From NCBI GenBank assembly GCA_963675755.2, contig CAXXMD010000003.1:1152001-1216000 (forward strand): a stretch of DNA of 64,000 nucleotides. The letters are read 5' to 3'. A program made the translations under genes and the position numbers. The notes beneath the pieces were generated by a model. It had not been told where the DNA came from and searched no databases. It saw only the letters and a program-made list of their open reading frames with translations. Shown here piece after piece: positions 1 through 64,000 of this stretch. This DNA is from a bacterium. Lineage in GTDB: Bacteria > Zhuqueibacterota > Zhuqueibacteria > Residuimicrobiales > Krinioviventaceae. The number at the start of each line of letters is the position of its first letter. Positions within the stretch are counted from its first letter, which is position 1.

Positions 1-1348
1 GTAATACATATTGACCATTCAGGGTCGTGTGACTGAAAAACATTTTCCCGGATGCGTTCACAATTTCCAACAGCTTTTTGTTCACATCATCCCCGCCAAC
101 ATGTCGAAAACAGACAAGATTCAGCGGCACCGGCGCCATCAGCTCAAAGTCTGGTGAATCTTCAATCCATTTTTTAAATTGTTGTGTCAAATCAACATGT
201 TTGCGCACATGAAACTGTAATCCCTCAATACCATAATGCCGCAGTACAAACCACAGCTTTAATGACCTGAACCGTCTACCCAGAGGAATCTGCCAGTCGC
301 GGTAATCGATCACAGCGCCCGATTCCGTGGCCTTGTTGCGCAGGTATTCGGGGAGTATACTCAGGGTATTGATCAGCGAAGCTTTATCTTTAACAAAAAA
401 ACAATCACAATCAAAATTGGTGAACAGCCATTTGTGCGGATTAAAAGCATAACTGTCAGCCAGCTCTAATCCATCCAGATACTGACGGAACTCGGGGCAT
501 ACCGCAGCACTACCTGACATGGCGCCATCCACATGCATCCACAACTTTTCCCGGTTTGCAATCTCGCCAATTTTCCGTAACGGATCCATAGCGTTAGACG
601 ACGTGGTTCCCACCGTCGCACAAACAAAGCAAGGCTGCAATCCATTTTCGCGATCCAAAGCAATCTGTTCTTCCAGTTTTTCAGGTATCATGGCAAAATT
701 TTCATCCACCTCTATTTTACGCAGATTATCCGTTCCAAAGCCGGCAATTCTCACTGCTTTTTCAAGCGATGAATGGGTCTGGGTGGAAACATATGCAACC
801 AAACCACCCTTGTATCCCTGTGTATTGCATTGAAAATCCGCGGCTTTTTCCCGTGAGGTCAACAGAGCGGTCAGACAGGCGCTTGATGCGGAATCCTGTA
901 TCACGCCTCCACCGCTGTTTGTGGATTTGAATGCCTGAGGTAATCCCATCATATCTACTATCCAGTCCATAACATGGGTTTCCAGTTCCGTACAGGCAGG
1001 ACTCGTTACCCAACTCATACCCTGTACACCCAGACCCGCGGACAATAACTCGCCCAGAATTGACGGACCCGAGGTATTGGAAGGGAAATATGCAAAAAAA
1101 TCAGGACTCTGCCAGTGAGTAATACCCGGCATGATTATGTCATCCACATCTTTTAATATCTTTTCAAAATCTTCACCACTTAAAGGAGGCGCATCCGGAA
1201 GTTTTGCGCGTACCTCTCCCGGTTCCACATCAGATAATACCGGGTATTTATCTACATTTTCATAATAATCTGCAATCCAGTCTACAATCTTTTTTCCCCA
1301 ATGTCTAAAATCGTCCGGGCTCATGTGAAAGCTTGAATCAGTCTTCAT
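1..1348 (-). CDS. PLP-dependent aromatic-L-amino-acid decarboxylase (group II), truncated at window edge
   Basis: Absent from the ORF track because it runs off the edge. Manual translation from ATG 1348 gives MKTDSSFHMSPDDFRHWGKKIVDWIADYY...THWQSPDFFAYFP...SPACTELE...HVDGA...FNPHKW (PLP lysine)...DWQIPLGRRFRSLKLW. Confidence 0.92.
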   Translation of the reverse strand, partial: MKTDSSFHMSPDDFRHWGKKIVDWIADYYENVDKYPVLSDVEPGEVRAKLPDAPPLSGEDFEKILKDVDDIIMPGITHWQSPDFFAYFPSNTSGPSILGELLSAGLGVQGMSWVTSPACTELETHVMDWIVDMMGLPQAFKSTNSGGGVIQDSASSACLTALLTSREKAADFQCNTQGYKGGLVAYVSTQTHSSLEKAVRIAGFGTDNLRKIEVDENFAMIPEKLEEQIALDRENGLQPCFVCATVGTTSSNAMDPLRKIGEIANREKLWMHVDGAMSGSAAVCPEFRQYLDGLELADSYAFNPHKWLFTNFDCDCFFVKDKASLINTLSILPEYLRNKATESGAVIDYRDWQIPLGRRFRSLKLWFVLRHYGIEGLQFHVRKHVDLTQQFKKWIEDSPDFELMAPVPLNLVCFRHVGGDDVNKKLLEIVNASGKMFFSHTTLNGQYVL

Positions 1349-1382
1349 AGTATCCATCCTGTGTGCTTTTATTGTTTTGTAT

Positions 1383-2348
1383 TTAGGGTTGATAAGGTGA
1401 CCAGGGGCCTGTCATTTCTTTTAAAGCTTCCAGCCACCAACGTATTCCGGGTTTATCTTTTGATCCACTACCACCGGAATTCGCATTGGGGCCATGGGGA
1501 GAAACACATTGCAGCCAGGTAGATGCCATCATGTATCCATACCCCTTTTCGAAATGCGCTTTTGTGGACTGGATCTGGTCTATTTTCATTGAATCGGTAT
1601 AAACACCAATATTGATATAATTATACACATCCGGGTGTTTGCTATAAGTCCCCCAATATCTGCCCGGTGCATTTTTAGGCGTTGCTTCTGTTTCTATATA
1701 TGGTTTTTCCGGTACCGGGGTGCAAAAATGAATCCCCAAATCTGCTTCCGGTGGTGGTACGTCTTTAATATTTGCAGCTATGAGTATTGTCGAATCCGCT
1801 TTTTTGCCATTTACAATCATTTCCTGAACATTAAAACCCATTGCTCTTCTGGCCATACCTTCATTATCGGGGTCCACAAATACATTACGAAAATCATTAT
1901 CTGAAAGCCACTGCACAGTATTATAAACCACGGAATTGGCATCAGCTTGAGTCCAGTCCGTGTATTTGGCAGTTGATGTACCCCAATAGAGACACCCCAC
2001 CAGGACGACCATCCCCCTGTCATCTGCGGCTTTAATAATTTTCGCCATACGTTTTGAATAAACCGGATTCAAAGATCCATCCTTATTATAACCCTTGACA
2101 TCACCAAACCGGGATCCCATAAAATATATACTGATAGTATTTACACCATAACTTTTATATTCATCCAGATGATTTATCAAATCGTTTACTATTTCATCCG
2201 AAATTAACGCATTTGAGCAACGTAAACCCGCAACCAAAAATTCATTTCCGTTCAAAAAAGTTTTGTTTCCATTTACAGTCAATGTATTGGTGCCACCCCA
2301 TAGGGTACTCCATACGAATAAAAGGATTATAACAAGACTTTTCTTCAT
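1383..2348 (-). CDS. Secreted glycoside-hydrolase-like TIM-barrel protein (clan GH-A-like)
   Basis: N-terminal signal peptide; YGVNTI, DNEG (NE acid/base-like) and YIETE (nucleophile-like) motifs. Confidence 0.55.
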   Translation of the reverse strand: MKKSLVIILLFVWSTLWGGTNTLTVNGNKTFLNGNEFLVAGLRCSNALISDEIVNDLINHLDEYKSYGVNTISIYFMGSRFGDVKGYNKDGSLNPVYSKRMAKIIKAADDRGMVVLVGCLYWGTSTAKYTDWTQADANSVVYNTVQWLSDNDFRNVFVDPDNEGMARRAMGFNVQEMIVNGKKADSTILIAANIKDVPPPEADLGIHFCTPVPEKPYIETEATPKNAPGRYWGTYSKHPDVYNYINIGVYTDSMKIDQIQSTKAHFEKGYGYMMASTWLQCVSPHGPNANSGGSGSKDKPGIRWWLEALKEMTGPWSPYQP

Positions 2349-2359
2349 ACTTGTTCCTG

Positions 2360-2956
2360 TCAGGCTTTTTGTGCTACCAGTTGAATCACATTACCAGTAC
2401 CATTGTGAAACCTGCCGGCATTCAACTGAATATCTTTTTGCTCAAGGGATATAATTTTCATATTTTCAAAATCTGTTTTCAGATCATTCATACTATACAG
2501 CATTTCAATATTCCTGGGCCCACCGGTTCCATTTTGCAGCTGCTCTTTGCTAAAACTCTCCAAAACCAGGTACCCACCGGACTTTAAACAGTTGATCAAA
2601 TTTCGATGCACCTGCCTACGGTCCTTTTCATGCAGGTGTGAATAAACAATCCCGATGGCATCGTAACTGTTTTCCTCGATTGAAAAGGACGTTAAATCCT
2701 GAATCCAATACTCAATCTCTACTCCCCGCTCCGCAGCCAGTTTTAATGCTTTTTCACGCCCTACCGTACTGGTATCAAAGGCATGGGCTACCCATCCTTT
2801 TGATGCCGCATAAACAGCATTACGGCCTTCACCTTCTGCCGGTAACAGTATTTTACCTGCTGACCGATTATCTATAAATGATTTAAAAAATGCATTGGGT
2901 TCGGTACCATATCCATAATCAGGTGTATTATATCTTTCATCCCACATATTCTTCAT
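2360..2956 (-). CDS. Class I SAM-dependent methyltransferase (TehB-like)
   Basis: MWDERY...YGTEPN and LLPAEGEGRNAVY motif I; LKSGGYLVLE. Confidence 0.85.
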   Translation of the reverse strand: MKNMWDERYNTPDYGYGTEPNAFFKSFIDNRSAGKILLPAEGEGRNAVYAASKGWVAHAFDTSTVGREKALKLAAERGVEIEYWIQDLTSFSIEENSYDAIGIVYSHLHEKDRRQVHRNLINCLKSGGYLVLESFSKEQLQNGTGGPRNIEMLYSMNDLKTDFENMKIISLEQKDIQLNAGRFHNGTGNVIQLVAQKA

Positions 2957-2967
2957 ATTATATAATC

Positions 2968-3609
2968 CTATTTTTCAAACATACTTTTCATCTCGCTGAC
3001 TTTAGCTTCCATCCCGGTTTTAATAGGGCAGCCACTGTCTGCTGTAATATTTATATGCTTCGGGTCTCCGGTTTCAAGAAACGCTTTCATACCATCTGTA
3101 TTTAACCAGTAATATACACCCCAGTTCCAAAAGTCCCATTTCTGTGAGAACGGATTAATTTCATAATCAATATACATCAACTGATTTTGTTCAGTGATAA
3201 CAAAATTCAGGGGGAAATAATCAAGGTTCCACTCTGCCGATCTTGCTTTGTAAAATGCACGTACCAACTGCTCAAAAGCAGAAATGTCAATTTTACCTTT
3301 TGCAACCAAATTCCCGGCGACCGTACCATCAACATATGCCTTTAGCAAGAGTTGCTTTTCGCTATCATAATCTATCAGCTCCGGTACCGGAACGTCAATA
3401 GCTTTCAGGATCTTGTATGCATCAAGCTCGTGATCAAGCTTACTCCCATTGAATGTATAGTAGGTACAAGGTTCATTATGGATTATTTTAAGTACAAATA
3501 ATTCATTGCCACACTCTACCAGCCACGAATATCCGGACTTGCCCTTTCCCAGCAAAGTTTTCAAAAGTAATTGCCGGTGATTAAACCTTATTATTTTTCC
3601 AGGTTTCAT
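2968..3609 (-). CDS. Protein-kinase-like fold protein (small-molecule/RIO-like kinase)
   Basis: LGKGKSGYS Gly-rich loop, VLKI lysine, DYFPLNF catalytic-loop-like and YIDYE DFG-like motifs; start moved to ATG 3609. Confidence 0.6.
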   Translation of the reverse strand: MKPGKIIRFNHRQLLLKTLLGKGKSGYSWLVECGNELFVLKIIHNEPCTYYTFNGSKLDHELDAYKILKAIDVPVPELIDYDSEKQLLLKAYVDGTVAGNLVAKGKIDISAFEQLVRAFYKARSAEWNLDYFPLNFVITEQNQLMYIDYEINPFSQKWDFWNWGVYYWLNTDGMKAFLETGDPKHINITADSGCPIKTGMEAKVSEMKSMFEK

Positions 3610-3670
3610 ATTAAAAAAATAACATTTCAAAAGCGGGAAAACAAGAATTTTGTTTTGAGGAAACAGGGGT

Positions 3671-3710
3671 AAAACATTGCTTTAAAGACAGTGCTCTAAA
3701 GCAATGTTTT
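3671..3710 (-). terminator. Intrinsic terminator after the aldo/keto reductase
   Basis: 14-bp arms AAAACATTGCTTTA (3671-3684) and TAAAGCAATGTTTT (3697-3710). Confidence 0.7.
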
Positions 3711-3716
3711 TATAAA

Positions 3717-4583
3717 TTATGCGGAAATGCTCATTTTAGGTATACGCTCTACCAGATCCATCATCTCTTTTTCATTTTCCTGACCAATGGTAAACGCATC
3801 CACATATTCCTGATTGAGGATGAATTTCAAACACTCGTCCGGTTGTGACTTTAACTTGCCGCCTCCAAAGATTTTCATGCCCAGCACAGCTTTGCCTCTT
3901 TCATGCATCTTTTGTAAAACAGGGACTACTTTATCTACAGTGTCATCCATACGCTCGCCTTTTGGATTAATTCGTGCCAGGTCCACTTGCACCCAATCGG
4001 TTTCTGATGCGGTTTTCAACGCATCCAGCGTATGGCAGGAAACACCATGCGCCCTAACCAGACCTTCATCCCGCATTTTGCTCAACTCTTCCATGGCACC
4101 AGCTTTTAATTCCGGCCAGTTGGCTTCCGTCATCAGGTGTAGTAATACAATATCCAGATAATCCGTATCCATTTCCCGCAAAAATCGTTCTACATCCGAT
4201 CTCATTTCTTTTGCTGTTGTAGCGTGACTTTTGGTCAAAATCACAACCTTTTCCCTGGGTACCAGCTTTAAACCAGCATTCAAATGCGGATGCGTACCAT
4301 ACTGGTCCGCAGAGTCCCAAAAATTTATGCCCTGCTCATATGCTGCCGCCAGTAATTTGGCCACACCCTGAATGCCAAGCTGCCGGGTCTGATTTGAGCT
4401 CTTGTTTACACCATGTGTTCCTGTTCCCATGGCTAACCGGGATGCTTTTATACCCGTATCGCCCAGGGTTACAATATCACTGGCATATTTCTTTTGCTGT
4501 CCGGCGTATAGGAGAGGAGAAAAAGGCAAGAGTGCCGCACCCGTAGATGCAATATTTAAAAATTTTCGTCTATTTATATTCAT
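3717..4583 (-). CDS. Tat-exported aldo/keto reductase
   Basis: MNINRRKFL twin-arginine signal with GGGAG RBS before ATG 4583; motifs LGDTGIKASRLAMGT, DSADQYG, TDYLDIVLLH, GVSCH. Confidence 0.85.
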   Translation of the reverse strand: MNINRRKFLNIASTGAALLPFSPLLYAGQQKKYASDIVTLGDTGIKASRLAMGTGTHGVNKSSNQTRQLGIQGVAKLLAAAYEQGINFWDSADQYGTHPHLNAGLKLVPREKVVILTKSHATTAKEMRSDVERFLREMDTDYLDIVLLHLMTEANWPELKAGAMEELSKMRDEGLVRAHGVSCHTLDALKTASETDWVQVDLARINPKGERMDDTVDKVVPVLQKMHERGKAVLGMKIFGGGKLKSQPDECLKFILNQEYVDAFTIGQENEKEMMDLVERIPKMSISA

Positions 4584-4654
4584 ACAATTACTCCCATTCA
4601 TTATACATAGAAAGGTTAACAAAGAAGCAATTGTAGAAAATTCCCCATGTTATG

Positions 4655-5593
4655 TCATAACCAGAATCGTTTTCTAAAATAGGTTTTACTGTTTTTGTAA
4701 ATCCTTTCAACCTTTTTGGAGCTTGTCAATTCTGTTATATATTTAATCACATGATTCGGATGTAAACTCAAACAAGTGGATATTTCTTCCAGTGTACATG
4801 GCCTTCTTTCAAGCAAGGTCAACACATCCTGAAGCGTATGTCGCTGCTCATCAGTCATTTTTTTAGATGAAAAAAAACCAATAACCTCAACATTACCTGG
4901 GAAAAGAGCAGCAAGCGCGTTTAATTGGTCAGTATCAACAGCCAGAGCAAAGGATTCTGCTGCCGGCCTTGTGGCGGTATTGATCTGTATTTTAGAGTAT
5001 TTCACTTTTTTACAAATAGCTGCAATTTTTTCAACTTTTTCAGGTATTGCAGATACACCCTCCAACAATAAAACTTCCAACCAGAGCGAATGTGTAAACT
5101 CGGTTGAAAATTCCAAAAGCCCCTCTACCAGTTGATCAAAGCTAAAGTCAGAACAGGGTCTGTTAACAAATTGAAACAGATCGTCATCACCCGCATCCAA
5201 AGATGGTATTACAAGATCTGCATCCATCAACTCGGCGCGAACCTGTTTATCCCACAACAATGAACCATTTGTAATCACTGCAACAGGAATGGCTGTCAAT
5301 TTTTTAATTCCGGCAATCATTTCTGCAATACCGGTATTCAGGGTTGGTTCTCCTGAACCGGACAAGGTAATATAGTCTATATTTTTCTTTTGTTTTAAAA
5401 CAGATTTCAATTCTTCAAGAATGGAAGAAATAGGTACATATGCTTTTCTCTCCATTGTCTTTTGAGTGGTACGACCCAATTGACAATAAATACAATCAAA
5501 TGAACAGATCTTATAGGGTACCATATCAATACCCAAAGATTTCCCCAATCTTCTGGAAGGCACAGGACCAAATATGTGTGATTTCGTATTCAT
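4655..5593 (-). CDS. Radical SAM Fe-S oxidoreductase with C-terminal HTH-like region
   Basis: FGPVPSRRLGKSLGID, CSFDCIYC (CxxxCxxC), SGSGEPTL. Confidence 0.9.
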   Translation of the reverse strand: MNTKSHIFGPVPSRRLGKSLGIDMVPYKICSFDCIYCQLGRTTQKTMERKAYVPISSILEELKSVLKQKKNIDYITLSGSGEPTLNTGIAEMIAGIKKLTAIPVAVITNGSLLWDKQVRAELMDADLVIPSLDAGDDDLFQFVNRPCSDFSFDQLVEGLLEFSTEFTHSLWLEVLLLEGVSAIPEKVEKIAAICKKVKYSKIQINTATRPAAESFALAVDTDQLNALAALFPGNVEVIGFFSSKKMTDEQRHTLQDVLTLLERRPCTLEEISTCLSLHPNHVIKYITELTSSKKVERIYKNSKTYFRKRFWL

Positions 5594-5612
5594 AAAAATT
5601 TCCAGAAAAACA

Positions 5613-5647
5613 TCTCTGTCGGTAAAAAATTGTTTTACCGACAGAGA
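5613..5647 (-). terminator. Hairpin/terminator between DUF5320 and the radical SAM gene
   Basis: Perfect 15-bp stem TCTCTGTCGGTAAAA / TTTTACCGACAGAGA, followed on the minus strand by TGTTTTT. Confidence 0.7.
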
Positions 5648-5657
5648 CGGATCATAC

Positions 5658-6017
5658 TTAATCCTGTTTGTTTTCTTTTAACTCGCTAATACGCTTGTTA
5701 ATACTTTTTAGCGTTTTTTCAAGAGAGGCTGTCTGGCTTGTCAACATCTCTAGCTCAATATCAGGATCCATTTTCTCTGGTGCGGCCTGAGCATTCTCAA
5801 CCTCGGGATTAAAGCCGGTTCGCTGCCAGCCGGTTTGACCGGTTGCAAAATACATGTTTCGATGACCCCGGCCACCTCCACGTTTCATGCCCATACCTCC
5901 GCCTCGTCTTCCACCGGAATTCGAATAACCGGGAGAAGCAAATCCGGAACAATAGCCGGCCCCTCTGCCAGTCATCGGTCCCATTCCGACAGGTCCTGTT
6001 TTATCACCAAAAGGCAT
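5658..6017 (-). CDS. DUF5320-family Gly/Arg-rich protein
   Basis: MPFGDKTGPVGMGPMTGRGAGYCSG signature, C-terminal coiled coil, strong AAGGAGG RBS. Confidence 0.85.
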   Translation of the reverse strand: MPFGDKTGPVGMGPMTGRGAGYCSGFASPGYSNSGGRRGGGMGMKRGGGRGHRNMYFATGQTGWQRTGFNPEVENAQAAPEKMDPDIELEMLTSQTASLEKTLKSINKRISELKENKQD

Positions 6018-6051
6018 ATCATTAACCTCCTTTCAATTATTGGGTTTTATT

Positions 6052-6070
6052 AAAAATGGTAATCATTATC
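6052..6070. promoter_or_regulatory. Fur box upstream of the DUF5320 gene
   Basis: AAAAATGGTAATCATTATC matches 16/19 of the Fur consensus GATAATGATAATCATTATC. Confidence 0.7.
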
Positions 6071-6089
6071 AATAATGGTAAAAATTTTT

Positions 6090-6551
6090 TTATGCTGCTC
6101 CTTTACAATCCTTACAAATCCCATAAAAATGTATGATATGATGAAATATATCAAAGTTGTGCTTTTGCGACAAGCTCTGCTCTGTTTTGTCCATCAACTC
6201 TTGTTCTTCATGAACAAAGTCACTATAATCAATAATATTTCTGCATTTTACACAAACAAGATGATGATGATGTTCTTTTTTATTCGGATTGCTTATCAAT
6301 TCGTAACGGGCTTTACCATCACCAAAATCAAAGCGTTGAACAACTCCTATCTGGCAAAACAAATCCAAAGTACGGTATACCGTGGTTAATCCGATAGATG
6401 GATTCATGTTTACCGCTTTTAGATAGATATCTTCAGCGCTTAAATGTTCCATTGTCTGTCTCAATATATCCATAATCACTTTACGGGGCATTGTTGAACG
6501 AAAGCCAAAATCATCTAATCTTTTTTGCCACAAGGGTCCTCTATTTCTCAT
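6090..6551 (-). CDS. Fur-family transcriptional repressor
   Basis: HLSAEDIY, IGLTTVYRTL, HHHHLVCVKC, FYGICKDC. Confidence 0.95.
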   Translation of the reverse strand: MRNRGPLWQKRLDDFGFRSTMPRKVIMDILRQTMEHLSAEDIYLKAVNMNPSIGLTTVYRTLDLFCQIGVVQRFDFGDGKARYELISNPNKKEHHHHLVCVKCRNIIDYSDFVHEEQELMDKTEQSLSQKHNFDIFHHIIHFYGICKDCKGAA

Positions 6552-6579
6552 TAAATCACCTTAAAGTTTAAACCTTATT

Positions 6580-6598
6580 GAAAATGATTTTCATTATC
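6580..6598. promoter_or_regulatory. Fur box (autoregulatory) adjacent to the -10 of the fur promoter
   Basis: GAAAATGATTTTCATTATC matches 16/19 of consensus; perfect 7-1-7 palindrome TGAAAAT-G-ATTTTCA at 6579-6593. Confidence 0.75.
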
Positions 6599-6627
6599 AA
6601 TATAACACATTTTTCATCACCTGTCAA
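6599..6627 (-). promoter_or_regulatory. Sigma70 promoter of the Fur-family gene
   Basis: TTGACA-17 nt-TATATT on the minus strand. Confidence 0.7.
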
Positions 6628-6656
6628 CTAAAAAACTAATTTTCACGCATTTTTAC

Positions 6657-6685
6657 TTGCTTTGTAATCACTTCTTTTTTATCAT
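6657..6685 (+). promoter_or_regulatory. Sigma70 promoter of prxU
   Basis: TTGCTT-17 nt-TATCAT. Confidence 0.55.
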
Positions 6686-6707
6686 TAAATAGACAAAAAT
6701 ATCTCTT

Positions 6708-6725
6708 TGTATTGGATGTGGTAAT
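6708..6725 (+). repeat. Left arm of a perfect 18-bp inverted repeat flanking prxU
   Basis: TGTATTGGATGTGGTAAT is the exact reverse complement of 7463-7480. Confidence 0.95.
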
Positions 6726-6743
6726 CTTGAAAGGAGCTATACA

Positions 6744-7457
6744 ATGTCAGAAAAACAAGCAGGCTGTGCCAGACCAACCGGCGCATCTGTTGGCGAGCCG
6801 GCAAGTGAAACGAAAACAGAAACAATAATTGAAAAGGAGTCAACAATGGTTACTGCCAAAGTGGGCGCCAAAGCCCCCGATTTTGAGGCACCAGCATATT
6901 ATCGCGGCGAGTTTACGACTGTAAAATTGTCCGATTTTTTAGGTAAATGGGTAATGGTTTGTTTTTACCCGGGTGATTTCACCTTTGTTTGAGCGACTGA
7001 AGTGTCAGCGGTCGCTGCCAATTATGATAAATTACAAGAATTAGGTGTTGAAGTTATATCAGTAAGTGTAGACAGCCAGTTTGTACATAAAGTTTGGAAT
7101 GATCAAGAACTTTCAAAAATGGCTGGAAGAGATGTACCCTTTCATATGGCCTCTGATGGCCCCGGCAACGTAGGAACCGTTTATGGTGTCTACGATCCGG
7201 TAGCTGGTGTTGAATTACGGGGACGTTTCATTATTGATCCGGATGGTGTGATTCAGGCAATGGAAGTACTTACACCACCGGTTGGCCGACAACTTTCTGA
7301 AACTATCAGACAAATTCAAGCTTATCAACATGTTCGTTCAACCAAGGGTGCTGAAGTTTGCCCGGCAGGTTGGACCCCAGGTAAAAAAGTTTTAAAACCA
7401 GGTCCAGCTTTGGTAGGCAATGTCTGGAAAGAATGGAATCCTTTAAAAGACCATTAA
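6744..7457 (+). CDS. prxU: Selenocysteine-containing peroxiredoxin (AhpC/Prx1 family), 237 aa with TGA 6990-6992 read as Sec
   Basis: ORFs 6744-6992 and 7002-7457 are in one frame. FYPGDFTFV-(TGA)-ATE aligns with the peroxidatic FYPxDFTFVCPTE motif. Resolving EVCPAGW is present, there is an N-terminal GCARPTG extension, and a SECIS lies downstream. Confidence 0.92.
6993..7020 (+). promoter_or_regulatory. Bacterial SECIS element
   Basis: Hairpin UG(U)CAGC-GGUC-GCUG(C)CA at 7003-7020. The GGUC apical loop begins 17 nt after the UGA and resembles the E. coli fdhF SECIS tip GCA-GGUC-UGC. Confidence 0.8.
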
Positions 7458-7462
7458 AATTC

Positions 7463-7480
7463 ATTACCACATCCAATACA
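7463..7480 (-). repeat. Right arm of the 18-bp inverted repeat flanking prxU
   Basis: ATTACCACATCCAATACA, separated from the prxU stop codon by 5 nt. Confidence 0.95.
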
Positions 7481-7840
7481 CCTAATATCGAGTAAATGAA
7501 GCATTTTTCAAAAATCGTTCACATTTATATTTTGCTTATCATACAGCAACGCGCGCACCCCTCACAATGAACGTAAATAATAATTCTTTCTGCTCAATCA
7601 AACATGGCGCGACTTTTTTCATTTACTCCTACAGTTAAAATGCCCTGTAACCAGATAAAATTATCGCGATTAAAGACGCTCAAGGGGAATTCCCATAAAA
7701 AGATAGTATAAAACTGGAATCCTCATACTGAACTGTTTCTCCTGGCGAACCAATAATTGCTTCAACCGACGATTTGTACTACTGCTTTTGAAAAAGGTCA
7801 ACAGAAATATTAACAATCATTATTCTCAAGTGGGGCAATT

Positions 7841-8539
7841 TTGAACAAACATCCATCACTCAAAAACATTGAAATATCTCAAGACATTATTGAGCGCTGG
7901 CAAAGCATTGTTGACATACTTGCTGAAATTCTAGACATCCCCGCTGCACTGGTTATGAGAATTGTTGGAAAAGACCTTGAAGTATTCATGTCCAGCAAGA
8001 GTAAAAACAATCCTTACGAACCGGGTGAAAGAGAACCGCTTGAAGGCTCAGGACTGTATTGCGAAACCGTGATCAAAAGCAGAAACAAACTGCTTATCCC
8101 CAACGCTCTTTTAGATGAAAAGTGGAAAAACAATCCGGATATTAAACACAACATGATCTCCTACCTTGGCTTTCCTGTGCGCTGGCCCAATGGTATGATT
8201 TTCGGAACACTGTGCGTTTTGGATAATAAAGCCAACTCGTATTCTGATACATTTGAACAATTGATGATCAAGTTCAGAGAAATACTTGAAAACAATCTAT
8301 TACTACTATTCATGAACCACGAATTGGGTGTAAAAAACAAAAACCTTTCTGATTACCTGGCCGAAATTAAATCACTTAGAGAAATTACCCCCATCTGCTC
8401 ATACTGCAAAAAAATCAAAGACGATAAAGGCTATTGGGAAACCGTAGAAGCCTATTTTTCCAAACATACCGACACTAAATTCAGCCATGGATTATGCCCC
8501 GAATGTCTTGAAAAACATTACAAAGATATAATCAAATAA
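7841..8539 (+). CDS. GAF-domain signalling protein with C-terminal Cys-rich (PICSYCKKI...SHGLCPEC) domain
   Basis: GAF motifs SYLGFPVRWPNGMIFGTLCVLD; two CxxC pairs at the C-terminus. Confidence 0.8.
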   Translation: MNKHPSLKNIEISQDIIERWQSIVDILAEILDIPAALVMRIVGKDLEVFMSSKSKNNPYEPGEREPLEGSGLYCETVIKSRNKLLIPNALLDEKWKNNPDIKHNMISYLGFPVRWPNGMIFGTLCVLDNKANSYSDTFEQLMIKFREILENNLLLLFMNHELGVKNKNLSDYLAEIKSLREITPICSYCKKIKDDKGYWETVEAYFSKHTDTKFSHGLCPECLEKHYKDIIK

Positions 8540-8590
8540 TCTCAAATTTCGACACTAAAGCGTACAATGCTTATTCATACAATTATTTAC

Positions 8591-8619
8591 TTGCATATCT
8601 ATTGAATCATGAATATAAT
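8591..8619 (+). promoter_or_regulatory. Sigma70 promoter of the sugar-isomerase-like gene
   Basis: TTGCAT-17 nt-TATAAT. Confidence 0.65.
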
Positions 8620-8726
8620 TTATAAGGACCATCCCCTAGACACATCCCTGTAGATACTTGTTCCTGGTCCTGAATTATTTTTTTTGATCAAATTAAATCA
8701 ATTCATATACAATCAGGGAGATAGCC

Positions 8727-10274
8727 ATGTGTTGTGAATGCAATCAATTTAAAATCAATCGTCGTGATTTTATGGGACTTTCAGCAATGGGTTTAGCCGC
8801 AGCCGGCATGATAGCACCATCGTTGTCCGCAGGCAGTACGCTCCAAGAGTGGGATCCTGAAAAACCATTTAAAGTAAACGCTCAAAAATTACGTGTACAG
8901 CCGGTTTTACTCTACTCTATTCCTACCCGAAAACCTCAGGTATCATGGCGTCCCTGGGGAGGATTACATACAGAAAAAGATGTAGCAATTGAAGCTACAC
9001 GAATCATCAAAGAACTCAATGAGCTAGAAAAAAAATCAGATGCTCTTGAAATTCTTCCATTGGTCAAAGTCAACTCGCTTGAAAAAGCTGTAGCTTTTGA
9101 AAAATCAAAGGACTATGATGTTCCTATTGTATATGCTGCTGCAGGAGATACAGGGATGCTTGAAGCCATTGTTTCTGACAAACGCAATAACCTTATATTT
9201 CTCCGACATCGTTCAGGTCCTGTTTATCTCTGGTACGAGATCATCCACAATCGGTTCTTACGCAAGGGTGGAAAAGAATTTGAACTGGACGAATACCGAA
9301 ATCCCGCGGGTATGAATATTCATGATATAATAGTAGATGACTATGATGAATTGTTATATAAACTCCGTGGATTATATGCTGTTAAAAATTTTATGGGACA
9401 AAAAGTTGTTGCCCTGGGTGGTAGCGGTGGCTGGTGCTGTCCCCTGGCTCCTTCTGTATCTCAGGATAAATTTAATTTCAACATTCAAACCGTAGAATAC
9501 GATGACCTGGCAAAACGGATTCAATCAGCCAGAGCGAATACAGCCTTAAAAGCCAAAGCTGAAAAATGGACAAACACATATCTCTCCATGCTGGATACAA
9601 CCCTGCACACAGAAAGACAGTTTGTTGTTAATGCCTTTATTTTGTACAGTATATTTAAAGACCTGCTGAATGAGCACAATGCAAACGCATTTACAATAAA
9701 AAGCTGCATGGGCACAGTCATACCCATGGCAGAGACAACAGCATGTCTACCGCTCAGCCTGCTTAACGACGAAGGCGCAATGGCATTCTGCGAATCGGAT
9801 TTTAATGTAATACCCTCCGGTGTTTTGTTGTATTATCTGGCTGGCAAACCGGTCTTTTTAAATGATCCCACTTATCCGCATCATGGTATGGTCACTGCAG
9901 CACATTGCACCGCCCCCAGACGCATGGATGGAAAAAATTATGCATTGGCAAAAGTAGTTACTCATTTCGAATCCGATTATGGTGCGACACCCAAGGTAGA
10001 ATTACCTATCGGTACACCGATAACCATGGTTTGCCCTGACAGCGGACAAAAAGAGTGGTTGGGATTTACAGGAACAATTGAAGAAAATCCGTTTTATGAT
10101 ATTTGCCGCTCACAATATGACATAAAAATTGATGGTAACTGGAAAAAGTTATTAGCTGACCACCGTGGTTTTCATTGGATGATGGCATGCGGTGACTATA
10201 CACGTGAAATGGAATATGCATGCGGTAAAATCAATGTCAATTGGAAAAATATTTCTGATGTTTATTCAGTTTAA
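8727..10274 (+). CDS. Tat-exported L-fucose/L-arabinose isomerase-like protein
   Basis: NRRDFMGL twin-arginine signal; FTIKSCM...TTACLPLSLLNDEG...CESD, AHCT and GFHW motifs of the fucose-isomerase-like family. Confidence 0.7.
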   Translation: MCCECNQFKINRRDFMGLSAMGLAAAGMIAPSLSAGSTLQEWDPEKPFKVNAQKLRVQPVLLYSIPTRKPQVSWRPWGGLHTEKDVAIEATRIIKELNELEKKSDALEILPLVKVNSLEKAVAFEKSKDYDVPIVYAAAGDTGMLEAIVSDKRNNLIFLRHRSGPVYLWYEIIHNRFLRKGGKEFELDEYRNPAGMNIHDIIVDDYDELLYKLRGLYAVKNFMGQKVVALGGSGGWCCPLAPSVSQDKFNFNIQTVEYDDLAKRIQSARANTALKAKAEKWTNTYLSMLDTTLHTERQFVVNAFILYSIFKDLLNEHNANAFTIKSCMGTVIPMAETTACLPLSLLNDEGAMAFCESDFNVIPSGVLLYYLAGKPVFLNDPTYPHHGMVTAAHCTAPRRMDGKNYALAKVVTHFESDYGATPKVELPIGTPITMVCPDSGQKEWLGFTGTIEENPFYDICRSQYDIKIDGNWKKLLADHRGFHWMMACGDYTREMEYACGKINVNWKNISDVYSV

Positions 10275-10390
10275 AATATTTTCTCTGTTATTTCGTTTAT
10301 AATCATCTTAAATGTAAATTGTTGAAATAAATGAATTAAAGTATTGTTGTATGACATAGACTCTTTTTACAACAGGAACAAATCATTCAA

Positions 10391-12292
10391 ATGTTTAAAA
10401 ATATCAACATTGGTTTACGTATTGGCTTGGGATTTTTAATAATCCTGCTTTTGTTTATTTTTGTCTATTTTTTTACAGTCCATCAAATGGGTGTATTGTC
10501 CAATCTTACCAGTCTCATGTACAAACACCCATTAACTGTCAGCAATGCCGTTCTTAGGATTGAATACAACATTACCCGTATTCATCGTTCAATGAAAGAT
10601 GTGGCCTTGTCGCAAAATCAGACAGAAATTGATCAGGCTGTTAACCTGGTGAACCAATATGAATCTATGGTTTATAAAGATTTTGAAATCATTCAGGAAC
10701 GTTTTCTAGGCGACAGTACAATGTATTTACATGCCCGTGACCTGTTTTCCCAATGGAAACCTATCCGTGACTCGGTAATCACTTTGATGGACCAGGGTGA
10801 AAATCAACAAGCCGCCATGATTACCAAACATAAAGGTGCCCAACACGTCTTAAAACTGGAATCGGCCATGCAGGTTCTGAATGATTTTGCTCAAAACAAA
10901 GCATTTTCATTTTATAATGAAGCGCTGGTGAGAAGATCTCATTCATTAAGTATTACCTATACACTGGCAATACTGGTTTTACTTGTTGGCTCTCTTTTCA
11001 TTGTGCTGCTCACATTTAGCATAACCCAGCCATTAACCACCCTCATGAATGCGGTTATGGAGATCAGTTCCGGCAACCTGACAAAAAGAATAAACATTCA
11101 ATCCAAAGATGAAACCGGATTGCTGGCAACAGCCTTTAACCAGATGACAGAAAAATTGCAGGCGTCGCATAAAGATCTTGAAGACAAAATATTTCACCGC
11201 ACTATTGAATTGGAAAAAGCCAATTCCGATTTAAAACAGAAAATACACGAATTGCACTTGGCCCAGGAGGACCTGCTTCTCCATACACAAGCGTTAGATA
11301 ATATGCTTGAAGGTGTACATATCATCAAAACTCTGGACAACTCTTTTTTATATATGAATACTGCATCTGAAAAAATGTTTGGGTATCAAAAATCTGAACT
11401 TTTTGAAAAAAAATTATGTACAATCATCTCTCCTGACACTGATAAAACGCCAAAAGAGATTGCACAAGAAATTAACCAAAAATTACTCTCAGAAGGTGAT
11501 TGGGAAGATGTATTACTTTGCGTAAGAAAAGATGGCTCACAATTCTGGGCACAAACCAAAATATCCGCATTCAAACATTCCCTTCATGGTATAATTGGCA
11601 TTATTGTTCAGGAAGACATAACCGAACGAAAACAAGCCGAAGAACAGATAAAATCTGCATTAAAAGAAAAAGAGACCCTGTTACGCGAACTCTATCATCG
11701 CACTAAAAACAACATGCAGGTTATTCGCTCTATCATTTCTTTACAAAGGGCTTATTCTCAAAACGAAGAACTGGAATCCATCTTTCAGGATACTGAAAAT
11801 AAAATACAGGCAATGGCACTGGTACATCAAAAGTTGTATCAGTCCAAAGACCTGTCAAAAATCAATCTGGCAGAATATTTTCAGGAACTCACTGATCTCA
11901 TTGTCCAAAGTTTTCATTCACCTCATATAAATATCCAATTGGATTTACAATTGGAGGACGTTATTGTATTGATCGATACTGCTATCCCCTGCGGATTGAT
12001 TGTGAATGAACTTGTATCTAACACATTAAAACATGCCTTTCCGGATCAATCCACAGGTACCATTACCATTAAACTGTTTATAAACGATGATGGTGATGTT
12101 GAATTGTATTTCATGGACAACGGAATAGGTGTACCGCAGGATTTCAATTTTAGAACTCAAAAATCTTTGGGTTTACAAACCATAATTACGATTACTGAAC
12201 ACCAGCTAAAAGGCAAAATACAATTCAGTTCGGACAATGGAACAACCTGTCATATTATATTCAGTGATGAAAAAAATATAGAGAGGATATAA
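10391..12292 (+). CDS. Membrane sensor histidine kinase (4-helix-bundle sensor, HAMP, PAS, HisKA_2, HATPase)
   Basis: Two TM segments; HAMP SKDETGLLATAFNQM; ELYHRTKNNMQ H-box; NELVSNTLKHAF; DNGIG. Confidence 0.92.
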   Translation: MFKNINIGLRIGLGFLIILLLFIFVYFFTVHQMGVLSNLTSLMYKHPLTVSNAVLRIEYNITRIHRSMKDVALSQNQTEIDQAVNLVNQYESMVYKDFEIIQERFLGDSTMYLHARDLFSQWKPIRDSVITLMDQGENQQAAMITKHKGAQHVLKLESAMQVLNDFAQNKAFSFYNEALVRRSHSLSITYTLAILVLLVGSLFIVLLTFSITQPLTTLMNAVMEISSGNLTKRINIQSKDETGLLATAFNQMTEKLQASHKDLEDKIFHRTIELEKANSDLKQKIHELHLAQEDLLLHTQALDNMLEGVHIIKTLDNSFLYMNTASEKMFGYQKSELFEKKLCTIISPDTDKTPKEIAQEINQKLLSEGDWEDVLLCVRKDGSQFWAQTKISAFKHSLHGIIGIIVQEDITERKQAEEQIKSALKEKETLLRELYHRTKNNMQVIRSIISLQRAYSQNEELESIFQDTENKIQAMALVHQKLYQSKDLSKINLAEYFQELTDLIVQSFHSPHINIQLDLQLEDVIVLIDTAIPCGLIVNELVSNTLKHAFPDQSTGTITIKLFINDDGDVELYFMDNGIGVPQDFNFRTQKSLGLQTIITITEHQLKGKIQFSSDNGTTCHIIFSDEKNIERI

Positions 12293-12293
12293 T

Positions 12294-12662
12294 ATGAATC
12301 ATGTTCCTGAAATCCTGATTGTTGAAGATGAGGCATTTACCGCAATGAGCCTGCGCCTGGAACTTGAAAGAGCCGGATACAATGTATGCAGCATCCTTTC
12401 AACCGGAGAACAGGCTGTATCTTTTACTAAAGACAACAAACCTGATTATATCCTGATGGATATTCGCCTGGGTGGTGAAATAGATGGTATAGAAGCCGCA
12501 GAACAAATCAAGTCATCCCAAAATCTACCCATTATTTTCATGTCAGGATACGATGACAAATCATCAAGACAGCGCGCGCAAAAACTGAACCCGCTCAGCT
12601 ACCTGGTAAAACCCATCACCCTTGGGGACTTGACAGATGTATTAGAATCTGTTGACAAATAA
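12294..12662 (+). CDS. Single-domain response regulator
   Basis: ILIVEDE, LMDIRL, FMSG, YLVKP; directly follows the kinase. Confidence 0.92.
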   Translation: MNHVPEILIVEDEAFTAMSLRLELERAGYNVCSILSTGEQAVSFTKDNKPDYILMDIRLGGEIDGIEAAEQIKSSQNLPIIFMSGYDDKSSRQRAQKLNPLSYLVKPITLGDLTDVLESVDK

Positions 12663-12714
12663 AATTATTATTTCTACATTTTCTTATATATTTTTAAACA
12701 ATTGGAGGGGGGTC

Positions 12715-13635
12715 ATGAGAAAATCATTTCTTTTAATCCTGATTGCGTCTTTACCCACAATTGCTCAAGTGCCTGACTCTGTACTGGCCTATTATCCATT
12801 ACATACCGGCAACTATTGGGAGTATACGGAATTTGCCAGTGAGTGGGATTATCTCTATTGGCAGCGTTATTTTTGCCTCGAGGTGACCGGCGATACACTG
12901 ATGGAAAACGGCAAGAGCTACAAAATCCTGCAAAAACAATACATCCCGGATACGTTAGAGACAACATACTATTTCGAACGGGTGGATACGTTAACAGGTA
13001 ACATCTTTCGATATTGCAACAAATATGATTTCATAGATAACGAATACAAAATCGACAGTCTGAACATTCAATTGGGGGATACGGTTGCTGCCTCTCGCAA
13101 TTATCCATCGGATGCAAACGAAAATGAAATATTATGTCAATATTTAATCTCTGACACCCTGTTTAATCAATCTTTTCAAACAAAATATTTTGCTTGCATT
13201 AGCTTTATCCCCGGATTTAGTTACCGTTTGGCAAAAGGTATAGGTTTGGTTCGCTTTACTTTCGGCGGTGAAATCGCGCAAACATATCAAACATTAAAAT
13301 ATGCCAGAATCAATAATGTTGAATATGGAAACAAACTGCCAACCTATGTACAAAACGAGTCCTCAGAACCTGGTAGCTTTTCATTGAACCAGAACTATCC
13401 CAATCCATTCAATCCTTCAACCAAGATCAGTTACAATCTGGATCGGGCTGCTCAAGTATCCCTCATCATATATGACACGCTGGGACGCCAGGTACGTTCA
13501 CTCGTCAATAAACATCAGGATTCAGGGCACCATACAATCAATGTCAATTTTAATGACATTGCTGCGGGTGTCTATTTTTATCAATTAAAATCCAGAGATC
13601 AAATCCAGACAAGGAAAATGCTGCTGTTACGTTAA
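12715..13635 (+). CDS. Secreted protein with T9SS-type-A-like C-terminal sorting domain
   Basis: GGAGGG RBS before ATG 12715; signal peptide; YYPLHTGNYWEY; QNYPNPFNPST...GVYFYQL...KMLLLR. Confidence 0.85.
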   Translation: MRKSFLLILIASLPTIAQVPDSVLAYYPLHTGNYWEYTEFASEWDYLYWQRYFCLEVTGDTLMENGKSYKILQKQYIPDTLETTYYFERVDTLTGNIFRYCNKYDFIDNEYKIDSLNIQLGDTVAASRNYPSDANENEILCQYLISDTLFNQSFQTKYFACISFIPGFSYRLAKGIGLVRFTFGGEIAQTYQTLKYARINNVEYGNKLPTYVQNESSEPGSFSLNQNYPNPFNPSTKISYNLDRAAQVSLIIYDTLGRQVRSLVNKHQDSGHHTINVNFNDIAAGVYFYQLKSRDQIQTRKMLLLR

Positions 13636-13675
13636 GGTTCCCCAATGATACTTGCCTATAGATGTATTTATAACA

Positions 13676-13704
13676 ATCGTGACAGAGATAAACTCTGTCA
13701 CGAT
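13676..13704. terminator. Hairpin between convergent genes
   Basis: Perfect 12-bp stem ATCGTGACAGAG / CTCTGTCACGAT. Confidence 0.65.
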
Positions 13705-13714
13705 CTAAATTGTC

Positions 13715-14836
13715 CTATTTCACCAGTACAAACTTGCGGGTTTGCGTAAACGAATCTGTTTGTAATTGATAGAAATAAATCCCGCTGGCAAGGCTGCCGG
13801 CCAGAAACGTGACATGATGGTTTCCACTGCTCATGCGCTCATCCATCAGGGTTTGCACAAGCTGCCCCTGTGGATTATAAACATTTAATGTAACATGCTC
13901 TGATACAGGCAGACTAAATTTAATATTCGTAATCGGATTAAAAGGATTGGGATACGCGGCTTTAAGCTGATACGCTTCCGGAATACTTGCATCATTTACC
14001 GCAGATGGTCCGTAATAACCTTCCAGATTGTAATATGTATACAATACATCACTCACCACATGAAAGCCAATTCCATCCAGTTCGTGCTCCAAGGTCTGCC
14101 ATCCTGCACCAGGCATGAATACCGAAACCCGGTCATCCCGCGGCAGAGACGAAAACTCGTTCGGTTCCGCATAGAGCAACAACCCGGCGGTTTCTGACAA
14201 GGCGAGTGAATCGTTTGTGAATTGCGGTAATCCAAAAGCATCCAGTACCGTCAGTTTGTGAAAACCATACAGATCAGATTCAACAATCCCTACCGGGGCA
14301 AATTCAGCACTGAGCCGTTGCAGCTCAATATAAACAGAATCCATTTCCGGCAAGGCGGCTCCGGTCAGGTACAGTTTGCTTTCCTGGCCTCCGGCAACAA
14401 TGGTTACCGTATCATCATCCGAATGGACCCATGCGCCGCTATGGTCACCATATCCACCTGTTCGGAATTCGTAAGTCCAACTGTTGAATCCACCGGTCAT
14501 ATTAGAGATACGGGTAAATCCCGCTCCCTCCAGATATGCCGAAGCAGCCGCGCTTCGACCACCGGATTTACAGTATACAATTATGTCTATATCTTTGGGC
14601 AACAATTCTTTATGATTTTCAAGCACGCCACTTGACCACGGCATGTTTGCAGGAGTCAGAACCGGCATACCATCGGGTTCTGCAATATGTCCGCTGATAT
14701 ATTCGCTCACTTCACGCACATCCAAAAGTAACAAAGAATCCCTTTCTGCAAGACGGGTATGCACTTGTTCCGGAGTCAGGTTGGTATAGGCAAAGGAAAC
14801 AGAAACGGAAATCAACAACAGAATAAAAGATCGCAT
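13715..14836 (-). CDS. Secreted rhodanese-domain protein with T9SS-type-A-like C-terminal domain
   Basis: Signal peptide; LLDVREVSEYISGHI, VYCKSGGRS, GGFNSW; AYPNPFNP...GIYFYQL. Confidence 0.85.
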   Translation of the reverse strand: MRSFILLLISVSVSFAYTNLTPEQVHTRLAERDSLLLLDVREVSEYISGHIAEPDGMPVLTPANMPWSSGVLENHKELLPKDIDIIVYCKSGGRSAAASAYLEGAGFTRISNMTGGFNSWTYEFRTGGYGDHSGAWVHSDDDTVTIVAGGQESKLYLTGAALPEMDSVYIELQRLSAEFAPVGIVESDLYGFHKLTVLDAFGLPQFTNDSLALSETAGLLLYAEPNEFSSLPRDDRVSVFMPGAGWQTLEHELDGIGFHVVSDVLYTYYNLEGYYGPSAVNDASIPEAYQLKAAYPNPFNPITNIKFSLPVSEHVTLNVYNPQGQLVQTLMDERMSSGNHHVTFLAGSLASGIYFYQLQTDSFTQTRKFVLVK

Positions 14837-15132
14837 TCAAAACTCCCCAATCATATGAAAATTTTAGTTTTAAAAACAATAAATCCATTATAGATAAAAA
14901 AAAGGGGAATTACAATAACATTCTAATTAAGAAGAGTAAAATCCAAGCCTATATCTAACAGCCGGGTGATATTACTCTCTTTATGATGTATTGTTGAAAA
15001 AACAAAAAGTCTTCTAGTCCCGAACAATTTTCAGACTCTCTATTCTCTTGATTCTGGAAAGAGTATTTACTACATTTGATTATAACAGGGATTTCAATAA
15101 ATTCAATTCAATAAAACAGGGGCCAACCACCA

Positions 15133-18100
15133 ATGAAAAAAAAACTGATACTATTATGCCTTATTGCGTCTATAGCTTTTTCAGAAACTGTGATTAATCA
15201 AGGCCCTGTAAGCGGGTTCTGGACGCGTGAAAATTCACCTTACATCATTCAGGGAGATATTGAAATCCCCCAAAACGATTCCCTGTTAATTGGCCCCGGT
15301 GTGCAAGTCTTATTCAACGGACATTATTCTCTTACAGCATATGGACTGTTTAAAGCACAGGGTACAGAACAGGATAGTATTCTCATCAGTTCAACTCACG
15401 CAGATACGTTGTGGAATGGATTAAAATTTATTAGAAACTTTTCTATTTTTGATTATTGTAAAATTACAAGATGTTATGCAAATAATGATACGGCTAAATT
15501 GGGTGGAACAATACTATCAAATGATGCAGATTTAAACATCACACATAGTCATATACATCATAATTCTGTTAAATTCAAAACATACTATTATGCTGCCGGT
15601 GCAATTATAGCTCATGATGCGAATGTTGATATTTCAAATAATATAATATCTTTTAATACGATTACTTCAAGAGGTGGTGGAGCCGGCGCAGTATGTATCA
15701 AAGGGGGGAAGGCAAATTTATGTTATAACAAATTTGATCATAATGATAGTGAGGGTTATTGGAGTCATGAGGGTGCTGGTGCAATTGAAATTTACAACGC
15801 TAATGCTTCTATAAAATTCAATTTAATCTATGAAAACTTTGGTGCATCATGTGAATCAATTCATGCACGAAATAGTTATACCAGATTAGTAAACAATACA
15901 ATAGTATTTAATAAAACAATATATGATAATTGGAATACAATCAGGATAGAGGGTGAAGGATTAGCAGTAAACAATATTATTTATAATAAAGCAAATACAT
16001 ATTTTTATGAATTAGGCAATAAAGTTGAATATAATTGCTTATATAATATTGATACAAACCCATTGAATAATAATAACTTTGATCAAAAACCATTATTTGT
16101 TGATGAAGACAACTATGACTTTCACCTTTCATCCAACTCTCCTTGCATAGATGCCGGACATCCGGATTCATCTTTTATTGATGAACCTGAATATAATGGG
16201 GGCAGAATTAACCTGGGATGTTATGGAAATACAGCCGAAGCAACCGTTTCCAATCCACAGTTATTACTTTTAACATCTGAATTAAACTTTGATAAAGTGA
16301 TAATTTATGAGCCAAAAACATTGACAATTACAATGACAAACGAAGGAGAAACTAGACTCAATATAAATTTATCTTTAAATTCTAATAATTTAAACAATCC
16401 ATTCACCTGTAAAGATTCAACATTTTCAGTATTAGCAGGAGATACATTAAATGTACCTATTGCATATAAACCATCACATGCTAGTAAAGACACTTTGCTA
16501 CTTTTTATTTCCACAAATGATAAACATCAAATCAATGTACCTGTAATGTTAACCGGAGAAGGAATTCTTGGCAGTAGTTTTTCCGGAACATTTGAAAAAC
16601 AATATTCACCATATATTTTGAAACAAGACTTGACAATCCAATCAGGTAAGCAATTAATTATTGAACCCGGCACAACTGTTTTAGCTGATTCTGGTGTATC
16701 CATTATAATTAATGGGTCTCTGATAACAGAGGGAACAGAACAAGACCCAATAATTTTTACTTCCTTAAATCCAAATGAACACTGGGATGGTCTTGTTATC
16801 AATCATACAAATTTACGTAACCCGGAATCTTTAAATTATTGTCACATATCTAACGCAAATATTGGTATACTATTAAGGGACTCTTCAAACTTTTTAAATT
16901 GCTCAATTACCAATTGCGATTCAATTGGTATACTATCATTGGACCATGCAAATATTTTGAATTGCACAATTACAAACTGCAAATCAACAGCAATCTCTAT
17001 AGATTACAAAAGACCAGCAATATATAATGATTCTTTGTTGATTATCAATAATAAAATAGAAAATACATTTAAAGCTTTAAAACTTGAGGGAGATAATTTT
17101 ATTATCAAAAATAATAGAATTGAAAATGTTTATATGACAGCAAATATTTCCGGAAGCAGTGTTTTTATAAATAATACAGTTACAAATGCTGATATAGGAA
17201 TTTATACAAAAGGACCAAGTTTGATCCTGGAAGGAAATACTCTAATAGGGCGTGGAAAACCTTTTAATATTCAAAAAAGAGTATTTTATTTATCTTATGA
17301 TGAAGAAAATAATTATATAGAAGGCTTGAATGCTAAAGATGGTTTAATAACTCCTGGCAGTGAAAAGGCAGATGCATATCTAACATTTGATAGTAAAATA
17401 AGTACGGGTGAAAGAAATGCCATCTATTCAACTACTTTAGATTATAAATTAGTAAAAAAAGTTCCCACAGACGGATTTAAAACAAATGACCTTTTACATA
17501 GGTACAAAACGTATATTATTAAAACTTTAGATGGTGGGCATTTCAAATTTATCTTGGATACTTATACTGTCATAACCGGAAAGTATAAAAGAGGAATAAA
17601 ATGTATAATTGGAACATATATTCCAAAAGGCGTTACTGAATTCCCGGTTATTTCAAATATCAAAGAATGTATTCCCAATGATGGTATACATATTAATAAC
17701 GGAACAGTAAATATTTATGAAAATGGTATTCAATACATAACGCAATTAAACTCATTACTTTGTATCAATTTAACTATGAAGAACAATATAATCGCCAACT
17801 TTACAAACAGAGGTGTTGCAACATATAATACAATTGTTACTCAGTTTACAAATAATAAAATATGGGGAAATGGTGATGCTGGTTTCTTGTATCATTCTCC
17901 TGTTTTCTATAATACACAAAATAATAACTTTTATTCTCCCAAAACAATTAAGGAAAACAATGAAATTTTTAACAACAATGGTTACCAATTTTTAAATTGT
18001 ACTAATGAATCAATTAATCTTCCCTACACCTATTGGGGACCCGAAGATTCTACATCCGTAGATAATATGATCCTCGATCAATCCGAAAACAGCTCACTCG

Positions 18101-18459
18101 GCAAAGTAAATTTTATTCCGTTCCTGGATGCATACAACAATCCGTTAACAGATATAGAGAGTACCGATTCCAAACCGCCCCTCTCCTTTAACCTGCTGGG
18201 CATGTACCCCAATCCCGCCAATCCCTCAGTCAATATTTCATTCGAACTGAGCAAAACCGACCGGGTAGAGATCAACATCTATAATGTTTTGGGTCAGCAT
18301 ATCAAATCCTTGTGTAATACCCGTTACACCGCAGGACAGCACAACCTGACCTGGTATGGACTCAATGAACAGGGTGTCACTTCTCCAAGTGGAGTTTATA
18401 TCGTTTCCATCAAATGCGGGGATGTAAGTATAAACAAGCGTATGGCATTAGTAAGATAG
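15133..18459 (+). CDS. Large secreted right-handed beta-helix protein with Ig-like module and FlgD/T9SS-like C-terminal domain
   Basis: Signal peptide; twice-repeated SPYI...PG...GTEQD.I module; Asn/Ile-rich beta-helix repeats; DFHLSSNSPCIDAG; YPNPANPS...SGVY. Confidence 0.8.
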   Translation: MKKKLILLCLIASIAFSETVINQGPVSGFWTRENSPYIIQGDIEIPQNDSLLIGPGVQVLFNGHYSLTAYGLFKAQGTEQDSILISSTHADTLWNGLKFIRNFSIFDYCKITRCYANNDTAKLGGTILSNDADLNITHSHIHHNSVKFKTYYYAAGAIIAHDANVDISNNIISFNTITSRGGGAGAVCIKGGKANLCYNKFDHNDSEGYWSHEGAGAIEIYNANASIKFNLIYENFGASCESIHARNSYTRLVNNTIVFNKTIYDNWNTIRIEGEGLAVNNIIYNKANTYFYELGNKVEYNCLYNIDTNPLNNNNFDQKPLFVDEDNYDFHLSSNSPCIDAGHPDSSFIDEPEYNGGRINLGCYGNTAEATVSNPQLLLLTSELNFDKVIIYEPKTLTITMTNEGETRLNINLSLNSNNLNNPFTCKDSTFSVLAGDTLNVPIAYKPSHASKDTLLLFISTNDKHQINVPVMLTGEGILGSSFSGTFEKQYSPYILKQDLTIQSGKQLIIEPGTTVLADSGVSIIINGSLITEGTEQDPIIFTSLNPNEHWDGLVINHTNLRNPESLNYCHISNANIGILLRDSSNFLNCSITNCDSIGILSLDHANILNCTITNCKSTAISIDYKRPAIYNDSLLIINNKIENTFKALKLEGDNFIIKNNRIENVYMTANISGSSVFINNTVTNADIGIYTKGPSLILEGNTLIGRGKPFNIQKRVFYLSYDEENNYIEGLNAKDGLITPGSEKADAYLTFDSKISTGERNAIYSTTLDYKLVKKVPTDGFKTNDLLHRYKTYIIKTLDGGHFKFILDTYTVITGKYKRGIKCIIGTYIPKGVTEFPVISNIKECIPNDGIHINNGTVNIYENGIQYITQLNSLLCINLTMKNNIIANFTNRGVATYNTIVTQFTNNKIWGNGDAGFLYHSPVFYNTQNNNFYSPKTIKENNEIFNNNGYQFLNCTNESINLPYTYWGPEDSTSVDNMILDQSENSSLGKVNFIPFLDAYNNPLTDIESTDSKPPLSFNLLGMYPNPANPSVNISFELSKTDRVEINIYNVLGQHIKSLCNTRYTAGQHNLTWYGLNEQGVTSPSGVYIVSIKCGDVSINKRMALVR

Positions 18460-18466
18460 GTTTTTA

Positions 18467-18513
18467 TTGACAACATTGAAAAAAATAGCTATATTACTTG
18501 TACAATTGTACAA
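18467..18513 (+). promoter_or_regulatory. TA promoter and palindromic operator
   Basis: TTGACA(18467)-17 nt-TATATT(18490), followed by the perfect 16-bp palindrome TTGTACAATTGTACAA (18498-18513). Confidence 0.8.
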
Positions 18514-18525
18514 AAGGAGATTTGT

Positions 18526-18918
18526 TTGCTAATAACTATTGATACCTCTGTAATCATTGCGATTTTGATAAATGAACCGGAAAAACATGCTATTATTAAT
18601 CAAACTATAGGAGCAGACTTGTGTTCTCCTTTATCACTAAAATGGGAAATTGGAAACGCTTTTTCTGCAATGTTTAAAAGAAACAGAATTTCAAAAGAAA
18701 AGGCTAATAATGCGATGGATCAATTCAAAACAATTCCCATTCGTCTTATTGATATTGACTTAAAAGATTCTCTTGAATTGGCACATTCTTTAAATATATA
18801 TGCTTACGATGCATACATGATTGCCTGTGCAATAAAATGTAACACTCCACTACTAACTCTCGACACAAGGTTGGCAGAAAAAGCAATATCAGTTGGTATA
18901 AAAACAATAGAGGTATAA
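18526..18918 (+). CDS. vapC: VapC-family PIN-domain toxin
   Basis: PIN acidic residues in IDTS, WEIGNA, YAYDAY, LTLD; AAGGAG RBS and TTG start. Confidence 0.9.
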   Translation: MLITIDTSVIIAILINEPEKHAIINQTIGADLCSPLSLKWEIGNAFSAMFKRNRISKEKANNAMDQFKTIPIRLIDIDLKDSLELAHSLNIYAYDAYMIACAIKCNTPLLTLDTRLAEKAISVGIKTIEV

Positions 18919-18919
18919 T

Positions 18920-19138
18920 ATGAAAATATATACATATTCCGAAGCACGTCAAAAGCTGTCCTCTGTTTTAGAAGAAGCTGAAATTTATGGCAAGGTTATG
19001 ATAAAACGAAGAAATGGAACTGTTTTTACTATTACGAAAACAGAATCTCAAAATTCCCCTCTCGATGTACCGGGTGTGGACACAGACATCAAACGGGACG
19101 AAATTGTTGATATCATTCGGGAAATCCGGGAACGTTAA
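18920..19138 (+). CDS. Phd/YefM-family antitoxin
   Basis: YTYSEARQKLSSVLEEA...VMIKRRNG; starts 1 nt after the toxin stop. Confidence 0.85.
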   Translation: MKIYTYSEARQKLSSVLEEAEIYGKVMIKRRNGTVFTITKTESQNSPLDVPGVDTDIKRDEIVDIIREIRER

Positions 19139-19287
19139 ATTCCCTTAAAATCAAATTCTATCTACTCTTTGAAAAGCACCATTCCAAACCCTCTGGTAAT
19201 TTTTCCAATTGACATTTTCAGCAAATTTGTTTATGATACAATATCAATTTTCTTTATATGCTCTCGTATTGAATTTCGGAGGTATTC

Positions 19288-20517
19288 ATGCTGAACCGTA
19301 TAATTCTTGTTGTTGCTTTATTGTGTATTACCATTCAACCCTTAACAGCCAAGGACGCAAAGGGAATGACCGTAGAAGGCCTGTTTTATATGGATATGTC
19401 ACCCGTCGATATCACTTTCAAAGACGGTGTGATAACAAATATTACCCGCAAAGAAAAACTAGACGGTCCCGCAAATGTCTACATTGCACCCGGACTTTTT
19501 GACAATCAAATCAACGGATACGCCGGTGTATCTTTTGCATTTGCCGGGGGTGAGCTGACACTGGATGGTATCCGCAAAGCTACCAAAGCCTTGTGGAAAG
19601 ATGGTGTAACCACTTATATGCCCACCGTAACCACAAACAGCGATGAGGTTTTCATGGCAAATCTTCCTGTTATTGCCGACGCTGTTAATGATCCTGAACA
19701 TTATGGTACTATTCCCGGCATCCATGTGGAAGGTCCTTATATCTCTCCCATTGACGGATTCCGTGGCGCCCATCCAAAACAATTTGTACGCCTTCCTGAT
19801 TGGGATGAATTCTCCAAATACCAAAAAGCTGCAAAAGGAACCATCATGCAAGTTACAGTTGCACCCGAGATTGACGGTGCAATGGATTTTATTAAACAGT
19901 GCAGCATGAACAACATTCTGGTTGCACTGGGACACCATAATGGAAATGCCGATCAGGTTAAACAAGCCGCAGATCTTGGCGCCGCAACCTGTACTCACCT
20001 GGGCAACGGCTGCGCCAACATGATCAATCGCCACAATAATCCCCTTTGGCCGCAATTGGCTGACGACCGTTTAATGATCAGCATCATCTGTGACGGATTT
20101 CATCTGCGTCCCGAAGAGATTAAAACCTTTTGGAGAGCCAAAGGCACCAATGGCACAATGATCACATCAGACGTTACCAGCTATGCTGCACTGCCGCCGG
20201 GTGAATATAAAACTCCTCATGGCGAAACCATTGAACTCACCCCTGAAGGCTTGCTGCATTACCCTGCACAAAAAGTGCTTTACGGTTCTGCCTCTCCCAT
20301 CACTAAAGGAGTAGGTCACATTATGAAAGTAACCGGCTGCAGCCTTCAGGAAGCAATTCAAATGGCAAGCACCAATCAGGCCAACTTGTACGGACTGGAT
20401 GACCGTGGTGTTTTGGAATCCGGTAAACGTGCGGATATCATCTTGTTCACCATTGATGATTTTAAAGTAAATATTAAAAAGACCATAGTAAATGGCCATG
20501 TGGTCTATGAACAATAA
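19288..20517 (+). CDS. nagA: N-acetylglucosamine-6-phosphate deacetylase with N-terminal signal peptide
   Basis: PGLFDNQING, HVEGPY, GAH, THLGNG, CDGFH, GKRADI. Confidence 0.88.
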   Translation: MLNRIILVVALLCITIQPLTAKDAKGMTVEGLFYMDMSPVDITFKDGVITNITRKEKLDGPANVYIAPGLFDNQINGYAGVSFAFAGGELTLDGIRKATKALWKDGVTTYMPTVTTNSDEVFMANLPVIADAVNDPEHYGTIPGIHVEGPYISPIDGFRGAHPKQFVRLPDWDEFSKYQKAAKGTIMQVTVAPEIDGAMDFIKQCSMNNILVALGHHNGNADQVKQAADLGAATCTHLGNGCANMINRHNNPLWPQLADDRLMISIICDGFHLRPEEIKTFWRAKGTNGTMITSDVTSYAALPPGEYKTPHGETIELTPEGLLHYPAQKVLYGSASPITKGVGHIMKVTGCSLQEAIQMASTNQANLYGLDDRGVLESGKRADIILFTIDDFKVNIKKTIVNGHVVYEQ

Positions 20518-20541
20518 ACTCTGAACAGGAGATCGAACAGA

Positions 20542-21312
20542 ATGTCACAAAAACCTGACAAATCCATAACAGTTGAAAAACTGAATGTGGAAATTTATAA
20601 CGATACCAAAATAATGGGCCAGGCCGCCGCAGATCAAGTAACTGAGGTATTAAAAGCTGCAATAGCAGAAAAAGGTCATGCAACCCTGATCCTGGCAACC
20701 GGCGCTTCTCAGTTTTCATTCATTGAAGCGTTCAAAGATAAAGAACTCGATTGGCCAAAAATTACGGTATTCCATCTTGATGAATATGTAGGCATGTCTG
20801 ATCAGCATCCTGCCAGCTTTGTAAAATACCTGAAAGAACGGATACTCGATCATGTTTCTCCCAAAGCAATCCATTTTCTCAATGGAGACGCCCCGGACGC
20901 TGACGCTGAAGCCCAGCGTTACGAAGACCTTCTCAAACAACACGAGGTAGACTGTGCCTGTATTGGTATTGGTGAAAACGGGCATATAGCGTTTAATGAC
21001 CCACCTGTTGCGGATTTTGATGATCCCAAGCTGGTCAAAGTTGTAGAATTGGATGACGACTGTCGCAAGCAGCAGTTGGGCGAAGGCTGGTTCCCCACAT
21101 TTGAGGATGTACCAACACACGCACTCAGCCAGACCATCCCGGCAATGATGCGCTGCAAATACATTAGCTGCGTAGTTCCGGATGAACGCAAAGCAACTGC
21201 CGTTAAAAACACACTCAATGCGCCTATCGGTACTGCTTGTCCCGCAACAATTCTAAGAACTCACCCTAACACTGTTCTGTATCTGGATGCGGCATCAGCT
21301 TCAAAATTATAA
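20542..21312 (+). CDS. nagB: Glucosamine-6-phosphate deaminase family
   Basis: LATGASQ, FHLDEYVG, GIGENGHIAFNDP. Confidence 0.88.
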   Translation: MSQKPDKSITVEKLNVEIYNDTKIMGQAAADQVTEVLKAAIAEKGHATLILATGASQFSFIEAFKDKELDWPKITVFHLDEYVGMSDQHPASFVKYLKERILDHVSPKAIHFLNGDAPDADAEAQRYEDLLKQHEVDCACIGIGENGHIAFNDPPVADFDDPKLVKVVELDDDCRKQQLGEGWFPTFEDVPTHALSQTIPAMMRCKYISCVVPDERKATAVKNTLNAPIGTACPATILRTHPNTVLYLDAASASKL

Positions 21313-21318
21313 GCTGGC

Positions 21319-21972
21319 ATGAAACATTCTCTTCTATTTTTATTATTGTGTATTATCGGGTCCGTCACTGCCAATGACAGCAGTGACTGGACCTTTTTAT
21401 TTGATGGTACTTCAATTGAACAATGGCAAGCTATAAAACACCAGGAATCTTTTACACTCGAAAACGGTATATTAAAAGCCAATAGCAAAAAAGGAATGGA
21501 CCATCTGATCTATATTGGCTCTCGTCCTGATTCTCTGCCCCAATTTAAAAATTTCGAGTTGGTAGTTATCTGCAAAGGAAAAATCAACTCCAATTCCGGA
21601 ATCTTTATTCACACAAACAGGGATCTGAATTGGTGGACCCTTTTAAAGAATGGATATGAAATTCAGTTAAACAATACCCCCAAAGATAAACGCAAAACCG
21701 GCAGCCTTTATGATGTTTTGGATATTGAAAGCTGTCCTGTCGATGATACGCAATGGTTCAAGATGCACATAACGGTTAATGACAAACGGATAACGGTCAA
21801 GCTCGACAGCTCAACGGTTGTTGATTATACAGAGCCCTTACATCCCAAACGATCATGGAAAAGAAAAAACCGTCTTCTTGATACCGCGGGAGGAACCATT
21901 GCAATTCAGGCACACGATCCCAATAGCACATGGTACTTTAAAGAAATACGCATCAGAACACTGAACGAGTAA
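21319..21972 (+). CDS. DUF1080 (3-keto-disaccharide hydrolase) domain protein, secreted
   Basis: LFDG, NSGIF, GYEIQL, TGSLY, GTIAIQAHDP...FKEIRI. Confidence 0.9.
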   Translation: MKHSLLFLLLCIIGSVTANDSSDWTFLFDGTSIEQWQAIKHQESFTLENGILKANSKKGMDHLIYIGSRPDSLPQFKNFELVVICKGKINSNSGIFIHTNRDLNWWTLLKNGYEIQLNNTPKDKRKTGSLYDVLDIESCPVDDTQWFKMHITVNDKRITVKLDSSTVVDYTEPLHPKRSWKRKNRLLDTAGGTIAIQAHDPNSTWYFKEIRIRTLNE

Positions 21973-21974
21973 AA

Positions 21975-22823
21975 TTATTGATATAAAAATACCGGTTTCT
22001 TTTCTGTTTTCAACAAATGCTTTGCCAAGCTGCCCAACCTGAAATCAAACAAATTGCTTTTTGAATGTGTTCCCGCAATGATAAAATCCGTCTTTTCTAT
22101 GTATTTACTGTCAATCGATTCTATAATATCTTCCTCTGTCCATATCATCTCAACATTTTTATATCCATGACAGCTTAAAAACGCTTCAACCTGGTCAAGC
22201 AGGTATTTGGCTTCTTTTTCCACATCATGTAAAAAAAGAACCGTAATATTGAAAAAATCGTTCATCTCTAATTGTGCAAAACGATGTAAACCGCGCGATG
22301 CGGGATGGCTTCCGTCATAAGCGATGAGAACATTAAACTTTTCCTTGTTCAAGGATGCCAGATCCAATTCAATGGGCACTGTATAAACCGGTGTAACCAT
22401 ATGATTTAAAACTTTTTCAACAGATTCTCCATGCTTTGCCTTTGTACCAAATTGATAATAGGTTTTCATACCCATAATAATGGCATCATAAAAAAAGGAT
22501 TCATGAATAATTCTCTCAACAGGGCTCCCTTGTGTCTCCTCTTTTCGAAAACGGACCTTGTTGTGAATACATTTTTCCTCAAATCGGGCAAGCAACTCAT
22601 CAATATGATCTTCTGCTTCACGAATTTTCAATTTTTCAATTTTTTCAGCGTAATGAATAGCCCCCATAGGCACAGGACCAATGGACCGCTCAATACCGGG
22701 TAGGTCGAGAATGACTAACCCTGTCAATTCAGCATCCAATTTGCGGGCAATTATGCTCCCCAGCTCGATTGCATTGTCCGCATACTGTGAATCATCCAAA
22801 GGTAAAAGTATACGTTTAATCAT
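21975..22823 (-). CDS. Universal stress protein (tandem Usp domains)
   Basis: IKRILLPLDDS; VLIAYDGS; LGSLAKHLL. Confidence 0.88.
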   Translation of the reverse strand: MIKRILLPLDDSQYADNAIELGSIIARKLDAELTGLVILDLPGIERSIGPVPMGAIHYAEKIEKLKIREAEDHIDELLARFEEKCIHNKVRFRKEETQGSPVERIIHESFFYDAIIMGMKTYYQFGTKAKHGESVEKVLNHMVTPVYTVPIELDLASLNKEKFNVLIAYDGSHPASRGLHRFAQLEMNDFFNITVLFLHDVEKEAKYLLDQVEAFLSCHGYKNVEMIWTEEDIIESIDSKYIEKTDFIIAGTHSKSNLFDFRLGSLAKHLLKTEKKPVFLYQ

Positions 22824-22990
22824 AACACACCTCGAACTTTATTTCATAACAATTTCCCTTTTTACAAAAATTCCGACAATCCAATCCTGCAAAACAAATA
22901 AATTCATTTTATGGCTTGCATATTATCCAGAAAAGCGTTTAATTACGAATTATTAAAGTGGTGATTTACTTTTTTTGGAGAAGCGTTGAA

Positions 22991-24169
22991 ATGAAAAGAG
23001 CCGTATTATTTTTCCTGATCGCTATTACTGTTCAAACAGTTTATTCCTTCCCCCCCGAAAAAGAACCCGAATCCATGTTATGCCAGGGAGCTTATTTCAC
23101 TGAAAGCGAAGCAAAAGCCAAGCTAGAAGAATGGAAATCACTTTACACCACTTTGACTCAATGGAAATTTCGTGCGGGCATTATCAAACAAGGCATACTC
23201 GATGGTACCGGGTTAGACCCCATGCCCAAGAAAACCCCATTAAATCCCATTTACTCCAATCCACGCGAATATGATGGATATACCGTTGTTAATGTAGCAA
23301 TAGAAAGTAGACCCGGTGTTTTTGTAACCGGCAGTCTGTACAAACCTTCCGAATATAAAGGCAAACTTGCCGGAATTATTTGTCCTCATGGTCACTGGGG
23401 GGATGAAGACAATTATGGCCGCTATCGTCCCGACATGCAGTATCGTTGCGCAACCCTGGCAAAAATGGGTGCCGTGGTTATGTCAATTGATATGGTAGGT
23501 TATGGTGAAATGCAAAAATATGGCTGGGTTCACAAAAGCCCTGAAACGCTTAAACTCCAGTTATGGAACAGTATCCGCGTTCTCGATTACTTATTAACTC
23601 TCGATGAAGTTGATCCTGAACGAATTGGTGTAACTGGGGCATCAGGCGGCGGCACACAAACATTCCTGCTTACCGCAATAGATGACCGCGTAGCGGTTTC
23701 TGCTCCCATAGTAATGGTCTCTGCATATTTCTTTGGCGGCTGTGTATGTGAAAGTGGAATGCCCATTCATAAAAGCACCTGCCACGAAACAAATAATGTT
23801 GAAATTGCAGCACTGGCCGCACCCAGGCCTTTGCTTCTGGTTTCTGATGGTGAAGACTGGACCAAAAACACGCCTGATGTAGAATATCCTTTCATTCGTG
23901 ATATTTATTCACTCTACAATGCTAAAGACCGCGTACATCACACACACATTCCGAATGAAGGGCATGATTACGGCTTTTCAAAACGCAAACCCATGTATCA
24001 TTTTATGGCAAAATATCTGAATCTGGATATTAATAAAGTGCATAATGCCAAGGGTGAAATTGATGAAAGTAATGTAACCATTGAAAAAAATGAAAACATG
24101 CATGTCTTTACAAAGGATGTGCCGCTTCCCGCACATGCACTTAGACCCAATGATGCAATCAAGTGGTAA
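22991..24169 (+). CDS. Secreted alpha/beta-hydrolase (acetylxylan-esterase-like)
   Basis: CPHGH, GVTGASGGGTQT nucleophile elbow, GGCVCESG, APRPLL; signal peptide from ATG 22991. Confidence 0.85.
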   Translation: MKRAVLFFLIAITVQTVYSFPPEKEPESMLCQGAYFTESEAKAKLEEWKSLYTTLTQWKFRAGIIKQGILDGTGLDPMPKKTPLNPIYSNPREYDGYTVVNVAIESRPGVFVTGSLYKPSEYKGKLAGIICPHGHWGDEDNYGRYRPDMQYRCATLAKMGAVVMSIDMVGYGEMQKYGWVHKSPETLKLQLWNSIRVLDYLLTLDEVDPERIGVTGASGGGTQTFLLTAIDDRVAVSAPIVMVSAYFFGGCVCESGMPIHKSTCHETNNVEIAALAAPRPLLLVSDGEDWTKNTPDVEYPFIRDIYSLYNAKDRVHHTHIPNEGHDYGFSKRKPMYHFMAKYLNLDINKVHNAKGEIDESNVTIEKNENMHVFTKDVPLPAHALRPNDAIKW

Positions 24170-24255
24170 CAAGTTTTTCACTATTTACATTATTCAAAAA
24201 CTTTTGAAAATATTTGAATACACCAGACCAGTTTGTATATATAATAGAATAACAG

Positions 24256-26385
24256 ATGGATCATTTTTTTAACAAAACCATTAATTTTTCTCTGGTATTG
24301 ATAGCACTACTCGCACTCCCTTTCACCTCGCTAGCCAATCAAGATCCGGACATATTATTCCTAAACTCGTACTATCTGGGATACGAATGGTCTGACAATA
24401 TTGTAAAAAGTTTTCAATACGAAATAAACAATGCTTTCCAAAATCCCATTATATCTATAGAATATATGGATAGTAAACAATTCAAGAGTGATGAATATTA
24501 TCAATCTCTTGCTGATCTCTATTATTATAAATATCACGACAATAAACCAGATGTTATTGTATGCTCAGATGATAATGCATTCCAGTTCGTCATGAATTAT
24601 TATAATGACCTGTTCAAAGATATACCTTTTGTTTTTTGTGGAGTTGGCAAGATTGATCAAAAGTATATTGAAAATCACAAAAATTTCACCGGCATTATTG
24701 AACATCTCGATATTCAGGCAACAATAAATCTAATTAACAAGTTCCATCCCGATCTTGAGAATCTCTATATTATCACAGAAAACACAATCACAGGTGTATC
24801 CCAAAAAGAGGCCACTGAAAGTCAGGAACAGCAATTCCCGGATATCAATTTCAGGTACTTTGATGGTAGATATCTAACTACATATCAGCTGCTTGACAAA
24901 ATTAAACAATTGCCTGAGCATTCTGCCCTGTTACCATTAACCTGGATGCGTGATGCTTCCGGAGAGGTTTTTGATAATGAAATCATATATCCTCTCATTA
25001 TTAACAGCAGCAATGTTCCCGTTTACAGTACCGGTGAAATTATGATGGGGATGGGAGTTATAGGAGGTATGCTAAACAGTGGTTTTAATCAAGGTGAGTT
25101 GGCAGCAATGTTAACATTAAAAATCTTGAATGGAGAAAAACCCGAAAACATACCCATTGTTGTAGATACACATAATCCATGCATGCTGGATTATCAAATG
25201 ATAAAAAAATATAAAATCGATACAAACCTTATTCCTGCCAATAGTATAATTATCAACAAACCCATATCTCTTTATGAAAAACATAAAAGCGTAATCTGGA
25301 TTGCGATTTCAATAAATTCAATACTGGCTTTTATTATAGCAATTTTGATCATAAATATAATTTCCCGTCATAAAACTGAAAAAGCATTAAGACAGAGCCG
25401 AATGCAATACAAAACGCTTGTTGAAACCGCTCCGGAATCTGTCATTATGCTGGATTTTGAAGGAACTATTCTTTTTGCGTCAGATCATACCTGGTCTATG
25501 TTCAATCTGCCTGCTGATCAAGCTTTGGAAAATAAAAAAGTAACAGCCTTTATTGACAAGAAAAATTTAGACGAGATAAACAATTTTAATTTACAGCTTA
25601 AAAATTTAAAAACAGTTCGAAATAAAGAAATCATCTTTAAAAGAGCAGACAACTCTCGTTTCATCGGAGAAATAAACGCAAGCTATATACTGGGTATAGA
25701 TTCTATACCTAATGCGATAATCGCTACTGTAAGGGATATTTCAGGGCGCAAAGAATATGAAGATATGATTAAAAAATCTCTACTTGAAAAAGAAATTCTC
25801 TTGAAGGAAATTCATCATAGAGTTAAAAACAATATGCAGGTAATTTGCAGTCTGCTTAGTCTTCAGGAAAAATATATACCTGATCCAGAATCTCTCAAAG
25901 TTTTTCAGGAAACCAAAAGTCGTGTAATGTCTATGGCACTCATACATGAAAGAATGTATCGATCAGAAGATCTGGCAGAAATCAATTTCAAAGAATATAT
26001 TCAAAACCTTATTGTAGATTTGGGCCATACTTATAATACAGACAATAAATTATTTTCTTTCGACATCAAAGGCCCTGATATCTTTTTAGACTTGAACAGA
26101 GCAATACCCTGCGGGCTGATTTTAAATGAATTGGTAACAAATGCAATAAAATATGCGTTTCCGGACAACCAACCCGGTACGATTAATATAAAACTAGACA
26201 CTTCAAGCAACCGTTTTTCCATACTCGTAAAAGATGATGGTATTGGTATCCCTCAAGGCTTTAATCCTGAAACATCAACTACATTTGGTTATAAAATGAT
26301 CCATGCACTAATAAGTCAGATAGAAGGTGAGTTAATTGTACAGCGGAATAATGGTACCATTGTACAATTTTCATTTAACAGTTAA
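24256..26385 (+). CDS. Sensor histidine kinase (periplasmic solute-binding-like domain, TM, PAS, HisKA_2, HATPase)
   Basis: LNSYYLGYEWSD, EYMD, DDNAF; EIHHRVKNNMQ; NELVTNAIKYAF; DDGIG. Confidence 0.9.
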   Translation: MDHFFNKTINFSLVLIALLALPFTSLANQDPDILFLNSYYLGYEWSDNIVKSFQYEINNAFQNPIISIEYMDSKQFKSDEYYQSLADLYYYKYHDNKPDVIVCSDDNAFQFVMNYYNDLFKDIPFVFCGVGKIDQKYIENHKNFTGIIEHLDIQATINLINKFHPDLENLYIITENTITGVSQKEATESQEQQFPDINFRYFDGRYLTTYQLLDKIKQLPEHSALLPLTWMRDASGEVFDNEIIYPLIINSSNVPVYSTGEIMMGMGVIGGMLNSGFNQGELAAMLTLKILNGEKPENIPIVVDTHNPCMLDYQMIKKYKIDTNLIPANSIIINKPISLYEKHKSVIWIAISINSILAFIIAILIINIISRHKTEKALRQSRMQYKTLVETAPESVIMLDFEGTILFASDHTWSMFNLPADQALENKKVTAFIDKKNLDEINNFNLQLKNLKTVRNKEIIFKRADNSRFIGEINASYILGIDSIPNAIIATVRDISGRKEYEDMIKKSLLEKEILLKEIHHRVKNNMQVICSLLSLQEKYIPDPESLKVFQETKSRVMSMALIHERMYRSEDLAEINFKEYIQNLIVDLGHTYNTDNKLFSFDIKGPDIFLDLNRAIPCGLILNELVTNAIKYAFPDNQPGTINIKLDTSSNRFSILVKDDGIGIPQGFNPETSTTFGYKMIHALISQIEGELIVQRNNGTIVQFSFNS

Positions 26386-26429
26386 AATTACAAATAATTT
26401 ATGACAAATACCCAAGGCGGCAATAGAGC

Positions 26430-28529
26430 GTGATTCGCAAGATAATACACATTTACCTTTATTCCCTTTTGCTTGTTTTACCAAGCTTTGCCTCTGTTGA
26501 TTTAAACAAAACAAACGTCTTGTTGTTAAACTCTTATCACCAGGGTTATCAATGGACTGATAATATAACCAAAGCTATTGAAAAAGAATTATTAAAAAGT
26601 TTGCCTAATACACGTCTATATATTGAATACATGGACACCAAAAGACACATTGCACCAGAATATTATACAAAACTGGAAAATATATTTAGTATAAAATATG
26701 AAAATATTAAACTGGCAGCAATAATATGCTCCGATGATAATGCATTCAACTTTGTAAAAAAAAACAACAACCTATTTAACAATGCACCAATAGTCTTTTG
26801 TGGTGTTGCAGCAATTGATTCGAATGAATTTAAAAATCATATCAACTTTACCGGGATTCTTGAGACTTTTGATGTTAAATCAAATATAGATCTGGTTTTA
26901 AATCTACACCCTGACACACGTAACATCTATTATATTGTAGAAAACACTTTAACCGGCAGAGAACATAGAAAGGTATTTGAAAAATACCGGCCACTTTATC
27001 CCCAATTAAATTTTTTCTTTCTTGATGGTAAAGATCTATCAACTCAACAACTGCTTGACACACTAAAAGTTTTACTCCCCAAATCCATTGTTTTTCCAAT
27101 ACATTGGTCAAAAGATAAAAACAATCATTTCCAGGATACAAAAAAAATGTATCCTCTTATTTGTCAAACAAGCAGTGCACCCACATATGGTTTAACCGAT
27201 GTCATGACCTGGGATGGCGTTATAGGTGGTAAAATGCGAAAAGGAGATATGATAGGTCAACAATCGGTAGATTTATTGATACAAATTCTGGAGGGAAAGA
27301 AACCTCAAGACATCCCAATTATTCCAGAAACACCTACAGAATATGTTTTTGATTATAATCAGTTAGTTAAACACAACATTCCCTTAAAACTCATTCCACC
27401 TACAAGTCAAATTATGAATCAACCGTTTTCTTTTTATCAGTTTCACAAAAGTGTTATCTGGTTTTCCATATCGGTTGTTTCATTCTTACTTTTTATTATT
27501 TTTATTTTATACTTGATAATCATTAACCGTAGAAAAACAGAACATGAACTATTAACCAGCCAGCAGCATTACAAAAAACTGATTGAAACATCTCCCGATG
27601 CCGTTCTGCTTTTAAATTTGGATGGGAAAATACAATTCACATCAGAACATTCAAAACTGCTGTTTTGTAAAAACAACTCTATTTCTCTTGAAGACAAAAC
27701 AATATATGACTTTGTACAGGAATCATTCAAAGATACCCTTTATGAAATCATTTGTTCAATTGAAACAAAAAAATCATTAAAAAAAATAGAGCTCGAATTT
27801 GTTCGCTGTGACGGAACATCCTTTACAGGTGAAACCAATTTCAGCTATTTTTTCAATCCTCAACACAGCAATTTTATTATTATTGCGGCAATCCGTGATA
27901 TTACATTGATGAAAGAAAACGAAAAACAACTGGATAAATCATTAAAAGAAAAAGAGATATTATTAAAAGAAATTCACCATCGTGTCAAAAACAACATGCA
28001 GATCATTCACAGCTTGTTGAATCTACAGGGAAGTTATACATTTAAACCCAGTTCAGATAACATTTTCAACAACACAAAAAACCTGATAATGTCGATATTT
28101 CTTGTCCATGCAAAAATTTATAACACTGAAAAGCCTGACGAAATTGAATTTTCAGATTATATTTCAAGTATTATACAGCATATTGAACTCGGGCAAAAAA
28201 ACAAACCCCAAATACATATGAATATCAGTACCGTATCTATTGATCTGGATCGAGCAATTCCATGCGGTTTGTTGATAACTGAATTAATCAATAATGTATA
28301 TTCCCTTGAAAATCTAAACATATCTGATAGTATAACCATCAACTTGAAAAAACAAGATAACCATTACTTTTTATCTGTTTCTTATTCCTTCCAGGATGAA
28401 AAAACAAAAAATAGTTTTTCTCCCTCCCAATCGAGTAATCAAATTATTACTGCAATGGTATCACAATTGAATGGCAAATTATCATTCGAACAAAAAAAGG
28501 ATATAAGCTATCAAATTCTCTTTGATTGA
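26430..28529 (+). CDS. Paralogous sensor kinase with degenerate ATPase domain (possible pseudokinase)
   Basis: Same architecture and intact EIHHRVKNNMQ, but the N-box reads ELINNVYSL and DxGxG is replaced by SYSFQDE. Confidence 0.8.
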   Translation: MIRKIIHIYLYSLLLVLPSFASVDLNKTNVLLLNSYHQGYQWTDNITKAIEKELLKSLPNTRLYIEYMDTKRHIAPEYYTKLENIFSIKYENIKLAAIICSDDNAFNFVKKNNNLFNNAPIVFCGVAAIDSNEFKNHINFTGILETFDVKSNIDLVLNLHPDTRNIYYIVENTLTGREHRKVFEKYRPLYPQLNFFFLDGKDLSTQQLLDTLKVLLPKSIVFPIHWSKDKNNHFQDTKKMYPLICQTSSAPTYGLTDVMTWDGVIGGKMRKGDMIGQQSVDLLIQILEGKKPQDIPIIPETPTEYVFDYNQLVKHNIPLKLIPPTSQIMNQPFSFYQFHKSVIWFSISVVSFLLFIIFILYLIIINRRKTEHELLTSQQHYKKLIETSPDAVLLLNLDGKIQFTSEHSKLLFCKNNSISLEDKTIYDFVQESFKDTLYEIICSIETKKSLKKIELEFVRCDGTSFTGETNFSYFFNPQHSNFIIIAAIRDITLMKENEKQLDKSLKEKEILLKEIHHRVKNNMQIIHSLLNLQGSYTFKPSSDNIFNNTKNLIMSIFLVHAKIYNTEKPDEIEFSDYISSIIQHIELGQKNKPQIHMNISTVSIDLDRAIPCGLLITELINNVYSLENLNISDSITINLKKQDNHYFLSVSYSFQDEKTKNSFSPSQSSNQIITAMVSQLNGKLSFEQKKDISYQILFD

Positions 28530-28594
28530 ATCTCGAAAAATAATATATTAATTAAACACCTGTAAATCCACATACACAAACCTGGGATATTTCA

Positions 28595-30898
28595 ATGAAG
28601 AAAACTTGCATTGTAATTATGAGTTTTTGCTTATTATTAACAATTTCTTGTTTTAATAAAAGCAGCCAAGAATTGGTTTTAAAATACGATAAAAGCGCAG
28701 AACAATGGGAAGAAGCGCTTCCAATTGGTAATGGCAGGATTGGCGCCATGATCTTTGCCGGAACTGAAACAGATCGTATCCAGTTTAATGAAGAGACCCT
28801 TTGGAACGGAGAACCCCACGAATATCAAAATCCTGAAGCAGCAAAATATTTGTCCCGTATACGCAAATTATTGTTCGAAGGAAAGCAGAGACAGGCTGAA
28901 GATTTGGCAATGATACATTTCATGAGCAGTCCTCTGCGTCAAAAAGCATATCAATCCTTTGGTGATTTGTATCTGGAATTTAAAGGTCATGAAAATCCTA
29001 CCCAATATTCAAGAAAGCTTGATCTCAATACAGCCGTAGCCAGTGTTGATTACCAGATCAATGATGTTCAATATCATCGTGAATATATTGCATCAAATCC
29101 TGACCAGGTTATTGCCATTCATCTTTCTGCCAACAAAAAAGGCAAAATCTCTTTCTCCCTGAGCATGGATAGCATTCACCAGCAAAAGCAGATGCAGCCG
29201 GTTTCTGAGAATGAATATATACTCAATGTCAAAGTGGCTGATGGTGTTCTCAAAGGCCAGGCAAGACTCTGGATCCAAAACAATGGTGGTACGCTTTCTA
29301 GCGATAATTCAAAAATCACCGTTGCAAATGCTAATGATGTAACCCTGTATATGGCCATGTATACATCATATAAAAACTATAAAGATGTTTCAAATGATCC
29401 CGAAGCTCTGACTACCAACACTATCAATTCCATAAAAAATACATCCTATTCTACATTAAAATCTGCCCACATCAAGGATTATACAGAATTGTTTAACCGG
29501 GTCACTTTGGATCTTGGTAAAAATGAATCAATGGCATTAACAACAGATCAACGATTAAAACAGTTCAATACTACCTTTGATCCTCAATTGATGACACTCT
29601 ATTTTCAATATGGCCGCTATCTGATGATCTCCAGCAGCAGACCCGGCACCCAACCCGCAAATCTGCAGGGAATCTGGAACTATGAAAACGATCCGTCGTG
29701 GGATAGTAAATGGACAGTGAACATTAATACCGAAATGAATTTCTGGCCGGTTGAAGTTACCGCATTGTCAGAATGTCATGAAGCACTGTTTGAAATGATA
29801 GAAGATCTTGTAGAATCAGGCAGTAAAACTGCCAAAGCCCATTATAACTGCCGGGGCTGGGTATTACATCACAATACCGATATCTGGCGCGGTACTGCTC
29901 CCATCAACCATTCCAATCATGGCATTTGGGTGTCTGGTGGCGCATGGCTTTCTACACACATGTGGGAACATTATCTCTATACTCTCGACAAGCAATTTTT
30001 AAAAGACCGGGCGTATCCGGTAATGAAAGGTGCTGCTACCTTTTTTGTCGATTTTTTGGTCAAAGACCCTGAAACCGGCTGGCTGATCAGCACTCCATCC
30101 AATTCGCCCGAAAACGGGGGACTGGTTGCGGGTCCTACAATGGATCATCAGATCATTCGCTCATTATTTGGCGCGGTTATTCAGGCATCAGAAATTCTAG
30201 AAACCGACAAAGCTTTTGCAGATACATTAAAAACCATGCGCGAACAAATTGCCCCTAACCAAATTGGCAAACATGGTCAATTGCAGGAATGGCTGCAGGA
30301 CATAGATTATCCTGAAAACCACCATCGTCATGTTTCACATCTGTGGGGTGTACATCCCGGCAACGATATCAACGAGTCTACTCCTGAGCTGATGAAAGCG
30401 GCAAAACAATCATTGCTCTTTCGTGGAGATGAGGGTACCGGCTGGAGCCTGGCATGGAAAATCAATTTCTGGGCACGGTTCAAAGACGGCAACCATGCAA
30501 TGTTGTTAATTCGCAGACAACTCACTCCGGAAGCAGATGCCAGAAAGAAAAACGAACGTGGCGGCAGTTATGCCAATCTTTTTGATGCACACCCGCCATT
30601 CCAGATTGACGGAAACTTTGGTTTTACAGCGGGTATTGCAGAGATGCTTATGCAAAGCCATCAGAACAAAATCGATTTATTACCAGCCCTGCCAGATTTA
30701 TTGCCAAACGGTTCAGTGTCCGGATTACGTGCACGCGGAGGCTTTATCGTCAACATGGAATGGAATGCTAACAGATTAAAATCTGTCACGATAGAATCTC
30801 TTCAGGGACAACCCTGTACCGTGAGCTATGGAGATATTTCTACAACACTTGATCTTGAAAAAGGTGAAAAAATTAAACTCGATGCTAATTTACAATAA
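28595..30898 (+). CDS. Glycoside hydrolase family 95 (alpha-1,2-L-fucosidase)
   Basis: [53 protein letters not shown]. Confidence 0.95.
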
Positions 30899-30915
30899 CC
30901 ATTCAAAGGACTATT

Positions 30916-33264
30916 ATGTTTAAAAAATTTATTTTGGTTTTGCTGCTTTCCGTGCTTGGGTGCAGCAATATAAACAATACTAAAAAACCTGTAGATTATG
31001 TAAATCCGTTTGTTGACTCTCACAAATCCCGCTGGTTCTTTTTCTCATCAGCAACACGTCCTTTTGGCATGGTAAACCTGAGTCCGGATACTCAGACAGA
31101 AGGCAGTTGGAATTCAGGATACCTCTATGACAGCACCCGTGTACGCTGTTTCAGTCATATTCATGCATGGCAGCTTTCTGGCGTTGCGGTCATGCCGACT
31201 ACCGGTGAATTTAAAGGCCACCTGGGAATGGATGCATATCAATCTTCTTTTTCTCACGATACCGAAATCGCAAAACCCGGTTACCACAAAATCGTATTGG
31301 ATGATTACAACATAACCGCTGAACTGACAGCAACCCAACGCGTAGGGTTCCACAAATACCTGTTCCCGGAATCTGACCAGAGTTATATACTCTTTGATAC
31401 CGGAGCCTACCTTGCTCACAGCCCTACAAGAAAATCTTATGTAGAAAAAATAAGTGATACCGAAATTGAGGGCTGGGCCTTGATGGGCCCAACCCGCCGC
31501 AGACCCAAAGCCACGTTTGTTTATTTTGTCGCAAAAACCAATCAACCCATGCAGGAATTTGGTGGCTGGGAACAAGGTGTTGTTGTAGAAGGCGAGACCA
31601 CTTCTATAGCAGGCCCCAATGCTGGTGCCTTTATGCGCTTTAATACCGAAAAAAATAAACCTGTGCTTCTCAAAGTAGCTATTTCTTATACCAGCATTGA
31701 TGGCGCAAGAAATAATATGAATGCCGAGCTGGACCATTGGGACTTTGACCTTGTGAAATCAGATGCAATAAACGAATGGAACGACTGGCTCAGCCGCATT
31801 GAGGTCAAGGGTGGCACTGAAACCCAAAAGATCAAACTCTATACCGACTTGTGGCATGCCATTCAGGGTCGCAGAATCATCAGCGATGTGGATGGCAAGT
31901 ATTGCGACATGACTGGTGAAAATCCGGTTGTTAAACAAATCCCGTTAAATAGTCAGGGCATTCCCCAACACAATCACTACAATTTTGATGGTTGGTGGGG
32001 CAGTCATTGGTCTCTCAATATTCTCTGGTCTATGATCTACCCGGAAGTAGTAGATGACTTTTGCAACAGTATGATCGATATGTACCAAAACGGCGGCCTC
32101 ATTCCACGTGGCCCCTCGGGAGGCAATTACACCTATGTGATGATTGGTGACCCCGCAGCGCCCATTTTTGCGTCTGCTTATAATAAAGGCATCCGCAATT
32201 GGGATACAGAAGCCGCATATACCGGTCTTCGTAAAAACGCCTTTCCCGGTGGTATTCGTGACCGAGCAGGATACGAACACGGACCCAATCCCAAAGGCGG
32301 CGGTATGATCTATTACGTCAACAGAGGTTACGTACCTGAAGGCCTAGAGGGAGAGGGATACCATAAAGATGGCGCTGCCATGACCCTGGAATATGCCTAT
32401 CAGGATTGGTGCTTGGGTCAACTGGCTAAAGCACTGGGTAAAACTGAAGATTATGATCTGTTTACCAAACGCGCGCAAAACTATAAAAACCTGTGGGATC
32501 CCTCTGTTAACTTTATGCGCCCACGCAACATGGATGGTTCCTGGCTGCCGGATTTCAAACCAGTAGGTGAAGGATTCAACACCATAGGCTTTTGCGAAAG
32601 CAACTCGGCAATATATACTCATTTTGTTCCTCACGATGTTAAAGGATTAGCGGAACTGTTTGGTGGAGTTGAAGCCTATACCGATTCGCTCAACGCTGCT
32701 TTTGAACGCGCTCAAGGCAACAAGTTTATTGCAAAACATGGACAGCACAGCATCAGCTGGGTTGATTATGAAAACCAACCCGCAACAGGTATGGCCCATC
32801 TGTTCAATTACAGTGGCGCTCCCTGGCTGACTCAAAAATGGGTGCGTTTGATCAAAGAACAAACATTTGGTGATATTACCCCTTATGGCGGTTACAACGG
32901 TGATGAAGACCAGGGTCAGATGGGTGCCTTGGGTGTATTGATGGCAATCGGTTTATTTCAGGAAGATGGTGGAGCGTCTATAAATAACTGGTATGATATT
33001 ACCAGCCCCATATTCGACGAAATTACCCTGCACCTGAATAACGATTATTTCCCTGGCAGCACTTTTACCATTAAAACAAAAAACAATTCCGCTGAAAACA
33101 TGTATATCCAATCCGCAACGCTAAACGGTGAAACATTGAATAAAAGCTGGTTTGGTCATGATGTTTTTGCCAAAGGCGGAACCCTGGAACTTGTTATGGG
33201 ACCTGAGCCTAACAAAAACTGGGCAAGCGATATTAATAGCTTACCCCCCTCGAACGGAAAATAA
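30916..33264 (+). CDS. Glycoside hydrolase family 92 (alpha-mannosidase-like), lipoprotein
   Basis: VLGC lipobox; PFGMVNLSPDT; TLEYAYQDW; VPHDV; GDEDQGQM. Confidence 0.92.
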   Translation: MFKKFILVLLLSVLGCSNINNTKKPVDYVNPFVDSHKSRWFFFSSATRPFGMVNLSPDTQTEGSWNSGYLYDSTRVRCFSHIHAWQLSGVAVMPTTGEFKGHLGMDAYQSSFSHDTEIAKPGYHKIVLDDYNITAELTATQRVGFHKYLFPESDQSYILFDTGAYLAHSPTRKSYVEKISDTEIEGWALMGPTRRRPKATFVYFVAKTNQPMQEFGGWEQGVVVEGETTSIAGPNAGAFMRFNTEKNKPVLLKVAISYTSIDGARNNMNAELDHWDFDLVKSDAINEWNDWLSRIEVKGGTETQKIKLYTDLWHAIQGRRIISDVDGKYCDMTGENPVVKQIPLNSQGIPQHNHYNFDGWWGSHWSLNILWSMIYPEVVDDFCNSMIDMYQNGGLIPRGPSGGNYTYVMIGDPAAPIFASAYNKGIRNWDTEAAYTGLRKNAFPGGIRDRAGYEHGPNPKGGGMIYYVNRGYVPEGLEGEGYHKDGAAMTLEYAYQDWCLGQLAKALGKTEDYDLFTKRAQNYKNLWDPSVNFMRPRNMDGSWLPDFKPVGEGFNTIGFCESNSAIYTHFVPHDVKGLAELFGGVEAYTDSLNAAFERAQGNKFIAKHGQHSISWVDYENQPATGMAHLFNYSGAPWLTQKWVRLIKEQTFGDITPYGGYNGDEDQGQMGALGVLMAIGLFQEDGGASINNWYDITSPIFDEITLHLNNDYFPGSTFTIKTKNNSAENMYIQSATLNGETLNKSWFGHDVFAKGGTLELVMGPEPNKNWASDINSLPPSNGK

Positions 33265-33276
33265 CGGGAGATAAAG

Positions 33277-35241
33277 TTGAGAATAACAGCGGTTATTATA
33301 CTATCTATTCTAAGCATGTTGGGAAATGTCACTGCAGAAGAAATGCCCTTAAACCTGCTAAGCGGTAACTATACATATAATGATATTTCAACATCACTTT
33401 TATCAATAGATAACTGGCACCCCTGGCCATCCATATCAAATACGAGTGAATGGTCTGAACTTTCAGCAAACCTGAAAACCAACCTGTTGAATGAGGGAGT
33501 AGCACTTTTAGATTGTCAATGGCCCTCACTGCCTGCCACCCTATTTCTCGAATTTAACAGAATGGGTAATCGCACCAATTATCAGAATGCCTGTTTTCAA
33601 CGAAGAAACCAGTTGGGTAAACTGGTTATTGCTGAATGTGTGGAAAATAAGGGTCGTTTCCTCGATGAAATTGCGAACGGCATTTGGGCCATATGCGAAG
33701 AAACGTATTGGGGTGTGCCAGCTCATGTTCACTTGCAAAAAGATGAATCAGGCTTGCCCGATGTATCAGAGCCCACGGTAGATCTGTTTGCCGCAGAAAC
33801 CGGTGCACTGTTGGCCTGGACCTATTATCTGCTTGAAGACAAGTTGGATGCAATCTCTCCACTTGTCAATAAACGTATTGAGCTTGAAATCAAGCGACGC
33901 ATAATTGATGTTTGCCTGGAACGGGATGACTTTTGGTGGATGGGGTTAAGCCGTGTAAGAACGGTTAACAATTGGAATCCCTGGGTATGCTCAAACTGGT
34001 TAACCTGTGTTTTAATAATTGAAAATGATCCACAAAAACGTGTGGATTCGGTATACAAGATTATGCGCTGCCTGGATGAATTTATCAATCCTTATCCACG
34101 TGATGGTGGGTGTGATGAAGGCCCCGGTTATTGGGGACGAGCCGGAGCTTCATTGTATGATTGTCTTGAATTATTACAATCTGCAACCCAGGGCAAAGTA
34201 GATATTTTCGACGAGCCCCTGATCCAGGAAATGGGACGCTATATCTATCGTGTATATGTTGACAATGGATATTATATAAACTTTGCTGACGCAAGTGCAA
34301 AAGCAGGTTCTAACACATACGTAACTTTCCGTTATGGAAAATCAATCAAAGATCAAAGGATGCAGGGATTTGCTGCGTATCACTTTCACAAATCCAATCC
34401 TGAAAAAACGGCTCCTTCCTTTAGCGGAAAAGCCATGGGTAGAACGCTTCCCGCAATATTCACATACAAAGAACTCTTGGAAGCAAAACCCAAATTCAGC
34501 CCTGAACCAGATTATTGGTTCTATGACCTTGAGGTTATGCTTGCACGTTCAACTGATGAAAATGGCAAAGGTCTCTATATTGCCGCTAAAGGAGGTCACA
34601 ATAACGAAAGTCATAACCACAACGATGTGGGAAATTTTATTGTTTATTCAGACGGATGGCCGGCGCTTATAGATGTAGGTGTTGAAACCTATACCAAAAA
34701 GACGTTCAGCGGGCAGCGCTATGAAATCTGGACGATGCAATCTGCCTATCACAACTTGCCTGTTATTAACGGTATTATGCAGCATAATGGCAGACAATTT
34801 AAAGCTACGGATGTACAATACAACAGCAATAAAAAACGGGTCGAATTTGAATTAAATCTGACAAAAGCATATCCCGAGGATGCTGGTGTAAAATCCTGGA
34901 AGCGAAAGATCACTTTTAACCGTAATAAAGATATTACCCTGACAGATCAGTACATGCTTGACAAAACGGAAAAACCTCTGCAATACACACTCATGACCTG
35001 GGCTGAACCAACCATCGACAAAGCAGGGATAATTAGAATACAATTGGCAAACCGCACAGATAATGCGGCAAAAGATATATTGATTTCGTATACCAAAAAC
35101 AATCTGTCTGTAGAAATTGAACCTATTGAAATAACAGATGGACGTTTGAAAAGCGTGTGGCAGGATAAAGTATATCGCATTCTGTTTACCGAGAAATCAT
35201 TAAAACAAAAAGGTGAAAACAAGATTAAAATTTCCCAATAA
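33277..35241 (+). CDS. Heparinase II/III-family polysaccharide lyase
   Basis: NNWNPW, DGGCDEGPGYW, NFADA, KGGHNNESHNHNDVGNF. Confidence 0.88.
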   Translation: MRITAVIILSILSMLGNVTAEEMPLNLLSGNYTYNDISTSLLSIDNWHPWPSISNTSEWSELSANLKTNLLNEGVALLDCQWPSLPATLFLEFNRMGNRTNYQNACFQRRNQLGKLVIAECVENKGRFLDEIANGIWAICEETYWGVPAHVHLQKDESGLPDVSEPTVDLFAAETGALLAWTYYLLEDKLDAISPLVNKRIELEIKRRIIDVCLERDDFWWMGLSRVRTVNNWNPWVCSNWLTCVLIIENDPQKRVDSVYKIMRCLDEFINPYPRDGGCDEGPGYWGRAGASLYDCLELLQSATQGKVDIFDEPLIQEMGRYIYRVYVDNGYYINFADASAKAGSNTYVTFRYGKSIKDQRMQGFAAYHFHKSNPEKTAPSFSGKAMGRTLPAIFTYKELLEAKPKFSPEPDYWFYDLEVMLARSTDENGKGLYIAAKGGHNNESHNHNDVGNFIVYSDGWPALIDVGVETYTKKTFSGQRYEIWTMQSAYHNLPVINGIMQHNGRQFKATDVQYNSNKKRVEFELNLTKAYPEDAGVKSWKRKITFNRNKDITLTDQYMLDKTEKPLQYTLMTWAEPTIDKAGIIRIQLANRTDNAAKDILISYTKNNLSVEIEPIEITDGRLKSVWQDKVYRILFTEKSLKQKGENKIKISQ

Positions 35242-35320
35242 TATTATTAACAATCATTAAACTACTTGATTATTTTAATAATTTGTAATATTATAACATA
35301 ATGATACAGGATCTTCTTAA

Positions 35321-36211
35321 ATGGAAATAGCATATAAGACAAAAAATGGTGTCTTCCTTAAAGGGAATATTGAAAATTTTTTTGACAGTGAATTATCAAC
35401 CAAATATTCCAACAAAATAAATTTAATTTTTACTTCACCACCATTTCCTTTAAATCGTAAAAAAAAATATGGAAATCTTCAAGGTGAAGATTATATTAAT
35501 TGGCTTTCCTCTTTATCAAAAAAATTTAAAAATTTATTAACTGAGGATGGTTCAATCGTTATAGAATTAGGGAATTCTTGGGAACCTCAAAAACCAGTAA
35601 TGTCAATTCTTTCAATTAAAGCGCTATTGAATTTTTTAGAAAATGGCGACTACAATTTATGCCAACAATTCATTTGGTATAATATTGCTAAATTACCGAG
35701 CCCAGCACAATGGGTAAATGTTGAAAGAATAAGAGTAAAAGATTCATTTACTAACATCTGGTGGATGGGTAAAAATGAAAAACCAAAAGCAAATAATAGA
35801 AATGTTTTGAAAGAATATAGCTCTTCAATGAAAAAGTTACTAAAAAACCAAAAATACAATTCTGGTTTACGTCCTTCAGAACATTTTATTGGAGATAAAT
35901 CATTTTTAAAGAACAATAATGGTGCTATACCTTCAAATGTGCTTATCTCTGCTAATACAACTTCCAACTCAAGTTATCAAAAATATTGCAAAAAAAATGG
36001 TTATCAATTACATCCTGCAAGAATGCCTGCTGATATACCATTTTTCTTTATAAAATTTTTAACCGAACCAGGGGATTTAATTTTAGATCCATTTGCGGGG
36101 AGTAATACAACTGGTTCTGTTGCAGAAGAATTAAATCGAAATTGGATTGCAATTGAACCAAACGAAGAATACATAGAAGGTTCAAAGGGCAGATTTAACT
36201 ACATAGACTAA
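35321..36211 (+). CDS. Site-specific N4-cytosine DNA methyltransferase, beta class (M.PvuII-like)
   Basis: Catalytic TSPPF near the N-terminus (FTSPPFPLNRKKKYGN), HPARMP, and SAM-binding LDPFAGSNTTG near the C-terminus. Confidence 0.92.
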   Translation: MEIAYKTKNGVFLKGNIENFFDSELSTKYSNKINLIFTSPPFPLNRKKKYGNLQGEDYINWLSSLSKKFKNLLTEDGSIVIELGNSWEPQKPVMSILSIKALLNFLENGDYNLCQQFIWYNIAKLPSPAQWVNVERIRVKDSFTNIWWMGKNEKPKANNRNVLKEYSSSMKKLLKNQKYNSGLRPSEHFIGDKSFLKNNNGAIPSNVLISANTTSNSSYQKYCKKNGYQLHPARMPADIPFFFIKFLTEPGDLILDPFAGSNTTGSVAEELNRNWIAIEPNEEYIEGSKGRFNYID

Positions 36212-36220
36212 TTTAACATT

Positions 36221-37024
36221 ATGGCAAGATTACTAGTTACTTCAGACAACTCATGGTATGAAGAGTTAGCATTAATAGCTTCATATTATGAGTCAGAATT
36301 TCAACGGACAATTAAACAACATGTAACAAAAGTTTTCCCCGATTATTTTGTATTAGACTTTACAATGAATGTTTATTCTAATTCTAAGGGACCGAAAAAG
36401 CCAGATATGGTTATGGTTAGTAAGGACTGTAGCGATTGGTGGATAATAGAATTAGAGTTAAGTTCACATACTCTCAATCATGTAGAAGAGCAGGTTGAAG
36501 TATTTGTAAATGGTGATTACAATGCTTATGAAGTCTCAGAATATATTATAAAAAAAAGTAAAAATTTATACATTAATTTTTTGCCCCAAAAAAAACTGTC
36601 TAAACTTATTCAATTAAAACAACCAAACGTTTTGGTTATTGTAGATGAACCAAAAAATAAATGGGAAAAAGCATTAAATTCACTGGGTGCAAGGTTATGT
36701 GTGTTCCAAGTTTACAAAAACACAAATGGAACTGAAGCCTATAGATTAGATGGAATTTATCCAGATATTCAACAAAAAGAATCACATTGTAATTATCATA
36801 AATCAATACCAAACTTGCTAGAAGTTCTGTCTCCTGATTTACTAGAAATTGAAGATGATGAGATACAAATAAGTTTCAATAATAAACTTACTACTTGGAA
36901 AAAAATATTTTTAGAAAACAAAGTTTATCTTAAATCAATAGGTTCAATCAATCCAGTACCTGCAAATAATAATTATGTATTATATATTGATTCTAATAAC
37001 CGTTTTATTTTAAAAATTAACTAA
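36221..37024 (+). CDS. Hypothetical protein, putative PD-(D/E)xK-like nuclease
   Basis: E..F helix, KPDMVMV and WWIIELELSSH resemble a PD...ExK core with K replaced by E; lies between the MTase and the ATPase. Confidence 0.5.
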   Translation: MARLLVTSDNSWYEELALIASYYESEFQRTIKQHVTKVFPDYFVLDFTMNVYSNSKGPKKPDMVMVSKDCSDWWIIELELSSHTLNHVEEQVEVFVNGDYNAYEVSEYIIKKSKNLYINFLPQKKLSKLIQLKQPNVLVIVDEPKNKWEKALNSLGARLCVFQVYKNTNGTEAYRLDGIYPDIQQKESHCNYHKSIPNLLEVLSPDLLEIEDDEIQISFNNKLTTWKKIFLENKVYLKSIGSINPVPANNNYVLYIDSNNRFILKIN

Positions 37025-37036
37025 GAGGAACTAGTT

Positions 37037-38560
37037 ATGGAATTACAATTAGGGCCTGAAATTATATTGTCTTATAAAAGATTGGCATATACTCCTTGGT
37101 ATGCTTTTGCAGAATTTATTGATAATTCAACCCAAGCTTACTTCAACAACTCAGAAGAACTTGATAAAATTTATAAAAATGAAAACAAAAATTTAACAAT
37201 TAGTATTAAATATAACAATGGTGAAGATAAATATATTGAAATTACAGACAATTCTATGGGAATGGATGAAAATGAATTAATAAATGCTGTTATACTTGGA
37301 AAAACACCAAAGAATAATAATTGGCGTTCAAAATATGGAATTGGATTAAAAACTGCTGCTTGCTGGTTTGGCAATAAATGGACCGTAAAAACAACAAAAT
37401 ATAATGATGATAAAGAACATGAAATTGAATTTAATGTTGCAGAAATTGCTTCTAACAATAGAGATCTTAATCATAAAACAAAAAAAGTGGGCAAAAAAAG
37501 TCATTATACTATTATCAAAATTTATGATCTTAACAGAAATTTATATGGTCGAACTATTCAAAAAATAAAACAACATTTACGTTCTATTTACAGAATAGAT
37601 ATGAATAAATATGGACTTGAACTTTTTTGGCAAGACGAAAAGTTAGAATGGAATTACGAAAAAGAAATAAATAGTCGACTACTTAAAAATATCGACAATG
37701 AAATTATTAAAAGAGAATTTGAGTTTGAAATATATAATAAAAAAGTACATGGTTGGGCTGGCGTTTTTGAAAAAGGTAGTAGGTCTGATGCAGGCTTTTC
37801 TATAATTCAAGCCGACCGGATTATACAAGGGTGGCCTTCATCTTATCGTCCTTCATTATTATTTGGTCCACAAGAAGGAGGAAGAAATGATTTAGTTAAC
37901 CAAAGATTAGTTGGTGAACTTTTTTTTGAAGGTTTTGAAGTCAGTCATACAAAAGACGCAATCCTTTTTTTAGATGATGAAGAGGATTTGCTTGATTCAT
38001 TATTAAATAAAAAAATAGGTGATTTAAAAAAGAAAGCCACTACTTTTAGAAAATATAATTCAGATGAAAGAACTGCGGAGGAAGCTTTTACTGATGATGC
38101 AATATCCGAATTTGAATCAGAATTAAACTCCAAAGAAATGGAAGACTTCATCAAACTATTTGAAATTCCTCCTGAAATGTTAATTAAAGAATCAAATAAA
38201 GTATTAAAAGAAAAAATATTAAAAAAAATACCCCCAACAATTAATGTTAAAATAAATAACTTATTAGTAAAAATATACTTAATCGATGACATGTCAATTA
38301 ATGATCCATATGTAATTACTGAATCAACTCAATTAGAAACTCAAGTAATAGTAATTATTAATAAATCCCACCCACATTGGTTTCATCTTCAATCAAAAGA
38401 AAGTATTTTAAATTACATTAGAAATTCCGTTTACGATGGTGTTGCAGAATGGAAAGCATACTTTTTAACCCAAAATTTTGATCCTGAAACAATAAAACTA
38501 ATTAAAGACAAATTACTACGTTTACCATTTGAAATAGATAAAAATAGTATTAATCTATAA
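37037..38560 (+). CDS. MORC-type GHKL ATPase
   Basis: AFAEFIDNS (N-box), ITDNSMGM (G1), SKYGIGLKTA (G2), YTIIKI; S5-like region QRLVGEL...VSHTKD. Confidence 0.85.
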   Translation: MELQLGPEIILSYKRLAYTPWYAFAEFIDNSTQAYFNNSEELDKIYKNENKNLTISIKYNNGEDKYIEITDNSMGMDENELINAVILGKTPKNNNWRSKYGIGLKTAACWFGNKWTVKTTKYNDDKEHEIEFNVAEIASNNRDLNHKTKKVGKKSHYTIIKIYDLNRNLYGRTIQKIKQHLRSIYRIDMNKYGLELFWQDEKLEWNYEKEINSRLLKNIDNEIIKREFEFEIYNKKVHGWAGVFEKGSRSDAGFSIIQADRIIQGWPSSYRPSLLFGPQEGGRNDLVNQRLVGELFFEGFEVSHTKDAILFLDDEEDLLDSLLNKKIGDLKKKATTFRKYNSDERTAEEAFTDDAISEFESELNSKEMEDFIKLFEIPPEMLIKESNKVLKEKILKKIPPTINVKINNLLVKIYLIDDMSINDPYVITESTQLETQVIVIINKSHPHWFHLQSKESILNYIRNSVYDGVAEWKAYFLTQNFDPETIKLIKDKLLRLPFEIDKNSINL

Positions 38561-38711
38561 CTTTCAAATTATTTTGTTCTTCCTCACTGTAATGCCATTT
38601 TCAAAGTCATTATTTAAATCATTACTAATTCTGGTATAACATTTGCTATTTTCCAGTTGTTGTACTATCTTTACTGAATATTAATAGAAAACCAAGTACA
38701 AATTTCACATT

Positions 38712-38743
38712 AAATTGTAAATTTTACCTGAAATTTACAATTT
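38712..38743. promoter_or_regulatory. 13-bp inverted repeat just upstream of the pyk RBS (operator or leader hairpin)
   Basis: AAATTGTAAATTT-TACCTG-AAATTTACAATTT. Confidence 0.5.
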
Positions 38744-38753
38744 GAGGATAAAT

Positions 38754-40547
38754 ATGCGCAAAACAAAAATCATATGTACTATGGGTCCGGCTGTTAGCAG
38801 TGTCGATATCATGAAACAACTCTTGATATCCGGAATGAACATTGCCCGATTCAACTTTTCTCATGGTGATCATGACTATCACAAGAATAATATGGATATG
38901 TTGAGAGAAGCCAGCCGTCAAACGTCTATACCCGTAGCATTGTTACTGGATACAAAAGGGCCGGAAATTCGTACCGGTGTTGTCAAAGATGATAAAAAAA
39001 TCAATCTTGAAAGAGGAAAACATATAATCCTGACAACCGAAGAGATTGAAGGCACTGCTGAACGACTCAGTATTTCGTACAAAGCCCTGCCCGGTGAAAT
39101 ATCCGCAGGCAAGCATATATATATTGCAGATGGACTTGTAGACCTGGAAGTAGAAAAAGTCTCTAATTACGATATCCATTGTATCATCCGGAGTGGTGCA
39201 GAAATTGGCAGCCGTAAAAATGTCAATGTAGTTGGTGTAAGAACATCTCTGCCGGCAATTACAGAAAAAGATATCAAAGACATTATGTTTGGTATTGAAA
39301 ACCAGGTGGATTTTATAGCGGCATCCTTTGTGCGTAAACCCAGCGATATTAAAGAAATTCGCGGCATTATAGACATCTGTGATGTAGACATTGATATTAT
39401 TGCCAAAGTTGAAGATCAGGAGGGGCTGGATAATATTGACGAGATCATCCGGGTAGCAAATGGAGTTATGGTAGCCCGTGGTGATCTGGGTGTACAATTA
39501 CCTCCAGAAGAAATTCCTCTGGTGCAAAAACGTATTATCCGCAAATGCAACATGCATAACAAACCCGTTATTGTTGCCACCCAAATGCTCGACTCTATGA
39601 TAGACAATCCCTCACCCACTCGGGCAGAGGTAACAGACGTAGCTAACGCGATCATGGACGGTACCGACGCAATCATGCTTTCGGGAGAGACTGCGAGCGG
39701 CAAGTACCCCAGCAAAACGGTAGAAATGATGAACAAAATTGCATTGCAGATAGAAAGTTCAGCTGAATACAAATCCCGTCAACGTGAATGCGTCAAGCTG
39801 CCCATGCAAAACAACATGGCAGATACCGTAGCCAGATCAGCATACTTTACCGCCAAAGATATTGGCGCAAATGCTATTGTTACTCCTTCACTTCATGGAA
39901 ACACGCCAAAGCTAATTAGTAAATACAGACCAGACCAGTACATACTTGCAGTTACACCCTATGAACATGTTAGAAGGAAATTACTTTTGTATTGGGGTGT
40001 TTATTCAATCATCTCGGAAGTTACAAGCGATGCCGATTCAATGCTGGAAAACGCTATAGATAAAGGATTAAAAAATGATTTATTGAATCCATTTGACAAG
40101 CTTGTTATTCTTGCCGGTGTTCCTCTCAACTCGCCAATCATGCTAAATACCATACGCGTACATCTGATAGCCAATGTTTTGGGTAAAAGTCTACGCGGTT
40201 ATGGTAAAACCATTTCCGGTAAAATTGTCAAAGTCAAAGATGTACTTGAAGCCAAAGAGCGAATTACAGGAGATGGTACAGAAATTCTGCTGGCAAAATA
40301 TATTGATGAATTGTACAAACCCATTCTAACAAAAATCAAAGGCTATATACTGGAAGAATTTTCTTCCATCAGTTGGGAAGAGATACACAGTATTAATCCG
40401 GAACTTGTTGCCCTTGCCGGAGCATATAAAGCGACGGAAACCCTCAAAGACGGACAAATGGTAACCCTTGATGGTGAAGAAAAACTCGTATTTGAAGGTG
40501 TTGCCCGTGTTAAACACAAAGAGGAAAAACCAACTGATGAAAATTAA
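38754..40547 (+). CDS. pyk: Pyruvate kinase with extra C-terminal swivel-like domain
   Basis: MRKTKIICTMGP, RFNFSHG, DTKGPEIR, MVARGDLG, ATQMLDSM, MLSGETA. Confidence 0.97.
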   Translation: MRKTKIICTMGPAVSSVDIMKQLLISGMNIARFNFSHGDHDYHKNNMDMLREASRQTSIPVALLLDTKGPEIRTGVVKDDKKINLERGKHIILTTEEIEGTAERLSISYKALPGEISAGKHIYIADGLVDLEVEKVSNYDIHCIIRSGAEIGSRKNVNVVGVRTSLPAITEKDIKDIMFGIENQVDFIAASFVRKPSDIKEIRGIIDICDVDIDIIAKVEDQEGLDNIDEIIRVANGVMVARGDLGVQLPPEEIPLVQKRIIRKCNMHNKPVIVATQMLDSMIDNPSPTRAEVTDVANAIMDGTDAIMLSGETASGKYPSKTVEMMNKIALQIESSAEYKSRQRECVKLPMQNNMADTVARSAYFTAKDIGANAIVTPSLHGNTPKLISKYRPDQYILAVTPYEHVRRKLLLYWGVYSIISEVTSDADSMLENAIDKGLKNDLLNPFDKLVILAGVPLNSPIMLNTIRVHLIANVLGKSLRGYGKTISGKIVKVKDVLEAKERITGDGTEILLAKYIDELYKPILTKIKGYILEEFSSISWEEIHSINPELVALAGAYKATETLKDGQMVTLDGEEKLVFEGVARVKHKEEKPTDEN

Positions 40548-40983
40548 TGACTATATTACCAAAGAAACCATATTCTTTTTAAACAGCACAGATAAACATG
40601 GCGTACTGAACGAACTGATCAACTCTTCCAAAATTCTGGATGAGCAAAAACGTATTCAGTTCAAACGAGCAATTGATGAAAGAGAGTCTTTGCTCAGTAC
40701 AGGTATAGGCTTGGGTGTTGCAATTCCCCATGCAACAATTCCGGACTGCAAAGACTTTATTATTCTCACCGGATTACTCAAATCTCCGGTAGAATGGGAA
40801 TCCATAGACAAAGCTCCTGTTTCCATCGTTTTTCTTATTGGAGTTCCCCCAAACTCGCACACACAATATTTAAAATTACTATCCCAACTTATGTTAATTG
40901 TTAAAAACAATGAAAAAAGAGAATGCCTGCTAAATGCTGATAACGATGATAAATTGATCCAATGTTTCAATGATCAATTCTAA
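40537..40983 (+). CDS. PTS EIIA (fructose/nitrogen-regulatory type) domain protein
   Basis: ERE...STGIGLGVAIPHA phospho-His motif; start at ATG 40537 overlaps the end of pyk. Confidence 0.9.
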   Translation: MKINDYITKETIFFLNSTDKHGVLNELINSSKILDEQKRIQFKRAIDERESLLSTGIGLGVAIPHATIPDCKDFIILTGLLKSPVEWESIDKAPVSIVFLIGVPPNSHTQYLKLLSQLMLIVKNNEKRECLLNADNDDKLIQCFNDQF

Positions 40984-41004
40984 TTGCAATAACCGGACAA
41001 TAAA

Positions 41005-42996
41005 ATGAAGTTTAATACAAAACGGACTACCTATATCTCTGGATTAATAGTTATAATATCAATTATTTATCTGTTATTTGCCATATATATGGATGTAAAA
41101 AAAAGAACAATTGAAGACTTTAACAATCATCAAACATTATTAGCAGAGCAAGCAGCAAAGGGAATTCAGGAATATATAGGATATTATCATCGAGAGTTGA
41201 CCAATTATTCTAAAATCCTCCCAATAATGAAATTTGACTCTTTTACCAATTTTATTTTTGAACACTATTATAAAATAAACGAAAACATTATCCTCACGAT
41301 ATCCAGAATAGATGCGGATGGCAAGCTTGCATTTACATATCCTCCGAATGATAGCGCAATAGGGTCAGACCTAACCTATCAGGAACATATACAAACACTC
41401 ATGAAAACCCATCAACCGGTTGTAAGCGAAGTTTTTACCGCTGTTCAAGGGTACAGATGTATTGCATATCATGTTCCGGTAATGGATGGAGACACTTTTG
41501 CAGGCAGTATCGCTGTATTGATTCCCTTTGAAGAAATTGCAAATAATTTCCTGGAAAATTTACAAAACAAAAAAGACAGCAATGTATGGATGATCAGTGA
41601 ACAAGGGACTGAATTATATTGCAAACACAAAGAGCATGTCGGTACTTTGCTAACCAGTCATCCTGATCAAAGTCCCTCTTTTTTAAAAATAGTTGAGAAA
41701 ATGAAAAATGGTGAAAAGGGCTCATCAGATTATTTTGATTCAGAAACCAACGAAAAAATGTTGGTTTCATATACTCCTATTCATATAGCAAATAAAACCT
41801 GGTCCATTTCAATAGCAAGTAGTGAAAACCATGTGCTTTCTCCTCTTAAAAGCTTTCAGCACAAAATGATCTTAATCGCAGGTATTCTCTTTATATTGGG
41901 TATTGTATATACATATTATCTGATTGGAGCGGTTAAATTTGTTAAAGAAGAAGAAAAGAGATTACGTATAGAACAAGCCCTACAAGTCAGTGAAACAAAA
42001 TTTCAGGAAATGGCCAAATTATTACCTCAAATTGTATATGAAACAGATATTACGGGAAAACTCACTTTTGTTAATGAACAGGCATTTCTCAAGTTTGGTT
42101 ACAGCCTGGATGAATTCAAAGCCGGACTCAATGTTATAGATATGATTATTGAGGGAGATCGTCAAAAAGCAGCCTCTAACATGAAAAATATTTTTCAAAG
42201 CAACAGTATTGGTAATGACCATGAATATACTGCAGTTAGAAAAGACGGATCATTCATGCCTGTTTTGATCTATTCAAGTCCTATTATTATTAACAATAAA
42301 CCAACCGGTATGAGAGGAATAATAGTAGATATAACGGATCGTAAAAATTATGAAGATCAGATCCAAAAAAGTCTCAAAGAAAAAGAGGTCTTGCTTAAAG
42401 AGATCCATCATCGTGTAAAAAACAATCTCAACGTTATATCAAGCCTTTTGACATTACAGGCATCTAAAATAACCAATAAAGATCAGGCCTTGACAGCCTT
42501 TAAAGAAAGCCGCAACCGGATATATTCTATCGCCCTGGTTCATGAACAATTGTATAAAACAGATGACTTTTCCAGGATCGATATGAAAATCTATATACAA
42601 AACATTTCCCGGGAAATTAAATTTATTTATGCCCCGGAAAAAGAGATCAATTACGATCTACACATTAACGACATTTTGCTCGATGTAAACCATGCAATCC
42701 CATGTGGTCTGATTCTGAATGAACTGATCACCAACGCTTTTAAACATGCCTTTCCCGATACAGAATCAGGAAATATTTCAATATGGTTTGAATCTGTAAA
42801 TGAAAATGGGTATGAAATTCGCGTCAAAGACAATGGAATTGGTCTTCTTAAAGATATGGATATTAATAATATTGAATCCTTAGGTCTAAATCTTGTCACG
42901 GTACTGGCAAAACAAATTGATGGTGAAATTGAAATAGAACGCAATGAGGGTACAACTTTTGTAATAAGGTTTAATCTTGATACAACACAAACTTGA
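41005..42996 (+). CDS. Sensor histidine kinase (dCache, PAS, HisKA_2, HATPase)
   Basis: Two TM segments; EIHHRVKNNL; NELITNAFKHAF; DNGIG. Confidence 0.92.
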   Translation: MKFNTKRTTYISGLIVIISIIYLLFAIYMDVKKRTIEDFNNHQTLLAEQAAKGIQEYIGYYHRELTNYSKILPIMKFDSFTNFIFEHYYKINENIILTISRIDADGKLAFTYPPNDSAIGSDLTYQEHIQTLMKTHQPVVSEVFTAVQGYRCIAYHVPVMDGDTFAGSIAVLIPFEEIANNFLENLQNKKDSNVWMISEQGTELYCKHKEHVGTLLTSHPDQSPSFLKIVEKMKNGEKGSSDYFDSETNEKMLVSYTPIHIANKTWSISIASSENHVLSPLKSFQHKMILIAGILFILGIVYTYYLIGAVKFVKEEEKRLRIEQALQVSETKFQEMAKLLPQIVYETDITGKLTFVNEQAFLKFGYSLDEFKAGLNVIDMIIEGDRQKAASNMKNIFQSNSIGNDHEYTAVRKDGSFMPVLIYSSPIIINNKPTGMRGIIVDITDRKNYEDQIQKSLKEKEVLLKEIHHRVKNNLNVISSLLTLQASKITNKDQALTAFKESRNRIYSIALVHEQLYKTDDFSRIDMKIYIQNISREIKFIYAPEKEINYDLHINDILLDVNHAIPCGLILNELITNAFKHAFPDTESGNISIWFESVNENGYEIRVKDNGIGLLKDMDINNIESLGLNLVTVLAKQIDGEIEIERNEGTTFVIRFNLDTTQT

Positions 42997-43056
42997 TGAA
43001 ATATAAAACAAGGTATGTTGGTATGAGTTCAGAATTTGACATACCTTGCAGTATTT

Positions 43057-44025
43057 TTACAACAACTCTTTATCTCTCTGTTTCAATAATCTATCAATTT
43101 CATCAATATCATTTTCCGACAACTCCCAATCACCTGCCGGTACAATCCCTTCTATCTGATCAGGTCTGCGGGCGCCCACAATAGCAGCAGTCATTTCAGG
43201 ACGTCTCAACGTCCATGCAATAGCTAAATGCAAAACCGACTTACCATTGCGTTCGGCAATGACCTTTAATCCTTCTACCAGATTCAGATTTGCGGTCAAT
43301 TGCGGTTCCTTAAAACGCGGATCACGACTACGGTGATCATTTTCATCAAAAGCCTCAACCCGTTCACGGGTCATTTTTCCCGTTAACAATCCTTTATACA
43401 TGGGACTGTAACAGATCATGCCAATATTCTCTTCACCACAATAGGGCATAATCTCTTTTTCGATATCTCTTACCAGCATGCTATAAGGTGGCTGTAAAGA
43501 AATCACCGGGTGAATGGCTTGAACGCGCTGCAATTGTGATTTGCTGAAATTGGAGGTGCCGGCATAACGGACTTTACCTTCCTCAATCAACTCTGCAATG
43601 GCGGTCCAGCCCTCTTCCAAATCTTCATCCGGTACCGGCCAGTGGACTTGATAAACGTCAATCACTTCAATTCCCAAACGACGCAAACTGTCCTCACACT
43701 CTTTTTTAACACTCACTTTTTTCAGATTGTGGCCAATTTCCCGTTTGTCGTTCCAGGTTCGTGCGCATTTGGTAAACACATATGGTCTTTCACTCATTTC
43801 TTTTAACGCTTTACCCACAACAGTTTCAGAATGGCCCAGACCATAAACCGCGGCTGTATCAAGCCAGTTGATTCCGCTGTCAACAGCTTTATGAATAGTT
43901 TGGATCGATTCACGGTCTTCCTGACTTCCCCAGCCATATTCCCAATCCGGTCCGCCTATTGCCCAGGTCCCCAATCCGATAACAGATATATCCAGATCAG
44001 AGTTGCCCAAAGTTCTATATTTCAT
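43057..44025 (-). CDS. Aldo/keto reductase
   Basis: IGLGTWAIGG, DTAAVYG, YQVHWP, GTSNF, QPPYS. Confidence 0.93.
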   Translation of the reverse strand: MKYRTLGNSDLDISVIGLGTWAIGGPDWEYGWGSQEDRESIQTIHKAVDSGINWLDTAAVYGLGHSETVVGKALKEMSERPYVFTKCARTWNDKREIGHNLKKVSVKKECEDSLRRLGIEVIDVYQVHWPVPDEDLEEGWTAIAELIEEGKVRYAGTSNFSKSQLQRVQAIHPVISLQPPYSMLVRDIEKEIMPYCGEENIGMICYSPMYKGLLTGKMTRERVEAFDENDHRSRDPRFKEPQLTANLNLVEGLKVIAERNGKSVLHLAIAWTLRRPEMTAAIVGARRPDQIEGIVPAGDWELSENDIDEIDRLLKQRDKELL

Positions 44026-44119
44026 ATTTTTATCCTAATGTTCATTTAACTTGCATTTTGAAGTAGCTATTTGTATAATTTATCATTAAACCTGAAAAAT
44101 ACAAACTATTGGTTCACAT

Positions 44120-45484
44120 TTGAAAAAATTTATATTACAAATAATAGAGATATTAAAATCGCTTAAACAATTTTTTATCCACGATCTTTGGGTATTGGAT
44201 TTCAGCAAAATCTCTCGCGCCAGAGCATTGGGGTACCACCAACTATTGGTAGTCTTTTTGGTGGGACGCGCATTCATTCAAGACAGACTGTTGGTACGGG
44301 CATCGGCGTTGGTATATGCCACACTGCTTTCCATAGTACCTTTGTTAGCAGTAATGTTCTCTTTGTTAAAGGGATTCGGATACCACAACAAGCTTAAACC
44401 TGCACTTGAGCAATTGTTCAGCCCTTTAGGTAAGGAGGCTGTAGAAACCATAGTTAAAAACATTGTTGATTTTGTCAACCATGTCAATGTTGGCGCGTTG
44501 GGAACCGTAGGATTTTTGTTATTGTTTCTCTCGGTTCTTTCTATTGTCAACAATATTGAACGTGCATTTAATGATGTTTGGAAGATACGTCAGGTACGCA
44601 GCATTCATCGCCGTTTTACCGATTATCTGAGCGTGCTGATGCTGGGACCGTTGCTGGTCTTTGCATTTCTAGGTGTAACGGCTTCAATGCAAAGCCTGTT
44701 CATAGTACAGGCTATCAATAAAATACCGGGTGTTCCCTTTGTCCTTAACAAAACACTACCAATACTGATCACCTGGTTGTTTTTTTATTTTATCATCTCA
44801 TATGTACCCAACACCAAAGTCAAAACCGGATCTGCATTAATGGGCGCAATAGTGGGCGGTAGCTTGTGGATGATTTCTAATTATTTCTTTGCGCATTTTA
44901 TTGTTTCTTCTTATCAGTTTGGTGCCAAAGCTGCGGTATATGCTGGCTTTGCCACATTACCGCTTTTTCTGGTTTGGATGTTCATGAGTTGGGCCATTGT
45001 ATTATTGGGCGTTGAAGTCTCTTATGTAAATCAAAATGTAAACAAGATCACCTGGGAACTGCGTGATACCAATTACAGTCATAATATTAAAACCCAAACC
45101 GCGCTCAAGATCATGTTGTTGGTCTCTGAACGTTTTTATCTCGGGGAAAAAGCACCATCTGCTCATGATATAACAGATACATTCAACATTCCTGAACCGC
45201 TAACCAGTGAATTGCTGAACATGCTTAGCGAACAAAAGTTGATCAATGTCATTGACAGCATACCTTCTGCTTATGCACCGGCAAAAAGTCTAGACAAGAT
45301 GCAAATATCAGAGATAATTCAGCAAATCAACAATTTTGGTACAAACCGATTGCACAATGAACAGGAATCTCAATTCGATAAAACTGTTACTTCTCTAACG
45401 AATACTTTTCTGAATACGTGCAGAAAATCTTTTAATGAAAAAACACTGTTAGATATTTTAAAGGAAAAAGAAGCGAACTCTTAA
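44120..45484 (+). CDS. YihY/BrkB-family inner-membrane protein with C-terminal HTH
   Basis: RASALVYATLLSIVP, IERAFNDVW, YAGFATLPLFLVW. Confidence 0.9.
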   Translation: MKKFILQIIEILKSLKQFFIHDLWVLDFSKISRARALGYHQLLVVFLVGRAFIQDRLLVRASALVYATLLSIVPLLAVMFSLLKGFGYHNKLKPALEQLFSPLGKEAVETIVKNIVDFVNHVNVGALGTVGFLLLFLSVLSIVNNIERAFNDVWKIRQVRSIHRRFTDYLSVLMLGPLLVFAFLGVTASMQSLFIVQAINKIPGVPFVLNKTLPILITWLFFYFIISYVPNTKVKTGSALMGAIVGGSLWMISNYFFAHFIVSSYQFGAKAAVYAGFATLPLFLVWMFMSWAIVLLGVEVSYVNQNVNKITWELRDTNYSHNIKTQTALKIMLLVSERFYLGEKAPSAHDITDTFNIPEPLTSELLNMLSEQKLINVIDSIPSAYAPAKSLDKMQISEIIQQINNFGTNRLHNEQESQFDKTVTSLTNTFLNTCRKSFNEKTLLDILKEKEANS

Positions 45485-45496
45485 CGGAAATACGTC

Positions 45497-47185
45497 ATGA
45501 AAATAGTACCTGTAGTTTTCGTGTTGTTGTTGTCCGCAGTATGTTATTCAGAGATATTTTTATCTGAAATTATGTTTAATCCGCAGGGGAATGAACGCTA
45601 CAATGAATTTATTGAACTCTATAATTCAAGTCGATCAGAAACAATAGATCTCAATGGCTGGCTGATTGGCGATGCCGATCGCACCAGTTGTTTACTTGCG
45701 TATAATGAACATACCTTACTGGCCCCGGGCCAGTTTGCCCTTGTGCTGGTTGAAAACTATTTTATCAACAGTACCGAATATGACAATCAAATTCCTCAAG
45801 ACTGTCTGATTCTTACCATTAATCACTCACAGATTGGTGCCTATGGTCTGTCAAATACCAGAGCAGAGACTGTATTTTTGTACAAACCCGACAGTACCAT
45901 GATAGATTCGTTTCAATATACAATCCCCAATGATGATGGAATTTCAGAAGAACGAATACGGTATGATCAAAATAGTTGGGGGCACAGCACGGAAATGAAC
46001 GGTACACCCGGTTATAAAAACTCTATTGCGCTCAAAGCCATAGATCCTGCTATTGTTAAAGGATCCCTAAACATGCTGCCCAATCCCCCTCTCTCCGGCC
46101 AACCCCTTAATCTTGAAATAACCGTTACAAACAAAGGCGCACAGACAATAGATGCTGCGGAGCTGGTGTTCTCATGGTCATACCACCAGGAGGGACCATA
46201 TCAAAACATCAAAGACGAAATTATCTTTTCAATGTTGGAACCGGATGAATCCGCAACACTTGGATTAGAGTGGACTGATTTTCCGAATGGCATTTTCTAT
46301 GTGACAGCTGAGCTGGAATGCGACAGTGATGAAAATCCGGATAATAATCTTGACTCACTACAGATTATTGGAGGATATCCAAGAGGCTCTGTCATTGTAA
46401 ATGAGATCATGTACTCGCCGCAACCGGATATGCCTGAGTGGTTTGAAATCTATAACACCAGCCAAATAGATATCAATCTGCAAAACTGGATGTATTATGA
46501 CAATCAGGGAGATGTAAAAACATTCACCCATACACCGTTTTGGCTTCCCTCTCAAAGCTTTGCGGTCATTGCAGATGACAGCACAATCGTGCCCTTTTTA
46601 TCTCAGGAAACAAACGTTCTGGTTCCTTTATCATTTCCGGGCCTTGTTAATGACGCTGACAGCATAGTATTGCGAGATGCCACCGGCTCACTTGTTGAAT
46701 ATGTGGAATATTTCGAATCCTGGGGTGGCGCCAAAGGAATTTCACTGGAACGGTTGAATCCGGGCTCGGAGAGCAACGAATACAAAAACTGGAAAAGCTG
46801 TGTAAATACAAACGGCCACACTGCGGGTTTGCCCAACAGTATTTATACAGATGTATTGCCAACTGCAACGAGTATAAAGATATCTCCAAGTCCGTTTTCT
46901 CCTGATGGTGATGGGTACCAGGATTTTGCTGGAATCAATTACAACCTGCCCGAGCATGCCTCAAAAATCAATATCCGTATTTTTGACAGCGTCGGCAGAC
47001 AAGTCAGGTATTTATGCAACAATGAGAGTTGTGCCGCTCAAGGCACAGTCTTTTGGGATGGTCTGGATGACGAAGGTATATGCTGTAGAATGGGTATTTA
47101 TATTGTACTATTGGAGTGCATTGAAACAGGTAAGGGAATTGCTGAAAAGCAAACCGGTACTTTGGTTTTAGCAAGAAACCTGTAA
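45497..47185 (+). CDS. Secreted lamin-tail-domain protein with CARDB-like and FlgD-like domains
   Basis: Two SEIMFNP/NEIMYSP...EFIELYN modules, GTPG.KNS, FSPDGDG...WDG. Confidence 0.85.
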   Translation: MKIVPVVFVLLLSAVCYSEIFLSEIMFNPQGNERYNEFIELYNSSRSETIDLNGWLIGDADRTSCLLAYNEHTLLAPGQFALVLVENYFINSTEYDNQIPQDCLILTINHSQIGAYGLSNTRAETVFLYKPDSTMIDSFQYTIPNDDGISEERIRYDQNSWGHSTEMNGTPGYKNSIALKAIDPAIVKGSLNMLPNPPLSGQPLNLEITVTNKGAQTIDAAELVFSWSYHQEGPYQNIKDEIIFSMLEPDESATLGLEWTDFPNGIFYVTAELECDSDENPDNNLDSLQIIGGYPRGSVIVNEIMYSPQPDMPEWFEIYNTSQIDINLQNWMYYDNQGDVKTFTHTPFWLPSQSFAVIADDSTIVPFLSQETNVLVPLSFPGLVNDADSIVLRDATGSLVEYVEYFESWGGAKGISLERLNPGSESNEYKNWKSCVNTNGHTAGLPNSIYTDVLPTATSIKISPSPFSPDGDGYQDFAGINYNLPEHASKINIRIFDSVGRQVRYLCNNESCAAQGTVFWDGLDDEGICCRMGIYIVLLECIETGKGIAEKQTGTLVLARNL

Positions 47186-47203
47186 TTCATCGTGAATTAC
47201 GGG

Positions 47204-48127
47204 CTATTCGAGCGAATCCAGCTTTTGCACATTTTTTTCAATCAGCTCCTCAAGACGCAATTCAATAACCTTTTCAAGCGAATCTGTATTAAATTCGTAA
47301 TGATTGTTGTTTAAAAGAGAATCAGGCATGTCAATCAACTCTATAACTGCTTTTAATTCTTTTCCTACTCCGGGTATGTGCTGTAAACCCAGCTTGATCG
47401 CTTGCAGTTGTTTTTCATCTATTTGCTGCTGGTTCCATACAATAATACGTTGCTTTTCAAGGTCATTTAATTTTTCCATTTTATCTGCACGCTGCTGCAT
47501 CATATCGCGCATATTTACATCTATTGTAACCTTTAGGCCGCTGTCTGCACTAAAAAACACCTGGTTTTGCAAATCGCGCATGGTAGAGTCGCTCTCCCAC
47601 AATCGCTGCATTTCTTCATGAAAGAGTTTAATTTCTTTTAAATGTTCTGCAAATTCTTTTTTAGATTCTGGGTCCCATTCCTCATGATCAGGGCGTTTTG
47701 GTGGAAACGGGAAGCGGGGTTTACCGGGCATCATAGGACGCATAGATCGGTCACGTACACCAAGTGGCTGTAAAGAATTATTATTGAGAGAATCCAAGGC
47801 TGCACCATCAAGGAATTGCATAACCAGCTCGGGAGGCAGTCTGTGCTCCATGGAGGTAAAGTTTAAAATACCGGCGGCAACTCGTTCAATCTCTTCCTGT
47901 GGTACCTCATTTTCTTCAGTACGTTTTAAAAATTCATCATACTTTTGCCGCAGTTTATCTTTTTGTTCCCCTTCCGGGTACATTGCAAAAAGATCATCGC
48001 CAAACAGTTCAAGCGTAGTTTTTAAAATATTATCTTTAACAGGCTGATCTTTAACAAGATAATAAAATACGCCTGCTGAAATAATCAGCACAAAAAAGCC
48101 CATTAAAATATTTTTAATAAAAGTCAT
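47204..48127 (-). CDS. Membrane-anchored hypothetical protein
   Basis: N-terminal TM helix; helical acidic body; no family recognised. Confidence 0.7.
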   Translation of the reverse strand: MTFIKNILMGFFVLIISAGVFYYLVKDQPVKDNILKTTLELFGDDLFAMYPEGEQKDKLRQKYDEFLKRTEENEVPQEEIERVAAGILNFTSMEHRLPPELVMQFLDGAALDSLNNNSLQPLGVRDRSMRPMMPGKPRFPFPPKRPDHEEWDPESKKEFAEHLKEIKLFHEEMQRLWESDSTMRDLQNQVFFSADSGLKVTIDVNMRDMMQQRADKMEKLNDLEKQRIIVWNQQQIDEKQLQAIKLGLQHIPGVGKELKAVIELIDMPDSLLNNNHYEFNTDSLEKVIELRLEELIEKNVQKLDSLE

Positions 48128-48193
48128 GAATTACTCCGGCAAGCAAATCTAATTTATAGACGAAAAAGAAGTGAAAATGTTCCACACTTGACT

Positions 48194-49081
48194 TTATGAA
48201 GGAACAATAATTTTCAACGCCTTGGGCACAACAGAAATTTTCAATTCAGTACCTGCATCTACCGGTTCTCCATCGTAATGAAACGGACCAGCTTGTTCTC
48301 TAACTACTGTCAACTCTTTTGTCTGGTAACGGTCATATTTACGGATCTTGTCTATCTTGCCGGTAAAAATTTTGGGTAAATGAAAGATTCCATAGAAAAA
48401 ATTAACCCGGTGCAAAACACAAACATCCAACAGACCGTCTTCAGGATCCGCTTTGGGAGAGATAATGGCTCCTACTCCCCACTGACGCTGGTTGGCAATA
48501 GTAACCAAAAGAGCAGGTACAGCAACCTGTTTACCATCAAATTTCAAAATAAACACTTCGGGTTTATACATGAAAAACTCTCTAAACCCGATATAAAAAT
48601 AAGGTACGGGTCCGCGTATATTTCCTTCGTCAAAGATTTTACCAATAATTGCATCAAACCCCATACCGGTTACAATGAAAAAATACCGGTCCTGGATTTT
48701 CCCTGCATCGATGGTTCTTACTTTACCATCCAGCAATAATTTAGCAGCCTTGTTTGCGGCAAGCGGAATACCCAAATTTCTAGCCAAACCATTACCGGAA
48801 CCAATAGGAATGATTGCAGCCGCAGTATCTGTATGTAAAACACCGGTACAGACTTCATTTGCAGTACCATCTCCACCAATGGCCACTACTACATCGTATC
48901 CATCTTTAGCGGCATCCGATGCAATCTTTTTAGCGTGACCCCGGTATTCAGTTTCCTGAAAATCATATTCAAATTCTGCACCGTGAATGGCAGATTCAAT
49001 AATATTTCGAAAGATCAACGGGCTCTGAATTAATCCCGATTTTGGATTTAAAACAAATTTTACTTTTTTGATATTCAACAT
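48194..49081 (-). CDS. Diacylglycerol-kinase-family lipid kinase (YegS/DgkB-like)
   Basis: NPKSG, GGDGT, PIGSGNGLA, GFDA, DGE. Confidence 0.93.
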   Translation of the reverse strand: MLNIKKVKFVLNPKSGLIQSPLIFRNIIESAIHGAEFEYDFQETEYRGHAKKIASDAAKDGYDVVVAIGGDGTANEVCTGVLHTDTAAAIIPIGSGNGLARNLGIPLAANKAAKLLLDGKVRTIDAGKIQDRYFFIVTGMGFDAIIGKIFDEGNIRGPVPYFYIGFREFFMYKPEVFILKFDGKQVAVPALLVTIANQRQWGVGAIISPKADPEDGLLDVCVLHRVNFFYGIFHLPKIFTGKIDKIRKYDRYQTKELTVVREQAGPFHYDGEPVDAGTELKISVVPKALKIIVPS

Positions 49082-49099
49082 AGCAGCATCCTGGTCCGG

Positions 49100-49867
49100 T
49101 TATGATTGGGATTCATCTTGTTTGCTTGCAGTGACTATCATTAATCCACTGTTAAAATCATATTCCTGGCCTTCAAAGCCTCCATAAACTTGCTCAACTG
49201 TAAAACCGGCCATGTTTAATAAAAGTTCCATTTCATATCTAAAAATATAACGATATTTCATAACCTGCTCTTCAACATTGTCATTTTCCCGATAGGTATT
49301 GTGAATGGTCAACAACTGTTCTATCGGATCATGATCTACCTGCGTTGAAATTGAAACACCAGCTTTGGGATCGGCCAATTCTTCAGGTGCAAAAGATTCC
49401 TGCCACTGCGTTTTTGCCAGCATACTATATAATGGAACAAATAAATCAAAGGCCAAAATCCCGTTGGGCTCCATATGTTCATAAATCCGGTCAAGTGTTT
49501 TGAGTTGATCATCAATATTCAAATTGTGTAAAAAAGCCCGAAAGGGAATAATACAAAGATTAAAGGTTTGATCAAGACTAAACTCTCGCATATCCTGCTG
49601 TTCAAAATGGATTTCAGGAATGACATGCCCGGGCAAAGTATTCTTTTTTTTCTCGGCTATTTCAAGCATTTTATTGGAATTATCAATACCCCAGATAGAA
49701 TGTCCTTCCAGCGCCAGGGGTAATGTTAACCGTCCTGTACCGGCACCAATTTCTAGAATGGGCCCGCCTATCTCACGGGCAACATGCAGATAAAATTCTA
49801 TATCATCATTTTTATGACCATATTCCAAATCATAAAACGATGCAAAACCATCATATTCAGCTTTCAT
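49100..49867 (-). CDS. Class I SAM-dependent methyltransferase
   Basis: LEIGAGTGR, GIDNS, QDMREF. Confidence 0.9.
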   Translation of the reverse strand: MKAEYDGFASFYDLEYGHKNDDIEFYLHVAREIGGPILEIGAGTGRLTLPLALEGHSIWGIDNSNKMLEIAEKKKNTLPGHVIPEIHFEQQDMREFSLDQTFNLCIIPFRAFLHNLNIDDQLKTLDRIYEHMEPNGILAFDLFVPLYSMLAKTQWQESFAPEELADPKAGVSISTQVDHDPIEQLLTIHNTYRENDNVEEQVMKYRYIFRYEMELLLNMAGFTVEQVYGGFEGQEYDFNSGLMIVTASKQDESQS

Positions 49868-49885
49868 AAATTTTCCTATATAAAC

Positions 49886-49926
49886 AAAAAAACCGCTGAT
49901 GTATTATAAAATACAATAACAGCGGT
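49886..49926 (-). terminator. Intrinsic terminator after frr
   Basis: ACCGCTG...CAGCGGT stem followed by a U-tract on the minus strand. Confidence 0.65.
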
Positions 49927-49953
49927 CTTAATACAATCATTCTGAACGATAAA

Positions 49954-50511
49954 CTAGATTTCTAAAATCTCTTTTTCTTTAATGACAACCAACTCGTCGA
50001 TTTTTTTAACAAAATCATCGGTTAATTTTTGCACATCTTCCTGAGCGGTGTGCATTTCATCTTCAGAGATATCACTGGCTTTTTGAGATTTTTTCAATTT
50101 CTCATTAGCATCACGGCGGATGTTACGGATTGCAATTTTGCCATCTTCACCCGCTTTTTTAGCCAGTTTCACCATCGCCTGTCTGCGTTCTTCCGTGAGC
50201 TGTGGAATTGGAATTCGAATCACAATACCATCGTTTGTGGGATTAAAGCCCAAATCAGATTTCAGTATTGATTTTTCAATTTCTGAAATAAGATTTTTTT
50301 CCCATGGTTGAACAACCAGCAATCGGGGTTCTGGTGCACTGACATTGGCAACTTGCTTCAAGGGTACATTACTTCCATAGTACTCTACCTGAATGCCATC
50401 AAGAAGTGCAGGAGTAGCCTTGCCGGTACGCAGTTTTACAAAATCGCCACGTACACTTTCAACAGCAAGTTCCATTTTTTTCTTTGCTTCATTTTTGGTC
50501 GAATCAATCAT
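49954..50511 (-). CDS. frr: Ribosome recycling factor
   Basis: LRTGKATP, YYG, LTEERR, IRNIRRDAN; start at ATG 50511. Confidence 0.97.
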   Translation of the reverse strand: MIDSTKNEAKKKMELAVESVRGDFVKLRTGKATPALLDGIQVEYYGSNVPLKQVANVSAPEPRLLVVQPWEKNLISEIEKSILKSDLGFNPTNDGIVIRIPIPQLTEERRQAMVKLAKKAGEDGKIAIRNIRRDANEKLKKSQKASDISEDEMHTAQEDVQKLTDDFVKKIDELVVIKEKEILEI

Positions 50512-50512
50512 T

Positions 50513-51238
50513 TTACTCACCAATAACTTTTGTTCCAATTTTTTCGCCATAGATAACTTTTTTCAAATTACCAGGCTCTTTTAACTTAAATACCTGAATC
50601 GGTAAATTATTTTCCATACATAATGTAACAGCTGTAGTATCCATAACTCGTAAACGGCGTTGTACTACATCCATATATGTCAATTCTTCAAATTTGACAG
50701 CGTCATCATGTTTTTGTGGATCTTTATCATAAACACCGTCAACCTGTGTTGCCTTTAATATAGCATCTGCTTCTATTTCAATCGCACGCAAAGCCGCTGC
50801 TGTATCTGTAGTAAAATATGGATTTCCTGTGCCGGCTCCAAAAATTACAATTTTATTATTCGCAAGATGAGCAATGGCTCTTCTGCGAATAAAGGGTTCG
50901 GCCAGCTCTTCCATTTTAATGGCGGTCATTACACGGGTTTCAATATCGTAACGTTCCAAATAGTCCTGCAATGCCAGAGAATTAATCACTGTAGCAAGCA
51001 TTCCCATATAGTCTGCTGAAACACGATCCATTCCGCGGGCACTTGCAGAAAGACCTCTAAAAATATTTCCACCACCTACGATGATCCCAATCTGTATACC
51101 TGTGTGATAAATCTCACTAATATCTTTACATATCTGGTCTACGGTCGCAGGATCAATTCCCAGCTTTTTCGAATCGCCCATAAGAGCTTCGCCGCTGAGC
51201 TTTAACAATATGCGCTTGTATATCGGTTCTTCTGACAG
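50513..51238 (-). CDS. pyrH: UMP kinase (probable CTG or ATA start)
   Basis: [31 protein letters not shown]; the conserved N-terminus extends upstream of TTG 51208. Confidence 0.95.
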
Positions 51239-51272
51239 TATACTATTTCCTGATTTTTTTTACACTATAGTT

Positions 51273-51305
51273 AAAAAAAAGAGCAAAGATGACTCTTTGC
51301 TCTTT
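51273..51305 (-). terminator. Intrinsic terminator after tsf
   Basis: AAAGAGCAAAGA / TCTTTGCTCTTT stem with U-tract on the minus strand. Confidence 0.8.
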
Positions 51306-51310
51306 ATAAT

Positions 51311-51904
51311 TTATTCACCTAATTGAAAACGGACAAATCTTGCAATTACAATATTTTCTCCAAGTATTGCAACTGCGCCGGTCACCAAGTCTTTAATAGT
51401 TTTGTCAGGATCTTTAACAAAAGGCTGCTCAAGTAAGCAGTTTTCCTGATAAAACTTGTCCAGCTTGCCGGTTACCATTCTTTCAATGATATTTTCCGGC
51501 TTGCCTTGTTCACGTGCTTGTCCGCGATAGATTTCTAATTCTTTGTCAATCAATTCTTGAGAAACTTCTTCGCGTGTAACAACCAATGGTTTTGCCGCTG
51601 CAATATGCATTGCAACATCTTTGGCAAAATCCAGAAAATCATCATTACGAGCTACAAAGTCAGTTTCACAATTGATTTCAACCATAACACCCAATCTACT
51701 TCCGGGATGGATATAAGATTGAATAATACCTTCTTTGGCGTCTCTGCTTGCTTTTTTCTCAGCTTTTTGGAGACCTTTTTTTCTCAAATAATCTATTGCT
51801 TTTTCAATATTACCATCATTTTCAGCCAGCGCTTTTTTACAATCCATCATGCCGGCGCCAGTTTTTTCACGTAATGCTTTCACATCCGAAGCCGATATGG
51901 CCAT
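51311..51904 (-). CDS. tsf: Elongation factor Ts (short form)
   Basis: LREKTGAGMMDCKKAL, EINCETDFVA. Confidence 0.98.
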   Translation of the reverse strand: MAISASDVKALREKTGAGMMDCKKALAENDGNIEKAIDYLRKKGLQKAEKKASRDAKEGIIQSYIHPGSRLGVMVEINCETDFVARNDDFLDFAKDVAMHIAAAKPLVVTREEVSQELIDKELEIYRGQAREQGKPENIIERMVTGKLDKFYQENCLLEQPFVKDPDKTIKDLVTGAVAILGENIVIARFVRFQLGE

Positions 51905-51956
51905 GATTAATTCTCCTTGAAATTAATTTCTAAACAACTCTATTAAAAAATAGGGT

Positions 51957-52724
51957 TTATTCTTCTACTTTACCTGTCTCTTCTGCTTTGGCGTATTCTT
52001 TTTCCGAAGCTTCCGATTCAGCTATTGCCTGCTGTTCTTGTTGACCAGCTTTGCCTTCAATAATAGCATCAACTATTGTATGGGTAACCAGGTTGATGGA
52101 CTTGAACGCGTCATCATTACAGGGAATGGGAAAATCGATGGGATCAGGGTCTGTGTTGGTATCGATAATAGCAAATACCGGTATTCCCAGCTTGATAGCT
52201 TCTTTTAATGCAATACTCTCTTTTTTAGCGTCTACAATAAACATTGCAACGGGAAGATGGTTCATTTCACGAATACCACCTAAAACAGTATTGAGTTTTT
52301 CTTTTTCGCGTTCAATTGACAAAATTTCTTTTTTAGCAAGTTTGTCATAGGTACCATCAATGGCTTTTTTCTCAAGGTTTTTTAAGCGTTTTACGCTCTT
52401 TTTGATGGTAATGAAATTGGTAAGGGTTCCACCTAACCAACGTTCAGTAACATAAGGCATGTTACAACGTTCGGCTTCCAACTTTATAATATCTTTTGCT
52501 TGTTTTTTGGTTCCAACCAACAAGACTTCTCCGCCTTTGCTCACAATATCTTTGAGCTCATCACAGGCAGTCTCTAGCATTGCCAGAGATTTTTTCAAAT
52601 CGATTATATGAATGCCATTCCGTTCCATAAAAATGAATTGCTTCATTTTCGGATTCCAACGGCGGGTCAAATGCCCAAAATGACATCCTGCTAACAGCAG
52701 GTCTTGTATTTGCACTTTAGCCAT
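51957..52724 (-). CDS. rpsB: 30S ribosomal protein S2
   Basis: GCHFGH...WNPKM, RWLGGTLTN, DTNTDP. Confidence 0.98.
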   Translation of the reverse strand: MAKVQIQDLLLAGCHFGHLTRRWNPKMKQFIFMERNGIHIIDLKKSLAMLETACDELKDIVSKGGEVLLVGTKKQAKDIIKLEAERCNMPYVTERWLGGTLTNFITIKKSVKRLKNLEKKAIDGTYDKLAKKEILSIEREKEKLNTVLGGIREMNHLPVAMFIVDAKKESIALKEAIKLGIPVFAIIDTNTDPDPIDFPIPCNDDAFKSINLVTHTIVDAIIEGKAGQQEQQAIAESEASEKEYAKAEETGKVEE

Positions 52725-52743
52725 AATTTAACACCTCTCTTTT

Positions 52744-52810
52744 GGGGTTTCTTCCTCCATTTTCCCATTGTGCATCGGTATATAACACCCCAATTGGGAA
52801 AATGTGTGTG
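52744..52810 (-). ncRNA. rpsB 5' leader (t44/S2 autoregulatory RNA)
   Basis: Minus strand CACACAC-AUUUUCCCA...GGGGUG...UGGGAAAAU-GGAGG...AACCCC follows the layout of the t44 leader, including the GGGG/CCCC pseudoknot potential. Confidence 0.75.
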
Positions 52811-52819
52811 ATATAAAGA

Positions 52820-53212
52820 TTAACGTTTTGAGAACTGGAAGCGTTTTCTTGCGCCCGGTTGTCCGTATTTCTTACGTTCAACCATTCTCGGATCACGTGT
52901 CAGAAAACCATGACGACGTAAAGGAGAACGTAAATCTTCATTAGTTTTAACAAGTGCACGTGCAATGCCTAACAACAAAGCTCCTGCCTGGCCGCTTAAT
53001 CCGCCGCCATTCACAAAGGCTTTAATGTCATATTTGCCCAAATTTTCCGTAACTTCGAGGGGTTGTTCTACGATCATGCGCAAGGTATCCCGTTTCACAT
53101 AATCCATCAACTCGCGATTGTTAACGGTAAATTTTCCGCTTCCCGGTGTAAGATATACACGTGCAATGGCATTTTTTCTTCTACCGGTTGCGTAATAATA
53201 GTTTTCTTTCAT
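52820..53212 (-). CDS. rpsI: 30S ribosomal protein S9
   Basis: [28 protein letters not shown]...FSKR; start at ATG 53212. Confidence 0.98.
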
Positions 53213-53246
53213 TATTGCTCCTAAAAATCCGATCGTTTTGGTAATT

Positions 53247-53675
53247 TTACAAAGACATTGGTTCCGGAGTTTGTGCCTGATGCGGATGCTCTGCATCTGC
53301 ATAAATTTTCAGCTTTTTCAACATTTGGCGGCCCAAACGGTTATGCGGAAGCATACCGCGAACAGCTTCATGTAAAACAAACTCTGGTTTCTTTTGCATC
53401 ATGGTCTGATAAGGAGTTTCTTTCAAACCACCTGGATATCCGGAATGACGATAATACAGTTTTTGTTCTGCTTTTCTTCCGGTTACCCGTATTTTGTCAG
53501 CATTTACGATTACCACAAAATCACCAACATCCATATGTGGTGCCCAAATGGGTTTGTGCTTACCGCGTAATACATTTGCCACTTTACTGGCAACACGTCC
53601 TAATACGAGCCCCTCCGCATCAATGACGTACCATTTTCGATCTATGTCCCCCGGCTTTGGTGAATAGGTCTTCAA
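53247..53675 (-). CDS. rplM: 50S ribosomal protein L13
   Basis: [25 protein letters not shown]; TTG start at 53675 after GGGAGA. Confidence 0.98.
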
Positions 53676-53791
53676 CGTTAAATCTCCCATTTTAATTGTT
53701 ACACAGACGAAGAAGTTACACAAAAAAAAATAAATATGCAAGAAAAATCAAAACAAGACAGGTGTGGAAGTGCTTTTAAGGCAGTATTTTT

Positions 53792-55081
53792 TCAAAAATT
53801 TGCTACTTTTCCCTTGTTTACAACACATTTTACCACTCCCTTTAGCGTTTGACCGTCCAGAGGGGTGTTTTGCGCCAGAGAATTGAGCGATTCCCGCTTG
53901 ATGGTCCGTTCTCCATCAAGATCCAGAACCGTCAAATTTGCTTTGCTTCCGGCTTTGATTACTGCTTGTTCAATTTTTAAAATTTTTCGGGGCTGAACCG
54001 TCAAAGCATGTAATGCCTGCTGCAGGGTCAGCAATCCCGGTTTTACAAGATGGGTTATCAATAAACTCAAATGCGTTTCCAAGCCAATCATACCAAAAGG
54101 TGCCGCGTCAAACTCTACATCTATCTCTTCCAGTGCAAAAGGAGAGTGATCTGTTACTATAGCATCAATAGTACCATCGGCAACTCCGGCAATCAAAGCC
54201 TTAACATCATCGGGTCTACGCATAGGTGGATTCACCTTTAGGTTCGAATCAAATGTAGCCAGGTCTTCATCCGAATATACCAGGTTATGTGCGGTAACAT
54301 CGCAGGTAATATCCAACCCTGCCTCTTTTGCCTGTCTAACCATATCCACTGAAACCGCGGTACTGACCTTTGTTAGATGTACTCGTGCGCCTGTTAATTC
54401 AGCCAGTCGGATATCCCGCGACACCAAAATCTCTTCTGCCGCATTGGGCATGGGAAGAAATCCCAAACGGGTAGACATGATACTTTCATTTATTTGACCA
54501 CGATGCGTCAACCCGGTATCTTCACAATGGTCCATGACCGGCATGTCAAACATGCTTGCATACTCCATAGCCCTGCGCATTACCGCTGAATTCAAGACAG
54601 GATGCTCATCATCAGACACAGCCACAGCGCCAGCCCGTTTGAGCTCTGCCATCTCTGTTATCTCTACACCCTGACGTTTTTTAGTAATCGCAGCTATGGG
54701 ATACACCTCAACAAGTTCGTCTTTAACCTGCTTTTTAATAAATTCTACAATCTGCTGCTTATCACAAACAGGGTCAGTATCAGCCATGGAACAGACTTCA
54801 GTAAAACCTCCCGCCATAGCAGCCGCACAAGCGCTGACCAGGGTTTCGCGGTCTTCATGACCAGGTTCACGCAGGTGCGCGTGCATATCGATTAATCCGG
54901 GAGTAATTAAACACCCCTCCGCAGATACAAGCTCACCTTTAAAACCAGAACTGTCAAACTTGCCGATTTCTTTAATAACACCATCTATAATTAACACATC
55001 TGCTTTATCACTTTTACCGGTAACCGGATCAAAAACCGATCCGCCAGCTATTAATACCTGTTTTGCTTTATTAATCAACAC
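53792..55081 (-). CDS. pyrC: Type I dihydroorotase-family protein with degenerate active site (possible PyrC')
   Basis: DMHAHLREPG, HCED, KVNPP, TDHSP; follows pyrB; several conserved ligands are substituted. Confidence 0.85.
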   Translation of the reverse strand: MLINKAKQVLIAGGSVFDPVTGKSDKADVLIIDGVIKEIGKFDSSGFKGELVSAEGCLITPGLIDMHAHLREPGHEDRETLVSACAAAMAGGFTEVCSMADTDPVCDKQQIVEFIKKQVKDELVEVYPIAAITKKRQGVEITEMAELKRAGAVAVSDDEHPVLNSAVMRRAMEYASMFDMPVMDHCEDTGLTHRGQINESIMSTRLGFLPMPNAAEEILVSRDIRLAELTGARVHLTKVSTAVSVDMVRQAKEAGLDITCDVTAHNLVYSDEDLATFDSNLKVNPPMRRPDDVKALIAGVADGTIDAIVTDHSPFALEEIDVEFDAAPFGMIGLETHLSLLITHLVKPGLLTLQQALHALTVQPRKILKIEQAVIKAGSKANLTVLDLDGERTIKRESLNSLAQNTPLDGQTLKGVVKCVVNKGKVANF

Positions 55082-55089
55082 ATGATCCT

Positions 55090-56025
55090 TTAATTTATAG
55101 GCGATGTTTCAACACCACTGAGCAGCAGCAATACCGCCATTCGAACAGCTACTCCATTGGTTACCTGTTGCAGTATCAATGAAAAATCGGAATCTGCTAC
55201 ATCACTGTCTAATTCCACTCCCCGATTAATGGGGCCCGGGTGCATAATTGTTATATCTTTGTTCGCTTTTTCAAGACGTTTTCGGGTAACGCCAAACTCG
55301 GAATGATATTCCCGTATAGAGGGAAACAGTCCTGCATCCTGCCGTTCCAGTTGAATCCTCAACACATTCAGCGCGTCAGCCCATTCGATAGCCTCATCAA
55401 TATTATAAGAGACGGTAACACCCAGATCTTCAATGCTGTTCGGGATCAGGGTTTTGGGTCCGCAGACCATAACCTCGGCACCCATGGCTTTGAGTCCAAA
55501 AATATTAGATGTTGCCACACGACCATGAGTAATATCTCCAACAATGGCAACCTTTAAGCCTTCAAGTGAGCCAAACTTTTCACGCAAAGACAACATGTCC
55601 AGCAGGGCCTGGGTTGGATGCTCATGCATGCCATCACCTGCATTAATAATTGCAGAATCTACACATTGTGTAAGGAACAACGGTACACCGGGTGTTGAAT
55701 GCCTTACAACAACCATATCTATATTCATGGCTTCAATATTACGAATAGTATCGCGCAGGGTTTCTCCCTTTTTAACAGAACTGGTAGAACTGGAGAAATT
55801 CACCGTATCCGCAGAGAGTCTTTTTTCTGCAAGTTCAAATGAAATACGTGTGCGGGTTGAAGGTTCATAAAAAAAATTGAGCACGGTTTTACCGCGTAAA
55901 GTAGGGACTTTGGGGATATCACGATTCAGGATTTCTTTGAATGATTCTGCCGTATCAAGTATTAGCTTAATATCTGCTTTTGGCACCCCTTCCAGTCCTA
56001 ATAAATGGGAAATGGACAACGACAT
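55090..56025 (-). CDS. pyrB: Aspartate carbamoyltransferase catalytic subunit
   Basis: FYEPSTRTRISF, HPTQALLD, HPGPINRG. Confidence 0.98.
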   Translation of the reverse strand: MSLSISHLLGLEGVPKADIKLILDTAESFKEILNRDIPKVPTLRGKTVLNFFYEPSTRTRISFELAEKRLSADTVNFSSSTSSVKKGETLRDTIRNIEAMNIDMVVVRHSTPGVPLFLTQCVDSAIINAGDGMHEHPTQALLDMLSLREKFGSLEGLKVAIVGDITHGRVATSNIFGLKAMGAEVMVCGPKTLIPNSIEDLGVTVSYNIDEAIEWADALNVLRIQLERQDAGLFPSIREYHSEFGVTRKRLEKANKDITIMHPGPINRGVELDSDVADSDFSLILQQVTNGVAVRMAVLLLLSGVETSPIN

Positions 56026-56582
56026 TACACTTCCTCCTTTGGGGCCTCAACCAGGTATACACTGTCTTCGGTATCATCCTCTTTTAAACGCACTTGAATT
56101 TCTTCTCCAATAGATGTCAGTATCATCTTGCCGGTATAATCCGGTTGAATGGGCAATTCCCGGTGGCCCCTGTCAACCAAAACGGCGAGTTGAATGCTTG
56201 AGGGCCGTCCAAAATCCATCAACGCGTCTAGTGCCGCACGCGATGTTCTGCCGGTAAACATGACATCATCCACAAGCACAACCTGAACATCATTGATCTC
56301 AAACGGAATTCGGGTAACCTGCACTACCGGTTGTTTCATCCTCTTTCTAAAATCATCCCGATACAGGGTAATATCAAGAATACCCAGGGGTACCTTTTTT
56401 CCCTCAATTTCTTCAATTTTGTTTACCAGACGGGTGGCAATGGTTGCACCCCTGGTTTGAATACCAACGATTACAACATTATCAACACCCTTGTTCCGCT
56501 CAATGATCTCGTGAGCAAGACGAACAATAGTACGCTGTAATCCTTCTGCATCAATAACTTTTGCTTTAATTTTTGGATTCAT
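56025..56582 (-). CDS. pyrR: PyrR pyrimidine attenuation regulator / uracil phosphoribosyltransferase
   Basis: RLAHEIIERN, LDITLYRDD, VLVDDVMFTGRT, VDRGHRELPI. Confidence 0.97.
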   Translation of the reverse strand: MNPKIKAKVIDAEGLQRTIVRLAHEIIERNKGVDNVVIVGIQTRGATIATRLVNKIEEIEGKKVPLGILDITLYRDDFRKRMKQPVVQVTRIPFEINDVQVVLVDDVMFTGRTSRAALDALMDFGRPSSIQLAVLVDRGHRELPIQPDYTGKMILTSIGEEIQVRLKEDDTEDSVYLVEAPKEEV

Positions 56583-56602
56583 ATGTTCACACTTTAATAG
56601 AC

Positions 56603-56635
56603 AAAAAAATACCTCCAGCGATAATTCGTGAAGGC
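56603..56635 (-). terminator. Terminator-like hairpin in the pyrR leader (attenuator candidate)
   Basis: GCCUUCA-CGA-AUUA-UCG-C-UGGAGGU followed by AUUUUUUU, ending 20 nt before the pyrR ATG. Confidence 0.6.
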
Positions 56636-56731
56636 CTTATTTAAGTAATTTATATTATAAATAATGTTCAACTTTTGCAAGATTTTTTTTATATTATCAG
56701 AACGAATTGCGACCATTACACAGGAGATATA

Positions 56732-57088
56732 ATGCCTTTCTATAAAAATATGTTCCATCCGGGAGAAGTTGTACTGATTTACTTTCATGACGAACCTTCT
56801 TTTTTTGCCAGAGTAGAAGACGTATCTCCTGATGTTAAAAAAGGATGGTGGCAAATGAAATTTCTGGTATTATCTATGCCATTGCAAACCGCAACCTGGA
56901 TATTGGATGATAACCAGATGCACGGCGCCAATTTTACCATGAATCAAAATCCGGTACGCATTGAACGCGTGGAAACACCTGAAGAAGATGAGCCGGCACC
57001 ATCCAAAGAAGAAAAATCAACTGAAAAAGACAAACCCAAATCTCAAAACGGTGGCCGTGTGGTTTCCATGTTTGACGACGTAGACTAG
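56732..57088 (+). CDS. Hypothetical protein
   Basis: AGGAG RBS before ATG 56732; beta-rich N-terminal half (VLIYF...FFARVE...WW...TWIL) and low-complexity tail. Confidence 0.75.
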   Translation: MPFYKNMFHPGEVVLIYFHDEPSFFARVEDVSPDVKKGWWQMKFLVLSMPLQTATWILDDNQMHGANFTMNQNPVRIERVETPEEDEPAPSKEEKSTEKDKPKSQNGGRVVSMFDDVD

Positions 57089-58773
57089 AAATTTGGCAAT
57101 GTTATATTTTCACCTTCATCGGGCCATCTTGATCGGATCTTGATTGTATCCGGGAAAATATAAAAACGTTCGGCAGCCTGATAAGGAAAAGCCCTTCCTT
57201 TGCTGTAAACATTATTATCATCTTCATCCCTGAATAGAGATAATACATAGGCCCCCGGCATCAGCTCCGTAAACCGGTAATCACCTTCTCCATCAATCCA
57301 CAATGTCTTTTCCGGTCCATTTATCATCTGCGCGGTTACCTGAAAACGACCGGTTGCCGATGTATCCGCATCCCGAACGGTTCCCGCAATTTCGCTCAAT
57401 GTATCAGGATTAATTGAATTAAACCGCTTTTGCATTAGAGTGTCTGCCAAAGGATTACCAAAATAATCTTTAACAGTTGAATCAACAGGCAATGTTACCC
57501 AATAAAAAGTTTCCGGATCCATGGGAACATCCGGTTCAAATTCTACGCTTGCACCATGCAGCCAGCTAAATGAGCCAGACAAGGTATCCCCCAGAGTATC
57601 TGCAACCACCAGGTTTTGCTCAACAGATTGCCGGTCCATTATTTCACTGAACAAAAGGGTTATGGTTGTATCTATCATTACATTCTTTGAACTGTCCGCC
57701 GGAATCATGCTGACATAATAAGGACCCGTTGTATCCGGGACTGTACTGCCCTTAAAATTCACATTTAATGTATCCGGCCCAAGTAAATGCCCGGCAAGGT
57801 CCATAGCGTGCTCAACCTTGACAAAATACATACTATCCGAAATCTGTTCCGAGGTAGTTAAATGCACCAAAAATGGAGTAGACGCATCGGGAAAGGCATC
57901 CAGAATTGTCAACGTATCAACAGGATTATAGAGTAGATAGTTACTCACGTTATACAAGCTGTCAGTTCTCATGTTTTCCGAAAACCGAATATCCACATGA
58001 TTTTGGTCCAGCGCTCCGGCACTGCGTAAAATAGGAGCAGTGGTATCTTCAAGCGCAATCCTGAAATCAAAACCATTAACAGAAGGAACCGCTTCTGACA
58101 AATCAATATCATTAAAACTAACGCCCAGCAAATCATACTCTGTATCATATTTATTGTTCATATCCCGGTCTTTGATTGCAAGCAAACGATAATGTCCAAA
58201 GGCCATGTATGACAGGTCATATTCACCGTCTTCACCTACCTGGGTAATATATAACGGAAAGTCAACAGATGGATTGGGTTCTGGAACTTCTTCCAAATCA
58301 TAAGCCCATATTTGAGTACCTTGTACCGGTGTTTTCCCGGATGCATAAACATTCCCACTGATAGAGGCAATATCCAACACCGGACCTGTGGAAAATGCAA
58401 GTGAATGCGAAGAGCGCATCTTGTTATTGCGCCGGTCCTGGGTCCCGGTTCCCACTGTTATTACATAGGTACGATTTTCAGCCAACGGTCCCGGAAAGGT
58501 GATAAATAACTGACGCCCTTTTTTCCATTTATATTGAATATTCTCGCCCGGAAACGGAGTAATGAATATAGATTCCTGGCAGGACTGCTGGTCTACCGCT
58601 TCACTAAACTCAATCATCACCCGGGTATCAACCGCAATTTGGGTTGTATCTGCTGGTGGATATGTGTTTAAAATCAAAGGTGGGCGCTTGTCCACAGGCC
58701 CACCAGGGGGATACCCCTGCTTTGCACAACCCGTAAATAAAATTATAAGCAAAAGTAGTTTAATATTTTTCAT
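57085..58773 (-). CDS. Lipoprotein with bacterial Ig-like (Big_5) domains
   Basis: FTGC lipobox followed by CAKQGYPPGGPVDKRPP; repeated DTTxP...I.FSE modules. Confidence 0.85.
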   Translation of the reverse strand: MKNIKLLLLIILFTGCAKQGYPPGGPVDKRPPLILNTYPPADTTQIAVDTRVMIEFSEAVDQQSCQESIFITPFPGENIQYKWKKGRQLFITFPGPLAENRTYVITVGTGTQDRRNNKMRSSHSLAFSTGPVLDIASISGNVYASGKTPVQGTQIWAYDLEEVPEPNPSVDFPLYITQVGEDGEYDLSYMAFGHYRLLAIKDRDMNNKYDTEYDLLGVSFNDIDLSEAVPSVNGFDFRIALEDTTAPILRSAGALDQNHVDIRFSENMRTDSLYNVSNYLLYNPVDTLTILDAFPDASTPFLVHLTTSEQISDSMYFVKVEHAMDLAGHLLGPDTLNVNFKGSTVPDTTGPYYVSMIPADSSKNVMIDTTITLLFSEIMDRQSVEQNLVVADTLGDTLSGSFSWLHGASVEFEPDVPMDPETFYWVTLPVDSTVKDYFGNPLADTLMQKRFNSINPDTLSEIAGTVRDADTSATGRFQVTAQMINGPEKTLWIDGEGDYRFTELMPGAYVLSLFRDEDDNNVYSKGRAFPYQAAERFYIFPDTIKIRSRWPDEGENITLPNF

Positions 58774-58986
58774 GAACAAAATTATTGATAAAAAGCTGCA
58801 ATAACAAGATGTTTTTCATATATGATACAATTGGACACTAGAAATGTTTCATAAAATACACATATTGTAAACTATCATTCACAAGCAGCTTCGTAAGTTC
58901 TTAAAAAACAACAGGCTTATTTTTTGCAGTTTCGGCCTGAAATTTGCTAATTAATTTTTGATGTAGTAGATCAAATTCATGGAAGT

Positions 58987-59916
58987 ATGATGAGAGCATA
59001 TAAACATATTATAATTTTCTTTTTCTTTATAACAGCTTCACTTGTTATTGCCAAAACTGAGGGAACCGGTTCTTCTACTATTATTTGGGACCCGGTAACT
59101 ACAGATATAAACGGTGACCCTGAAACCGGTACTATTTATTATTATATCTATTGCCAGGAAACCCTGTCTTATCCCCCATTGGAATCTGAAATTGTGGGCA
59201 CAACAACAAACGCGGCATTTGTACATTATGATGACCGCCTTTTGGATCCGCAAGTAACCCTCTATTATACAGTAACTGCTGTTGACGAATTTGGGAACGA
59301 ATCTCCCCTGGGTGAAGAACAAACTTTGCCGGTTGAGCTTTCTTCGTTAGAGTTGGAACTGCTTGAAGGTAAAGTTCAGATCGAATGGAATGTACACAGT
59401 GAACAGGATATGTTGGGATACAACGTACTACGTTCAGAGACCAAAGATGGTAGCTATGAAAAAATAAACACAACTATTATACAAAGCAGTAACAGTACAA
59501 CATTAAAAAAATACTCTTTTATCGATGAAAAACCGGAACTGTTTAAAACGTATTACTATAAACTATTATGCCTGAATATTGATGGCACCACACAAATATT
59601 TGGCCCACAGGAAATTCTGGTAGACAAAGGACTGCCCGAAACATTTCTAGTGGCTCAAAATTACCCCAACCCATTTAATCCTGTAACAACCATCATGTAT
59701 GCACTGCCAGAAGCTTCTCCGGTACATATTTCTATATTTAATCTGCAGGGTAAACATGTAGCCACCCTGGTAGATGCAGAAAAACCTGCGGGCACCCATG
59801 CAGTATCGTGGTCAGGACTTAATGATAATCATGTCAAAGTTGCATCGGGCGTTTATTTTTATAAAATGTCAGCTCCAGGATTTAAACAAGTCAAAAAGAT
59901 GATCATCACAAAATAA
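58987..59916 (+). CDS. Secreted Fn3-like protein with FlgD/T9SS-like C-terminal domain
   Basis: Signal peptide; YYTVTAVDEFGNES; LPVELSS; QNYPNPFNP...SGVYFYKM. Confidence 0.85.
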   Translation: MMRAYKHIIIFFFFITASLVIAKTEGTGSSTIIWDPVTTDINGDPETGTIYYYIYCQETLSYPPLESEIVGTTTNAAFVHYDDRLLDPQVTLYYTVTAVDEFGNESPLGEEQTLPVELSSLELELLEGKVQIEWNVHSEQDMLGYNVLRSETKDGSYEKINTTIIQSSNSTTLKKYSFIDEKPELFKTYYYKLLCLNIDGTTQIFGPQEILVDKGLPETFLVAQNYPNPFNPVTTIMYALPEASPVHISIFNLQGKHVATLVDAEKPAGTHAVSWSGLNDNHVKVASGVYFYKMSAPGFKQVKKMIITK

Positions 59917-60045
59917 ATACCCAAAAATCACCACGGGGTCAGTAATTTGGTGTGAACTAACCTTTACAAAAAATAAAATCCTTGATTTTTAGCAAAACAA
60001 ACTGTACCATAAAGTTTAGTCTTTTTTGTATTATTATGATATCAG

Positions 60046-63000
60046 TTGATGAATATAACATTAGAAAATATTAAAGCTTACTCTAACGATTCTGTATACA
60101 AAAAAGGAGTGCGTCTATACAAGCAGAGTAAGGTAGAACTGCTTGAAACCGGGCTTGTACAATTCAAAGCAACCGTCGAAAATGATGAAACACATAACGT
60201 TCAGGTTGAACAAGAGAACGGAAAATTTTACTCTAGCTGTACATGTCCCAGTTGGGGAACCTGCGAGCATGTAATTGCCGCGCTACTAGAGGCAAAGACC
60301 TGGTACAATGAAAACCAGGAAAACCTTATACAACTACAATCGCAGCCACAATGGAAATCATTTTTTGATCAGGTAATAGAGTCTCAAATCTATTCTTTAC
60401 CCACCAGTGAAGACAATTCCATGCAAAAGTGGAAAATTGTCTTTATCATCCAGTTTGATAATGAGTCCTGGTCTTTAACCCCCCAAAAAGCGTATGTAAA
60501 AAAAGATGGCAGCATTGGTCGTTTTGCCAACATTGGTGAATTTGATCCAAACTCTAAAGAACTTTTATATGCTGAAAATGATCCCATTATCATATCGTAT
60601 CTACAAAAATTAGAGCAGCAGCAAAATTCGTTTTATAATTACAGATACTATGGTAATAATCACGACTATGACATTTCAAGCTTTCATTTTAAATATGGCA
60701 GCAAACTGGGTCCGCTTTTTGATTTTCTACAAAACAGCACCCTGCTATTGAAAACAAACGAAAACACTGATCCCATTGAATTTGGCAAAGCCTGTTCTAT
60801 AAATTTTGAATTTGAAAACATTAATGAACATTACAGCCTGAGTCCGGCTATCACTCGAGGACAAAAAACTGAAAAACTAAATCCCGAGTATCACATCCTG
60901 TCTGAACAACCGGTTTGGGTTATTAGAAAAAATAAAATTTACAAAATTGACAATCAGGAATATTCCGGCCTTTTGCTTCCCTTTACTAAAGATACTATTG
61001 ATTTGCAGATACCCAAAGCAGAGTTTCCGGATTTTCTGGAAAACATCTATCCACAATTGTCATTATTTTCTTCTATCCCCCTGCCAGACTCTGTACCGGT
61101 CAAGCATCAAAATTCTATCAGTCACTGTGTTTTAACTTTAAAAGAAACTGAAGATTATCTGGAAATCACCCCCACATTCAATTACGGGGGCCACTTGATT
61201 GATCCGAACGAATCTCAATTCAATATATTTCGGAAAGAAGATGAAATTGTAACACTCATCAGTCGGGATATAAAAAATGAAAACAGAATTCTTGAATCAC
61301 TGCTCAAATCCGGATTAAAAACCTCACCGCGTGGCCCATTCAGATTGATCAACTCTAAAGTTTTGAAATGGATGTTTAAAAACATCCCCCATTTACGCGA
61401 AAAGGGTTTTGTGCTTGATGGAATTGACGAGCTTGAAAATTTCAGAATCCGGACTGGCGAACCAAACGTACGCATGGCAGTAACCACAAAGATCGACTGG
61501 TTTGACCTGAATATCGAAATCGATATTGAAGGCGTTCCCCTGGCCCTTTCCGAACTGAGACGCGCTGTCAAGCAAAACAAAAAGTATGTAAGACTCAAAG
61601 ATAACAGCATAGCCAAGCTCCCTGAAGAATGGTTCCAGAAATTCAAACACCTGTTCAATTTCAGCCATTCAGATGATCAGGAAATACAGGTTGCAAAATA
61701 TCATGTAACCCTCATAGACTCTCTTTTTGAAGATGCCGAAGACAAAATAGTAGACGAAGAATATAATTTCAACCTCGAACGTCTTCAGGGCTTTAAAGGC
61801 ATTGAACAACAGGAATTACCAGCAAACTTGAACAGTGTTCTAAGGGATTATCAAAAAGCCGGTTTTGACTGGCTCTACTTTTTAAAAAAATATAATTTTG
61901 GCGGCTGCCTGGCCGATGATATGGGCCTTGGAAAAACCCTGCAAACCCTTTCGCTGTTGCTAAAAGAAAAAAAACTAGGCAACAAAAACCCCAGCTTGAT
62001 TGTTTGCCCCACATCAGTCGTGTTCAACTGGGAACAGGAAATTAAAAAATTTACCCCTGAACTGAATGTCATGGTGCATACCGGGAATTACCGCCAGAGA
62101 AACATTGACGGTTTTGAAGAATATGATATCATCTTGACCAGTTATGGCATTATGAGACGCGATGTCACCTTTCTCCGGGATTTAGATTTCCATTATATCG
62201 TACTGGATGAGTCACAAAAAATTAAAAATCCACAATCTCAAACCGCCAAAGCGGTTCGTATTTTAAACAGCAGATACAAACTGGTTCTTACCGGCACGCC
62301 GGTTGAAAACAATACCATCGAATTGTGGTCACAGTTCTCTTTTCTAAATCCGGGACTTTTGGGTCCATTACCCTACTTTAAGGCGTTCTTTACCAATCCC
62401 ATTGAAAAAAAGCAGGACACTGAAACAGCAGCTCTGCTGAAGCGGTTGATTTATCCATTCATACTCAGAAGAACCAAAGAAAATGTGGCACCAGAACTTC
62501 CTCCCAAAATAGAACAAACTGTCTTTTGCTCTATGAATCCTGAACAGCAGCAATTGTATCAGTATTGGAAAAACTATTATCGTTCAATGATTCTTGAAAA
62601 AATTGATACGGTTGGTATAGACAAAGCCCGCATGAACATTCTTGAAGGATTGGTCAAACTACGCCAAATTGCCTGTCATCCGCATTTAATTGATAACACA
62701 ATCAACGAAGACTCGGGTAAATTTGAATACCTGAAAGAATCCATTGAAGAGATCATTGCCGAAGACCACAAGATCCTGTTGTTTTCACAGTTTGTACGCA
62801 TGTTGAAATTGTTACAGGCGCACCTCGACGAGGTTGGCATTCCCTACGTTTATCTCGATGGCAACACCCGTAACAGGCAGGAATGTGTGGAACGCTTTCA
62901 AAATGACAAAAATATAAAGATCTTTTTAATCAGCCTCAAAGCCGGTGGAACCGGTCTCAACCTGACCGAAGCGGATTATGTTATCCATTATGATCCCTGG

Positions 63001-63219
63001 TGGAATCCCGCAGTTGAGGTTCAAGCCACAGACCGCGCACACCGTATAGGACAAGAGAAAAAGGTTTTCGTCTATCGCCTGATCACCAAAGAAAGCGTGG
63101 AAGAAAAAATGCTGACCCTGCAGGATAAAAAGAAACAACTGGTATCTGACCTCATCACCACAGATTCCGGATTTTTCAAAAGTTTAACACGTGAAAACGT
63201 GGAAATGCTGTTTGCCTGA
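60046..63219 (+). CDS. SWIM zinc-finger SNF2-family helicase
   Basis: CTCP...CEH SWIM motif; LADDMGLGKT, DESQ, LTGTPVEN, DPWWNP...DRAHRIGQ. Confidence 0.95.
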   Translation: MMNITLENIKAYSNDSVYKKGVRLYKQSKVELLETGLVQFKATVENDETHNVQVEQENGKFYSSCTCPSWGTCEHVIAALLEAKTWYNENQENLIQLQSQPQWKSFFDQVIESQIYSLPTSEDNSMQKWKIVFIIQFDNESWSLTPQKAYVKKDGSIGRFANIGEFDPNSKELLYAENDPIIISYLQKLEQQQNSFYNYRYYGNNHDYDISSFHFKYGSKLGPLFDFLQNSTLLLKTNENTDPIEFGKACSINFEFENINEHYSLSPAITRGQKTEKLNPEYHILSEQPVWVIRKNKIYKIDNQEYSGLLLPFTKDTIDLQIPKAEFPDFLENIYPQLSLFSSIPLPDSVPVKHQNSISHCVLTLKETEDYLEITPTFNYGGHLIDPNESQFNIFRKEDEIVTLISRDIKNENRILESLLKSGLKTSPRGPFRLINSKVLKWMFKNIPHLREKGFVLDGIDELENFRIRTGEPNVRMAVTTKIDWFDLNIEIDIEGVPLALSELRRAVKQNKKYVRLKDNSIAKLPEEWFQKFKHLFNFSHSDDQEIQVAKYHVTLIDSLFEDAEDKIVDEEYNFNLERLQGFKGIEQQELPANLNSVLRDYQKAGFDWLYFLKKYNFGGCLADDMGLGKTLQTLSLLLKEKKLGNKNPSLIVCPTSVVFNWEQEIKKFTPELNVMVHTGNYRQRNIDGFEEYDIILTSYGIMRRDVTFLRDLDFHYIVLDESQKIKNPQSQTAKAVRILNSRYKLVLTGTPVENNTIELWSQFSFLNPGLLGPLPYFKAFFTNPIEKKQDTETAALLKRLIYPFILRRTKENVAPELPPKIEQTVFCSMNPEQQQLYQYWKNYYRSMILEKIDTVGIDKARMNILEGLVKLRQIACHPHLIDNTINEDSGKFEYLKESIEEIIAEDHKILLFSQFVRMLKLLQAHLDEVGIPYVYLDGNTRNRQECVERFQNDKNIKIFLISLKAGGTGLNLTEADYVIHYDPWWNPAVEVQATDRAHRIGQEKKVFVYRLITKESVEEKMLTLQDKKKQLVSDLITTDSGFFKSLTRENVEMLFA

Positions 63220-63233
63220 TAAAGGAGCGCTCC

Positions 63234-63497
63234 ATGAAAATTGACCAGAAATTTTTTGACCAAACCGTTAAAAATTACCTGGAATTCATTCAGGACAAGG
63301 TGTCTGAATACCCCATGGAAAAACAGCTGGAAATTGTAGCGGTCATTTCGCAACTACGTAAAATCAAACTGGACAACCTTTCGGAACAGGATTGGAAAAC
63401 CATTCTCCTCGCAAATAAAATATTTGCAGAAACTCCTTATAAACAAGACATGATCAATATTTTCAGATATACAAACGACTTGTTTCTTGATGACTGA
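63234..63497 (+). CDS. Hypothetical protein
   Basis: AAGGAG RBS; 87-aa ORF directly after SNF2. Confidence 0.65.
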   Translation: MKIDQKFFDQTVKNYLEFIQDKVSEYPMEKQLEIVAVISQLRKIKLDNLSEQDWKTILLANKIFAETPYKQDMINIFRYTNDLFLDD

Positions 63498-63578
63498 AAA
63501 GATGTTTTTTAATAATCAATTATATGAATAATTTCACCACTGGCTCTGTTTTCTGATATATACAATTTGGAGGCTAAC

Positions 63579-63821
63579 ATGAATATAGTCGTATTTCTGC
63601 TTGTGGGACTGATCGCGGGATGGCTTGCCGGTCAGATCATGAAGGATAAAAAACGTAAATTACTGGGAAACCTGATTGTTGGTGTACTCGGTGCGATCAT
63701 TGGCGGATTTTTGTTTAATGCACTGGGGCTGGCAGCTTTTGGTATCCTCGGTTCTATTATCATGGCAACCATAGGTGCTGTTGTGCTATTGTGGCTGCTC
63801 AGACTCATCAATAAAAAATAA
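63579..63821 (+). CDS. GlsB/YeaQ/YmgE (transglycosylase-associated) membrane protein
   Basis: LLVGLIAGWLAG...NLIVGVLGAIIGG...ATIGAVVLL; GGAGG RBS before ATG 63579. Confidence 0.9.
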   Translation: MNIVVFLLVGLIAGWLAGQIMKDKKRKLLGNLIVGVLGAIIGGFLFNALGLAAFGILGSIIMATIGAVVLLWLLRLINKK

Positions 63822-63876
63822 ATCTATTTTTATCAACAGCCTTGTTTCTTTGAGAATAAATATTTTTCCCAAGAAA

Positions 63877-64000
63877 TCAAGGCTCTGTTACCCACAAATC
63901 CCCATAACCGCTAAAGGTCATATCATACACTTTTTTGACTTGCTGGTCTGTACTTTTATGTATCAAAACATAAGATTCCGCTATATTCATATCTGCATCA
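63877..64000 (-). CDS. Probable 3' end of a gene entering from the window edge
   Basis: Open frame DADMNIAESYVL...GYGDLWVTEP-stop; ends within an imperfect hairpin at 63838-63884. Confidence 0.4.
   Translation of the reverse strand, partial: DADMNIAESYVLIHKSTDQQVKKVYDMTFSGYGDLWVTEP

Follow-up and report, generated by a model that had tools for sequence, protein, structure and literature searches.

The window, by which we mean the whole 64,000-nt stretch of DNA analysed here, carries on its forward strand the gene prxU (6744-7457), an open reading frame with one TGA that encodes a selenocysteine peroxiredoxin of 237 amino acids and matches the AhpC-TSA, 1-cysPrx_C and NF040737 profiles. The protein belongs to the PrxU equivalog family, scoring 396.3 bits against the cut-off of 270 for NCBIfam NF040737 (peroxi_PrxU), with residues 6-233 aligned to profile positions 2-231 of 233, and the conserved N-terminal extension of PrxU (15 residues) is kept in all 23 of 23 loci. 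This fit of the 237-aa form identifies the ribosome-binding site that the preliminary description had listed first, the Shine-Dalgarno sequence AAAGGAG (6730-6736, forward strand), as that of the true start at 6744; it matches an AAAGGAG/GGAGG block present in every row of alignment A1, described below. From the reading frame and the comparison of orthologues, the in-frame TGA (6990-6992, forward strand) is read as selenocysteine at the peroxidatic position, in the context FTFV-U-ATE. TGA occupies this codon in 94 of 96 parsed orthologues, the remaining two being one with Cys and one without a match to the motif. Directly 3' of the UGA lies a probable SECIS hairpin, GCGAC...GUCGC (6993-7015, forward strand), marked by near-invariant nucleotides in the 24-row alignment and predicted by RNAalifold, which pairs 347-350 with 355-358; an in-frame UGA followed by such a predicted hairpin is the arrangement characteristic of PrxU. 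Its sequence look-alikes show a known family and nothing further.

What sets the gene apart is the inverted repeat that brackets it. The 5' arm, TGTATTGGATGTGGTAAT (6708-6725, forward strand), falls in the putative 5' UTR and the 3' arm, ATTACCACATCCAATACA (7463-7480, forward strand), in the putative 3' UTR, both being delimited by repeat finding, copy count, position in orthologues and covariation. A repeat search of the window finds the arms complementary at 18 of 18 nucleotides and 737 nt apart. Four nucleotides separate the end of the 5' arm (6725) from AAAGGAG, with the ATG following at 6744, and five (7458-7462) separate the TAA stop codon (7455-7457) from the 3' arm, so that the perfect 18-bp repeat and its post-stop gap are just as the preliminary description had them.

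The same description held that the repeat exceeds chance, and this is borne out both by shuffling and by the recurrence of the arrangement, with other arm sequences, in 24 of 90 orthologous loci. With up to three mismatches allowed, the 18-mer occurs in the window only as the two arms of prxU, while shuffled versions of the window hold a mean of 0.11 matches and reach at least two in 1 of 100 shuffles. A search for further copies, proposed earlier and now run across the whole 6.48-Mb genome, returned two exact copies, the arms themselves, and three unrelated matches with two mismatches. Perfect inverted repeats of at least 17 nt with a spacer of 100-3000 nt number only 15 genome-wide, and the prxU repeat is the sole one of these that tightly encloses an ORF of more than 100 aa, in a scan that imperfect helices would escape. 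Other candidates for the same design were set aside: L117 is an IS element, with a transposase-like ORF and 15-nt terminal repeats; L116 and L118 are small secreted-protein ORFs whose repeats are AT-rich or short; L119 is a sulfatase fragment; and L200 is an oxidoreductase ending at TGA. We thus find no convincing second example of the prxU design in this genome. An Rfam scan of 6300-7900 returned no relevant family, its one match being a chance snoRNA hit (E=0.95).

Promoter-like hexamers, TTGCTT-N17-TATCAT (6657-6685, forward strand), precede the 5' arm by 22 nt and may serve as a weak promoter, with 8 of 12 consensus matches; a stricter promoter scan omits them because its threshold is 9/12. 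The promoter predicted in the preliminary description is a weak one, with the hexamers found at 8/12 and the stricter scan showing no forward-strand promoter here. TTGCTT-type -35 hexamers appear again in the orthologues L008 and L043, and in most loci promoter-like hexamers precede the 5' arm by 0-31 nt, as consensus matches in AT-rich DNA. At the other end, the earlier claim that no intrinsic terminator follows the gene holds in a consensus scan: the 3' arm of the window is followed by CCTAATAT, with no U-run, and the combination of a G+C-rich stem and a direct U-run is absent. L010, L054 and L056 have canonical terminators past their 3' arms, as do, by eye, L020, L021 and L023; in the sense orientation, a terminator always comes after the 3' arm where there is one. 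A crude scan of 110 nt, which misses imperfect stems, found no canonical terminator in 17 of 24 arm-positive loci, and by the same crude scan the association between arms and the lack of a terminator is not significant (7/24 versus 11/24, Fisher p=0.37). Among the sequencing runs listed for the locus, none is an RNA run. Given the hexamers upstream and the terminators past the 3' arm, both arms appear to lie within one monocistronic transcript.

Complementary arms in orthologous prxU loci

Arms occupy the equivalent place in 24 of 90 non-redundant, genome-derived orthologous loci. Counting back from the ATG, the 5' arm of these loci begins at 35-56 nt and ends at 19-46 nt, immediately ahead of the Shine-Dalgarno sequence; the 3' arm begins 6-22 nt past the stop. 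The sequences of the arms vary by lineage, among them GGATGTGG, GGATGCGG, CAGATGTGG, GGGTGTAG, CGGGTATGG and TACGCGG cores with differing flanks, and the length and boundaries of the complementary stretch drift between species (8-19 nt), the inner core being most conserved and the outer ends most variable. In the arm group (n=23), whose membership was set after inspection of the data, the mean z was -4.3 against dinucleotide shuffles of the 3' UTR. Of 62 loci scored in an out-of-sample metagenome set, 4 show a strong helix at the predicted place, with lengths of 17-19 nt and z values of -6 to -9; these four are all among the nine loci of at least 75% identity, and they include a new arm sequence that contains TTGAATGCGG.

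The distribution of the helix is patchy. One PrxU clade of 37 rows (SH-aLRT 94), with records labelled Calditrichota, KSB1, Fidelibacterota and Cloacimonadota, holds 21 of the 24 arm-positive loci. A clear helix is absent from 66 of the 90 loci, among them close relatives that branch within that clade (L011-L014, L016, L017, L047-L049 and L052), and the helix must therefore be dispensable. The neighbours of prxU are common only to a same-genus genome; since neighbourhoods are not conserved, the conserved unit is the arms together with the gene.

Evidence that the arms pair comes from the way they change. In alignment A1 (24 rows, with 18 arm pairs counted, and with six slid partners and 500 shuffles as controls), 71.0% of cells are paired, compared with 35.5-39.1% in the six slid controls, and changes on both sides are seen in 16 of the 18 pairs. 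Doubly changed cells number 66, against 32.6 +/- 4.7 after shuffling, with none of the 500 shuffles as high; the covariation score is 0.334, against 0.200 +/- 0.018, again with none of 500 reaching the observed value. Persistence of 5'/3' complementarity with compensatory changes was the test that the preliminary description had proposed for an RNA helix, and because such changes do persist in orthologues, a helix closing the mRNA is the supported one of its alternatives. These natural compensatory changes are pairing evidence of the sort that a 5' UTR-3' UTR interaction would be expected to leave in an alignment.

Structure prediction is in keeping with this, with some qualifications. Given the 18 in-register rows, with L045, L051, L056, L020, L021 and L023 left out, RNAalifold predicted the closing helix de novo; run on all 24 rows, six of them out of register, it did not return the helix. 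The helix is part of the minimum-energy fold of the full message, both for the window and for 26 of 26 arm-positive loci. However, 5'/3' UTR pairing of at least 10 pairs also appears in the minimum-energy folds of 6 of 20 arm-negative loci, and minimum-energy pairing alone is for that reason not specific. Neither of two comparisons of pair type separates selection on RNA from selection on DNA: G.U pairs and A.C oppositions are equally common (17 and 15 in the 18 in-register rows), and across 22 loci the duplex energy of the sense strand is no different from that of the antisense strand (Wilcoxon p=0.53).

A candidate closing helix and competing explanations

Overall, we believe it probable that a selected, long-range RNA helix formed by the 5' UTR and the 3' UTR closes the prxU mRNA, a reading supported by covariation between the arms. 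The stretch of 5' UTR just upstream of the ribosome-binding site would pair with the 3' UTR just past the stop, folding the whole monocistronic message of about 0.74 kb into one large stem-loop, or 'panhandle', and the helix would presumably act after transcription. Among its possible roles we prefer end protection, which takes somewhat less than half of the weight that we give to the helix as a whole, and alongside it we favour a part in marking transcripts as complete. For example, consider a message whose transcription has run to its end. The duplex would bury the 5'-proximal leader and the 3' UTR, and as complete transcripts alone carry the 3' arm, these alone would be shielded from 5'-end-dependent or endonucleolytic attack on the leader and from 3' exonucleases. 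The Shine-Dalgarno sequence and the stop codon would be left free by the helix and held near each other.

A bolder version of this scheme, which we regard as a long shot, would have the prxU mRNA act as a bacterial 'closed-loop' message that can sense when it is complete and is stabilised and re-used only if selenocysteine decoding succeeds. Transcripts that stop short of the 3' arm would be unable to form the duplex. When selenium is scarce, premature stopping at the UGA would leave the downstream RNA open to polarity and decay; once formed, the helix would protect the message and hold terminating ribosomes next to the ribosome-binding site; where a lineage has a U-run, it might itself be the terminator stem.

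The most serious competitor, though an unlikely one, accepts the same helix and gives it a regulatory or processing role, either as an RNase III site or as a means of coupling to ribosomes that pass the UGA. As an RNase III site, the double strand would trim or destabilise the message, in the manner of icaR or of rRNA processing stalks, and about two helical turns of duplex would be expected of such a stem; the uninterrupted duplexes of 11-19 bp, helix lengths of 18 bp in the window and 8-19 bp elsewhere, and the single RNase III gene encoded in the genome may fit this. Under the coupling version, re-initiation or the fate of the message would be tied to ribosomes that have read past the UGA, which would terminate abutting the 3' arm and be released near the ribosome-binding site. 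The distances of the arms, 6-22 nt past the stop and 19-46 nt before the start, do place both codons at the base of the helix, but by the established size of the ribosome's footprint at termination, 3' arms starting at +12 to +22 lie outside it. A link to selenocysteine might also be read from L052, the single Cys-containing orthologue, which lacks a helix while one is present in its Sec-containing sister L056. A single Cys case is anecdotal, however, and most Sec-containing prxU genes of Chloroflexota, Acidobacteriota and Pseudomonadota show no helix, so that Sec decoding does not generally require it. Regulation of initiation finds some encouragement in L058 and L059, where the 3' UTR directly past the stop is complementary to the Shine-Dalgarno region (6-8 nt), as in icaR. 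Against it, the helix of the window does not reach over the Shine-Dalgarno sequence, and the pairing of that sequence with UCCUUU near the coding end, predicted in the minimum-energy fold of the window, is absent in orthologues; masking of the Shine-Dalgarno sequence was dropped as an explanation on that ground.

Less probable still is a split intrinsic terminator, with the upstream half of the stem in the 5' UTR and the downstream half and U-run in the 3' UTR, so that 3' end formation on prxU would need the 5' UTR. In about 10 arm-positive loci (L009, L010, L015, L044, L050, L053, L060, L061, L063 and L064), 4-7 T directly follow the 3' arm and an A-run precedes the 5' arm, whereas none of these rows has the reverse layout, in which a T-run would precede the 5' arm and an A-run follow the 3' arm; no conserved local partner of the 3' arm was found, and the 17 of 24 arm-positive loci without a canonical terminator in the crude scan might also be taken in its favour. 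Yet the A and U runs may merely lengthen the helix, the 3' arm of the window itself has no U-run, and the lack of terminators is not significantly associated with the arms. Canonical terminators past the 3' arm in several lineages show that the helix is unneeded for termination there, and no terminator with a loop as long as 740 nt is known to us.

Explanations at the level of DNA fare worse. The preliminary description had offered an invertible switch, in which a site-specific recombinase flips 6726-7462 between the arms and so turns prxU off, and we now give this very little credence. A whole gene is indeed flanked by inverted repeats with its putative promoter outside, and the pair-type counts are compatible with DNA-level selection. 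There is, however, no recombinase among the six neighbouring ORFs, the genome's four tyrosine and one serine recombinase matches all lie outside the window, and no conserved neighbour gene accompanies the arms and gene in other genomes. The earlier statement that the window holds no recombinase or transposase stands for tyrosine and serine recombinases over its whole length and, for transposases, among the six neighbouring ORFs. Contigs of four runs show the reference orientation only, with no strand-changing joints, which is weak evidence because contigs drop rare variants. Also counting against inversion are the placing of terminators, which in the sense orientation always come after the 3' arm, and a complementary stretch whose length and boundaries drift by species where a recombinase site would be fixed.

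A comparably slight chance attaches to the third proposal, that prxU is carried between genomes by a non-autonomous mobile cassette of which the arms are the terminal inverted repeats. The arms and gene occupy different neighbourhoods in different genera, and the PrxU tree intermingles records of several phylum labels, as such movement would predict. But the genome holds only two arm copies, no direct repeats adjoin the arms in the printed flanks, and no transposase is adjacent among the neighbouring ORFs, so that the copies, target-site duplication and transposase of an IS or MITE are all lacking; moreover, variability within the arms is greatest at their outer ends and least in the inner core, the arms do not enclose the putative promoter, and the genuine IS of this genome (L117) looks unlike the prxU unit. 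Finally, although by a rough uniform-composition estimate the number of perfect 18-nt inverted repeats within 3 kb expected by chance is a few tenths per 6.5 Mb and the genome has nine such repeats of at least 18 nt, chance similarity or an assembly artefact is already refuted by the conservation of the arrangement across organisms, independent assemblies of many of which show the same layout with different arm sequences, and a 51-kb contig of a public run, possibly the window's own source, spans the stretch without a difference.

Regardless of the specific role of the helix, end-to-end pairing kept by compensating mutations in many distant uncultured lineages would be rare among bacterial messages. 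In the passages available of a 2021 review (PMC7821165), such 3' UTR functions, hbs included, are said not to be conserved even among close relatives. The gene-enclosing helix, by comparison, seems to accompany prxU through differing neighbourhoods, and our search of the literature on prxU and UTR pairing, with subscription journals and supplements outside its reach, found no description of a prxU end-to-end helix. We therefore see in prxU a natural, covariation-backed case for testing end-to-end pairing as a stability device, and also bacterial 'closed-loop' translation and long-range terminator formation. The helix would also lie on the message of a selenoprotein, in which early termination at the UGA makes it a genuine question whether a transcript is complete.

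Likeness to known systems

Short inverted repeats flank a DNA segment in the invertible switches fimS and hin and, as terminal inverted repeats, in IS elements and MITEs; prxU is unlike all of these, as no nearby recombinase or transposase, multiple copies, target-site duplication or alternative orientation was found. There is also a likeness to the RNase III processing stalks of 16S and 23S rRNA, in which the 5' flank pairs with the 3' flank and the helix so formed likewise closes off a stretch of hundreds to thousands of nucleotides. These rRNA helices are longer and surround stable RNAs, whereas the prxU helix would enclose a translated message. The eukaryotic closed-loop mRNA, joined through cap-eIF4E-eIF4G-PABP-poly(A) (as outlined in the accessible text of PMC7821165), also brings the stop region of one message beside its start region. 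That loop is mediated by proteins, while prxU would use direct RNA-RNA pairing.

Pairing that links the 5' UTR of icaR to its 3' UTR was reportedly described by Ruiz de los Mozos and colleagues in 2013. In this Staphylococcus aureus gene the 3' UTR pairs with its own 5' UTR in a duplex that is a potential RNase III substrate, and a UCCCC anti-Shine-Dalgarno motif deep in a long 3' UTR masks the ribosome-binding site (PMC7821165, from the parts available). By contrast, the helix of the window stops 4 nt short of the Shine-Dalgarno sequence, its 3' arm lies only 5 nt past the stop, and anti-Shine-Dalgarno pairing of the icaR type is not seen in the window, being predicted only in L058 and L059. 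What prxU would share with both icaR and hbs is complementary segments of 5' UTR and 3' UTR in one gene, seen in the window (18/18 bp), in the 24 of 90 genome-derived loci and in the 4 of 62 from metagenomes.

Among the nearest known systems is the Bacillus subtilis hbs message, in which a 14-bp pairing between 5' and 3' UTRs protects the mRNA (Braun, Durand & Condon 2017, PMC5737220). There too, as far as the available text of that study goes, the pairing is long-range and within one monocistronic bacterial mRNA, and it does not primarily mask the Shine-Dalgarno sequence; it modulates the access of nucleases to the leader (PMC5737220). The case of prxU differs in being known from sequence alone, in the tight bracketing of the coding region on both sides, and in the compensatory changes that accompany the arms across several phylum labels.

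The inverted repeat and the gene it encloses

The preliminary description had placed a perfect 18-nt inverted repeat around a selenoprotein gene, and an inverted-repeat search found it again: the 5' arm, TGTATTGGATGTGGTAAT, lies at 6708-6725 and its exact reverse complement, the 3' arm, at 7463-7480, and 737 nt separate the two. A single gene, prxU, is enclosed, running from an ATG at 6744, preceded by the Shine-Dalgarno sequence AAAGGAG (6730-6736), through an in-frame TGA (6990-6992) to a TAA stop at 7455-7457. Its product is a PrxU selenoperoxiredoxin (NCBIfam NF040737, 396 bits against a cut-off of 270), and because this match spans residues 6-233, the real protein is the long 237-aa form and what had been called the first ribosome-binding site serves the true start. 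Just ahead of the peroxiredoxin domain there is a second strong Shine-Dalgarno sequence, AAAAGGAG (6832-6839), followed by an in-frame ATG at 6846. The intervening stretch (6744-6848) encodes the conserved PrxU N-terminal extension, then a variable E/K/P-rich linker; the extension occurs in 23 of 23 first-round orthologues, falls inside the NCBIfam PrxU model and has a conserved Cys. Orthologues, too, show in-frame ATGs after purine-rich runs, so that both a long and a short PrxU product are conceivable.

Within the window, the arm sequence has no further copy even when 3 mismatches are allowed. The genome-wide search for other copies, proposed at the outset, returned only the two exact copies in 6.48 Mb, and three unrelated matches with 2 mismatches. 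Only 15 perfect inverted repeats of at least 17 nt with spacers of 100-3000 nt occur in this genome, and that of prxU is the sole perfect repeat of at least 17 nt that tightly encloses an ORF of more than 100 aa. Outside the window, a genome-wide scan for gene-enclosing inverted repeats found an insertion sequence, L117 (G000 contig C2:2285778-2287390), with a transposase-like ORF of ~500 aa bounded by perfect terminal inverted repeats of 15 nt. At G000 contig C3:741024-743783 the two halves of a perfect 55-nt inverted repeat lie 2650 nt apart, and a G+C-rich motif, GAGGTGCCGGGCAA / CCCTGAGTGTTCGCC, recurs as short inverted pairs at several loci outside the window; these may represent a repeat family or mobile element.

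Complementary arms in orthologous loci

We collected 103 prxU loci from 40 related genomes, the window's own genome and a species-representative genome collection; 96 were parsed and, after 6 duplicates were dropped, 90 were compared. Complementarity of the 5' UTR to the 3' UTR at the window's position is present in 24 of the 90, with the 5' arm close upstream of the Shine-Dalgarno sequence and starting 35-56 nt ahead of the ATG, and the 3' arm starting 6-22 nt past the stop. The arm cores vary by lineage (GGATGTGG, GGATGCGG, CAGATGTGG, GGGTGTAG, GGGTGTATCC, CGGGTATGG, TACGCGG), each with different flanks, yet both arms of any one locus match each other. In an alignment of 24 loci that took in 60 nt before the ATG and 45 nt after the stop, scoring of the window's 18 helix pairs gave 71.0% paired cells, versus 35.5-39.1% in six slid registers, and changes on both sides in 16 of the 18 pairs. 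Doubly changed cells numbered 66 (32.6 +/- 4.7 in shuffles) and the covariation score was 0.334 (0.200 +/- 0.018 in shuffles), neither value being reached in any of 500 shuffles; these figures are conservative, because 6 rows are out of register. The compensatory change in orthologues that had been named as a test is thus borne out.

Compared with dinucleotide-shuffled 3' UTRs, the 23 arm-positive loci scored, a group picked post hoc from data already inspected, gave a mean z of -4.3, and the other 66 loci a mean z of -0.26 (p=0.076; outliers L085 and L094). Because of that choice, an out-of-sample test was run on 80 further prxU loci from a metagenome scan, of which 68 were parsed and 62, with enough flank, were scored. 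A strong helix (z -6 to -9) was found at the predicted position in four: L124 (19 nt), L127 (18 nt), L126 (17 nt) and the imperfect L121. All four fall within the nine loci whose PrxU protein is at least 75% identical to that of the window, and L126 and L127 have a further new arm sequence, containing TTGAATGCGG. Overall, we conclude from these sequence comparisons that the prxU 5'/3' complementarity is real and conserved.

A probable long-range RNA helix and its possible roles

We read the prxU message as closed by a long-range helix between its 5' and 3' UTRs, the one proposal of the preliminary description that conserved position and compensatory changes support. The arms are fixed relative to translation signals, not to any DNA landmark, and the matching stretch (8-19 nt) drifts in length and boundaries between species, unlike a fixed protein-recognition site. 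In most loci the 5' arm is preceded, at 0-31 nt, by promoter-like hexamers, which are weak consensus matches; the window's pair (TTGCTT-N17-TATCAT, 6657-6685) is absent from a stricter promoter scan. Terminators of the ordinary hairpin-plus-U kind lie downstream of the 3' arm in L010, L054 and L056 and, on visual inspection, in L020, L021 and L023, which would put that arm within a monocistronic 3' UTR. Minimum-energy folding of the full-length message gives the helix for the window and for 26 of 26 arm-positive loci, although this criterion is not specific, since 6 of 20 arm-negative loci also form at least 10 UTR-UTR pairs. RNAalifold recovered the helix de novo from the 18 in-register rows but not from all 24. 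G.U pairs occur as often as A.C oppositions (17 versus 15), and no difference was seen between sense and antisense duplex energies (p=0.53), so these measures do not single out sense RNA as the selected molecule. A search for RNA runs containing the locus had no hit. Taken together, an RNA helix is favoured.

By analogy with hbs, the most likely role of such a helix would be to protect the leader and 3' end of the prxU message, in which case only complete transcripts, those containing the 3' arm, would be stabilised. Genes for RNase III, an RNase E/G-type enzyme and RNase Y all occur in the genome, so candidate nucleases are present. The helix may instead be an RNase III processing or decay site, as in icaR. 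It may also couple the message to Sec read-through: start and stop both sit at its base, the Shine-Dalgarno sequence of L058 and L059 is complementary to the 3' UTR directly after the stop, and L052, the sole Cys-for-Sec orthologue at the peroxidatic position among 96, lacks a 5'/3' helix whereas its Sec-containing sister L056 (both Cloacimonadales records) has one of 11 nt, a single pair and a lead only. A split intrinsic terminator, as may be suggested by about 10 orthologues with a U-run after the 3' arm and an A-run before the 5' arm, sits less well with the window, whose 3' arm has no U-run, and the absence of a canonical terminator is not significantly associated with arms (p=0.37). In L063 and L064, the 3' arm can also fold into a local 6-bp hairpin with a T-run behind it, so that the local segment and the 5' arm compete for the same 3' sequence, a possible alternative-structure switch.

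A DNA-level element is argued against, both as an invertible switch (no recombinase among the six ORFs neighbouring prxU; four tyrosine and one serine recombinase matches in the whole genome, none in the window's range on contig C3; no strand-changing joints in the contigs of four public runs, weak evidence as contigs only) and as a mobile cassette (two arm copies only, no direct repeats visible beside them in the flanks inspected, and outer ends that are the most variable part of the arms). RecA-dependent gene conversion is thought to need longer matches than 8-19 nt, which makes concerted evolution of the two DNA copies an unlikely source of the covariation.

Distribution and relation to known 5'/3'-UTR interactions

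A quick maximum-likelihood tree built from 90 PrxU proteins places 21 of the 24 arm-positive loci in a single 37-row clade (SH-aLRT 94), with record labels including Calditrichota, KSB1, Fidelibacterota and Cloacimonadota; the other three, L020, L021 and L023, lie in a second. Because arm-negative loci (L011-L014, L016, L017, L047-L049, L052, L058, L059) nest among the positives, the helix has repeatedly been lost or replaced. No clear helix was seen in the prxU genes of Chloroflexota, Acidobacteriota and Pseudomonadota among the genome and metagenome loci scored. The window's Fur-family, DUF5320 and GAF neighbours recur in a same-genus genome only, and neighbourhoods are otherwise not conserved; as judged from sequence, the conserved unit is 5' arm, gene and 3' arm. 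Two boxes of 28 nt, AT-rich and in part palindromic, are 86% alike (TTATTRAAAATGRTWWTCATTATCAATA) and resemble Fur/PerR operators. The box at 6047-6074 is upstream of the DUF5320 gene, which is on the minus strand (5658-6017). That at 6575-6602 is upstream of the Fur-family gene, likewise on the minus strand (6090-6551), and overlaps the -10 hexamer predicted for that gene; it lies ~55 nt ahead of the promoter-like hexamers of prxU. Short contigs of other organisms in public runs match 6573-6604, as expected for a widespread operator motif.

Intramolecular pairing of 5' and 3' UTRs is documented for the bacterial mRNAs hbs, icaR and RNAIII/hld (PMC7821165), that of B. subtilis hbs involving 14 bp (PMC5737220), and a 2025 preprint concerns long-range anti-Shine-Dalgarno pairing (PMC12697547). 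In the openly accessible papers searched on prxU and UTR pairing, we found no description of an end-to-end prxU helix. It is best filed as a form of intramolecular 5'/3'-UTR interaction. An icaR-like arrangement, unlike the window's, is seen in L058 and L059, where the first 8-12 nt after the stop are complementary to the gene's own Shine-Dalgarno region (6-8 nt) and a canonical terminator follows. The prxU helix differs from hbs, icaR and RNAIII/hld in that it tightly brackets the coding region on both sides, leaves the Shine-Dalgarno sequence uncovered, and has been kept by compensatory evolution in many lineages.
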